From assembly GCF_009914755.1 (NCBI RefSeq), contig NC_060941.1: a DNA stretch of 64,000 nt; one strand, 5' to 3'. Source of the DNA: the human T2T-CHM13v2.0 reference genome, Homo sapiens. Below, in pieces: positions 1 through 64,000 of the stretch. The position numbers and the translations under genes are program-made. A model generated the notes under the pieces. The model did no database searches, had not been told where the DNA came from, and saw only the letters and a list, made by a program, of their open reading frames with translations. Positions within the stretch are counted from its first letter, which is position 1. Each line of letters begins with the position of its first letter.

Positions 1-22
1 GAAATAAAACTGTTAAGAACTC

Positions 23-64
23 TGATTTAGTCAGGGTTCTCCAGAGAAACAGAAGTGATAGAAG

Positions 65-99
<35 letters not shown>

Positions 100-100
100 C

Positions 101-133
<33 letters not shown>

Positions 134-281
134 CAGAGAGCGAGAGAAGAAGTGAAGAGAAGACATTTATTAGGAGAATTGGCTTATCTGATTTCAGAGG
201 CTAAGAAGTCTCATAATAGGCCATGTGCAAGCTGGAGAACCAAGAAAGTTGTTAGCATGGCTCAGTCCAAATCCAGAGGCC
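23..281 (-). mobile_element. MLT2-type (ERVL) LTR fragment
   Basis: ttagtcagggttctccagagaaacaga...gaattggct...gaagtctca...tgcaagctggagaaccaagaaag matches the reverse complement of the MLT2 LTR 3' end. Confidence 0.75.
66..146. repeat. compound (TG)n(TA)n(AG)n microsatellite
   Basis: directly visible, inside the MLT2 LTR. Confidence 0.95.
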
Positions 282-1388
282 TTTCCAGACTTTACCACTA
301 ATCAATACACTATATTTAGAAAGGTATCATAATAAGTCTCTATTTCAATTTAAAATTCTCTATTTTCAGAGACAATGAAGGACAAAGGGTCAAATTTTAC
401 AATTATTGTGAAAAGAGATTATAGAGAAAGGGCCTGGATAATACCAAAAATAGAAGAAAGAACCATCCATCTGGGGCAGAGAATCAGCAGTGATATTACT
501 TGAAATATGGAAATTAATAATATGTAAGGTTGAGTTTAAGATCTAAAATATAAAAGTTAAATTTAAATCTAACATATATGATTTAACTCTCTAGAATATA
601 TCTACTCAATTATATGAAACAAGCGGGCTGATTCTCAATACTTTATCAATAATAAAGGTTTTTCCAAATAGTTTTGAAGAAATATCAAAGTGTCTAAAAA
701 AAAAGCCTTAGACCATGAACCATAGAGAAAAAGACAAGGTTTGCCATGAAAAGTGAATAACCTTTTTATTTCCAGTTGTGATGTGTTGATACAAACCATT
801 AGCACTTTCATTTCAGTGAATTATGCCAGTTCTTGCTTTACCTTGTCAAGATTATATATATGATTATATAAGCCAAACATGCTTCCAAGCTGTAACTCAC
901 ACCAAAATAATAAAGACTGCGAATGAACGACTATATTTAATAAAAAACAAAATCATACACTTATTTTAGATTTGAAAATGTTTGGGCAATAGGTTAATTA
1001 GATCTCTTTTGAGTGTTTTGTTTGGGATGTGTGTGCATATGAATCTGAGTGTATGTCTTTGTGTGTGTCATCAGCTCAACCCACCTTGAAGAAAAAAATA
1101 TGATAAAATAAATAAATAAAATATATATTATCAGAATTCGGTACAGATAAAAAGTACAAAATTTGATGAAGATCTCTGTCTTGTTTATCATTACACAAGA
1201 AAGGAAAAAATTGGAATATAAGGCAAAAATTGTTTGTTCATACTAGCTACTTTTGAACACTGCTCTGCCCAACAATTTTGCATCCATTAAAATAAATATA
1301 AGAATCAAATATTTCAAAGCAATGCTATAAAATACTTGTATGTAGAAATTTGTTGATGCCCTCCTCAGCATCCTGTCCATGTCTTATT

Positions 1389-1840
1389 TTATATCAGCAC
1401 AATTCACAATTGCAAAAACATGTAACGAGCCCAAATGCCCATCAATAAGTAGATTAAGAAATTGTGATATAAAAAAATAAATATATGGGGATACTATTCA
1501 GCCACAAAACGAAAAAATAATGGGGATTCACAGCAACCTGGATGGAATCAGAGACTATTATTCTAAGTGAAGTAACGTCAGAATGGAAAACCAAACATCG
1601 TATGCCCTCGCTCGTATGCGGGAACTAAGCTATGAGGATGCAAAGGCATTAGACTACTACAATGGACTTTGGGGACTTGGGAGAAAGGGTGTGGGGCGTG
1701 AGGAATAAAAGACTACAAATTGGATAGTGTATACTGCACAGGTGTTGGGTGCATCAAAATCTCACTAATCACCTCTAAAGAACTTACTCTTATAATCAAA
1801 CACCACCTGTTCCCTAAAAACCTATGGAAATAAAATAAAA
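1389..1840 (+). mobile_element. L1PB-type LINE-1 3' end
   Basis: cagcacaattcacaattgcaaaa, ctaagctatgaggatgcaaaggcat, caccacctgttccctaaaaacctatggaaataaaa. Confidence 0.88.
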
Positions 1841-1874
1841 TGAAGAAATTTTGTGTATGCATACCACATATTTT

Positions 1875-3045
1875 TTAACTTTTTTCACAGGTTCATTGAG
1901 ATATAATTTATATATTATTTAATTCACTCATATAAAGTATAAAATTCAATTTTTTAGTGCATTAAGTGGGTGAATATGCAATCACCACAACATAATTCTA
2001 GAACATTTTTATGCTCCTTAAAAGAAACCTTGCGCCCATTAGCAATCTTTCCTCATTTTCCCTACTCTTTCTTTAAACCCCTCCCAGCCTTAGGCAACCA
2101 TCCATCTACTTCCTAACTAAGGATTTGCCTATTCTGGAAGGATTTGCCTATCCTAGACATTTCATGTAAGTGGAATCATAATAATATATAGTTACATGTG
2201 TCTCACTACTTTCACTTATTATGTTTTCAATGTTCATCCTTTTTGGAGCATGTATTAATACCTTTTTCTTTTTCATTGCCAAGTAATGTATTTTATGGAC
2301 AGGCCACATTTTATTAATCTACTCCTCAATTGATGAACATTTCTGTTGTTTCCTACTTTTTGTTGCTATAAATACTTGTATGCTACTTTTTGTGTAGACG
2401 TTTGTTTTAATTTTTTTGGTGTACACATAGGAGTGAATTACTGAGTCACGTGGTAATTCTATACTTAAACTTTTGAAGAACTGTTTCATTTTTCTGCATG
2501 ATGCTTGCCAATTATCCCAGCACCATATATTGAAGAGTGTCCTTTCCCCACTTTATGTTTTGTTTGCTTTATCAAATATCAGATCTGTAGATTGCTTTGG
2601 GTAGCATTGAGATTTTGACAATATTATTTTTTGAGTTCATAAATATAGGATATTTTTCTATTTATTTATGTCACTTCCAACTTTCATCAATGTGCTATAA
2701 TTTTCAGTATACACATTTTTCACATCCTACATTAAAATTACTCCTTAGTATTTTATTTACTTATATATTTGTTTTGATGCTACTATAAATGTAATTACTT
2801 TATTAATTTATTTTTCAGATAGTTTATCATGGGTGTTTAGAAACAAGAATACTATTTGTATGTTAATTTTGTAACTCTCAACTTTATTGAATGTGTTTAT
2901 CAGCTTTAACGGGTTTTTTTGGTGGAGTCTAAGATTTTCTTTATGTTAGGATTACATTTTCAGAAAACACAGACGATCTCACCCCTTCCTTTCCTATTTG
3001 GATGCCTTTCATTTCTTGGCCTTGTATAATTACTCTGGATAGTAG
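1875..3045 (-). mobile_element. old L1M (L1MB-like 3' end plus ORF2 fragments)
   Basis: ttgagatataattta..., aaaagaaaccttgcgcccattagc, cccagcaccatatattgaagagtgtcctttccc, tttggatgcctttcatttc. Confidence 0.75.
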
Positions 3046-3949
3046 ATTACATACAATGTTTTCAGCATTTGTAATTTGACATGAAATCCATCTGTTGCAA
3101 TACACTGATTTTCACTTTTCAACTTGAAAACCTGGACATTTATCACTACTCTCCCTTTCTCTTGGTCTAGTCCTTATTTAAAAAAAAAACCTACCAATCT
3201 AAACTAGGATAATTATTTTTCTATAAAACAATTTCAAAGGCATTTAAAAAATTTAACAATTTTTAAACTTTCTATGTCAATGATTTTAAACTGCGGTCTC
3301 TCAAAACAAATCCAATACCTTTAGTAGGAAAAATTATGTTAATTCCTACACTATCATTGGGTCTAGCCAAGAGTTGATATTAATAGATATGCTTATTTAT
3401 TACCTTGTTCTAACAGTTGTAGTGTAAGTCTTGAAAATCAAGTAAAAATTTGTAAAGATTATAATCGCACAAACTCCCTCTCTCATGAGGCACACAGTTA
3501 ATCCAAAATATTATTTCTAACTTACCATAAAGCCAACAAGTAAATACAATGTAGTGTTTAAAAATAATCATAAGTATATTCTAGAAATGAAACATTAATT
3601 GATACTATTTATTGAATATCTCATATTTATTTACATAGAAACAAAGGAATCAAAAGCATATTATGTAACATTGAAATGACTAAAAATACTTGAGATAGCA
3701 TTGCTACATAAATGCTATGTAAATGCTGACAAAAGTAAAAATGCCATTCGCTACATTTGCTAAACATACTGTGACACATTATAAGTATTTTAAAGATATA
3801 TCACTAATGCTTGGGTCAAGTGGGCAAAAATGATTCTAAGTATTTAATTGTGGAAAAATTTAGTGCAGGGGATAGTATTCATGTGATGGAAAAATTTTAA
3901 GTGGAACTCAGAGATTAGAAGCAGCAGGAAGTTTTAATAACGTACCAGG

Positions 3950-4866
3950 TGCAGTGTATAGGATACAAGACAGAACTATAGGTAAAGTCTGAGTCTTTCC
4001 AGCATAGCTAGGAGACATGGCTAACTCCACCTGTCCCCAGGCCTTACCTAGAAGTTGAACAGCTCCAAACCAGGTAAACAGAACAATTTTCCAAAGTCAA
4101 TCAATTTATGACGTTAAAGCACTTCTAAAATTTAACCTCTGACTTAAATTAGACAAAATGGATAAATTTTGATGATTTTTTTACCAATGATTTTAACACT
4201 GTCTTTATTTCCCAAAGATTACTGAAGTCATGTGAAATAAAAGGCATTGGAGATTCTATTTTTCTGACAAAATATGTAAGAGCCTTCCTTTTCTTCTAAG
4301 CCAAGTAATTAGGGCTCCTTTATATATATACATACATACACAACACTTCTAGACAGGAAACGATCTAGCAGTTGTAAGTTTTTCTTTCTCATTTTATGAA
4401 TCCTAACACAACTTCCATAGACCATCTATGACATGAACTTTCTGACTTTTCCTGTATTTCCCTCTTTCATAATTAGTCATTCTACTTTAGGACAAGAATT
4501 TGCCATACAAGATCCTCTCTCTTGTAACATTTATTTCCTTCATAACTTTCTTACCATAAATACATCTTCATATCCACAACTTTCTTTACATCTCCCTCCC
4601 CGACTGATTTCTGATCCCCATCCAAACCTAAAAGGTCAGATAACACAAAGCAAAACAAGGGAGAGCTTTACATTTTGAGAGAGACCTGTCTGCCTGAAGT
4701 TCTTGGGATTCCATGAGGACAAAGAGGTTTCTCCTAAAATGGGTTTTGTAGCACCTTCTGTTTTTCTTTAAGGAGTCCCAGCCTGTCAGAAATTACCTTA
4801 GATCCTCTCATGTGGGCACTGAGTGGCAACAAGACAGACTAGGGAACACTGGCAACAAGACAGACA
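3950..4866 (-). mobile_element. ERV1 (MER4-group) internal-region fragments
   Basis: tttccagcatagctagg, cccaaagattactgaagtcatgtgaaataaaaggcatt and gaggtttctcctaaaatggg...aaggagtcccag resemble MER4-group internal sequence. Confidence 0.55.
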
Positions 4867-4893
4867 ACTGAGTAGAAAAAGAAAAACTACAGT

Positions 4894-4985
4894 CCCCACT
4901 GTAAAGATGGATAAACTGAGGCATCATGCAGTTTAAAAATGCATGTTACATAGAGTTGGGCTCCACAGCTCACTCTCTTAACCAT
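4894..4985 (-). mobile_element. MIR fragment
   Basis: cccactgtaaagatggataaactgaggcat...ctcttaaccat. Confidence 0.5.
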
Positions 4986-6775
4986 CCTGTAATTTTGCCT
5001 AACCTATGCCCAGTCACTGATGCACCTGTATGGTACTTCATGGCCCCCTTAGAGCTTAGAACCTGGGTTTCATTCCTGCTCTACAGCTATATAATTTAAC
5101 AATTTTCTTCTGAATTTGTTGGATTCTAACCCTATGCTTCTAAAATTTTATTAATATTACTGAATCTTAAAGGGAGCTTTAAGATGTCTTTAGTCTTTAG
5201 AAATACTAAACCTATAAACAAAGGACTATATGAAGTTAAAACTGTATTCAAATTTCTACATGTTTTAAGACACTGAGGCAACGTATTAAGAAACACACCT
5301 AAGACAATCAATCTACTCTGGACAAAAATTTAGATATGGTCTCTTCTAAATAAGCTACCTAGTGGTATTTATACATATTCTTCCTTATATCAACCGTATC
5401 TTACATGCTCATAGCCTTAAAAATAACTAAAAAGTGTCAGAATTATAGGCCTTACACATTTCTGTTGGCTTGAAAAATGATACAAAATGCATAAACTTCT
5501 AGAGTGATCAGTTTAAAAAAGGAGTTCATACCAAAGGTAGTAATACTAGGAATCAAAGAGGGCTAAACTCTGCAGGTTTTTAAAGGTGAAAGTTAATAAA
5601 ACCTTGTTTTTCATTGTGAATCTTTGCCTTACAACATTATACACATGATTCTTCCCCCTTCTTTTTCCTCTTGCAAAGATGTGGTGATGAACCCTTTGCT
5701 CATGCAGATGACAATACTCTTGAAAATGGTGGCAGAGAAAAAAAATGAAGGGAATATGGTTCACTTAATCATCTCATAAATTAGAACTTATTACCCCTGT
5801 GACTCCTGAATAGCTCCAGAAAAAATATGTGAGAGACATGAAATGGCTGTTTGCTACCAATATTTTATGTGATGCTTCATTTTTTGATTCCTTGAAGAAC
5901 ACAACGCATTAGCCCATTTATGCGAGAGGTTGCAACTTTTTGAATTTTTGCATAAGTGAAAAATTAGACCTTGTCGATGACATTTAGCAGTAGGATACAA
6001 GTAATTCCCACGTGCTTGGCGTGGAACACTAGGCATAAGTGGGTTAACACAATTACGAAAGCATAGCTATTCAAGTAACTAATTATACAACTGACTTTTT
6101 TTTCCTCATCTCTAAAACATAGGGATCAGTTATTTAAAAAACACAGTGACAAGTATTTTATTTTTAACTCAGTTTTGGTTTGTTAAGGGCGTTGCTTGGC
6201 ATAAAAAAAACAAAAACAGGAGGAGAAACAAGAATACAAACATGACATAGAAGCAGTAGCAAAAGAAAATGAAGAGTATCAAGAAAATGAGAAGAAAATA
6301 CACAATGGAAGAAAGGAAAAAGAACAGGTGTGGGAATTAAAAGGCCTATTATGATACCTTTTATCCCCTCCTCGATTCATAAAATTTGAGTAACTCCAAG
6401 AGTATCACAACAAAAAACAAGCAAAAGGATACACAAATAGTCACCCCCTAAATTTGGTTAGGAATGAGATAATGCTGCCACTCAAGCCTAGCTCGGGCAC
6501 CAGCAGGAGGAGGGCACCCTCCAGAGACTGCAGGAGAAGGGGGAGGACTCCTCTTTGCCCTATATGTACCACCACCACTGCCACCGAGGCCTTCGTTACA
6601 ACACCCACAGGTTCCTCCCCACCCCAGAACGGGATGGGCCCTGCAGTGCTCCTACTCCCCCTTCCCAGCCCCCAGACTTCCTACTGCTACCACCACTAGC
6701 GCCGATGCCAATACAACCACTGTCACCCTCAATGTACCAGCCCACCCTACCAGGCTCCTACCACCTGGTCCCCGT

Positions 6776-6925
6776 GGGTGCCCTCCTACCGCTCCAGTTG
6801 AGCTGCAGTCTCCATCTCTACCACCAACTTCATGAGGCAAGTTTCAGAGCCATGTCATCTGCTCGACCATACCACTGGCGACTCCTCCTTCTCCTCCTGC
6901 AGCCTGGCTTGGAGCAGCTGGGCAG
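6776..6925 (+). repeat. isolated diverged ACRO1-like satellite unit
   Basis: ccctcctaccgctccagttgagctgcagtctcc...ccaccaac...gagcagct aligns by eye with the units at 8128-8420. Confidence 0.55.
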
Positions 6926-7529
6926 GCAAAGCTAGAAAAGCCCAAAACGGGACTCAGGGAGTGCAACCGTTAGAGCCTCACCTTGTCATGCTGGTGACTG
7001 GGTTTCAGGGATCAGTTTCATTGAAGGCACTCACACCCACTTCCAAAGTCCAGCCTCTCCTCTTCTGGCAAAAGCTGGCCAGGAACTGGGGCCTGGGGTG
7101 GGAGTGAGTGCCTTCACTGAAACCAGCCCCTGGCCAAGTCCAGCTGGCCAGGAATTGCTGGGCCCACCAAGGCTGCCCTCCTCAGGGAGCCTGAGTAGGA
7201 GAAACTCAGACCCAGCCAGCCCTCCCCACCCAAGAGCTGGTTCCCTTTCCTGACACCTCCACCCAAAGTGCCCTGTCCCCCACTTCCCCCATGGTGCCTC
7301 CTACTACCTACCCGGTAGTCCCAGGTGGTCTTCCCAACACAGAGCATGAGGGCGGGCCAGAAAACCACAGTGGGTGTGGGGGCCCTGCCCTGCAATCTAG
7401 CTCGAGCGGGAGAAAATTGCCTTCTAGAGTCTGGCATCTGAGAAGAGAACGATCCCTTACTTGGAGACCACCAGAAGAAGGAGGCCACTGCTGTCACTGC
7501 CGCCACCACCTCCTCAGCTCGCCAGCGCC

Positions 7530-8100
7530 ACTGGCAGTGTAGCCCCCATAGCACCCCTAATCTGCCCCCTGCCACTAGTAGTGTAGCCCCCGGATAGCAC
7601 ATCCAACACACCCTAGTTTCAGGCAATGTAACCCCAATATCCCCCTAAAGCACTCCCTCCACACCTCAGGGAGCATAACACCCGGTAGTTCTCACAATCT
7701 GACCCAGCCACAGGCAGTTCAGCTCCTGATGGCGCACTCCCCAGTCACAGGCAGTGCAGCACCCAACAACGCCCCTAAACCACCGCCCACTGCCAGCATT
7801 GTAGCCCCGGATAACTCCACCCAACCCACCCCCTGCCGCGGGTAGTGCAGCAGAAGATAGTGCCCCTAATCCTTCCCCAGCCACCTGCAGTACACATTAG
7901 TGTACACAATCTGCCTCCCCGACACCACCCCTGCCACCATGGGCTGTATAGCCCCGGATAGCCAGCCAACCTGCCCCACTACCAGCAATGCAACACTGGA
8001 GAGTGCCCCCAACCAGACCACTGCCACAGGCAGAGTAGCCTCTAGCAGTGAGCGCCAATAGGACACCCAACCCTTGTCCCCAGAGGCATACGGGGCAGCC
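7530..8100. repeat. degenerate C-rich ~44-bp minisatellite, about 12 copies
   Basis: recurring ggcagtgtagccccggatagcgcccccaacc...ccctgcc anchors near 7534, 7577, 7622, 7713, 7750, 7795, 7841, 7942, 7985 and 8029. Confidence 0.85.
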
Positions 8101-8127
8101 TCAGAAAACTCACCTACCCCATCACAT

Positions 8128-8420
8128 TTCTACCACTGTGGCCGAGCTGCAGTCTCTGACGTCACCACCAACCACAGCGAGGTAAGCCACGGTGGCACAG
8201 GCTCCAGCCTCCAGCATGTGGCGGTTCCTCTTCGTTCTAGTCCTCCAGCCCAGCAGGAGAAGCTCCTGCTGCCGGCTGCCCTCCTACTGCTCTCTCGCCA
8301 CCACCAACCGCAGCGAGGTAGTGTCCCAGGCTCCAGGCTCCATCCATCCTCCAGTCTCCAGCAAGCGGAAGGTTGCGGCCTCTTCCAGTTTTCTAAGTTG
8401 GGCACAGAGCAGCTCCTCTG
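8128..8420 (+). repeat. two tandem ACRO1-like satellite units (~136 bp period)
   Basis: caccaccaacc(a/g)cagcgagg at about 8163 and 8299, each followed by caggctccag...ctccagc; family name from recall. Confidence 0.6.
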
Positions 8421-8457
8421 CTTGGCACAGAAGAGCCTGAAATGACGTGACACGACC

Positions 8458-8720
8458 TCAGCATGCTTTATATACCGAGGTTAATGCAAATGTGGTTCCT
8501 GGACTACATGTTCTGATAGGACGAGAAAAAAACCTCTAGGCCTACTCTGATTGGACTTTATTTTCATGCTGTGATTTGTTGTGTTAAGACTTGCTCTCAT
8601 CCAATTACAACATTATAATAAAGTCCAATCAGAGTAAGCCTGGAGGTTTTTTCTCATCTACTCAAAACATGCAGCCCAGGAACCCTCCTGGGCATAACTG
8701 CAGTATATAAATGATGCTGA
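8458..8720. promoter_or_regulatory. palindromic bidirectional Pol II promoter-like element
   Basis: arms 8458-8578 and 8601-8720 are reverse complements; TATATAAA on - (8467-8474) and + (8704-8711); CCAAT at 8550-8554(-), 8601-8605(+) and 8625-8629(+); octamer ATGCAAAT at 8484-8491. Confidence 0.7.
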
Positions 8721-8774
8721 AGAGGGATGAGGTTTTTTCGGGTTCATGTATCTTCCTGTGGAGTTGCTCGGTGT

Positions 8775-8898
8775 AGAGGACTAGGAATCAGGAGTCACTG
8801 GCCTCCTATGCTAGGGGCTGGAGCCGTGGGAGCGGCGGCTCACCTCGCTGTGGTTGTTGGCAGCGACGGAGCTGGCAGCGCGGCTGGAGTGGTAGGAG
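8775..8898 (-). repeat. inverted ACRO1-like unit
   Basis: reverse complement reads ctcctaccactccagccgcgctgccagctccgtcgctgccaacaaccacagcgaggtgagcc...ggctccagcc. Confidence 0.65.
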
Positions 8899-8899
8899 A

Positions 8900-10122
8900 C
8901 GGAAAACAGTTTTAGGATAGATGGAGGGGAGTAAAGAGGGTAGATAGTGCCAAAGGGAAAAAAAGGTAGCTTAGTCAGAGAAGGAGTTGCAAAAAGGTGG
9001 TAGTGAAAAGATGGTGGGGGAAAAAGTTTTTGGGTAGATGGAGGCAGAAAAACAGGGTGGGGAGTGGGAAGGAAGGAAGGTTTTGCAGAAAGACGGTGGG
9101 TAAAAAGTTTAAAGGTAGATGGAGGGGGAAAAGAGGGCGTCAAGTGGGAGGAGGAAAAAGAGGGAGATGATGGGGGAAAACGGGGGTGAGCAGTAGGGAG
9201 AGAAGGTTTCGTGAAAAGATGGTGGGGTGAAAATAGAGTGGGGGGGGAAGGTTTTTGGGTAGAGGAGCAAAAGAGGGCAGCAAGTGGGAGAAGGAAAAAG
9301 AGGGTAGCCAGCAGGAGGAAGACAAAGTTTTGTGAAAAGACAGTGGCAGAAAAGAAAGACCATGGACAAAGAAAAGACGGTGGGTGAAAAGTGTTTCGAT
9401 AGATGGAGGGGGGAAAGAGGGTGACGAGGAAAGAGGGTAGCAAGAGGGAGCAGGGATAGAGGGTTGGGAAAACGACGGAAAAATAATTTGGGGTAGATGG
9501 AGGGCAAAAAAGAGGGTGGCAAGCAGGATGGGGAAAGAAGAGCATGAGCGGTAAAGGGAGGAGACTTTGAAAAGATGGTGGGGAAAGTTTTTGGGGGTAG
9601 ATGGAGGGGGAAAAGATGGAGGTGAGCAGGAGTGGGGAGAAGGCTTTGTGAAAAGACGGGGGGTGGAAATGTTTTTGGGTAGATGGAGAAGGGAAAGAGA
9701 ATGGCAAGGAGGAACGGGGGAAAGATGATGATGAGAACAGTTTTTGGGTGGATGAAGGGGAAAAGAGGTTGGTGAGCAGCAGGAGTGGGGAGAAGGTTTA
9801 GGGAAAAGACGGGGGAAAATGTTTTTGCTTAGATGAAGGAGCAAAAGAGGGTGGTGAGAGTGGGAGGGGGAAAAAGAGGGTGGCCAGGGTAAGGGGAAAA
9901 GACGGTGGGAAGAAACTGGGGAAAGGGTTTGGGTAGATGGATGGGGAAAAGAGTGTTGAGCAGGAGAGTAGAGAAGGCTTTGTGAAATGAGGGTGGGCAA
10001 AAAATGGTGAAGTTTGGGGGCAGATGGCAGAAGAAAAAGGGTGGCGAGAGGGAGGGGGCTAAAGGCGGTCGGGAAAAGAAGGTAGGGAAATAATTTTGGG
10101 GGACAAAGGTTTGGGGTAGATT
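8900..10122. repeat. G/A-rich degenerate tandem array (units about 70-140 bp)
   Basis: tttttgggtagatggagggggaaaagaggg-like anchor recurs 13 times (8918, 9035, 9116, 9260, 9400, 9494, 9598, 9680, 9749, 9830, 9934, 10021, 10117). Confidence 0.9.
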
Positions 10123-10129
10123 TTTTAAA

Positions 10130-10240
10130 ATAAGATTATTTGTATTTTTGATTTTGATGAGTTCTTTATTTTGTGTATGAACCCCTTGCCTGATGCATAG
10201 TTTGCAAATACTTGCTTCCATTCTCTGGGTTGTTTCTTCA
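10130..10240 (-). mobile_element. L1 ORF2 fragment
   Basis: gagttctttattttgtgtatgaaccccttgcctgatgcatagtttgcaaata. Confidence 0.7.
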
Positions 10241-10262
10241 TTTTTAAAAAATTTTAATTTAA

Positions 10263-10550
10263 TTTTTTTTTGACGGAGTCTTGCTCTGTCGCCCAGGTTC
10301 AGTGCAGTGGCACAATCTCTGCTCAATGCAAGCTCTGCCTCCTGGGTTCACACCATTTTCCTGCCTGGGCCTCCTGAGTAGCTGGAACTACAGGCGCCTG
10401 CCACCACGCCAGGACACTTTTTTTGTATTTTTAGTAGAGACGGGGTTTCACCGTGTTAGCCAGGATGGTCTCGATCTCCTGATCTCGTGATCCGCTGGCC
10501 TCGGCCTCCCAAAGTGCTGGGATTACAGGCGTGAGCCACTGTGCCTGGCC
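10263..10550 (-). mobile_element. AluY
   Basis: full-length Alu with gcaagctctgcctcc, ttcacaccatt and ccgtgttagccaggatgg diagnostics. Confidence 0.93.
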
Positions 10551-10779
10551 TTGAAACATAACTTTATTTTTTATTTTTGTATTTGTATATATACTTTAGT
10601 AGCCCTGAGTTTTAATAAAGTTGCCTTTAAAATATGTATCTTATTTTTCAGAAATATACCCTAAGGCATGTGATTAGTTGGGTGGCATGTTCTTTAGTTT
10701 TTACAATTGAAGGATTGTCATTCCTTTATACAAAAAAAGTGAATTTTTATCATATGCTAGAGGAAAGAAGGTAGATACT

Positions 10780-11025
10780 AAATAAATACTGTATGCTTCC
10801 ATGTAGATAAAATTTGAAATTATATAAAGACACAATACCTTAAACTTTTCTGGGGTTAAAGTGGGGAATTTCATTGGCAAAGTTCATGCAATAAATGTGT
10901 AGGTGAAGGGAACATTCCATATTTGATTATGTAGGTGATTATCAAGCTTTATAAATTTATAAAACTGAACTGGACTAAAATGTGTGCCTTACACGCAAAT
11001 TATAATTCTATAAAATTGATTAAAA
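10780..11025 (+). mobile_element. old L1M 3' fragment
   Basis: aaatactgtatgcttccat...gcaaattataattctataaaattgattaaaa. Confidence 0.5.
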
Positions 11026-14000
11026 CTAGTTAGATAAGAGAGAATCAAGGGGAAAAGAGAAAAGGCACGTGAAAAAATAATGCCAATGCACTAGAATTAT
11101 CTTTGATGACATTAAATATAGCCTGGTCTTCTCTTAATTCTTTTTAAAATTAATGTAGATTTCTCAATCCTTTGATACTTTTTCCTGAACGCATCTTATA
11201 TTCTCATACATGTTAATGTATGGCTACATAGGAGAGGATTCTTTTACAGCTGGACTGGAACAGCTTGATATTTATATCTAGAGATGCATTGGAAACATAA
11301 CACTGACCCGTGAGCAAGATGAAAATGGCATGTGCTAGTGATTCATTAATATGTTGCTTTAAGTTTAGTGCCAACTGGTCTACATCGTTGAGAATGTTTA
11401 GTTTGATGGTTTACACAACTTGACTTAAGAAGTGTATGACCAACAGTGTATGAGAGAGCCTGCTATAAAGACTTTTCTGCACTTCCCTTAAATTATTATA
11501 GTAAGCTCAAATCTTGAAGGTTCAGAATATACAGATAAAATGTGTCCGTGAGGCTGAGAAAGGATCTTTAGGGAGAAAGGCTCTGTTCCTGAAAGACAGA
11601 CTTTCAATGATTTCCTGCATTTTATTTCTGTTCTAGTTTACCTTTACCTTTATTAATCACTAATAAGGTGGTTCTTATAGGGCCTCATAGGCCTTTTTAG
11701 TTTTCCAACCTATTCATACTTAGTGCAAACCTAGTAATTTTTTGCATGATAGTATTGGGATTTTACTCTGAGGCTAGGCTTCACACTGTAAAAACATCTT
11801 TTTGGAATTGTATCATTTTCAGTCTTTCCATCGTGTTCCACTGTCCCAGCCACACACACACCAGATATGAAGACTACAAGCAACCTCAAAAAGTAACCCA
11901 TCTATAGTAGATGTTTTTACCTCTTGTGAAATCTAAGGAAAATATACTAAAAATGAAGGCATCAGTAAAACAGTATCATTTTAGGTTGACCTCGAGCATT
12001 TCAACATCAGTCTAACTTCAGAATAATACATTAGCAAGGAGAAATGGGGTACTTTTGTGGTTTTTTACACCTGTTATTTCAATTGAAATTGAAAAAAAAA
12101 ACTAATTTGAACTAACCATAAAAGGAAGGTTTTATCAGTATTGAAATAAAATAACAGAAAATGCATTTGTGGGTCTGACCTCAGGACCGATTTTAAATAG
12201 TCAATCCCTCTAACTCTCATTCCCCTTTCTCTGAGCATTAGCTTTATTCTTATTCCATCTTACTTGATGTGGCACTGACAGATACAGACTCGTTCTTACA
12301 ACATATACCATCAGAAGTGAAACCTTCACACTCTCCAACTCTTGAAAAATCTGAGATGCACTTTGACTATTCTCAGATTATGGGTATATTACTTGGATCA
12401 AAAAGTACTGCACAGGGAAGTAGATACTGTAATCTCTGACATTACAGTTTCAAGGTTGGAGTGAGAAAGGGATAGCTCCCTAACAAGGGAGTATCATAGA
12501 AATGATATTTTCATGGTCATACTTCTGTGAACTAGGCAGACATCCCTTCATGTCAACTACATCTCTACTCTACTTTGAACAGATAAATATCCTTGCATAT
12601 ACAAAATTATGCAGTAGTGTAAGCATGACTTTTCATTAAAATTTAAGCAAAACAGTCTATTTAGGTGAATACATACTGATACAGGAGATAGTTCTGCTTG
12701 AATGATCTTTACCCTTGGGGAGAGATACATAAAAGAATGTCATACTTTATTATGATATGACTATCCAGCATATTTATGAGTAAACTTTCATAATACCTTT
12801 CTCTATTGTCTAAAATAAGCACAAAAACCCTTTTAGTTAATTAATATCCCTTTTTAATATACAGAATAAATAGAAAATAGCACAAAAGGTATTATGCCAG
12901 CACACAGAAATAGTTCCAGTTAAAAGTCAATCCTGTATTTTGAGAACTTGACAAAATCATAATTGAAAATAGTGTACTATCTTACATGCAGATGTTGTGT
13001 AATCAGGGACATCCAAATCAACTTACATCCAAATATTTCACAATTAGTTTTTGAAATATTCTGTGAAGTATTATAAAACCAGGCCCTCAGGAATATAAAA
13101 GCACAAAGGGAGCCAGGACTCCAAATAGCCATTTATTCATTTCCTAAGGTTAGGTACAATGAGGACTGCATTTTTAACATTATCAGGGCCATAGAGACAT
13201 TGGAGCTTAAGGATAAGATCCAATTTCATAGCAGTCTGTTAAAGTTTAAGCCAGTCTAATGACCCAAATGTTCACCATAATAATTACCATCTTGAGTGAT
13301 GATGTTATGAATACAAAGGAACACTGCATCTCTAAAATAAACTACGTTTATATGACATGAGACCAATTTGATGGAAAGAAGGCAAAACTGTGAATGGTAA
13401 TTTTGTTTTAATTGTTTTCATTGTGTGTACTCATCTGAAAATATAATACCATGTAATTAGAAAAGTTATCATAACAGAAAATAGACTGGAACCTTAACTT
13501 TTTATATCAAATGTTCTGCACACGAATATGGCCTCCTACTGATGATCTATGGCTCCAAAATATTGGTAGCTATAATTATGCTTTGTAAAACAGAAGCTGT
13601 GAATGTCTTACTACATAAAGACACAAAGAATCATTTCCTTACTCATTCACTGCTAGTAGACCCTGAGGCACAGCATTTCCTGCCCAGATACCTGATTATT
13701 AATCCAGTTTTTGTTAGGGGTACACTAACGTTAACTAACGGAGATTGGTGTTTAAACCAGTTAATGTAAAGAAATGCTGTAGGAACTGAAATATTCCTTT
13801 TAAATTAACAAAAGTGTTCTTTCTAGATAGTCAAAGTTACATGAGGACCCAACTGTATACCAGAAAATCATTTGATGAATATGGAATTAATAAAATAATG
13901 TTTTGTTGTATGGTTTTAGTACTTTGTTGGTGCCAGGTTAAAGACATGTGGCCCTAGATAGGATAACTCTACAGAAGAGAATTTAATTTGTTTGCCTGCT

Positions 14001-14155
14001 TCACTAGAAATCCAACAATTAAGTCAGTGACTCTATTTTCCAATATTCATTTCCTCCATTTTTTCATCTCTTTTTGATTGATGGTATCATTTCGTTATTT
14101 TATTTTCATTGACATGGAATTCATTTTGGCTAAAATGACTTTTTGACTATTTGTG

Positions 14156-14177
14156 TATATATATATATATATATATA
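14156..14177. repeat. (TA)n microsatellite
   Basis: directly visible. Confidence 0.9.
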
Positions 14178-16464
14178 ATTTTAAAATCAATGGAACAATA
14201 TTGTTTCTCTACTTCCAAGATTATCCCTCTATATTCTCTAAAGTCGATACCGTGAAACAGTCCAGATATGAGTCTAGGAATGGCAGTACGAAATACTGTA
14301 AAACTGGAAGCAACTTAGTAGGTAATCAGTAGGGAAAATGAAACTCAATATAACTGACTCTATTTAGTTAATGTAATGATGCATTTATTTTATATTTTTC
14401 ATACAAGTATTTTTTTCATATTTTAAAATTTCAAAGTTAAGTATACATGTGACTACAGTCCTCGCAACTTCTTTAAGGTACTTTATCCGGCAGTCACTAG
14501 CAGATGTGTTTGTCTAATTCTTAGTTTTTTTTCTGCCTCATAATTTTGTTCACATTTGCTGTGGAGATTTTAGAAATCACCTAGATTGTTTGGTACAGGA
14601 AGGAAATCAACCCTGGGCTGCCTAATTACTGACAATCTGTGTTTCTATGGATACACATACATTGATGATTTTGGTTAACCCTTTCCACAAACAGTCATAC
14701 GTCCCATGATAGCTTGCTGTATATTAAATCAAACTTTTTATATTGAAAGTGGATAAAGTAAGCCAAGGTGTTCCAGAAGAAAATACATTTGGTTCTATAT
14801 TTTTAAAAATAAGCTATAGCTTGAAAGTTTCACCTGCAGTCCTAACAAGAAACAAATTGGGATAAATAGTCCAAATAAATGAAACACATAAAAAAAGAAT
14901 CTATATCAAGTGTAATAAATTGTTTACACCTCAGGTTTTTTTCTGCTTTGAAATTTGTCTTGACGTTTGACCACATACATATTTCTGTTGTATTCACTTC
15001 TAAAAATAGAACAGGAAAGATGTGGACAACAAAAATAGGATATGAATTGAGAGAAGACGTGAACTCTCAGAAGAGGAGAAGAATGGCATAAGGATAATTA
15101 GCATCGAGATATTGAATCTCAACAAACTAGGACATGGTGGTGTAGATAATGATGAAAGCATGCTTGATATGTAAACTAGTAATTTGGTCGAGCGAGTAAT
15201 TTTGACATTCAGATCAAATACAAATAATTTAATAAAATTAGACCACAAACTGCATAGTGTGCTCACATAATTGTTTTCATTTTTTCCTTGCTCCGAATTC
15301 AGGTCTGACAGAGGAACAGATAATACAAATAACAGTTGATCCCTTACATCATCTAGCTAGACAAAATGATGCATATATACTACCACCAATGGAAGTTTTC
15401 TTCTTTTCCTTATATCTTTAATCTTATTTTTAAATTTTATCTATTTCAATTTATACCTTTTATTTTTTTTTATTACCTAAAATGTGCTATATGAATAACT
15501 TTCAGGGAAGCTTGGATTAATGCTGCATTTGTTCAATATGTGACATTTTCCAGTTCCTCCATAATATTCTAGTTAAGTGTGTATGGCCCATTAACCTCCT
15601 CCTTTGTGTTTCAGTGCACAGACTTCTGTCATTAATCATCTGTACAACTAAAAATTCAGTTCTTTTTTAAAACTCACATCAGACTAAAACTTTAGAGATT
15701 TGACAGGCACTGGATACTTTTTTATTTTCAAAAGAATAATCAAAATGTCTCATAACTATCAAAATGAGGCTTAGATGGGGAATATGTTTAAGACAGACTT
15801 TGACTAGGGGAAAAAAAGAGAAATAACAAATCCTTGGGTCCAAGTACTCCAGTGACAAGCTTCAAGTATAAATGCAAATCCTTTTAGTTGAATGAGTTAC
15901 TTATTCTAGTTTAAGCAGATAATGCTGATATCAGACATTTTGGTATTATATAATTGGTAGGATTAATAATTTTATAGAAAATTGGCTCATTTATCTTTGG
16001 GATAGCATGAGATATTAAAATTAACTCTAGAAAAGAGAAAATAATTTTACTTCAATATTTCCAGTACATCTTTTGGGGCGTTTCATTTTTTAAGGTACGT
16101 TTTTGGAACTACCTGTAAGCATATGATAACAATATCAGCACACTAGCAAACACACTGTTAAATTTTGTGAAAAGACTTATTGGCTTATGGATTCAGACAT
16201 TTACAAGGTTACTATATCCCTCACTAAGAAAGCATAATTAATTTATCACTGAATAGATAGACTAGTTGGCTTTTTTTTGAAAGCCCAGAGATTATATTAA
16301 TTTAGAGAATGAATATAAAATTGCTTTGCATTTTATTGCTATGGGAATAATTTAAATTGCTTAGTGACTTTTTGCTATTTTGATTTTGTGGTGGTGGTGG
16401 TTGCTGTTAAATTCTTTCATTCTAGCCATATTTTCTCCTCCCAATTTTTCATTCATTTATTAAT

Positions 16465-17420
16465 AATACATTTATTAATTCATTTATTCATTATTCATTA
16501 TGTGAGGAAACATTGAGTTGGACCACCTGATGTAGATATAAAAACGAATTAAATTTTTCTTGCCATCAAGCATAATTGAGGCAGACATAAAAATATTTGA
16601 CAAATATTATAATTGTTATAGTTGAAGTCACTATTAAATAACAAAGTAGCACAGTTTGAGCTTAAACTCCACCTGGAGAGTAGAGGAAGGCTTCATAGAA
16701 GTAGGGCATGAACTGGACTTTGAAGGTTGAGAAGGCTCACTTAAGAAGGCTGCGGGGTTGGCAGTCATATACAAAGCCTCAGAAAGGTATAACCACATGG
16801 AGTAATTGCAGAAATTGACATAATTTAATATTGCTTTGAAATTGCATAGAAGTGGTTACATATAAAACTGGATATGTCAGAACGAGGGTCAGGTCCATAT
16901 GTTCAGCTGAAGAGGTTTCACATTGTTTCTTGAGAAATGGGGAGTCATTTCAAAAAAGAGGAATCATATAAATAGATTTCTGTACTAGTGAAATTATCCA
17001 AGAAACAGTGAAGATGACTGAGTTCATAGTCAAAACTGGAGTCAGAGAGATAACAGAATAATTCAATAAGGTATATATGGGAGGAGGAGAGTCGATTTAA
17101 CACAGGCAGAGTGTAAATGATGAGCAAAGAATAAATATAAGAAATCATATAAATTTCAGAGATTATGAACCTGAAGTCAGTATACATATAGGAGAAATAG
17201 AAGTGGTGGATGCATGAGAAGTAGTAGTTTTGACAAAGATCAATTTTCTATGAAAGAAAAGGTACAGTGCACATTTTGCCTTAAAGTAGCTGAGGGTCCT
17301 TCAGGTAGAGATATTCAGCGTTGACTAAAATATACAGCAAAATTCTAGAAGAAAGGTAATAGAACTAACAAGATTCTATGCTACAGGTATAGCATTAGCA
17401 ATTTTCAATGCACAGTTAGC
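16465..17420 (-). mobile_element. L2 LINE remnant
   Basis: ttcatttattcatt tail, gaggaaggcttcatagaag...ctggactttgaagg, ttcaggtagagatattcagc. Confidence 0.55.
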
Positions 17421-18546
17421 AGTCAAACTCTACCCACTTTTCAGTAACTATATTGTATTTAACTAGAAATGATTTTTTTGAGAAATAGATTTTCAATAAA
17501 AGTTATCTTTAGCTAAGAAAAAGTGAAGGAAAGAGTGGGTATCTAGAATCTAAAGAAAAAAGTATTATTCCTCTATGGAATAATTTTTCTTTCTGTCAAG
17601 CAACAGTTGAGTAATGGGAGTTATATTGTCCCTCAGGGACCAAAACTGGCTACGTAAAATAATAATAAGATTATACTCTTAGGTATAAAGTATGGATATA
17701 AATATAGTAAATAAATACACAGTATAACTGTGGCATTAAAATTTAATGGAAGGCAATGACTTGGAAAAAGAAAAGTTCATGAATGCTCCTAGGAAAAGGT
17801 AAAAAATGAAGTTGAGAAACATTAATCTGATAGAGGGATGTGTCTTCCTTTTTTTAGTGAAGGTATTTCTGAGTGTAAGGTATTTTTAGTGAAGGTAAAA
17901 TTTTTAGTGAAGGTATTTCGTATGTAATTTGTGAAATCAGCTCTCATACTAAAAGTGACTTAATGATCACAAAATCACAAAGACTAGTGATCTTCCTCTC
18001 TTAACATTCTTACATCAAGTTCACAGTCTGACATTCTGACATAGTCTGCCCGCTCAGTTGCTGTGGAGTTGAACTCCTCTGTCGAGTCCATATCCCTAAG
18101 GGATCATAAGCTTTTATTTCTGAGTAAGGCAGAAACTTATTGCCAAGATAATTAGTGTTAGTTATTGGAAGATCATTAATGGCATCAGCATCAAAAATCG
18201 CTCCAAGTGGGAGAGCTTCCTTTCTCTTATGGAGTTTTCATTTAATAAGCCATGCTTCCACTTAACGTGACCAAAGAAATCGGTTGTATTTTATAAATTT
18301 TTTTTAGAATGTATGTACATTCAAAGTGAGCATAGATCTTATACAGAGGATATTTTTAATTGTATATTAAAGGTTTTTTTCTTAGCACATATAGTCTTCT
18401 GCATAAAGAAGCCAAGAAGAAACTATAATGATAAGACTTCTCTGGTACTATCACATAAATAATGAGTTGTAAACAAGCTTAAAAAATACATACATATGAT
18501 ATAGAATATATAGGCATGCACTACTTAACTAAGGGGATACATTCTA

Positions 18547-19085
<539 letters not shown>

Positions 19086-21524
19086 TTAAAAAAGTGCCAT
19101 TAGGTGATTTTGTCATTATGCAACCATCATTGGGTATATTTATACAAACCTAAATGGTATAGCCTACTACATACCTAGGCTACATGGCATAACCTATTCC
19201 CCTTGACTACAAACCTGTGCAACATGTTACTGAACTCAATACAGTAGGCAATTTTAACACAGTGGTATTTGTGTATCTGAACATATTTAAACATAGAAAA
19301 GGTACCTAAAAATACACTATTATAATCTTATCAGACCACTGTTGTATATGCAGTCTGTCATTGAGACTGAAAAGTCATTATGTGGTGCATGACTCTATTG
19401 TTTAAAATAAGCAAGTGGCTTCTCTGCCTAACCTATGCATGATGGAAGGTCATGAGATTTGTAATCTAATTCCTCTCATGCAGAGAGTCACTTTGGATAG
19501 ATAAGAGCAGCCTAAACCCTAGCTGAGGTTAAGTGCAAATGGGTTTGCACCTTTAATTTCTAAATTCTAGCAAGCAAAATTGTTTAAAGTATGTGGAATT
19601 AACAGTCTGACTTTAAGTTGTACTTTTCCTGAATTATTTTATCAACAAATGAATTTAAGGATTTTTAAAAAGTATCAATTGACTGTGACTCAGTAAAATT
19701 CCATCCAAGAAAGTCAATTTCTTTCTTTCAGTCTTATGCGTTCACTAGAGATCTAGATCTGGGGTAGAAAACGTAAGGTTTTCCTTTCTAACATTTTACT
19801 TTCTTACATGAAAAAAGTTTTAACTTAGGGTCCATAAATTGCTGCTGCAAGCAAGGGTCTGTTCAGCTGCAAAAGTGGTAGAAAAAATATGAATGTGTAT
19901 TCTTTTGTTTACTTTTCCCCCTTTAGGAGAGATTTTTCAAAGGAGTTCTTGACTCGCAAGCATTAACATTTATCTGGTGCTTTTTCGGTTCACTCTTCCT
20001 TTTGTGTTTGGAGGGAGCTAGTATCATTCTTTATTTGGCAGGAGACAGAAAAGTCACCTCCATCACACGTTTTTATGGTTCCCCTTTAGCCAGGTTTATG
20101 CTTACTGCAGTGACAGCCAATTTCTCTTTCTTAGCACAGGAAGAGGCAAGCTGACTTGTGTTGGCTTGCTCTCTCTCCACATACACTTCTCTCCTCATTG
20201 TGCCTGGACAATACTAAAGTCTGTTTGACAAGGCCAGGAAGTCTCACATAATCTAACAAATTATGTATAATTTTTAAATAAATTTGATATTAATCATAAA
20301 TGTTTCATGCTGCAGGCATTACAATGAATTTCACTAGAATATTGGTAATGGAAGAGCTGAAACATCTATTGTGCCACTTTGTTTTTTTCTTAAGTGTAAA
20401 TTAATAGAATTATTTAATGACACTATTGGAAGTGATTATGAAAAAAAAACACAAGAGATAAACCATGAGACAAGAACGTTATTCCTTTGCATATTTCAGT
20501 ACAGACCGACATGCAGTAATACCTTAAAAATCTGATAATAAATAAAACCAGAAAACATTGGCAGCAATCTTCTTTGGGGAAGAAGAAAGGATTTACTTTT
20601 GCCATAGGGTATAATACATTTACATCATAATAACACCATACCTGTGTCTTTTATAACCTAGAGAATTGAACTCTTACATGATGTCACTTTTTAATAATAA
20701 ATGCAGGAAGTTCACCTTGAGAGTAAATAGTAGCTAGAGCTCAGTAAATTAACTGAAGGAAGAGAAAAAAACATATGAATAGACAACAGAATGTTTTCCC
20801 TTGAGGAGGAGAGCAATAGAATATTCACAGAAAAGCAATTACTGTGAAACATAGTAAGGTATGCAGAAAAAGTGAAAGGAAAGTTAATGAGTTTAATAGA
20901 AAGATGGCAATAAGAAAAATAGGTTATTAAATTGTTAAACTTATCAGTAAATACATATCTATATGTAACATCTGTAGATCATCTGCCTGACTGCATTTAT
21001 ATGCACAACTTACCACTTTTGCTCGATTGTAAACTACATGAGAACAGAATCTGTAATACATTCATTTTAAAATAACTGACATTTCCTGTTAGAATGCCTA
21101 TCCCGGAGTTCAGATCTCAGAAACACATTCTGTAACTAGGGTCTATCCGAACCTCCAGATCCAACACGTATAAATTGCCTGAGAATATTTCCTGATCTAG
21201 GTCTAGGTTGTCACTTAGAGGTTCTCTTGAACTTAAAAATCCAGCTCAGAAAAGATTTCCATATGTCTTTCCCCATGTTTCTCTGTGTTCAAACATCTGA
21301 GTCCCAAAGGCTAATGATCATTCAAATAGAAACACAAAACAAGAGCCTTAGCAAAAAGTATAATTTCTAAACCATGCTGCAGCAAAGATTCCCTGGTAAA
21401 TGTGATATTTAAGGAAATAAGTCTAAACCTTTACCTAATCTAAATTTCAATGGCATATCATTTTTGCCATCATAAAGGCAAATGCTTTGCTAGTTTGGTT
21501 TAATTTCTTAAAGTATTGCCTTAA

Positions 21525-22154
21525 TGTTACAGGACACCAACACTTACCCAAAGGTGGCCATTGGGTTAGGGTTTCTGCATTATAGTCCCTTCTGTAGTCA
21601 CCAGAAATATGTTACAGGAATAGGGTTCCAATCCAGACCCCACGAGAGGGTTCTTGGATCTCATGCAAGAAACTATTCAGGGTAAGTTCAAAGTGAAAGC
21701 AAGTTTATTAAGAAAGTAATGGAATAAAAGAATGGATACTCTATAGGCAGAGCAGCCCTGAGGGCTGCTGGTTGCCCTTTTTTACGGTTATTTCTTGATG
21801 ATATGCTAAAAAGCGGTGGATTATTCATGTCTCCCGTTTTTAGAACATGTAGGGTAACTTCCTGATGTTGCAATGACATTTGTAAACTGTCATGGTGCTG
21901 GTGGGAGTGTAGCAGTGAGTACGACCAGAGGTCACTGTCATCGCCATTTTGGGTTTTGGTGGGTTTTGTCTGGCTTCTTTATTGCAACCTGTATCATCAG
22001 CAAGGATTTATGACCTGTATTTTGTGCCAACCTCTTATGTCATCCTGTGATGTAGAATGCCTTAACTGTCTGGGAATGCACCCAGTAGGTTTCAGCCTCA
22101 TTTTACACAGCTCCTATTCAAGATGGAGTTGTCCTTGTTTATGTGCCTCTGATA
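21525..22154 (-). mobile_element. MER41A-like solo LTR with an 85-bp PBS-containing 3' extension
   Basis: 21610-22154 follows the MER41 consensus (gggttcttggatctc, gcagccctgagggctgctgg, caagatggagttg); ttaa TSD at 21521-21524 and 22155-22158. Confidence 0.9.
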
Positions 22155-22214
22155 TTAATGCTGTGCCTTAAACTATTATTGCAAGAAATCAAGAGGATGT
22201 TAATATTCTTTTCA

Positions 22215-22761
22215 GCATGACTAATCCTTAGACAGGATTCTTCTTATTCTAGGCCTCTGACCTCTCTTTTCTTAGAACGTTTACATTGGAACACTTCCCA
22301 TTCCATATTATCTCTTTGCCCCTTTGAGATATAAATCTTGTTAAAAGCATCTTACCAGTTTAGAATTTAGGAATGTCTTCCTAAAGAATCTGGGAACCAT
22401 CTCTTTGAAATGTAAATATTTGAGGAGATAGCACCCCAGTTTCCAATTTCCTTGGGAGGGCAGACTCCTAACATCAATGAGTACCAATTAGCTAACACAG
22501 ATGACATAATCTCAAAGAAAAACATTTTGAAAACTCAGGAATAACTAAATATGCTCCATACATCCCACAGATCAGCCTCCCTTCTAACATCTTGCAAGAC
22601 ATTTTCACTGGCTTACCCTAGTATATAAAAACTCTCCCACTTCTTGTTTCATCTGAGTTGAGTTCACAGTGAGTTCTGGCCTTTAACATCTACTGCAATG
22701 GCTTTGAATAAAGTATTCCTTTCCTATTTAACTTTATCCAGTGCAATTTTTGATTTGACAA
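22215..22761 (+). mobile_element. MER31/MER67-like ERV1 LTR
   Basis: ctgacctctcttttcttaga, gcccctttgagat, ctctttgaaatgtaa, aataaagt...tttgaca end. Confidence 0.7.
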
Positions 22762-22839
22762 TAGTTATCAAAAAAGTAGTCATATCAAATTGATGTTTCA
22801 TTTACCCTGTAGTTGTTATAAAATCTATTACCTGTGGAC

Positions 22840-23128
22840 TTTGTTTTTGCTGTTTTGAGATAGAGTTTCACTCTGTCACCCAGGCTGGAGTGCAGTGGAG
22901 TGATCTTGGCTCACTGCAACCTCTGCCTCCTGGGCTCAAGCCATGCTCCCACCTTAGTGTCTTGGACTACAGGTGTATGCCACCATGCCTGCTAATTTTT
23001 GAATTTTTTGTAGAGATGGGGTCTCTCCATGTTGCCCAGACTGGTCTCGAACTCCTGAACTCCAGCAGTCCACCAGCATTGGCCTCCCAAAGTGCTGGGA
23101 TTATGGGCATGAGTCACTAACTTGTCCT
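22840..23128 (-). mobile_element. AluJ
   Basis: ctcctgggctcaag, gtagagatggggtctc, tgttgcccag. Confidence 0.88.
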
Positions 23129-23157
23129 ATTACTTGTTTTGTGATTGAGGGTCTCTG

Positions 23158-23485
23158 TGTTACAGGATTCTCTCCTTAGTTCAGTTAAAGATGGGATCCT
23201 TGTCACATAGCCATGAAAAATTAGTCTTGCAGACAATTCAAAGGGTGAGGAAAATGGGATTTATTGGGAAAAAAGGGAAAAAGGAAGCCTCCACAAACCC
23301 AGAGTCCCTGCTGTTCACTTCCTGCCTTGCAGATTGAATACCAGGTTCTGCCCAGGAAGAGGAGGAGCCTGGCTCCTCTCTGCTGCAAATGGCTCAGACT
23401 TCCTGAGGCTCTACCACAGTGCACACCAATCCCAGTGTGTGGGCTGGTGGGGGTTTGTCGAAAACACCTTTGTACCAGCTGTTTC
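23158..23485 (-). mobile_element. MER61-like ERV1 LTR
   Basis: aagggtgaggaaaatgggatttattggg, cagattgaataccagg, ggctcctctctgctgcaaa. Confidence 0.7.
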
Positions 23486-23974
23486 ATGAGAAATGTCTTT
23501 CATAGGATGATCACAAAAAATGTTATTTTTTATTGTTTTTTCAATGGATAAACTTTATGTTGTTGAGTTATTGATGATATATTGAAATGGACTTTTCATT
23601 ACCAGTGAGGAAAAAGTGGCTTCCCTTTACCTTCCTAGATTATTTCATTAGACTACAAATTAAATGATCATAAAACAGATTACCAACAAAAAAACTATAG
23701 TTAACTATGTACATGCACAGGAGTCCAACAGAAATATGAGATTCAATGAAAAGCCAGATGATTGATGCTTACATAGCATTCTGAGCTATAGAGAAATATT
23801 TGAGGCTTGGGGTTAGTGAAGGATGGTGAAGACAAGTTATAAGGGTGAGGGGGTGGAGATGTATGGTAAATAAATGTTGTCTTGTTCTGCAGATCAAAAA
23901 TAGGTAATAAAATTGTCTCAGAGGAGCTATCTTCCTGTATTGGACATCTGTATTAAGTACTTTTACTAAAGCAG

Positions 23975-24922
23975 TGAAGAGGCAAGGAGAAAACTTCCCC
24001 TTCACCCTTGGAAGGCTCACTGAAAATTCAACTCTCAAAAGAAAGATTAATAAGAGAAAAGCCATCTCATTTATTAAGGTGCACATGGAGAGATCCGGAG
24101 TGATTACCCAAACCCCTAGTGGGGTATAGAAGCTTATATACCACCATGAGGTTACAGATAGAATGGGGACTCAGAGCCCAGGCAAAAATAGGTTATGTTG
24201 GTAAATCAGGTTATAGCAGTAAGGCAGGTTATGGATAGAAGAGAAGCGGAGGCTTGGCTAGCAAAGGTGACCTTGTAATGTAAATGAAACCTTGCATGTA
24301 GCTGCCCTCAGATAAAATAGATGGCATATATTTCTTTCAGGCCTTTAAAGCTGTCAGACTCTCAGTTACTCTTTGCTAGATCCAGGAAAGGGAAGTCCTG
24401 GCTGCATCAATGCAGATTGTCCACAGATGCAAATCTCTGCCACAAAAGATAGCTTTGTAAGGCTACATCTGTTTGCTGGCTCTCTGAACAGCCATCTCCA
24501 TGTATGCCAAATAACCATATTTTGGGGTATGATACTGTTCGGGTCTGTGTCCCAACGCAAATCTCATCTTGAATTGTAATCCCCACGCGTTGAGGGAGGG
24601 ACCTGGCTGGAGGTGATCAAATCATGGTGAGGTTTCCCCCATCCAGTTCTTGTGATAGTGAGGGAGTTCTCATGAGATCTGATGGCTTAAAAGTATGTGG
24701 CAGTTTCCCCCTTGCTGTCTGTTTTTCTTCCCCCTTGCGAAGAAGAAGGTGCTTGCTTTCTCCTTCACCTTCCACCATGATTGTAAATTTCCTGAGGCCT
24801 CCCAAGGCATGCAGAACTGTGAGTCAATTAAAACTCTCTTCTTTATAAATAACCCAATCTCAGGCAGTTCTTTATAGCACTGTAAAAACAAACTAGTACA
24901 GCATAAAATATTTTTTTCTTCA
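23975..24922 (-). mobile_element. MER39/LTR49-like LTR split by THE1
   Basis: tgaagaggcaaggagaaaacttcccc, ctttaaagctgtcagactctcag, tattttggggta...aaatatttt...cttca; flanks gcag/gtag. Confidence 0.6.
24530..24900 (+). mobile_element. THE1D/MSTA MaLR solo LTR
   Basis: caaatctcatcttgaattgtaatcccc, ctgtgagtcaattaaa, ttctttatagca...actagtaca. Confidence 0.9.
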
Positions 24923-25107
24923 GTAGATTTTCTTTATAGATTACAAAAGGACAATTTTCAGAGCTACTCCTTTTCTGCAGTTTCTCAGGATAACCAGCTG
25001 AAAATATACCAAAAGAATCTACTTTGCAGTGGCACATTCTGCTCTCCAACAGTCATATGAGAGTTAGGCTCAGATGTATCCTGAGCCCTAAGAGTGCCAA
25101 ATCACTG

Positions 25108-25520
25108 GTACAAACCAAAAGTAAAATTGTAAATCCCCTCAGCCATCTGCATAGACCACCTCCTCTCCGTCAAGAGCATTCCAAAGTTAACCTGAAAAGC
25201 TAGTTGAGGCCATGATGGGAATGGGAAACAAGCCATGTCTCATTATACTCTCCTCTGTTTTGGAATTGCTGATAGAACAGACTCTGAGTCTGATAGGAAA
25301 CATTTACAATCTATTCTCTGAAACCTGCTACCTGGAGGTTTCGTCTGCATAATAAAACCTTGGTCTCTACAACCCTTTAACTTAATCCAGACAATTCCTT
25401 TCCATTGATTCTGAGTCTGTATAATGGCTTAACTCTTCCTACCAATTGCCAATCAGAAAATCTTTGAGTCTAACTGTGACTTGGAAGCCAGTTTCATGCC
25501 TTTCTGGAGTGAACCAATGT
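25108..25520 (+). mobile_element. MER4D/E-like LTR (3'-truncated)
   Basis: aaaccaaaagtaaaatt, cattccaaagttaacctgaaaa, ccaattgccaatcagaaaatctttga. Confidence 0.8.
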
Positions 25521-25637
25521 GGAGTACAGGAGAAGGTCAGAGAGACTTTGCTTCCGAGGCTTCCATTTCCTTTATTTCAAAGTACTCAGCATGCCCAAGT
25601 GCCATACTTTGGGGTATGGTTTTCTGAGCCCTAACAA
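25521..25637 (-). mobile_element. MER4-group LTR 5' fragment (MER49/LTR48-like)
   Basis: tcaaagtactcagcatgcc...ccatactttggggtat...ttctgagccctaaca. Confidence 0.6.
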
Positions 25638-26054
25638 GAGTAAAATCTGTACATGAGGTAACAGTGTGCTAGAGACACAGTGAGAAATAGCTTTGTTAAT
25701 GGGGTAGCTATTTGAATAAGGCGTCTTTTCCTAGGATCTGTCAATTCTCAAGGACAGCTTTAGGAAATATGTGTCTCCTCCCAAACTAACATGGAGATTT
25801 TGTGATGTTTATGTATTTTCCTGGGCAAGAAGTTTTTCTATTTAAGTCAGTTCTCAATGGATTAAATCTTCAAACTCTTAAGGCCAAACCCATTTAAATT
25901 AATAGAAGAGCATCTCTTTTGTTGGACCAGAGTGATTTTTCAGCTATTCCAATAGTGATATAGAGGTAGTATGTTTAGACATTCCTCTGGGCATGCACAG
26001 CTTTCTGGTAAGTTCAGGCCCATCATCTAAATATCATACTTAAAAACATAAATG

Positions 26055-26419
<365 letters not shown>

Positions 26420-28451
26420 TTACATTAGCCAATGTTGCTTTCCTCAAATTGTGCACAATACCCACAGTGTTGCTAAGAGTGACAGAGATTAATGGAATCA
26501 AAAATTATCTCTCACTCATGCAGGTGCAAGTTAGATTTCAAATTGTATGGCCATTTGCTTTGTTCTAGGGAAAACTCTTTCTTTAGTAATAGCATTCTAC
26601 TTTCTATGGTAATTGAGCTTTCCAAAAGCAAACTGCTTCTTCAATTATGTTTCCATGAATGAAATTTTTGCAGAATATATGAAGAGTTCTGTTTCTTTAA
26701 ACACTTTAAAACATTAGTTTACTTTTTTATATACTGCACAAGTGCAATGAAATGAACTCATTGACTATTATTTAACTGTGATGCTGAAAGCTAAAATATT
26801 GCATTGCAAGAGCTTTTAGTGATCATCATTTAGCATTTTAAAGGTACTAAAAGCACTATTCATCCATCAAATTGTTCATTTGTTTAAAACACGTGCAACA
26901 AAAGCTGAGTGTACCTAAAAGCACAAAATAAATCTGCTCCCTTGCACTTTAGTTAGATGAAGCAGAATGTGCACAGGTAAGGTCAGTAAAAACACATACA
27001 CACACGCACAAACACACACACACAAACACAGTATGTTTGTACTCCAAGAAGTTCAATAACAGTTGAATGCACATTCATAACACATCTTTGGAAAACACAT
27101 GAATATACTTTTAAATCCTGAAACAATAAAAAAGAGAATTGTCACAAGATTGGTTTGGATTTTAGTATCATTCTATTAGAAGTAAACTTCATAATCATTT
27201 TAAGAACTGCAATCATCTGTTTTACTTTGCATTTCTTTCCTTTCCTTGTTTCCCTCTGTCTGCTTCTGGGCTATTAGAGTTTCTCAAATTGTTTGTATCA
27301 CATAGATACCCACGTAAATGCTGCAGGGTTAACTCCAAGACACTGTTAGACACAAGTGTGCTTGTATTTCAATTCTTGTAATTATAAGTGGCCCCACTTC
27401 AGACTATTCTGTTCTATGAAACACAACGGAAAGCATCAAATTAGGGGAAAAGAGTGGCTCAGACTGCCCCAAGCAATTAATTAAAGAAAATTACTACTGG
27501 ATGCTTTATGCACAGCAGGGGCTCTGTGCATGAAGAAATATAACTGCTAGTCACACCTGTGCTGATTCTCACTGTGGAATTGAAATTATCATGAGTAAAT
27601 GTAATTACTTAGCAAATTTAATAAATGTTGTTTGGGGTTCTGAAAACAGCACTTGGATCTACAAATTACACAGTGATAAGTGTGGCAGCACAAGTTCAGT
27701 GGTCTCTAATAGCACTAAAATATGTAGAGCATCCTGGAATGTACCAGGAAAGCTTATGAGTAAGTAAAGGTAATAAATTGCTACAAAAAAATGGGTACTA
27801 AGCCACTCATAGTTACCCATGCTTTCATGTTTTCCTTTGATTATGTAATTTTGACAAAGTTATTTTTTTCAAAATCCCCAGTAGTTTAGATATCCAAGCT
27901 TATCCTCCTGAAATACAAATAAGTTTATTCCTAACAAAAAATGAGTTAGTATTTGGTAACGCTTGAAATGAAGTGCTCTAAATAAGTATTTAATTAAGAA
28001 TAAAACAGCTATTGCTCTTGGGTTGTGATGATTGGCAATAATTGCTTTACATGATTTAATGGTTATAAAATTAACAAGAGATAAGTAATAAAAATAAGAA
28101 ATTAAGCTACATTTTTCATCATAACTTTAATTTGTATGCTCTTAAGAATCATAATGATGATTGGTCTTTTATTAAATGAATATTAAGATGAACCTTCATA
28201 TAATCTATATTATCTTTGAAGAATATGTTAATCATTAAGTCATAATTTATAATTAAAATGCAATACAATTTATTTTGTCAAAAGGAAATAAAGTATTTGT
28301 GTATTTTGTAAAATTGCCATATGGTAAAAGCCTATTCAGAGTATAAGCCTTCTGCTATAATACTAATAGCCATAAGTCTTCTACTTTAAATCAAGAAAAT
28401 GTTAGAAAATGTTTAATAGCTTTAGTATATTTAAACAATTCATCAAAATTA

Positions 28452-28996
28452 TTTAAAATTTTGCTAGGGCTGTCATAACAACATGCCACAATTGGGTGAT
28501 CAAAAGTCACAGATACATATTCTCTCACAGTTCTGGAGACTACAAATCCAAAATCAAGCTTTCTGTGGGACCATGATCTCCACAAAGACTCTGGGAATTA
28601 ATGCCTCCTTGATCTTCTCCCTTCTGGCGTTTGCTGTCAAATTTCAGCATTCCTTGTTTTGTAGACCTGGCACTGAAATCTCTACTTTCTTTATCACATG
28701 GTCCTCTCCCTTGTGTCTTCATGTCTTCATGTCTTCACATCATCTTCCTTCTCTGTATATTCACATCATCTTTCATCTGTGTATGTTCCTATGTCCAAAT
28801 TTCTCCCTTATTAGGGAAAGGAATTTATCTAGTATCCAATGTCTTAAGTTCAATAATGGATTTTGTGGCTGCACTAGTTTAAGATGGCTATATGTGAACT
28901 TGATTACAGCTATAAGAATCCTATTTCCAAATAAGGTTACATTCGCAGGTTCTGGGTGGGCATGAGTTTTCAGGGGCCACTAATTAACCGAGTACA
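28452..28996 (-). mobile_element. MLT1C/D-like MaLR LTR
   Basis: tgctagggctgtcataaca, ctcacagttctggagactac, cctatttccaaataaggttacattc. Confidence 0.8.
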
Positions 28997-29133
28997 AATA
29001 TAAGGTGTTAATGTTCTTGTAAGTCGTGTGGCTGACTTCTCCCTGTTTTGTCAGTGCCCTGCAATAAATACAATTCCCACTTAGTATGCACCTATACACA
29101 AAAAAGAATATTTATTATGCTCTAATGGAGGAA

Positions 29134-29292
29134 TCAGGGTCAGAACACTTATTCTGTGACCAGATAATACATATTTTAGGCTTTGCAGACCGCATGGTCT
29201 TTGTTACAATTGCTCACCCGTGCTGTAAACAATAGGTAAATGGATTGGAATAGTTGGATTTGGCCCCCAGTCATGATTTTGCCTACCTTTCC
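29134..29292. mobile_element. MER58A-like hAT MITE
   Basis: ccagataatacatattttaggctttgcagacc...ggatttggccc. Confidence 0.7.
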
Positions 29293-32265
29293 TATGGTGG
29301 AAAGGAATTCTTTATTTTGTTTAACAGAGTAAATTTAAATATCTATATCAAGGAAAATCTGTTCTTTGAAAGCATTGTCCACAATTTTTCAAAACCCAGA
29401 TTTTATTTTTAAAGCTATTTCAAGACCTAGGAAACATAATGCATTTTAAAAATCAAACCCATATGAACAATTAAGCCTAGAGAAAAGAAATACATATATT
29501 TGGGGTGAATTGTAAATTCAGACACAAAGCCCTTCTGAGTGTGGGACCCCATGTGACTTCACAGATCATATGCCCTTGACATTAATTCTGTCTGAAAGTA
29601 TTTTTGAAATCTTGTTCTTTCAACACACTAGGTCCTACTAAATGGGATTTTTATAAAGTCACTAGTAATAACTCACAAATGGATCAAATGAATAATATAT
29701 TACTTAAAGTGCCTATTATAATGTTTTGCACATTAAGTGTTGTCCCAGTACAGAGGTTTTTAGATGTATTTACACTTTTAATAATATAAATATCAAGTGG
29801 TGAGTATTGCCCCAATATAAGGTTATTTTAAATGTGATTTATTATATAATTAACAATATTACTCTTATAATCATAGTAATATTTTAGTCAAATATCAACA
29901 AATAAGGTGCTATTGCTTTATGAGTGTTTTGTAGAAATAGTCAAAAGTTCTAGCTATGAATCCTGAAAAGTCAACATTTAGTGAAAACTTTGGTTCACTA
30001 AAAAATTATACAACCAATTTTGTGAAATTACTGTTGCAAGTCTCATTCATTTAAGTGTGATTAACAAAGGAGGTTAAATTTCACATAGCATAAACTTTTT
30101 CTGTTTTTTTATTTTTAGTGTGAGAACTTTCTCTAGGAATAAAAAAAAACCCTCATGTTATTTTCGTTTTAAATGTATAACCTTTGGCACAAAACTGAGA
30201 AAATGGCTGCTTCACTAGATGTGAAACTGCCTTTCCCTTGCAAGGGTTAATTACTAAAGAAGAAATTCAAACTTAAACAACAAACTCTGCAATCTTAATT
30301 AAAAAGAAACTATCAACTGGTGACTCCGGGTAGTTTAGAGATGACAAGTATCAAATATGTGGTAAAGTGAAATGTAAAAAGTAGGAGAAGGTGATTATAA
30401 GGCAGGTCAGCTTTTAGATTTGCCATAGCAGAGATAGAAATACTACGACTGATTTTAAAATCTGTATGTTGAACTTTACCTAATGAGTTTTATGTGGAGG
30501 CAGATGAATAGAGTACAGAACACAAAAACTACATTTGCGTAATGGAATATGGTTCTGCTTAACTGGCAAGAGAAAATTATTTTTTAACCATTAATGCAAA
30601 TATCTACTGTTTCATTTTATGTTATCTGATTATTTTAAATAATGTGTCTGAGTAGCAAATAGAAGGCTTTTTTCCAACAAAAGATCATTATATCATTTCA
30701 TTTTTCCAATTCTGTATAAATGTCCAAGTTAGTTTTTTTTGAGGTCTTGCAAACAAAATAGACATTCAAATATTCAGATTTTAATTTTTCTTAAATTAAT
30801 TTTGTTATTTAAACAATGTAAAATCTTATACCACTTGATATATGTTGATAATCCATAATTCCATTTGATGGCACAATAAAAATCACATTTGTGTTTTAAA
30901 TTTTAAAAAGCAGGATTTATTTTTAAACTAAAAATTTAGACTCTCTTAGAATAAATTACACAGTCTCAAAATACTATTGCACTCTGCTACAAGTGAAAAG
31001 CAAAATTTTTTTTATTAAAGAAGTTCAATCTTAGTGAAATAATTTACAATAACCTAGTAGGGATGGTGTTTAAGAGATTGAAGCAACATAATTCACTTGA
31101 TTCTGATACATACATACAAAATTTTCTAACAGTTACTTTTAAATACATTGGCTCTGAAAGTTCATTTTAATTCTTTATTCTGAGTATAATACTTTTATTA
31201 CAATTTTAAACTTAATTTTATAAAGACTTTTCTGAAGTATAATTTTAACCCCTCATATATTTTCTAAACAATTGAACAGAATATTTATAGATTGAAATTT
31301 TAGGCTTAAAACAGACCCTCTTAATATTCCAATCTTTTTTGAGTCTAAGCCCACGTTCCCTGATCTAACAGATAACTTTAAGAAAATGATATTAATTCAT
31401 GTCAAACAGGATTTCTGTCTTTGAGAGAATCACTTACTTTCCTCAAAGTTATTTTTGACCATCTATTGTGCTTAATATGAGATGGTTATTGAGTTACTTG
31501 ATAAACTTGTAGTTTCCATACATAAAAGTATAACCATTCTGAATATCAAATACTTCATGATAATAAAATTATAATTTACATCTATATTTTACTTTGTCTA
31601 TTCAAAAAATGTTTAGAAAAAGTACATGGAGACTGTAGTCAGCATATTATTTCAAAATTAATACTAATGTTAATGTATGTTGAATACCTGTGATGATAAT
31701 AACTGTACATTCTGAAAAAAATGTTACTATCCTGTATCTAATTGCTAAGTAAATCACTCACCATTTTTAAGCACTTATTATATGCCATGCAGTGTGATAT
31801 GTTGTGAAAGGATGTATAAGGTGACACAAGGTTCTATCATTAAAGACATGAGGAATAAACTTATCACAATAAATGATATCTAATGGCTTAAAAAAGAAAG
31901 AAAATATTCTGACTGTGTTATTAGAGTTTCAGGCTGGGGAAACAGTCACAATGATGATGACTAATAGATCATTTAGGCCTTAAACATAAATAGAACTTTA
32001 TTAAGCATATAGAGGAAGGGGAAACAAATCTATGTAAACGAAATAGTATGAAGAGAAGCATAGAAGATAAAAATTTAAAAATACAAGAAATTTTAGGAAA
32101 TTTTTAATAACCAACCTAGAAAACAACTTGAGATTCTTCCTTATTTTTAATTTCATTTATACACCATCATTAACCTTGCTGAGTCTTCCTCCAAAATGCC
32201 TCTTAATTTTATTACTTCATTTCTATTTGTGTTACTTGCTGAATAAAGTTTCACGTCATCATGAT

Positions 32266-32505
32266 CAGGGATTCCTGCCTAAGGGTGATTTTCATGCGTG
32301 AAGGATATTTGGCAGTGTGTGAAGACATTTTTTATTATCGCAAGTGGGGGAAGAGCACTAGTAGTATGTAGCAGGTAGAGGCCAAGTATATTGGCTAAAT
32401 TGTAGCCAATACTAATACACTGAAGAATATGCTAAATATTCTACAATGCCTAGGTCAAGTTCCCATAACAAAGAATTATCTGTCCAAAATGTCAAAGTAC
32501 CAAAC
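32266..32505 (+). mobile_element. MER20 hAT MITE
   Basis: gggtgatttt, atttggcagtgtgtgaagacatttt, ggtagaggcca, aacaaagaattatctgtccaaaatgtcaa. Confidence 0.8.
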
Positions 32506-32797
32506 TAGCAATAACTTCCTAACTTTATCTCCGCCTTAGAAATTCCTATTCTTGATTAGAAATCATCTAGTCATGTAATGAATTTGATCTACTATAAAAT
32601 ATCCAAGAAGAGATATCTATGAGACAGTTAAAAATCTAATGTTAGGCATCAACAGGGAAATCATTTTTGGAGATACAAATTAGTGAGAAAGTATAAAGGT
32701 TCAAAATACAGAGATGGTTAACATTTTCTAGAGAAAATCTTTAAAAGGAAAGAAAAAATAATAAGATAATAAAATATTTATATTTAAAAGGAGGATG

Positions 32798-33194
<397 letters not shown>

Positions 33195-34189
33195 TTAATA
33201 AAGCACATGGGTTCAGCTACTGACCACTTCCATGAATTTGGCTGTCTTCAACATGCCTTTAGGATTAGTAATAATTCCACTTTTTCCAAATATATGTTTG
33301 TTATCTACACATACATTAGATATTGTTTCTTATATTGTTAACCCTTGTATTTATTCTCATTTGGTAAAGTAGTACAACCAACAGAGAATAAAACAAGTTA
33401 TTTCAAAATGTAAAAATCTGGGGGGTCACAGGATAGAAGGCAGGAGCACATCAGTGGGCACAAAATCCCAGATGAATACCAACCATTTCTCAGCTTTTGG
33501 CCCCTTCAATCCACTGCATGATGCACCAAGGATGTTCAGGAAAGTAAAATAGCACTCTTTCATCAATCATTTCTAAGGCATCTGTAAAATGCTGCCGTTT
33601 TCAGGGAAGAGGGGCTTTTTCCCTTACCTGAAATGAAAATCAGCTTAACAGAAATTGAGCTTAAACATTTACCCAACTCAGTAATTTTGGCATTTGTGAA
33701 TTACCTGATGAATACATACTTGTTTCTTATCTAGAAATTAAAAAATCTTACAGTGGTTTTGTATGGTGAAAAATCTATTTCTATCATTGACCCAAGTATT
33801 CCCAGTAAGGAAAGAAAAGCTTTTATTGTATTAGATCCTGCTTGCATTAAAATTATCTTTAAATATTTTGACTTCATCTATTTGTTAAAACTATCAAATA
33901 GCTTACTTAGCAAAATGAATATTTAATTCAGAAAAGAAAATAAAGCAATTACTGTGTGTATATTCAGCCATATACGTAGAAGGTGCCAACTTAATTGCTT
34001 AGAGGGGAAGTCTTTCTTTTTCATTCTATGGTCACATTCCCTTTTAAATTCATATGTGTGTATGTGTGTGTGTGTGTCTGTGTATAATTTATATATAATT
34101 GATGTACAAATATATATGACATAAATATATATAAATATATGTTATACATAATATATAACAATATTATTTATGACATAAATATTTGTATT

Positions 34190-34610
34190 TACTTATTTGT
34201 CAAACATTTAGTGACTGTCAACAATATGCAAGGTGCTAAGCATGCCACTATGTTAACAACTATAAAAAAGCCAAAGAAGCTTTGAGCTTGGAATCTGAAA
34301 GGAGAGACAGAAATCAAAGTTTATTTCTGTCTACAGAATTAGTTTATTAAATATTAATAAATGATGTTTGAGAAAATTATAAGTTGCTATGAAAGCATAA
34401 ACCACAGGATATGACAAGTCTAGAGATTTTGATAAAGCTTTGTAGGGAGAATTTGAATGAATCAAACTAAGAATTTATGAAGATTGAGCTGGTAAGGAAA
34501 AGGGATAAATTCATTCTAGGAAGAAAAGGAACAGCAGAATGTCCTTAGGAAGAAGTGAGCATGAATTATTTGCTAAAAGTGGAAAATGCTAGGAAATTAC
34601 ATGGAGTGCA
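34190..34610 (-). mobile_element. L2 remnant
   Basis: caaacatttagtgactg...atatgcaaggtgcta, ggagagacaga, cattctaggaagaa. Confidence 0.5.
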
Positions 34611-35949
34611 AATTACACACCCAAGTAGAGATGTGAAAGTGCATAGGAAAAGATGCAGCATTTAATATGCATTTAAAGTTTATTATTAATAGCTTGAAAA
34701 TAAATACATGAATGAATGGATGAAGAAAAGATTTAGCAGAAGATTATTTACTATCAAGAGGAGCAGAAAATACTTATTAGACAAAAGTGAAAAATGCACA
34801 GAAAATTGAGTTACTTGCCAAAGGTCATCTGGAAACATCAAGGAAAGAATTAAAACAAAGTGGAAAAGAAGCACAAGCTTATAGAAATTATGTTGAGACC
34901 AGAGGCTATTTATTTTTAAAATTGGAACACTTTTTTCTGAACTTACAATACATTTAAATTGATTGGAAATATTATTCATACACATATCTAAGTCAAATAT
35001 ATAATCTACCTAATGGTTTCTGGCATGTATTTTCCTTTCAGTCTTTTCTTCAGCACATACCATGAAAATACATGAGATAGAAGGGATTTTTAAAAAGAGA
35101 CCTAGAGATTGTGGGGCTACATTATTCAGAATAAATAAAAGCGAAATGAAATCTAATTTAAAAACATATCACAAGATCTAACTTACTGTTATATACACAA
35201 AGTGCATTTTAGTAGACAATATACAGACAATGTTTCTTTTAAATCAACATTTGTTGACAATGTTATCCATTATCCACTATTATTCTTATTAGTTGTGTCT
35301 TATTTTTATTAATTTTTTTTTCTATTGGATTTTTTATGAGAGATTTGTTTGGTTATAAGATTTTAAATGTGGCTATTATGTCAGAATACATATCTCAATT
35401 CAAATGAAATCTTTTTCCAAGTTTACAATCAACTGTGTCCTTCCGTAATTTAATTTGTTGAAAATAGGAAGCATACTGGTAGTACATTTTAGTAATTTTA
35501 AAATCCTTTAGTAAAGGAAAAATTACATTTTGGCTTTGAGAAATATCATCTTCAAGAATAAAAACACTCTTTCATATTCATGTATTCATAGAGCATAAGG
35601 TATTCACTCTATAGTACGTTTTTAGATTTGCAAATATTTTTGAGTAGAACATAAAAGAAATATCTAACTTCCTAATATCAAGGATGGTGTGAACATCAGA
35701 AAGCTACCTTTGTTATCCTAAAACAACTTAGGTTTTGTTGAGAAAATATAATTAAAAACAGTCTTATTCCAATCTTGAAAACCTCTCTACAGAGGTAGAA
35801 GAGAAAAAAAAAAGCAATTTTATTATTGAATAAGCATGAAACCAGGATGTGATGCACATCACAGGCAATCCACTAAAGAGAATGCAGACAGAAAGGAATC
35901 TCACCCTTTTATATAGCCAAACAGATGCAACCTATTGTATACACCTTTT

Positions 35950-36221
35950 CATTGTTGTGAGATAATCATAGGATGTAATGGACTTACACAAAATTGGATG
36001 TTCTTATAGCACAGAGGCTATATGGTATAGCCTATTGCTCCTAGGCTACAAATCTGTACATTTTACCAATTACTGTAGGCAACTATAACACAATAGTATT
36101 TGTGTATCTAACTGTATCTAAATATAGAAAAAGTACATGAAAAATACATTATAATCTTATGAGACCGCCATCGTAACATGATCCATTGTTGAACAAAATG
36201 TTGTGATGCAGCACATGAATA
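35950..36221 (+). mobile_element. Tigger3a (5'-truncated)
   Basis: ggctatatggtatagcctattgctcctaggctacaaa; homologous to 19102-19396. Confidence 0.85.
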
Positions 36222-36317
36222 TGTAGGCCTTTTAGTAATTATTCAATCTTCCTAAATAGCTTTTTTCAGTTTTGCAACTCAGTAGCATCCATGGCCATCA
36301 TCTAATATAAAAGTCTT

Positions 36318-36667
<350 letters not shown>

Positions 36668-36977
36668 CTATTATTATTTTAAGTCTTGAAGACAAACCTC
36701 TAGCCTATAGGTATTTTTTTTCCCAGCGTGGGATCTAAACCAATAGCTCTACATTATAATAGTCAACAAAATATTCATGAGTAACAGAAATTTAGTTTCA
36801 TGTATCAATCTATACTTAGGTGGGAGAGAAGTTACATCACAAAGTTAATTAAGTAACAATAGACCTGTTTTTTGTGGTCGCTATCTTACAATGCCAAGTT
36901 TCTATTTTTCTATTAACTGGAATGTTTGTTTTCAATTAAGCCAATTAATTGTTTTTGTTTGTTTTACAAGTAGAGCT

Positions 36978-37314
36978 TGTCTTAGTCCATTGTGTGTTGA
37001 GATAGCAGAATACTAAGATGGGGTAATTTAAGAAGAAAACTTTTTCTTACATTTCTGGAGACTGGGAAGTCTAAGGTTGAGGAGCTACATCTGGAGAGGT
37101 CATCTTGCCATATCATAACATGGCAGAAAGCACCATATGGCTCAGATTTCTCTTCCCTTTCTTAAAAGGCCACTAATCTCATCACGGGGGCCCTATTCTT
37201 ATGACATCATCTATCACTACATCCCAAAGACCCTGCCTCCAAATAGCAACAACACATAAATTTGGGAATTTAATTTCTGACACATGGAATTTGGGGACAC
37301 ATTCAAACCATAGC
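36978..37314 (-). mobile_element. MST/MLT1A-like MaLR LTR
   Basis: tgtcttagtccatt, ttctggagactgggaagtctaag, ggggacacattcaaaccatagc. Confidence 0.8.
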
Positions 37315-37689
37315 TAGGCTTGAATACTTGGATGCATATTAGTTTTATTTTATTATCAACAATTATAAAGAAGATGGTGTCACTTTTACTCTGCCAATAA
37401 TAAAACTGTTGGTTATACAATTCCAGGTCCTGTTTCTGCTGGGAGGACAATTTGAACTAACTGGAAAGGACATCATGAGAACCATTACTGGGAGTACAGA
37501 AAGAAAAGGTCATGTAACAAATAAGTTTTGATTCCTAGTAAAATGTGATTCTTAAAGTAGTCAAAATAATCCACTGGAAATAAGACAGTAAGACCATCTA
37601 AAATGTAATATGTAAATATGTTCTCTAGAGTACCTCTTCATCTGAATTCAGTACCAAGATCAGTTACTCTTGAAAACTTAAATTTCAAG

Positions 37690-38420
37690 GCCTTGTGAGA
37701 ACCACAGTCAAGTCTTGCCCAGGTGCTGTCTCCGTGTGGGAAGCATGACTCCAGCTGAGTTGTTTCTCTTTTGTTTTGGTTTTGGTTTTTGTTTTATTTT
37801 GTTTTAATCTCTGATAGCCAAACGAGTGATCAGCAGCACTCGAAAGCCTTCTTTCCAGCATGGTGACTGTATTTTCTTTCTGGAATACCTTTTTGTAGAT
37901 GAAATTTCCTGGTCCACAGAGATAGCCAATTTCCACTGGTGTGTCCTTCCAGATCCTATTGTCTTTAAGTTTTAGGGTTTCTAGGGAAGATATAAACCCT
38001 TTTAGGCATTGGAAATGGTTAGAAGAGGATTTGCTTATATCAGGCACAGGATGTGCTCTTAGACCCAAATTCATGGACCTGCCAAATGTAGGTTCAAAGA
38101 GAAGATTCTGTGCTTGAATGCAGAGGCAGCAGGAAAAAGACTAATGATAAAACTCTGGAGATTTTAACCCAGTACATAGCTGAATCTTAGCTAATTATTT
38201 TTTAAAATTTGATTTATCTACTTTATTTATCTGGAGGACTGAGGAATATAAGGTGTATGCTACATTATGGAAATCAGCACACGTTTGCATAAATCCTAGG
38301 CAATGGTACAGATAAAATAACTTTCTCTGTCTGATTCAAATACTGTGGTATCCCAAAAGTTAGAACTAAGGCTTTTAAGAGAGTGTTTACCATTGCCTGA
38401 AAATCAGTTTTTATGTTTTG
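37690..38420 (-). pseudogene. decayed retroviral integrase (ERV pol 3' region)
   Basis: frameshifted minus-strand translation gives, in integrase order, TFGIP..ESDRESYF, PYIPQSS, FEPTFGR, PGNFIY, PCWKEGFRVLLIT and SWSHASH. Confidence 0.75.
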
Positions 38421-38732
38421 TTTCTTTTTTTTTTGAAGAGGGTAAGGCCTCAGGCCATCCAGACATCATACACACAGTAAACAGACAAAGCTCTTACCTT
38501 TTACATGTAGTTCTATGGAACTCAACTACCAAAAGGCTCCTGGTAGTTACTCAGAGAGCATTTCCTGTGGTTTCTTAGGAGTAGCATGTAAATAATTCTG
38601 CTGATGAATATCACATCTCTCTAATATGTTTGTATTAAAAAAATCTTTTTTGGTGTGCAGGCTCAGAGTCTAGTGACTTTAAAAATCATTTTTTCTTGAG
38701 ATGATTTGTTGATGACATAAGAACCCTAACCA

Positions 38733-38880
38733 AGCTGGGCACGGTGGCTCAAGCCTGTAATCCCAGCACTTGGGGAGGCTGAGGTAGGTGGATCACGAGG
38801 TCAGGAGATTGAGACCATCCTGGCTTCCATGGTGAAATCCCATCTCTACTAAAAATATGAAAAATTAGCCAGGCATGGTG
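38733..38880 (+). mobile_element. 3'-truncated Alu (left arm only)
   Basis: Alu match stops after ttagccaggcatggtgg; no right arm or tail. Confidence 0.88.
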
Positions 38881-39209
38881 GAAGAAGCCAGGAATTCAGG
38901 TTCTGGGACTTTTTAAAATTTTGACATGTATATTGAATATTCAAGTGGAATGCAAATAGGAGTTGGAAAGTCAGAAAAGTGTTCTGAGATGGAGATGTAA
39001 ATATGTGAGTTACTGGCTTTTCAAGAGTGTTTAGAGCATGGTAATGAGTGAGGTCATCAAAAGCAGTAGCATGAATACACAAGAGATGTCTAAGGCCTGA
39101 TACCTGGAATACTCCAATGTAAAGAGCTTGGGGAGAAGCAGAGAAACTACCAAAGGAGATTGAGATAGTGTTGCAAATAAAACAGAAGAAAAATCAAAAG
39201 CCATGTGAT

Positions 39210-39362
39210 ACCCAGCTCTAGGAAGCACAAATGGTAATTTTGTGCAAATCAAAAATGTGTCCTTTCCTCATGGCACAGTACTGCCATCTGCTGGAATATG
39301 TTTCTAAAAACTGTATTAAGATTATAATGCCCCCAAGGTAAATGTCCTTCAGTGCTTAGCTG
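39210..39362. mobile_element. MER91-like hAT MITE carrying a CTCF motif
   Basis: tgtgcaaatcaaaaatgtgtcctttcctc...ctgccatctgctgg...tgccccc. Confidence 0.45.
39281..39294 (-). promoter_or_regulatory. CTCF core motif
   Basis: minus strand CCAGCAGATGGCAG fits CCASYAGRKGGCRS at every position. Confidence 0.55.
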
Positions 39363-39474
39363 TAAGCAGTAGAGAAAGTGTATGAAGGTGGAGGAAGTAT
39401 ATCAAATGTTTCTGATCTGTTTAAGGCTTATGAGTATTGAAAAACAATTAATGGATTTAGCAACATTAAGTATG

Positions 39475-39645
39475 TGGTGACGTTGACAAATGTCGGTTTG
39501 AAGTCATGAAAATGAAAGTTTAGTTACTGTTGAGTTTAAAAGAAAATGAAAAAAAATTGTACACATTATTTTCATTTTCTTTTAAACCTACAGTAACTAA
39601 ACTTCCATTTTCATGACTTCAAAATGACATTTGTTATGGTCACCA
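39475..39645. repeat. ~85-bp-arm inverted repeat with no spacer
   Basis: 39475-39560 is the reverse complement of 39561-39645, centred on tgtaca. Confidence 0.92.
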
Positions 39646-39738
39646 AATAATCTGTACAACAAACCCCCATGACACAAGTTTACCTATATAACAAACTGCA
39701 CATATGTCCCTGAACTTAAAATAAAAGTTAAAAAAAAG
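39646..39738 (+). mobile_element. L1PA13-16-like extreme 3' end
   Basis: aataatctgtacaacaaacccccatgacacaagtttacctat...ctgaacttaaaataaaagttaaaaa. Confidence 0.88.
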
Positions 39739-40621
39739 AAATAACTGTAGATAGTGACAATGGACCATTCTATCAAGAAATTTTGTTGGAATAAGAGGCA
39801 GAGAAATAGGTTAGTCTGTAGTTGACATGGAAGTTGCTTCAAGGAAGTAGGGTGGAAAAATTGGTAATGAAGGAGAAATAAGAAAAATTAAGACCACAGC
39901 AGTCTGTAGTAGATGAGAGAGAATAAGATCTAAGGCACTAATGAAGGAATTGTCTGTAGAGAGACAGAAATATATAGTTCATGCACAGGAGATGGTGAAA
40001 AACAGAGTATGTGAGTAGTGGCTCTAGGTGGGCAGATATGGTAATTAGAGTCCATAGACACTTTCTTCTTTTCACAGTATAGTAAGAAGCAAGGTCAGCA
40101 AAAGCAAGTAGGGATGAAAAAGGAGATGTGAGAGCTCTCTGGCTAGCATCTTCTCACTTTACTATTGCTATGGGAACTGGGAGAATCTCAAAAGTATTTA
40201 CATACTTCTTGGAGAATACATTTTTCTGATGAATATTTATAGCACCAGCCTAAACAAATATTATTTAGTAGAACATGCTTGTTTTTAATAATCTTCTTTC
40301 CTCACAGTGTTATCTGTTCTACTCATGTATTGCCAAGTGACCATTTCATCTGAATATTACCCAACAGGTTTGCATCCTTCTCTGACCTTGGACAGTGGCA
40401 TGTGTTTCTAACCTGGTTTTCTTCTCCATTAATGAAACACATTATTATTTAATTTCCAAACTCTGTCAAATAAATGTGTGAAAATATATTCATGTGATAA
40501 AAATAATCACTGATAATTTGTAATACATTTGTAGAAGTGTGACTTGTACCTCATTTGTGTGCTGACGTCTAGTGCAGATCTCAGAGTCAGGCCAACTCTC
40601 CATTGTCCTCACTATCCTACT

Positions 40622-41038
40622 TGTCTTAGTCTGTTTTCTGATGGTTATAACAAAATATTTTGTACTGGGTAACTTAGATTGACAATACATTTATTTCTAA
40701 CAGTTATGGGGACTGAGCATTCCAAGGTTAAGGGCTACATCTTGTGAGGGCTTTCTTGCTGATGGGAACTCTGTACGGACTTCTGAGCCAGCACAGGGAA
40801 TCACATGATGAAAATGCCACATATGATAACATGCGGTGCTCAAGTCTCTCTCCCTCTTCTGATAAAAACACCAGTTTCTTTCCCATGAAAACCAATTAAT
40901 TAATTAACTATTTAAATACACCAAACTATGAATGGGCTATTTCATGAGGCCAGAGCCCTCTTAAAGGCCTCATGTCTCAATACTGCCACGTTAGGGATTA
41001 CATTTCAACATGAGATTTGGAGGGGACCAACCATTGCA
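40622..41038 (-). mobile_element. MSTB/MSTD-like MaLR LTR
   Basis: tgtcttagtctgtttt, catcttgtgagggctttcttgctg, tttcaacatgagatttggagggga. Confidence 0.82.
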
Positions 41039-44000
41039 CTTCACTTCCCCATTTTGTGACCAAGGCCTTCAGACTACAAAGTAGCTATTTAATTCTATGT
41101 TTTTGACATTGTCCCATGCCTGCCTTTTAGTCGAAGAGGTATAGTTTCCATGGTTTCAAACAATACTAACAGTCCCAACTATCTTTTCTTTATAAGATCA
41201 ATATGGAAAATTTGATGAAATAAATGAAAAAAACTGTATATATACTAAACTACTATGAGCTAGTTAATACAGAATTTCTTGTCTCCATTGTTGATGGGGG
41301 TGACTAAAATTTGAGTTGAGTTTCTGCCTAATTTCAACTTTTATTCTTGAATGGGGGATTTCCCCATTTTTGAATACTACTATATTCAAGAAGCCAAGCA
41401 CAAGAAATATTTAAGGATAATAATGGCTATTTTCTTGCCCAAAGTGGATATTTTGCATCTCTAGGTTTTCAAACTAATTTATATTGCTCTTACCAACTTG
41501 TTGCCTGTAATCATATTTTCCATATTGATAGTGAGAATCTTTATCTCATTCCCTGCCTTTAAAGATAACTTTTATTATAGATTTTGTTACTGTTTACAGG
41601 ATAGAATGTTACTTTAATTCTTAGTTTTCAAAGAGTTTTTATTAAAACCAAGTATTGAACTTTTGCTTATCTATTACACTAGCCATATATTTTTCTACTT
41701 TAGTTAACTACTTTGGTGCATTGAAAAAATACATTTTATAATGCGTAGTCAACTTTACAGTCCTGAAATAAACTGATAATTATGTCATAATTTTATTAAT
41801 ATACCCTGGGTTTGGGCTAACCACTGGTTCATTTAATGGCTTTAACATTTTCATCTGCCTCACTTTGAGTCCAAGATAAAACTGGCCTACGGTATTATAT
41901 TTCTACTTTCTTTGTTCAATAATGTTACAAATGTTACCCTAACCTCATAAAAACATTAAAAGAAATTTTAGTATCATCAAGTGGTGAGAGAATTTTTGTT
42001 TTCTATTTCCTCTTACTAATTGTTTCCAAGATACCTGGCTTCTCTGTAAGGCTAGTTTAAAATGTTACACTTCTTACAGAATTCTAGCTCTAGATAGGCC
42101 ATAATTACATAAATAACAGAGGATGAAAATCCCTTCAAAGGATGAAACATAGAAATTGATGTAGTAAAGCTTTAGGCTGTCCAAGATAATGTTTTCTATT
42201 TAAAATATTGCAAATCTGGCCAATTGAATTAAATTCACTTTGAACAGGCTATAATAAGCACTTACTTTTGGTGTGAGTAAATAACAAATAAATCACTTAA
42301 GAAAATACGGCATTATTCCCCCTCATGGTGCATTTAAACTAGAATAAAAAATTGTTACGAGAGGAAGATGAAGTCACCAAAAGAGCTGAGAATTGTTAAA
42401 GAATGTCAGGCAGAATACTCATAAGGTTGAACTGATAACATAATTAGGTACTTGCTAAAAACTTACCAAGATACAACCTGGGCAATAACACCCTCTAGAA
42501 TGGCAACCAGACTATATAGAGTGTTAAAAAGAAGAATCTTGGTAAAAATGAGGCTAGCAATTAAAAATGAGAAAACTAAGGATAAACAGAAAGGGTTCTA
42601 GAAACAATTCAGGAAGAGATATTTGAAAGGCATGTGGTATGATAAAGTTCAAGTGACATAAAATTAATAGTAATATCATGAAGCAAAAAGCAGAAATGGA
42701 AAGATATAGAACGAAAGGGGATAATCACTTGAATCACAAGATTATATATTTGAGTTCAGTACACTGAAATATTTCATTTTTCAATATGAAAGACATATAG
42801 TGACCTCTAGGCACTCATTTTAATATACAAGAGCCATTAAAAAGGCACTTCAAGGTGTTAGCAGGATCTACTCCATTATAACCATGGATGGGAGGTTTGC
42901 ATTCACTCTGAAAAGAGTTTCCTTTGCAGTTTTATGTGAGAAAAATACAGTATCAAAATGATTATATTGTGATACAGAATCTCCCTATTAACCAATTGCA
43001 ATGACCCAAATATGACCCCACAAGAAATGAATCTGGTGCATATAACTAACGAGATGGGTGAAATTGTTCATCCTGTAAAATTGATGGTCAGTCACTGAAG
43101 AGAAGAATTTGGGACTGCATTTCAGGAAAAAGAACCAAAACAGTAACAGTTCTGCTTCTACATAATTATACGGATCCTCATGAGTCACCTGTGAAGAAAA
43201 CAAAACAAAACCTCTTCTCAAAATTCTGTCCACTAATTTCTAAGGAAAAAAATGTGGTAGATAGGAAACATGATACTGCTAGAGCACAGAGATGCAGATA
43301 ATGAATGAGAAATCTTTCTCTAAATTAAGATTTTTAAACATTGATTTTGCTATTTGAATATAGGAAGATGACTCCTGTTTTCTCATTTGATATATTTAAT
43401 GGTGAGTTCACAGATACAATTGTTTCCTCGGCTTAAGGTCAATGATCATGGTGGAATAGGAAAATAGAGAAAAATGCTGAAAGTTTTCAGCTTTAGTGTA
43501 CTATCTGTTAAAAAGAGTATTTCAAAGACACTGTTTTTACACTGTTTTAATGAATTCAGACTATGTCTCATGATCTTTTGGAAAATTGAAATAATCTCAA
43601 ATTATTTTCCTGAGTACAAAATGTCAATTTAATGAGAGTTTAAATGTGATGACCCAATTATTTCAATTAAATTATACAATATTTATTAGACTATAAGTTG
43701 CAAACTGCTATCATATAACTATGAATTGCAGAAGATAGAAGAGGATGAAATAATACATAAGACCATAAAATTAATTATATCATTCTCTCTTTCATAGAAA
43801 CAGACAATATATGCTCATTATAATATTTGATGACTTAGCTATCATAATCAGTTCTATGTTTTCACAATACTGTTTATCCTGTTATAAACCTAAATTCCGT
43901 TTGATCAATTATCGGTCTCAGAGCAAGGGAATCAGTCTTGCATGTATTAATTGAAGCTTATGGTATGAAGTACAGCCCAAAGATTAATTTTGCAAGAAAT

Positions 44001-45239
44001 ATAACTATAAACCAGATTCTGACACCTCTATACAACACATTAACACATCTTTGTCATAAGCACGATTCAAGACAACACCACTTTAGAACTTTAGTTCTCT
44101 GCTGTTGAAGGTTGGGAGATTTTGTAAAAATTTTTTACAAAGATAATCTAGTCATTTCAAAAATCTGCCATAAGAGAAAGATTTTAAGTTTGAAAGAAGT
44201 CAGAACTATAGTTAATGATACTGTATTGTTTACTTGAAATTTGCTAAGAGGGTAGCCTTAAGTGTAACACTATGTTATACGCATGTACAAGTGAGTCTTA
44301 AAACAAACACTCATGATTTTACTTGTAGCAACTTTGATTTGCTCTCTTTACAACCAAACTTCTTGAAAGTGATTTTGACTCCCAGTTTTCAATTCCTCAT
44401 TTAATATTATTTTAAGTCATAACACATTACTTCATTTAAAGCCCTCCTAGTCATACTCCTAATTGTTCTTGTCTCTACCAGGCACTTGACATTTATCCAA
44501 CCATTCAGTTATTAAACAAATATTTTTTCAGTGCTTGACCTGCTGCCTATTGCTGGGATATGTCCTGGAAATCCAACAGTGGATGCTTCTATTGTTTTGT
44601 CTACCTCCGTAAATAGCTCTGCTTCTGTTGGTCTCCAGCAATGCTGTCCAATCTCAACCAGTTAGTTATGCAGAAAATGTTGTAAAACTCATGTGCCAGC
44701 ATTATCTTTATTTTTGCCTCAAAAACAGAGCCTATTGACAATAAGAGTAAAATGTTTCAGTTCAGAGGCAAGAATTATACAAGTGAACATTTTGAAGTAA
44801 TGACAATGAGTGACTATAACAAAATTTAGAGACTTATAAAGGAAACTACGTGATGCCCAGGTGCTGAAACACCATTCATAGTGGAGAAATCAAAGTCACG
44901 CCATGTGTGTTTTACAAATCATTAACACATTCAGAATAAATGCTTGAAAATATGAATAGCTTAGAGAGGAAAGAGTTTTTCTGTCCTACTTACTTACCTA
45001 TCTGATAACTTGTGAAAATGGCTGCTTCAACCTGTATGCACATTCAGTGTAACATTTCCAAAACCTATACTTTCTCTAATATCACCGAGCCATGTCAGGT
45101 GAAAATACACGTAATTTCTGTAGCTATTGTTTTGTGCTAACTTTACAGAATTTTTTCAGTCAACCAACAGTATTACATTACTTAGTAGTGCCCTTGTCTC
45201 AGAGCCAGTTAATCATAAACATTCCGACAGGTTGAACCA

Positions 45240-45866
45240 TCTAACAATGGAATGGATTCTCATGTGTTTTCTGCACACTCGCTCCCCAATTATGTTCTAT
45301 GAGAAGATCCAGAAGAGACTCCCTTCACTAAGGGATTAAGAAACATATGGGTAAGGGGAGATTTTCCATCAGTGAAAGTTCTCTGGTTGCTCACTTCTGT
45401 GGGCCAGATATGACTATAAAAGAGGCCACAATTGAGAAATGCTCACAGATTTCAATAAGAATGATGTGATTCCAGAAAATCACATGCAACATTGTAGCAC
45501 TTAACCACCAAACAAAATGTGGGCATACCTACAATCAAGGCTGGCAGAGTTGTACAGGTCATCAGAGTGTCTTGGACCAAGAAAACTTGGGCAGGGGCTA
45601 AATGATATTGACATCCTTAGAACAAAATAGAGACCCTTTCAGAATATTGCTTAATTCATATGACAAGAAATTCTTCAGGTCTGGAGCCAAAAACTTGACT
45701 CCAGTCACCACTGTGGAGATATAGCCTCCCACCAAGTTTTATGTTAATTTTCTGATTCAGAGCCCTTTGATTAAATAGGGTGCCTGGAGGGCTCTGCACT
45801 ATTGACGCACCACTCACAGTAAATCTTTCCCCATGCCTTCCCCAAAGAGACCTGTGGCCTTCTTTA
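45240..45866 (+). mobile_element. ERVL internal (gag region) remnant
   Basis: tccagaagagactcccttcactaa, tagcacttaaccaccaaa, aatctttccccatgccttcccaaagagacctgtggcctt follow the HERVL/ERVL order. Confidence 0.7.
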
Positions 45867-46004
45867 TAGCATATCTACTCTGTGAAGCAATTCACTGTGA
45901 ATAGCTTTTCCTGGCACCTGAGAAGTTTACCTAGACTACTCTTCTTCATGGATTTCATAGTCTGGGACTACTGGTCACATCTTTCTTTCCAGAATACTTT
46001 CCTA

Positions 46005-46314
46005 TTTTTTGTTGTTGTTGCTGTTTGTTGTTTTGAGACAGGGCCTCATTCTGTCCCCCAGGCTGGAGGGCAGTGACACAATCTCCACTCACTGCAACCT
46101 CCACCTCCCAGGCTCAAACGATTCTCCCACCTCAGCCTCCTGAGTAGCTGAGACCACAGGTGTGTGCCACCGTGCCCAGCTGATTTTTATATTTTTGTAG
46201 AGACAAGGTTTTGCCATGTTGCTCAGGCTGGTCTTAATTAGAGGGCTCAAGTGATCTGCCTGCCTTAGCCTCCCAAAGGGATGGGATTACAGATGTGAGC
46301 CACCATGCCCGATC
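46005..46314 (-). mobile_element. AluJb
   Basis: gagacagggcctc, ccaggctcaaacgattctcccacctcagcc. Confidence 0.9.
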
Positions 46315-46374
46315 TGCTTTTCCATTTGGATTCATGGAATAGCCTCTCCTGATTCTACTTCTATATTTTTAGCT

Positions 46375-46880
46375 ACTTTGTATTATTGGAGCATAATATA
46401 GACACAGAAATTGTCCTAAATTATGAGAGTGTAGGTCAATGAGTTTCTCAAATAGAACAACCTCATATAATCACTACATTGATCAACAAATAGGGCAGCC
46501 CCCACACCTTAGATATCATCATTTTGACCTCTTCCAGTTAGTAACCATCTAGGTTTGTCATTACCTTGACTTCTAACACTATGAATTAGTTTCGTCTGAT
46601 TTTGAGCTTAATATAAATGTATCATACTGTATGCATTCTTTTATGTATGGCTTCTTTTGCTCAGCATGATAAATCTAATGTTTGGAAGATTGCTTCAATG
46701 TTACATATCATTATAGTAACATTCATTTTCTTACCTCTTTTGTATGAGTAAACACAAATTATCCATTCTACTTTTGATGAACATTTGAGTTGTTTCCCAA
46801 ATATTACTGTATTATAATGAAAACTGTTATGAACATTATGTACAAGTCTTTGGAGAACATATTATACACTTCTGTTGTTT
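46375..46880 (-). mobile_element. L1ME/MD-like 3' end
   Basis: gacttctaacactat, tggcttcttttgctcagcat, atccattctacttttgatgaacatttg. Confidence 0.7.
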
Positions 46881-47907
46881 GATTCACTCATTAAATATTA
46901 TTTTTACCAGTGTTCTGAAATTGGTCCTCTTTGGTGATCACGCATCACTTTTGTTACTACTTATTTCTTTAAAATTTCTACAAACACATCTGTCTGCTGA
47001 GAACTTCTGAACTTTTAACAGGTACTTCCAGTACTTAATATTTAATTATTTTTCTTCTTTAATTTTCCTTTCTATATTACCTTCTTAGATTAATGTGTGC
47101 AAGACACACGGTAGAGTTACTTAAAGTATTGCCTTTTTCTTATTTGGTAATGAAATGTGTCAATTCTACTTAATTAACAACCCTATACTTAATGATCTTC
47201 TGCCACGGTCTTAGTTTCTGCCTTCATCTTATTTGAAAGTGTTTGTAAAACTAATTTTCTGATAGCAATGCTGATGTCTAGTGATTTAGAGTAGTTGGGT
47301 TGTTAAAAATTAGTTACTGCATTCCAAGATAAAAGTTGTTATTATCACAAACTCTTTGAGCAATCCTTATTGTAGCAGTGCACGAGAGAATGAAGTGAAT
47401 ATCAACTGAGAAACTGGAAAATAATAAGCAATAAAATGCTTGAAAAGAAAAAAAAAAAAGAAAACAGTTTTTGTGAATGTTTGGCAGGTGAATCCCCTGA
47501 GGAATGAATGCCTTGGTATTTGTGACTCCACATAAATCAAACGGACATAAAAAGAGATCTCAATTTTGGCACAAACAAATTGATCTGACTGGATGGTGGC
47601 TGATAAAATGCATCTTTACCCCAAGTTCAAAAAGATCTTGGCTGATCAAGGCAGCAATTCAGAAGATAATAAAGTCTGGAGAGACTTGAACAAGTTTTGT
47701 GGAGTTTATATAAAAGGAAGACTGAGAGGGAAATGTCAAAATATTGAGGAGTACAATACCATGATCATTATAAACATTACATTACTGAAGGTTGCATATA
47801 TGGATATATGCAAATGATATGAAAGGGATGAAACCTTTTCATAAAAATATAAAAAATCAACATTCATTTTCACTGGTAATTTATTCTAAGCCTTATTTCT
47901 AATGATG

Positions 47908-47908
<1 letters not shown>

Positions 47909-47941
<33 letters not shown>
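47909..47941. repeat. (TG)16 microsatellite
   Basis: directly visible. Confidence 0.97.
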
Positions 47942-47943
<2 letters not shown>

Positions 47944-48639
47944 CTAGGATTAAATAAATATGTGCCTTTCTTCTGGGATTAAATCTTTTCACTCATTTTC
48001 TCGTTGCTGCTTTGATTGTGTCCAAACATCTTATGACAGAGATTTGGCTTTTGCTTTATTTCTAAATGCTTCTCATTAGCACCTAGGTTCCTGCTGTATC
48101 AAACTTTAAATGTTTGAAATACTATATATAATTTTAGTTTTCTTGGCCTTGGCTCATATGGTTTAATTTTCCTGGAATAGTTTTACCTTACTTGACCATT
48201 TGGAAAATTCCTATTCTTTTCTAAGATTCCGGTCCTGGATCTCAGTATTTTTGAAAGCTTCTCTTGACCTTCATAAGCAAACCTGTGTTGTTACTTCTTC
48301 TTGTGTCATTTTTTTCATAATATACAGCCTTGGCTCTTCACCTTTAGCATTTACAAAAATTGCCATTATTTTTTAAATGGACTTTCTAGCCCCAATGCTA
48401 AATTTGCTCACAATAATTTTTAGAATAAATTCAAAAATATACTAAGAAGATTCTTATACAAAAAGTTTGAGTATCTTACTCTGAGAACACTGTTCCATAG
48501 CTATTATCACTTTTCACATTAATATTTTCTAACAGTCTTTGTTTTCCTTAAGGGAAGGAAAGGATAACATTTATTTTCCTAGCACCTGTTATAGGGATAG
48601 ACAAGTAGTATTAATTTAATAATTGATAATTTTTGTTTA

Positions 48640-48880
48640 TTATACACTTATGTGGAACTTAATGTAGGTCTGTACAATTGTAAGCTTTTTATAAGTATTA
48701 AACTGATTAAGTCTCATTATTAACCTGTGAAGGTGCTACTCTTATTCCTTGTTTTCAGGTGAGTAAACTCAACAGACAAGTTACTAACTTGCCTAATTTC
48801 AGGCAGTTAGAAAGGCAGCTCTAATTAAAATATAAGAAATATGATTTCAAATTAAAGGAATTTATCCACTTCATAACACT
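48640..48880 (-). mobile_element. MIR
   Basis: aacctgtgaaggt...ttttcaggtgagtaaactc...taacttgcctaa. Confidence 0.65.
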
Positions 48881-49699
48881 CTGGAATGTTGATTTTTAAA
48901 ATATGTATTGTAGTATAACACTGACATATGTACCAACATCAAATGTACAGGCTGAAAAATTATCCAAAAGTCAGCACAGCATTATAAAGATGACTCATGT
49001 GAAGTAATAAAATCTGAGCTGAATCCTAGGAAATTCCTTCTTTCCCCTACACAGTAGTAACTCTCCCTCTCACCATTATCCTCACATCTGTTCATACTTT
49101 ACAGTTATTTATTTCACTCAACATGCAGTTTGTGTGTAAACAACACATTGTACTTATTTATTCCATATTTGATATCTATTTTTCCAGTTTGGATCTAATA
49201 TAAATTATGTTTCTAGAAAGATTATTATACATATCTTTAGGAGGAAGTATATGTACACATTTATGTATTTCTATATACACACTATATATACACACACTGT
49301 ATATATGAATACATACACACAAACATGCAAACACCTGTATGCATATATAGTCAGGATGGATTTGGGCAATGAGGTCGAAAGGATACGTTCATTACGTTCA
49401 TTACAAGATTAAGTCGAATGTTTTTCAGAGTCGTAGTGATTTACATTCCCTTCATCAGTGCGTGCAAATTTCGTTTGTGCAGCTTCTATAGAAACCCTAA
49501 ATACACTTTATTTTTTAAAGTTTAGCTTTTTAGTAATTATAGAGTAGAATTTATTTTTATTTTTAATTTGTATTTAATAAAAGTAGCTTGATTTCCTTTT
49601 ATTTTTTTCTTTCTTTAATTTTTTTTTTAATTCTGTGTGGTAAAGTGCTTTGAAAAGGCCTTTCTTGATGTTTCATTTGGTTGTACTTTTATTTCTTAT

Positions 49700-49998
49700 T
49701 TATTAATTTTTTTTTTTTTGGAGATGGTTCTAACTCTGTCACCCAGGCTGGAGTGCAGTGGTTGATTAGAGCTCACTGCATCCTTGACCTCCCCGACTCA
49801 AAAGAGCCTAGCTACTCAGGAGTAGCTGGGACTACAGGCCAGAGCCACCATGCCTGGCTAATTTTTTAAATTTTTTGTATAGGCAGAGTTCTCTCACTAT
49901 GTTGCCCAGACAGGTCTCAGATCCCTGGGCTCAAGTAGTCCTCCCACTTTGCCCTCCCAAAGTGCTGGGATTAATGTTGTGAGCCACCGTACCTGACC
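49700..49998 (-). mobile_element. AluJo
   Basis: agctcactgcatccttgacctcc, ctcactatgttgcccag, ctgggctcaagtagtcctccc. Confidence 0.88.
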
Positions 49999-51669
49999 AT
50001 GTTTTTTTTTTCAAAAAATTCATTTGTGAAGTTTAAAAAGTATCTTTTAAGAGTTCTTACTGTATTTATATTGCAAATTTCATTACCCATTCTGTTGCTA
50101 GCCTTTTCACTCTCAGTGAGTTATTTTATGATTACAAATCCTTGTTTATGTTATTTTATTACTATTAACTTATTTATCTTATTTATTAGCCTTCAGTGGT
50201 TAGTTTTTTAGTCTTTTTTTAAATCTTAAGGTCATAGAAGTGCCCTCTATATTACTTTTTAAAAACTGTACTGTTTTATGTTACACATTGGCTTCTATAT
50301 GAAATAATTTTTGTGTATGTTGTGAAGTTGGATGTTAATATTCATTTTTCTCTATGGATTTATGAAAGACAGCACAATTTATTGAAAATACATCTTTTCC
50401 TTGCTGTACTGAAGCACTATTTTTTTCACAAATCAGCTAAATATATTGTTGTGTGGTTCTCTTTATGAGTTCTCCATTCTGTTTCATTGAAATATCTATA
50501 CTTGCACCTTTTCCATAATGTCATAATTAATATACATTTATAAAAACTTTAATAAAGTCTTCACATTATATTTTTTCTTCAAAGTTATTTATGCACTGCG
50601 TTTTTATTTGCATTTTACAGTCAGTTTTTCAGTTGCCGCCAAATATAATGCAGACAAATTACACTATTACTAATCACAGTATTGTGATTTTCAGTGTATT
50701 ACAAATATAGATTTATTTAAAATACTGACTCTTTCTTCTAATACTAGGAATAACAAAGAAACATGGTACATCTTTATTTCTGTTGAATGTCTTTAATTTC
50801 TCTTAATCTTTCACAATTTTCAGTAAAGGGATTGAATATAATATGTTATATTTTATATTAGGAATTCAATGTTTCTTCCTGGAAACATTTCAGATTTTTA
50901 ATATTTTACTTGATTTAGACTCACTACATTTGGAAAGCTTCAATTACAATTTTACTTTTAACAGATATAGAGCTACTCAGATTTGCTATTCTTGTGTCAC
51001 TATTTACGATTTTTTAGAAATGTCTTCTATTTCATCAAATTATTTCACAATTTTTGACTTAAAGTTACTTATTACATTCTCTTTTTCTCTCTCGTGACTA
51101 TAGAATCTATAATGATTTCCTCATTATTCATGATATTTAGAATTTGTGGATATTCTTTTTTAATTTCATGCATAATCATGGTATATTTTTATCAGTCTTT
51201 TCATAGTAACTTTGGCTTTTGCTGATTTCATTTATTTTATGATTGTTTCTTTTTCTCCTGCTTCTTATTTATATTCTCTTTTTTAATTCTTTGGATTTAA
51301 TTTGACATTACATTTAAAATTTTTGAGATTGACGATTACATTATTAATTTTCAAACTTTATTTTTTTAACATATTTATGTAACCATATATTTATCTCCAA
51401 GCTGAGGTTTGCCTAAGTCTCCCAACTTTTAACAAGCAGTATTTTTACTTTCATTTTTATTAAATTCAAAATATATTTTAATGTTCACTGTAATTACTTT
51501 TTTGATCCATGAATAACTTAGAAATGTGATGCTTAATTTCCAAACATTTGTTAACTTTCAAAGTCTTGCTATAGATTTCCAGCTTAATAACATTGTTGTA
51601 CAAAAAACACTGTCAAAGATTTCAAATTTTTGGTATTTATTGATTCTTGCTTGGGGCCTAACCTCAGCC

Positions 51670-51709
<40 letters not shown>

Positions 51710-51738
51710 CCTATCTATCATCTATCATCTATCTACCT
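51670..51738. repeat. (TATC)n tetranucleotide repeat
   Basis: directly visible. Confidence 0.95.
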
Positions 51739-52199
51739 AGACAGAGATATCTATAGATATCTATGGTAAATTTTGAAACATGTTCCAAATACACTATAAT
51801 AAATTGTATGTTTTGCTGTTTTTGAGTGCAGTTTTTATGTCAAAGTATTTAATTCTACTGCTTTAAATGTTTGTATTATTGATATTTTGTATCCTTTTTG
51901 CTATCATGTATCAAAAATGTGTATTAAAGTCTTTATGATTGAAGATGTGCCTATTGCTCCTTTTAGTTCTATAAATTATGCATGCGCATTAACTGTGTGT
52001 GCGTGAATATAAATACACAAGTTAGACAACTTCCTCAATAATTGATTCTTTTATGTGAATGATGTATACATCTTCCTCTCAGGTAATAATTTCTGCCTTA
52101 AAATCTCTATTGTCTAATATTAACATAGCTAAACAAATTTTCATTTGGCTTGTGTTTATCTTTTATATACATATATGAAATTTTTAAATTTAGATGGTT

Positions 52200-52650
52200 C
52201 CATAGATAGAAGATAGAAGATATATAGATAGAAGATAGTATATGTCTTCTACAGATACAGATATGTATATGTATATATACTTATAGATATATTAATATTT
52301 ATATCTATGTTTATAAATGTATATATGTAGATAGCTATATATGTATATCTACATATATATCTACATACCAATATATATCTCTAGGTGTGTATATGATATC
52401 TATATACATATAGATATAGATATGCAGGTATATACATACATAGATAACTATGTATATATATCTATGCACATGTAGAAATATAGATGTAGATATAAATATA
52501 TATCTGTATAGAGTTATGTGTAGACATATATAGATATATAGATAGGTCTATATAGAGAACCATCTACCTATATCTAGATAGATATCTATCAATTGATATC
52601 TCTACCTATCTAGCTCTAGATAGATTATCTAATCTATCTATAAAACTATC
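52200..52650. repeat. degenerate TA/TAGA low-complexity tract
   Basis: about 450 bp of atagat/tatatc/tatgt motifs. Confidence 0.85.
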
Positions 52651-52730
52651 TTGAAACGATCCTAATTTAAAAATCAAGATTCGTTTTAATTCAAAAATCT
52701 TAACTTAAAAGTTAGGAACCATCTTTATTT

Positions 52731-53114
52731 TGTGGTTCATATACACCATGGAATACTAGGTGGCCATAAAAAAGAGTGAGATCAAGTCATTTGCAGGAAC
52801 ATGGAGGGAGCTGGATGGAGGTCTTCATCCTTAGCAAACTAATGCAAGAACAGAAAACCAAATACTGCATGTTCTCATTTACAAGTGGGAGCTAAATTAT
52901 GAGAACACATGAACACATAGAGGGAAGCAACAGGCACTGGGGTCTCTGGGAGTGTGGAGGGTGGGAGGAAGTTGAAGATCAGGAAAAACAACTAATGGGT
53001 ACTAGGCTTAATAGCTGGGTGGTGAAATAATGTGCACAACAAACCTCTGTGACACTAGTTTGCCACATAACAAACCTACACAGGTGCCATTGAACTGAAA
53101 ATAAAAGTTAAAAA
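52731..53114 (+). mobile_element. L1PA13-16-like 3' end
   Basis: catatacaccatggaatacta, gatcaggaaaaacaactaatgggtactaggcttaata. Confidence 0.9.
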
Positions 53115-53201
53115 TGATGAAAATACGGAAACAAAAATCTTCAACCAACACAAAACGGTTCATCCCAAGAATCATCTTAATTTAAAAATCTTTACATCTT
53201 A

Positions 53202-53354
<153 letters not shown>

Positions 53355-54022
53355 TTAAATAGAGTATATATCCGTTTACATTTAATGTGGTGAATGAAAA
53401 ATTTGGTTTTCATTTACCACCCTACAATTTGCCTTTCTCAACTAATACTTTATAGATAAAAGGACTTACGGAAAGCAAATATATGACTCAATATTCCAAT
53501 AAAAGTGCTTGAAATAATTTATATTGAGCACGTTATCCTTCTTTCTTAAAAACCTTAAGCTATACACATTACATAGATAAGCACTGATGAGAATCTAGTA
53601 CTAAATAACCATTATTTCAAAGGCATAGATAGAATGCTTTCCAGGTATGGAGTGTTTCCATACTTCCCTTCCATACATTTTCAAGCCATTGCATAACAAA
53701 TACGGAATTTTGTGGAGAGGAGTGAATTTATATCCTTTAATATTTTCTCACTTTAGAAATGCAGTCTTGGAATGATATAAACTCTGTAAACAGACTATCA
53801 TGTTGTATTTACGAAGAATTATATTAAGGTGTCTATTTTTAAGACAAGAATAAATATGTTTTTGTTCTAATAATAGAAATGGATAAGCAGAATTCTGGCT
53901 TATAATAATGAGAACATACTATCCCCTAGTTTGAAATAAGTTAAATAATTTAACTTTCTCATGTTATCTTGAAGTTTGTATTGAATGTATCAGTGCACTA
54001 CATGAAATGGGACATTTGGTGC

Positions 54023-54488
54023 TGTCAGGCCTCTGAGCCCAAGCTAAGCCATCATATCCCCTGTGACCTGTAGGTACACATCCAAATGGCCTGTTCCTGC
54101 CTTAACTGATGACATTCCACCACAAAAGGAGTGAAAATGGCTGGCCCTTGCCTTAAGTGATGACATTCCACCACAAAATAAGTGAAAATGGCTGGTCCTT
54201 GCCTTAACTGATGACATTACCTTGTGAAATCCCTTTTCCGGGCTCATCCTGACTCAAAAAGCTCCCCCACTGAGCACCTTGTGACCCCCCATGCCTGCCT
54301 GCCAGAGAACAAGCCGCCTTTGACTGTAATTTTCCTTTACCTACCCAAATCTTATAAAACAGCCCCACCCCTATCTCCCTTCGCTGATTCTCTTTTTGGA
54401 CTCATCCCGCCTGCACCCAGGTGATTAAAAAGCTTTATTGCTCACACAGAGCCTGTTTTGTGGTCTCTTCACATGGACGCGCGTGAAA
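54023..54488 (+). mobile_element. LTR7 (HERV-H) solo LTR
   Basis: tgtcaggcctctgagcccaagctaagccatc start, tgccttaactgatgacatt repeats, ctcttcacatggacgcgcgtgaaa end. Confidence 0.95.
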
Positions 54489-55065
54489 GTTACCATCCCT
54501 TTTATCCTACACATAAAATGATTCAGTGGTTTAAAACACTTCTTTCCATATCCTGCAGTTTTGCATAGCAAAAGAAACATGCACTTTGAGGAAAATGTAC
54601 CTTTTAATTTTTTGTATTTTAAATATTATGGGTACAAAATATTTGTATGTAATTATGGAGTACATGTGATGTTTCAATACCTCCTTTTTGATCCCAGATC
54701 TTCCCTGAAATTTTTGTCCAATTTGTATTGCATTATTTAAGTTTGAGAAGGAGTAATGATGTTTAGTATATACTGTTATAAAATAACTGATTCCAAAGAT
54801 GTAAAGTATCTGATACTTACTATGTCCAAATATAATTTTTAAGGAAATGTTCCTAACGATGTGTAAATAATAACATGGAATAAAATAAATTCATATAACT
54901 TTATGATAATAATTTTACTTAAATTAAAAAGTGTTATGTGCAAACAGATGGTATACGACGCGTGGCATGCAATAATGCAATTGAGTCCAATTAAATATAT
55001 TGTTTGATTTATTTCCACAATCTGATAAATGTATTGTAGACCAAAACATCAAAAACCATAAGTAG

Positions 55066-55368
55066 GGCTGGGCGCGGTGGCTCAAGCCTGTAATCCCAAC
55101 ACTTTGGCCAAGGCAGGCAGATCATGAGGTCAGGAGATTGAGACCATCGTGGCTAAGATGGTGAAACCCCGTCGATACGAAAAATACAAAAAAATTAGCC
55201 GGACGTCGTGGTGGGCGCCTGTAGTCCCAGCTAATCAAGAGGCTGAGGCAGAAGAATGGCGTGAACCCCGGAGGCGGAGCTTGCAGTGAGCGGAGATGGC
55301 GCCACTGCACTCCAGCCTGGGCGACACAGCGAGACTCCGTCTCAAAACAAACAAACAAACAAACAAAC
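55066..55368 (+). mobile_element. AluY with (AAAC)n tail and TSD
   Basis: TSD aaaccataagtag at 55053-55065 and 55369-55381. Confidence 0.93.
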
Positions 55369-55977
55369 AAACCATAAGTAGCCTGTATAATGTCTTTTTA
55401 TTCGCTGCCATGTTTTTAATATAAATATATAAGAGCATCTTAAATTATTTAAATAAGTCAATTATTTTATAAGTGAATTTAGTATTAGAACATATATATT
55501 CTTTTTCACAGGAAGCTTTTTTAAGTGTCAGAAATTATATACTTATATAGAGACTTTTGTTCACAAAGTAGTTAGTTGTAGGTACATACAACATACTTGA
55601 AAAATATTTTTGTCGACATTGGATGCATTTTTCTCTTATAGACTCTTAAAAATGTTAACAAGCCAACATGTGAATATACTGAAGTATTTTTTAATCTTTT
55701 CTAGTGTCGATAACGAGTTGGTTGATATAAAGTCATTAGAGTGGCAATTCAACAAATATTTTCTATCGCATAACAAATGTCATTAACTTGCTAGTCTGTC
55801 ATGCTGTTGCAAAGATAAAGCCACATTCATTAGTGTTTTTTGTTGTTGTTTCTTATTGGTGCTTTGTTTGTTTTGTAACATGAAGTGGCCCACTTCTTGT
55901 ATTAAATTATTTATTCTTTCTGAAAATGTTCAATCAGAATGTAATAAAACCTTTGAAAAATGATTTAAAAATTTATT

Positions 55978-56209
55978 CCTGTAGGTGGGAAATTGAACAG
56001 GTGAGAACACTTAGACACAGGGCAGGGAACATCACACCCCTGGGCCTGTCGTGGGGTGGGGGCAGAGAGGCAGGGATAGCATTAGGAGAAATACCTAATG
56101 TAAATGAGGAGTTAGCGGGTGCAGCAAACCAACATGGCACATTTATACCTATGTAACAAACCTGCACGTTGTGCACGTGTGCCCTAGAACTTAAAGTACA
56201 ATAAAAAAT
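55978..56209 (+). mobile_element. L1PA4-6-like 3' end
   Basis: gggatagcattaggagaaatacctaatgtaaatga, aacctgcacgttgtgcac. Confidence 0.92.
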
Positions 56210-56699
56210 ATATATTTATTTCTACTGAACAAAATGTCCATATATTAGATGGCCTAGGACTGGTAGGGGTCTCTAATCCAGGGGATTGTTGATAAACTGA
56301 GACAACTTCTATAATTTTTACATTGTTACTCTTAAAGTCTTGTCATTGTCTGACTGTCTCAATATTGGAAAATAACGTCAATATTCAGTGTAATAAACCA
56401 GAAGAAAAATGGGCCGATATCCCATTCAATTAAAGACATTGAAAAGAATGTGTATGTATTACTTTTACTCACATCTTAATGCTCATCGTGTTGTCACCAA
56501 GCCAGATAGAACCATATACTGGGGAATGTAATGTTTATCTGAGAAACCAAATGCCTAAATACAAATTTTAATAGTATGAAGTAAGAGGAAATAAATATGG
56601 GGGATTTTCTAGTCTTCTCCATTAGATATAAATTGCAAGATTTGGCCACTTTAAAAAATATTAATATTTACTAATTTTTCATCAATTCAAATATCATAT

Positions 56700-59165
56700 C
56701 ATAGAGAGCAATTTAATCAAATTAGATAACAGTTCTAAATATAAAATTTAACTGTATATCTCCCAGAAACCAAAAAATGAGAAATTATCTGTGGCTTTTG
56801 GCTAGACAAAGGTTTCTTAGATGTGGCCCAAAGAACAACCTAGAGAACAAGCAAAAAAACCAATTACAACAACAGTAAATATGACTTCATAAAAACAAAA
56901 AATTCTATATTTCTAGCCTAAATGACTCAAACTTGTAATAGACATTTCCAAATTATGTCTGATAAAGGATGTGTATCCAAAATATGTAAACTCAATTTTA
57001 AGGCAAATTACAGTCCAATAATAAACAATAAGGAAAAGAATATATTTGAACACATACTTTGCCAGAGGAAATTCAGAGACAGCAAATAATCACATCGAAA
57101 GATGTTCAATATCTTTAGCCATTGGAGAAATACAAATTAAATGAGATGCCATTCCACACCTACTAGAATAAATATAATTAAAAATACTCATCATCTTGTG
57201 TGTTGGTGATGATTTAAAAAATCTGTAGCTCTCAAATACTGATGGTAGGAAAGTAAATGATACAGCCACTCTGGAGAAAAAAATGGATTGTTTCTTACAA
57301 AGTTAAATAGACACCCACTATTTTACCTACTTACTCTACTGTTGTTCTTTAAGCAGAAAACAGTAGAGCATATTATACATATAAGAATGTGTTTACAAGT
57401 GTCCATGGCAAACTTATTTATAATAAGACTAAACTGTCAACAACCCAAAGTTTATCAATGGGTGAATAAATAAATCCAACACGGTATACTCATAACATGA
57501 GATATAACTTCACACACACATAAAACCATATTTTCAGCAAATGGTGCTGGAACAATTGGACATCCACATCCAAAAAAAGAATCTAGACACTGTGTTTACA
57601 CAATATACAAGAATGGATAATAGATTTAAATATAAAAATGCGAGACTATAGAAGAATATTATAAATTGAATTTTATATAAGTTAGTACTTCTGCTCTAGG
57701 AAAGACATAGTTTATATTTAAAAAACAAGCCAAGACTGGGAGACAATATTTACAAAACATGTATCCAATGAAGAACTGGTATGAGCACCCCACAGAACTC
57801 TTAAAACTCAAAAAGAAAAAAAGTTAAATAATCCAGTTAAAAAGTGGGCAGGAGATCTGAACAGACATTTCACCAAGGGAAACATATTAATGGCAAATAA
57901 GTAAATGAAATATGCTCAACATCATATATTGTTAGAGAACTGCTCATTAGAACAAGATACCACCACATGCCTACTAAAATGGCTAAAATCCAAATCACTG
58001 ACAACACTAAATTGTGTTGAGGATAAAGAGCAAGGGAAACTTATTGATTGCTTGTGGGAATGCAAAATGGCACAACCACGTTAGAAGATAGTTTTGCATT
58101 TCTTACAAAGTTAAATGTAGTCTTACCACATGGACCAGTAACTTCACCCCTATCCAAATGAGTCAAAAATCTTTCTACACAAAAATGTCACATGACTCCT
58201 TAAAACAGCTTTTCTCGTAACAAAACTTGGTAGCTACTAAGATGCCCCCAACAGGTGAGTGATGGCTCAATAAACTGGCATATCTATAAAATGGGATATT
58301 CAGTGTTAAAAGAATAAGCTATCAAGCCATACAAAATATGCAAGAACCTAGAGTACATATAACTAAGTGAAAGAAGCTAATCTGAAGAGGCTGTACACTG
58401 TATCATTCCAATGATGTAACATTCTTAAAAAGGGGAAAATCTATAAAAAGATCAGAATTTCCAGTAGTCTCCAAGGGAAAGGATGAATAAATCAAGCACA
58501 GAAATTTTTAAGAAAGTAAAACTATTCTTATAATACCATAGTAGTGGGTACATGACATATGCACTTGTCCCAGCCCATGAAATGTATAATGCCAAGAGTG
58601 AACCCTAATATAAAACTAATATATGGACTTTCATTTATAATAATATGTCAATACGGATGCATCAGTTATAACAAAGGCACCACACTAATGCAAGATACTA
58701 ATCATAAAGAATATGGAGGGTAGAAGAAAGTGTTTGGAAATTCTCTGTGCTTTGTTAGTTTTTTCTATAAACCTAAAATTGTTCTCAAAATAAAATCTAT
58801 TAATTTAAAAAAGAATGAACTATTGTTACCAGTATCAACATAGGTGAAAGTCAGAGTAGTTATGTTGAGTGCAAAAGACAGACAAAAAAGAATAGATTTT
58901 GTGTGATTACATTTACATAAAATTCTACCAAGTGTAAACCATTCTGTAGTATCAGAAATAGATTAGTAGTTGCATGGAGATTAAGTAGGGAAGAGGGGAA
59001 GAAGCCATTACTAAAGACACAAAGCAACTTTGGGGAAATGAATATGTTCATTATCTTGATCGCCATGGTGTTTTCTTATGTACCAATATGCCAAAACTTT
59101 AAAAATAATATACACTGGATTATGTTCAGTTTATGTCAATTACACTTCAATGAAAAACATTTAAA
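56700..59165 (+). mobile_element. old L1M 3' region with a nested L1MC-like insert (about 57530-58810)
   Basis: two collinear runs of L1 ORF2-end/3'UTR motifs; the outer copy resumes at aaagaatgaactattg (about 58810). Confidence 0.7.
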
Positions 59166-61213
59166 AATATTATGTATCTTGATTTTATATTTATTCAGAG
59201 ATATTATTATTCTCTACCTGCCATATATGCCTTTTGGCAGTGTAAAGATATATAAACATAGTATGTAAATATGGTATTTGTAATATTCTTATTCATATGC
59301 AAAGATAGTTTACATTTAATTTTTTTAACTTTTCTTCTATTTTTATTCTGTATCCTCCAGACATTAACATTGAGAACTTCATATACTATTACATATTTAA
59401 AAATGAGTCATGTCCAGTATAATACAAAATTTCAGCAATGTGACATGACAGGAACAAAATATAAATGAAGTTGCTTTATATAGATTCATTTTGCTCATTA
59501 AAACATTTCATAGAATAAATCACTTATTCAAAAGTATTAACATATATATTTAAGAGTGCACTATGAAAAAACAGAATCAAGAAATGGATACCAGATTGAT
59601 ACTCACTAAATCGTATGTTAAAGCATTTTGAATAATTTTGTAGTTTTTCAAAAGTAACTCACACATGTCACATATTAATAATGTATATATTTATTTTTAG
59701 GAACTCCTTTTAGATAACTATTAGGTATATAGTTTTATGCTGAGTTTTATGAGAACTAGAAAAAGCATATCATTTTATGTCAGAAATAGTATATTGGTTC
59801 CTAGGTCATTTTCTATAGCTGTCAAAATGTTTCAATGTCTTTTAAAACTCAAGAAAATGAGGAAGAAATACAGAAATATTCCTAGGTTAATTGTTTTTAT
59901 ATCCTTATCTAGTTCTTTCTATTCTTAATTATATTAATTCTTCCCAATGGCTTATTTAAAAATGGGTCTTCAATTGTCTTTCATTAAAATTCTATGGGGT
60001 CTCATTACCTGTAAAAAGGTTTTATTTCACACGAAGTATTTTTTGGTTATGTAAAAGGAAACTAAAGCTCTGGGCTAAATAAATAACTTTTTTAAATTTT
60101 CCCTATTGGGAAGTAGTTGAATATATACATTGCTGTATTCAGCTAAAACATATTAGAATGTGCTTTTATTTACAATAAAAATGAAATAAGGCTGCGTTAC
60201 ATTGGCAAGCTGTAATGGGAAATGTATTTGTCACCCTAGGCAAACTGAAAAGGCAGGTATATTGAATTCAGTAATGCTGAGTAATTAAGCCTTCACTTAC
60301 AACCCTTATATTAGATAATTCAACTTAATAAGTTAAGTCATTTTCCAAGTGTTTGTTAATGTATCAAAAGGATTTATACATTTCACAAACGGGGACTCAA
60401 GCTAAGGTAAAGATTTATAAACACAACCAATTCACTAGAGAAAGAATTTTAAGCTTGTTTTTCTTGTTTTTCCAAACCTAACTCTTTCATGGAAAAAAAT
60501 AAAGGCAATATTATAAAACAGATGAAAGTGCAGGTAATTACCTTAAGTGACATTGAGAAGCCTAGAGCTCACCTGGTCCACACTATTTGATAAGCCATGT
60601 CACCCCTCATTTACTTCCACGGTTCCCTTCAAGATTGAAGAGCTGTCTGAATACCACAGTCTTAGTATATTATATTTTTGTAAGGAAACCTGCTCACTCA
60701 AGAACATCTTCTGTGAGAGCCAATCCATTCAGCATGTTAGGAAGTTTCCTTCCATGTATGATTCAGGCCCACCTGATCCAGTGGATTGGACAATGAATGA
60801 ACACTTGATTTAGGTGGAAGTTATCCATTTATTGATTAGAAATCAGTAAGCCTCTTTCACTTGAGAATTCCAATTGAGATGAAGAATATAATAGGTATGC
60901 ATACTGGATGAGCAAAGCCAAATAGCCTCCGTAATGTTATAAAGAATAATATTGAGCCACAGGCAAGCAGTGGAGATACAAAGAGTACAAGAGTAAGGGA
61001 ACAAATGTTGCCCTGGAGTGAGAGAAATTGATAAAAAGCCACTGCCTTGATGTTGGACAGGTTCTTAGTTCTATGTTCAGCCTTTATTTTCTGCTCTTGG
61101 ATTCTACACTGTACATTTCAAGTTTATTTACAAATGGTTTTGACTACAGAAAAAGCAAGTGTGCCATTATGTAATTTTTGACGTATTTTGGGAGAAATAA
61201 AGTAAAAAGTATT

Positions 61214-61546
<333 letters not shown>

Positions 61547-63109
61547 ACAAAAAGTATTGAGAGTTTTTCAAAGTAGTTTCTGAGTTACATGTAAAAACAA
61601 GATAAAAAAATTTACTAACAGCTCTGCAGCTTTCAAAATTAAGCAGTCAGATTTCTATGTGGCTGAGAATTTCTAGCAGTCTCCTCCATTAGAATTTGCC
61701 ATGCCCAAAATGTCCTATGCTGTACAGTTAAATGATTGATGTTTAAGTAATATTCAGTTTGAAAGCTGACTTTAAATGTTTCCTTGAGGGGAAAACATGC
61801 TTAGCATTTCATTATAAAATTATCCAAGCTTTGCTCTCATTTCTATGTTCAAATTCAATGCATGAGTTAAAGCATCTTAAGACTTCCTTTTAAGCAATTT
61901 ATATATTTGCCCTAAGATTTCAACTAGTCCTAATATCAGAGGATCACTTCATTGGAAAAGTTGTGCAAAAGTAAAATGAAATGGAGATTAACTACTAAAT
62001 TGTCATGTTGAGATTCGTGATAAATTTAGTTACAATGATATTATTCAAATTGGAATTAACTGCAACTTTCCTAGGTATGTAAATGAAAGTGGAGTGAAAT
62101 TGCTATATAAACCTAGGGTTATGACCATCAAAATACATGATATAGCAATACAATAATTTAATGTTGACTCAGGGAGTAATAAATCAGATATTTCATTCAA
62201 CAAGCTGTGATTTTTTAATTATAACTTAAGAATTATAAGTTAACATTTATAAGTATTGTTTCTTAATAATGAGTTGACAAAAATAATAGTTGAAAAATAC
62301 AATTATATAGCATGATTATATTGTGAAAATTTACATTAAAAATTAAAATAATGAATAAATCACCTTTGGAAACTACTGTTATTTAAAATATCAGGAGTCC
62401 AGAAAATTGCAACTTATTTTGATCTACATAATCATTTTTACATGAAAATTTAATTCCAAAACCATTGCAAAGATTATTTTCTTAATAACCATAGTATTAA
62501 GAATCAGTTTCTGTGAAAGTACAATAGAATACAAACATATCCTAGATGTATTGTTTTCTGCATTTATGCAAGAACAATAAGATTTTTTAAATGTTTGACT
62601 TATCTGTGGAAATATGATAGAGACAATTGTATGATTTGGTTTAAGGATTACTCATTTCTGTACTTAGATGAGGTAATTTTTTCTTTTCTAGATAAACTCT
62701 AATTCCACTTTTTTCATACAGTACACACCTATACATGCATATATAAGTTTCCGTTAAACAACAGTAGTAAGATTTGAACAGATTATTTACCTACCTTTCT
62801 GAAAAGTGTCTGTTAACATTGTTATAAGCCTATAAGGGAAGAAAGGGACTATATTACAAAAGAACAGAAATGATCCAGGAGAGTATGAACACAACTGGAT
62901 TCTAAGAATACTGGGCTATTGGGTATCGGGATGTAGATTGGGATAAAAGATTATACCCCTATCAGAACACTGTCAGTTTCACTATTGATGTGGTACAAAC
63001 ACATGATAGGATGGTTTGCAGCATCAAGGAAAAAGTGATGGCCTCAGGTGAGGTTGCAATGTCAAATTTCCCATGGAAGCTGACAGAAGATGCACACGTC
63101 ACAAAGAAA

Positions 63110-63306
63110 ATAACATGTAGAATACTTAAAATCTACTCTCAATAATTTTTAAGTTATTTTAAATTATATACTATTGTTATTAACTATAGTCACTATTGCC
63201 ATAGTCGCTATAACTACAGTCACTATAGATCTATTACATAATGTACAATAGATCTCTGAAATTTACTTCTCCTGTCAATTTAAATTTTGTTTCCTTTGAC
63301 TAACAT
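63110..63306 (-). mobile_element. L1MA 3' fragment
   Basis: ttaaaatctactctc, taactatagtcac, tgtacaatagatctc. Confidence 0.7.
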
Positions 63307-63496
63307 TGAGATAGCAATTTTTATCACAATTTAAAAATTATAATAACATAAAACAATATAATTTTACAGCAAGGAAAAGGCATTTCTTGAAAGTTAATTC
63401 ACAACATTGAATGAATTGCTAAACAAAACATTGTCAAGAACCAAAACAACTCTAGATATCTCAGGCAGAATGAATTCAAAGAAAATGACTGTGCAT

Positions 63497-63615
63497 ATTA
63501 TTTCTCAACATTAGATTCACAATGGAATCACCTGGGGCAATTTTTTAAAGAAACAAATGCCTAAATATCATATCCAGATTCTAATTTATTTGTTATTAGA
63601 TATGGTCTGGAATCA
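63497..63615. mobile_element. MER5A fragment
   Basis: tttctcaac...gaatcacctgggg...cagattctaattt. Confidence 0.6.
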
Positions 63616-63724
63616 CTCTACTCCTGACGTCCCTGCTCAAGAATCAACTTCCAGGAAGAGAGACTGGGACTCACTGATTTTGGTGCTATTCAGTTGAACT
63701 ATGCCCCTACTGATTTTCCACCTG

Positions 63725-64000
63725 CTGGTTCTATTCATTATAGATAGGGAGATGTTAACATCTCCAATTATAATAGTAGATTTATCTGTCTGTTCTTGCA
63801 GTTCTATCTGTTTTCACCTCATGTGTTATTGACAGCCCGTTACATGCAAACACATTAAGGATTGTTATGTTTTCTTGGAAAATTAAACCCTTTGTGACTA
63901 TGTAATATCGCTTTTGTATCCCCCTATAATTATTCTTGCTCTGAAGTCTTTTTGTTGGAAATTAATATATTAATCCAGCTTTCTTTTAATTAGTATTATC
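63725..64000 (-). mobile_element. L1M ORF2 fragment
   Basis: tctccaattataatagtagattt, cattaaggattgttatgt, tccagctttctttt. Confidence 0.7.

What the first reader, a model, noticed from the sequence alone, without database searches (positions are those of the whole stretch)
8281..8898. ~620-bp palindrome forming a self-inverted bidirectional promoter between ACRO1-like units
Seen: the left arm reads tcagcatgctttatataccgaggttaatgcaaatgtggttcctggactacatgttctgataggacgagaaaaaaacctctaggcctactctgattggactttatt (from 8458). The reverse complement of 8601-8720 reads tcagcatcatttatatactgcagttatgcccaggagggttcctgggctgcatgttttgagtagatgagaaaaaacctccaggcttactctgattggactttatt. Symmetry continues more loosely outward to ctcctac (8281) and gtaggag (ending 8898), about the same axis near 8589. 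Each arm has an outward-facing TATATAAA with CCAAT boxes upstream. Inference: a single TATA/CCAAT promoter plus its first exon was duplicated head-to-head, giving a divergent transcription unit in otherwise inert repeat DNA.
Basis: partly seen in the sequence, partly recalled or inferred. Interest (0 to 1): 0.82.

Follow-up and report, generated by a model that had tools for sequence, protein, structure and literature searches.

The report
Known palindromic two-way promoter repeat
This is one partly decayed, unannotated copy of a known human repeat whose mirror-image core serves as a two-way gene start site at dozens of other places, including cancer-testis genes, so it is real but not new.

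Summary
The palindrome is real. The inner arms 8458-8576 and 8603-8720 are about 79-81% complementary (BLAST E 8e-22; hairpin z -11.95, 0 of 200 shuffles). It is not a local event. At least 45 places in the reference carry the same core. A tree splits all left arms from all right arms on one branch, so the head-to-head duplication predates the family. In 23 of 39 aligned paralogues, RefSeq gene 5' ends fall inside the element (30 ends, 29 pointing outward, 0.47 expected). Genes starting there include POTEE, POTEF, BAGE5, RFPL2, SLC5A4-AS1, CCDC144NL-AS1 and UBBP4. The literature describes such a family: REP522, "~1.8 kb, largely palindromic", enriched at cancer-activated CAGE promoters and present at the BAGE locus. 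I could not test the name against a repeat library. The window copy has no annotated transcript, keeps both TATA boxes and its splice donors, has lost 3 of 6 CCAAT boxes, and has long private branches. The "ACRO1-like" label for the flanks is unverified. Verdict: a known kind and a probably silent copy.

The parts
8458..8576 (-). Left inner arm of the palindrome. It is the promoter for minus-direction transcription.
   Evidence: 79% complementary to 8603-8720, E 8e-22.
8577..8602 (.). Unpaired centre; the axis is at about 8589.5.
8603..8720 (+). Right inner arm. It is the promoter for plus-direction transcription.
8470..8477 (-). TATATAAA box on the minus strand, intact.
   Evidence: A strict TATA is present in 23 of 39 paralogues at this position.
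8706..8713 (+). TATATAAA box on the plus strand, intact.
   Evidence: A strict TATA is present in 24 of 39 paralogues.
8484..8491 (+). Octamer-type motif in the left arm. The mirror position 8682-8700 has none in this copy.
   Evidence: intact in 13 of 39 paralogues on the left and 4 of 39 on the right.
8550..8554 (-). CCAAT box, left middle, intact.
   Evidence: intact in 37 of 39 paralogues.
8601..8605 (+). CCAAT box, right inner, intact.
   Evidence: intact in 28 of 39 paralogues.
8625..8629 (+). CCAAT box, right middle, intact.
   Evidence: intact in 29 of 39 paralogues.
8512..8524 (-). Left outer CCAAT position, disrupted in this copy.
   Evidence: intact in 37 of 39 paralogues, not in the window.
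8574..8587 (-). Left inner CCAAT position, disrupted in this copy.
   Evidence: intact in 29 of 39 paralogues, not in the window.
8652..8667 (+). Right outer CCAAT position, disrupted in this copy.
   Evidence: intact in 32 of 39 paralogues, not in the window.
8288..8443 (-). Minus-direction first-exon equivalent. The start is at about 8443, 34 nt past the TATA box. The mirror donor-like GTAGGAG is on the minus strand at 8287-8281.
   Evidence: 8 paralogue 5' ends map to 8430-8460, including POTEE, BAGE5 and LOC101930665. One search shows the mirror heptamer. No exon table was available to show that this donor is used.
8114..8287 (-). Extension of the minus-direction first exon as annotated in one paralogue. 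GT donors follow 8114 and 8118 on the minus strand, and both are intact here.
   Evidence: LOC101930665 exon 1 ends map to 8114 and 8118.
8740..8891 (+). Plus-direction first-exon equivalent. The start is at about 8740, 34 nt past the TATA box.
   Evidence: The CCDC144NL-AS1 and UBBP4 5' ends map to 8740 and LOC105371703 to 8748. All three exon 1 ends map to 8891.
8892..8898 (+). Splice-donor equivalent GTAGGAG, intact.
8130..8217 (.). Outer inverted-repeat arm, paired with 8808-8895.
   Evidence: 73-75%, E 2e-10.
8808..8895 (.). Outer inverted-repeat arm, paired with 8130-8217. It also holds 8842-8872, which pairs with 8289-8319.
8154..8320 (+). Direct duplication on the left side only (8154-8184 and 8290-8320, 136 bp apart). 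It offsets the outer symmetry.
   Evidence: family D10, 87%.
7512..8043 (+). C-rich degenerate repeat in the left flank, shared with paralogues.
   Evidence: (family D8).
8898..10100 (+). G/A-rich degenerate tandem repeat in the right flank.
   Evidence: families D1-D7, spacings mostly 81-153. TRF reports only one 27-bp row; its matches lie beside the same family's copies.

Best explanation
Window 8114-8898 is the centre of one copy of a dispersed repeat that the literature most likely calls REP522. A CCAAT-rich, TATA-containing, CpG-poor promoter with its first exon and splice donor was duplicated head-to-head once, in the ancestor of the family. Segmental duplication then carried the resulting two-way promoter cassette to at least 45 places. 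At many of those places it starts genes and lncRNAs outward in both directions, about 34 bp past each TATA box. Its three regularly spaced CCAAT boxes per arm are the most conserved part. Inferred mechanism: NF-Y binds the CCAAT boxes, TBP binds the TATA boxes, and an octamer factor binds in some copies; the element is normally silenced by DNA or H3K9 methylation in somatic tissue and opens in germline, early embryo and cancer. The window copy arrived inside a block of 10 kb or more shared with the CCDC144NL region at 17p11.2. It keeps its TATA boxes and donors but has lost half of its CCAAT boxes and has no annotated transcript. It is most likely a silent or weak relic. Shown: the palindrome, the family, the single origin, the transcription start sites (TSSs) and donor positions in paralogues, and the motif states. 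Inferred: the REP522 name, the factors, the silencing, and the inactivity of this copy.
For: The palindrome is statistically solid. The family is large: 40 places with the 851-bp query plus 5 more with the 181-bp core, and each also matches itself on the opposite strand. Single origin: left and right arms separate on one branch with 100/99 support, 100% of 200 bootstrap trees, and parallel topologies inside each half. Promoter use: 23 of 39 paralogues carry at least one RefSeq 5' end in the aligned 641 bp. There are 30 ends, 29 of them outward, and 7 loci have divergent pairs, against 0.47 ends expected at genome-wide density. The ends cluster at 8430-8460 (8) and 8720-8750 (7). Curated transcripts NR_104185.2, NR_176224.1 and NR_135673.1 share the exon 1 donor at 8891/8892. 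Further copies abut the 5' ends of SLC5A4, LINC01189 and a BAGE3-like gene. The CCDC144NL-AS1 copy overlaps a RefSeq 'H3K27ac-H3K4me1 hESC enhancer'. Conservation peaks over the CCAAT region: the majority fraction is 0.95 at 8510-8589 against 0.71-0.74 in the exon and TSS flanks, and CCAAT is intact in 28-37 of 39 paralogues. [quoted passage not shown] The BAGE locus contains a large REP522 repeat that is H3K9me3-marked in human liver and active in Tc1 mouse liver (PMC3560060, passages). REP522 RNA rises at the 8-cell stage (PMC6545021, passages). REP522 is enriched in lncRNA exons (10.1101/189753, passage). The chr22q12 copies are palindromic across a whole 3.3-kb locus. Decay of this copy: 3 of 6 CCAAT boxes are lost, the private branches are 0.043 and 0.087, and there is no annotation.
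Against: No repeat library (Repbase or Dfam) was available, so the REP522 name rests on a verbal description and on the BAGE link, not on an alignment to the consensus. The window copy is palindromic over only about 263 bp plus short outer arms, not 1.8 kb. Sixteen of 39 paralogues have no annotated 5' end in the element, so many copies may be silent. Some of the 5' ends are Gnomon models that could be inflated by multi-mapping reads. Eleven outward ends lie inside the arms rather than at the TATA-defined positions, three more lie outside the two clusters (equivalents 8364, 8421 and 8556), and one (RFPL2) maps pointing inward, probably because the orientation of that palindromic copy is ambiguous. 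The left/right arm labels were assigned by best match to the window, which favours a clean split to some degree. No expression, methylation or factor-binding data were available for any copy. Absence of annotation in a newly assembled pericentromere does not show silence.
Confidence: 0.8

Rival explanations
1. One reading: this particular copy is an active divergent transcription unit that fires outward from about 8443 (-) and 8740 (+) in testis, embryo, ES cells or cancer.
For: Both TATA boxes, the left octamer, 3 CCAAT boxes and all the mapped splice donors are intact. Close paralogues at 88-89% identity drive curated lncRNAs. One paralogue carries hESC enhancer marks. Pericentromeric T2T-only sequence is under-annotated.
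Against: There is no RefSeq gene or functional element on it (given annotation). Three of the six best-conserved motifs are disrupted. Its private branches are the longest or among the longest in its subfamily. Sixteen of 39 paralogues also lack any annotated start.
Confidence: 0.22
2. The palindrome is the terminal-inverted-repeat structure of a non-autonomous DNA transposon (MITE-like), and promoter use is secondary.
For: The literature calls REP522 an 'unclassified interspersed repeat'. The structure is palindromic and the copies are dispersed on at least 12 chromosomes.
Against: Homology between copies extends for kilobases beyond the palindrome and is colinear with flanking repeats and neighbouring pseudogenes (NF1P, MED15P, NCOR1P). 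That fits segmental duplication. The copies sit in classic duplication zones: pericentromeres, acrocentric short arms, 2q21, 22q11-12, 5q35 and 9q. The symmetry is strongest at the centre, not at the termini. Target-site duplications were not looked for.
Confidence: 0.05
3. It is a structural palindrome that forms hairpins or cruciforms and matters for replication or rearrangement, with no promoter role.
For: The predicted DNA hairpin is very stable (z -11.95). The location is rearrangement-prone pericentromeric DNA.
Against: The arms are only about 80% matched, with a centre of about 26 nt, which disfavours extrusion (recalled knowledge). The conserved columns are the CCAAT boxes rather than pairing as such. 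The arms diverged independently with no sign of compensatory maintenance or inter-arm conversion. Annotated starts cluster at TATA-defined positions.
Confidence: 0.04
4. It is a chance inverted similarity in low-complexity repeat DNA.
For: The surrounding sequence is repetitive and compositionally skewed.
Against: E 8e-22. 0 of 200 shuffles. The same palindrome is present in every one of 33 copies that have both arms.
Confidence: 0.01

Closest known systems
REP522 (RepeatMasker class 'Satellite/telo'), described by Kaczkowski and colleagues as a largely palindromic, roughly 1.8-kb unclassified interspersed repeat
   Same: It is palindromic and dispersed. It overlaps transcription starts of cancer-activated and germline genes and lncRNAs. 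It is present at BAGE loci. Its RNA is seen in the 8-cell embryo and in tumours. The family found here has all the sequence-level properties named in those passages.
   Different: Identity with the REP522 consensus was not tested because no library was available. The window copy is palindromic over only about 263 bp plus short outer arms. Its right flank is a G/A-rich repeat that is not the mirror of its left flank. The six-CCAAT layout, the TSS positions and the shared donor were worked out here. I saw them in no passage, but the main paper (Cancer Res 2016;76:216) and its supplements were not available.
   Same: Both are degenerate tandem repeats near acrocentric or pericentromeric DNA. Some spacings here are near 140-153 bp.
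   Different: TRF finds no 147-bp array. The spacings are irregular, from 16 to 161 (family D1). All 40 scored genomic places for 9560-9960 sit beside this palindrome family, and none is on chr4, where ACRO1 is said to cluster (PMC7714431 section 7). The left flank is a different repeat. The consensus comparison was not possible.
NF-Y-dependent, CCAAT-rich repeat promoters such as LTR12 (recalled, not tested; LTR12C/D activation is mentioned in PMC3560060)
   Same: Both have several CCAAT boxes upstream of a TATA box, are silent in somatic tissue, are active in germline and cancer, and donate first exons to host genes.
   Different: LTR12 is a retroviral LTR and is unidirectional. This element is a palindrome spread by duplication. 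No sequence similarity was tested.
Divergent histone H2A-H2B promoters (recalled)
   Same: Both are compact shared regions of about 300 bp with TATA boxes facing outward, CCAAT boxes in the middle and an octamer just upstream of a TATA box.
   Different: No histone locus appeared among the matches to the core. The exons are unrelated. This is a resemblance of layout only.

Membership tests
REP522 repeat family | Alignment to the Repbase/Dfam REP522 consensus (RepeatMasker call) | not testable with these tools
   No repeat library is offered. The RefSeq soft-mask table carries no family names and does not mask 8281-8898.
REP522 repeat family | About 1.8 kb and largely palindromic | tested here: inconclusive
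   The window copy has a 263-bp palindrome plus 88-nt and 31-nt outer arms. Paralogues are palindromic over about 590-770 bp (L038, L031, L040) and, with their flanking arrays, across 3.3 kb (L040, L039).
REP522 repeat family | Interspersed and multi-copy | tested here: met
   At least 45 places on chromosomes 2, 5, 7, 9, 10, 13, 14, 15, 17, 18, 20, 21 and 22. These are lower bounds because only 40 candidates are scored per call.
REP522 repeat family | Present at the BAGE locus (PMC3560060) | tested here: met
   A copy lies at the BAGE5 5' end (L038) and another at a chr21 'B melanoma antigen 3-like' gene 5' end.
REP522 repeat family | Overlaps transcription start sites (CAGE promoters) | tested here: met
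   Met for the family through RefSeq 5' ends: 23 of 39 paralogues, 30 ends, against 0.47 expected. CAGE itself was not available. It is not met for the window copy, which has no annotated start.
Bidirectional promoter | Two oppositely oriented transcription starts less than 1 kb apart sharing one regulatory region | tested here: met
   Seven of 39 paralogues have annotated divergent pairs, for example POTEF/MED15P9 and RFPL2/SLC5A4-AS1. The modal starts are about 297 bp apart (8443 and 8740). For the window copy itself there is no transcript evidence.
Bidirectional promoter | Demonstrated activity in both directions (reporter or nascent RNA) | not testable with these tools
ACRO1 satellite (flanks) | Tandem 147-bp unit | tested here: not met
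   TRF on 5000-12000 reports one 27-bp row only. The repeat finder gives degenerate units with irregular spacing.
ACRO1 satellite (flanks) | Genomic distribution of ACRO1 (chr4 pericentromere; 6-kb ACRE repeats; PMC7714431) | tested here: not met
   The matches to 9560-9960 lie about 1 kb from copies of this palindrome family, and none is on chr4. Caveat: only 40 of 64 candidates were scored, and common words are skipped.
ACRO1 satellite (flanks) | Alignment to the ACRO1 consensus | not testable with these tools
   No repeat library is available.

The most novel reading that the evidence does not exclude
The core of this repeat is a portable six-CCAAT, double-TATA cassette that has repeatedly created new primate genes wherever duplication dropped it (POTE, BAGE, RFPL, SLC5A4 long forms and dozens of lncRNAs). 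The chr17 pericentromeric copy in this window, visible only in the T2T assembly, would then be a still-unannotated divergent lncRNA pair that fires in early embryo, germline or demethylated tumours, despite having lost half its CCAAT boxes.
Probability: 0.2. Interest if true: 0.4.

Novelty: already known. Interest (0 to 1): 0.25.

Why it matters
The finding shows that a reader working from sequence alone can recover a real promoter architecture. The predicted start sites (8440 minus, 8740 plus) match annotated starts in paralogues to within a few bases. Biologically, the family is a clear case of one duplicated promoter cassette supplying start sites and first exons to many young primate genes and cancer-testis transcripts. 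The motif map made here gives a concrete hypothesis for how it is switched: three spaced CCAAT boxes per arm, TATA boxes 34 bp from the starts, and a shared donor. However, the family and its promoter activity are already in print, and this copy looks like a decaying bystander. Its value is as annotation for a T2T-only pericentromeric region, not as a discovery.

Tried and rejected
Rfam scan of 7000-10500 found no family. TRF gave no array with a 147-bp or any long period. A search for a longer mirror between the left flank (5500-8589) and the right flank (8590-11700) found only the four pairs listed and no similarity between the C-rich and G/A-rich arrays.

I looked for the POTE start codon in the first-exon equivalent of the POTEE copy. 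The ORFs listed did not look like the POTE N-terminus as I recall it, so I dropped the point.

A 20-kb self-genome search meant to size the surrounding duplication scored only 4 of 29,186 candidates. It shows only that chr17:20.81 Mb is colinear with the window from base 1.

Literature: three broad searches were swamped because the term 'pote' also matches 'potential' or were off-topic. Gotea et al. 2013 (PMC3583895, passages) and the T2T repeat preprint (10.1101/2021.07.12.451456, passages) say nothing about this element. The whole-word search POTE/BAGE/bidirectional/pericentromeric gave 4 papers, none relevant by title or abstract. PMC8524813 is listed for REP522 but has no occurrence in its main text. 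PMC7556247 has only a passing mention. Kaczkowski et al. 2016 (Cancer Res) is not held. That paper and Horie et al. 2017 are known to me only through citing passages. Supplements were not opened, and they may hold lists of REP522 promoters that bear on which copies are active.

In searches I found no passage describing the CCAAT/TATA layout or the single-origin tree. That does not show they are unpublished.

PCAT7 was dropped from the list of genes started by the palindrome. Its 5' end lies about 230 bp to the left of the core and reads through it (arithmetic).

Only per-column majority fractions and motif counts were computed.
Full report
Observation. Three tools agree on an inverted repeat centred near 8589. 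The repeat finder gives arms 8527-8581/8598-8652 (85%, 16 nt apart), 8289-8319/8842-8872 (81%) and 8130-8217/8808-8895 (73%). A gapped local alignment extends the inner arms to 8458-8576 against the reverse complement of 8603-8720. BLAST of the left half against the right half gives 79% over 120 columns with E 8e-22, and E 2e-10 and 0.008 for the two outer pairs. As single-stranded DNA, 8458-8720 folds at -63.6 kcal/mol against -24.1 +/- 3.3 for 200 dinucleotide shuffles (z -11.95). The heptamers ctcctac (8281-8287) and gtaggag (8892-8898) mirror each other exactly about 8589.5. Symmetry in between is patchy. A 136-bp direct duplication on the left side only (8154-8184 / 8290-8320) shifts the axis of the outermost pair.

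It is a family, not a local event. The 851-bp region matches 39 other places at 69-88% identity, and each place also matches on the opposite strand, so each is itself palindromic. The 181-bp core finds 5 further places. These are lower bounds because only 40 candidates are scored per call and closed regions are hidden. I aligned the window and 39 paralogues. In the 33 copies that keep both arms, arm-to-arm identity is 78-88%; the window's is 81.2%. In a maximum-likelihood tree of 40 left arms and 33 reverse-complemented right arms, the two kinds separate on a single branch (100/99 support, 100% of 200 bootstrap trees), with parallel branching orders inside each half. The head-to-head duplication therefore happened once, before all sampled copies diverged, and the arms have since evolved independently. 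One caveat applies: arm labels in distant copies were set by best match to the window. The window copy is 88-89% identical over about 3.85 kb to its nearest relatives (chr17:20.8, 21.6, 22.8 and 28.0 Mb; chr7:57.8 Mb; chr20:26.1 Mb; acrocentric short arms). It is colinear with the CCDC144NL region from window base 1, so it arrived by segmental duplication. Under a recalled neutral rate of about 1e-9 per site per year, that divergence implies tens of millions of years; I did not compute a date.

What it does elsewhere. I mapped RefSeq gene 5' ends onto the alignment. Of 39 paralogues, 23 have at least one 5' end inside the aligned 641 bp. There are 30 ends in all, 29 point away from the axis, and 7 loci have divergent pairs, where 0.47 ends would be expected at genome-wide density. 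Eight minus-direction ends fall at window equivalents 8430-8460: POTEE, LOC101930665 and LOC497256 at 8443, BAGE5 at 8435, and others at 8444-8454. Seven plus-direction ends fall at 8720-8750: CCDC144NL-AS1 and UBBP4 at 8740, MED15P9 at 8723, and LOC105371703 at 8748. Results that fit less well: 11 outward ends lie further in, within the arms (for example POTEF at 8501), 3 lie outside the two clusters (8364, 8421 and 8556), and one (RFPL2) maps inward, probably because the orientation of that very symmetric copy is ambiguous. Sixteen paralogues have no annotated start. A Gnomon lncRNA in the other direction has a first exon that ends at the equivalents of 8114 and 8118. All of these donors are intact in the window. 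Additional copies abut the 5' ends of SLC5A4, LINC01189 and a BAGE3-like gene. The CCDC144NL-AS1 copy overlaps a RefSeq 'H3K27ac-H3K4me1 hESC enhancer'.

Anatomy and likely mechanism. Conservation across copies peaks in the middle of the palindrome: the mean majority fraction is 0.95 over 8510-8589, against 0.71-0.74 in the exon and TSS flanks. That stretch holds three CCAAT boxes per arm, 21-35 bp apart, intact in 28-37 of 39 paralogues per position. A strict TATA box is present in 23 and 24 of 39. An octamer-type motif next to the TATA box is present in only 13 (left) and 4 (right) of 39. The POTEE and POTEF copies lack a strict TATA in both arms but keep the CCAAT boxes. The core is CpG-poor (5 CpG in 381 bp, observed/expected 0.29). 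I infer that NF-Y on the CCAAT array is the main driver, that TBP sets the start where a TATA box survives, and that activity is gated by chromatin and DNA methylation. This rests on established knowledge of CCAAT/NF-Y promoters and on the literature below, not on a test here.

This copy. The window copy keeps both TATA boxes, the left octamer and the donors. Three of its six CCAAT positions (within 8512-8524, 8574-8587 and 8652-8667) are disrupted. Its arms have private branches of 0.043 and 0.087, the right one the longest in its 13-member clade. No gene, CAGE cluster, enhancer or promoter feature is annotated on it (given annotation). I therefore rate it as a probably silent or weak relic. 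Annotation of T2T-only pericentromeric DNA is thin, and I could not look at reads.

The flanks. The right flank, 8898 to about 10100, is a G/A-rich, degenerate tandem repeat with irregular 81-153 bp spacing. TRF reports only a 27-bp fragment. Its genomic matches lie next to copies of this same family, and none is on chr4. ACRO1 is described as a 147-bp unit clustered at the chr4 pericentromere within 6-kb higher-order repeats (PMC7714431, passages and section 7). The left flank (7512-8043) is a different, C-rich repeat with no detectable mirror similarity to the right flank. In the chr22q12 copies, by contrast, the left-type repeat sits on both sides in inverted orientation, making the whole 3.3-kb locus palindromic. 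The 'ACRO1-like' label is thus unverified and, on period and distribution, not met. These arrays look like part of the same composite element.

What is known. [quoted passage not shown] Ward et al. report that the BAGE locus on chr21 contains a large REP522 region that is H3K9me3-marked and silent in human liver but transcribed in Tc1 mouse liver (PMC3560060, passages). Yandim and Karakulah report that REP522 RNA rises at the 8-cell stage (PMC6545021, passages). Other passages list REP522 among repeats expressed in ES cells and tumours (PMC11353194), as a proposed cancer marker driving cancer-specific lncRNAs (PMC6925957 citing Horie et al. 2017), as enriched in lncRNA exons (10.1101/189753), and as RepeatMasker class 'Satellite/telo' (PMC4240582). 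According to the abstract of PMC6244393, POTE groups 1 and 2 are testis-specific cancer-testis genes. The family found here is palindromic, dispersed, sits on BAGE and POTE starts and on many lncRNA starts, and so fits that description closely. I could not align it to the REP522 consensus, so I hold the name at about 0.8. I did not see the primary paper (Cancer Res 2016;76:216) or any supplement. Those may already contain the motif layout and the list of active copies.

Verdict. The reading is wrong on where and when the duplication happened, unproven for this copy's activity, and unverified on the ACRO1 context. The kind of element and its promoter role are already published, so I rate novelty as 'already known' and interest as 0.25. 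The boldest reading the evidence leaves open is that this unannotated pericentromeric copy still fires in embryo, germline or tumours. I put that at about 0.2.

Noticed in passing
window 7006-7132: A second, smaller palindrome lies 1.5 kb to the left. Its arms 7006-7040 and 7098-7132 are 83% complementary, and 7015-7123 matches itself in inverted orientation. The chr10 paralogue L034 has an equivalent self-inverted stretch (3585-3692).
   Followed up: no
window 6762-6917: This stretch is the equivalent of an internal exon of the transcribed pseudogene CCDC144NL (chr17:20815364-20815519) when the paralogue is aligned to the window. No gene is annotated here.
   Followed up: partly
L015 and L016 (chr2 POTEE and POTEF copies), equivalents of window 8464-8482 and 8700-8718: The two copies that start protein-coding POTE genes lack a strict TATA box in both arms yet keep the CCAAT boxes. 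This suggests the CCAAT array, not the TATA box, is the essential part.
   Followed up: partly
L023 and L025-L029 (chr9 copies), equivalents of window about 8615-8672 and 8730: Six chr9 copies share one deletion that removes two right-arm CCAAT positions, and they carry a variable T-run expansion just before the plus-direction start. Two of them still have an annotated plus-direction 5' end (L026, L029).
   Followed up: no
L014 (chr17:22.76 Mb, UBBP4 copy), equivalents of window about 8620-8700: Unrelated sequence has replaced most of the right arm upstream of the TATA box. The curated UBBP4 transcript still starts at the 8740 equivalent.
   Followed up: no
L040 and L039 (chr22q12, RFPL2/SLC5A4-AS1 and AP1B1P1 copies): These copies are palindromic across the whole 3.3 kb fetched, with C-rich tandem repeats on both sides in mirror orientation. 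They may be closest to the original form of the element.
   Followed up: partly
window 10263-10551 and 18775-19060: Two roughly 290-bp stretches resemble each other and also flank the chr9:100.09 and 100.27 Mb copies on both sides in opposite orientations. The first lies in a masked repeat at 10189-10598. By its length it is probably an Alu, but this was not checked.
   Followed up: no
window 8898-10100 and 7512-8043: Transcripts from either predicted start would run into purine/G-rich RNA. The right flank is G/A-rich on the plus strand and the left flank is C-rich on the plus strand. Boots et al. report that C/A-rich ACRO1 RNA blocks Pol II in cis while its reverse complement does not (PMC7714431). 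Whether these flanks matter for elongation is unknown.
   Followed up: no
chr9:106723923 (PCAT7) relative to L023: The PCAT7 5' end lies about 230 bp to the left of the palindrome core, and the transcript reads through it rather than starting at a TATA-defined position (arithmetic).
   Followed up: partly
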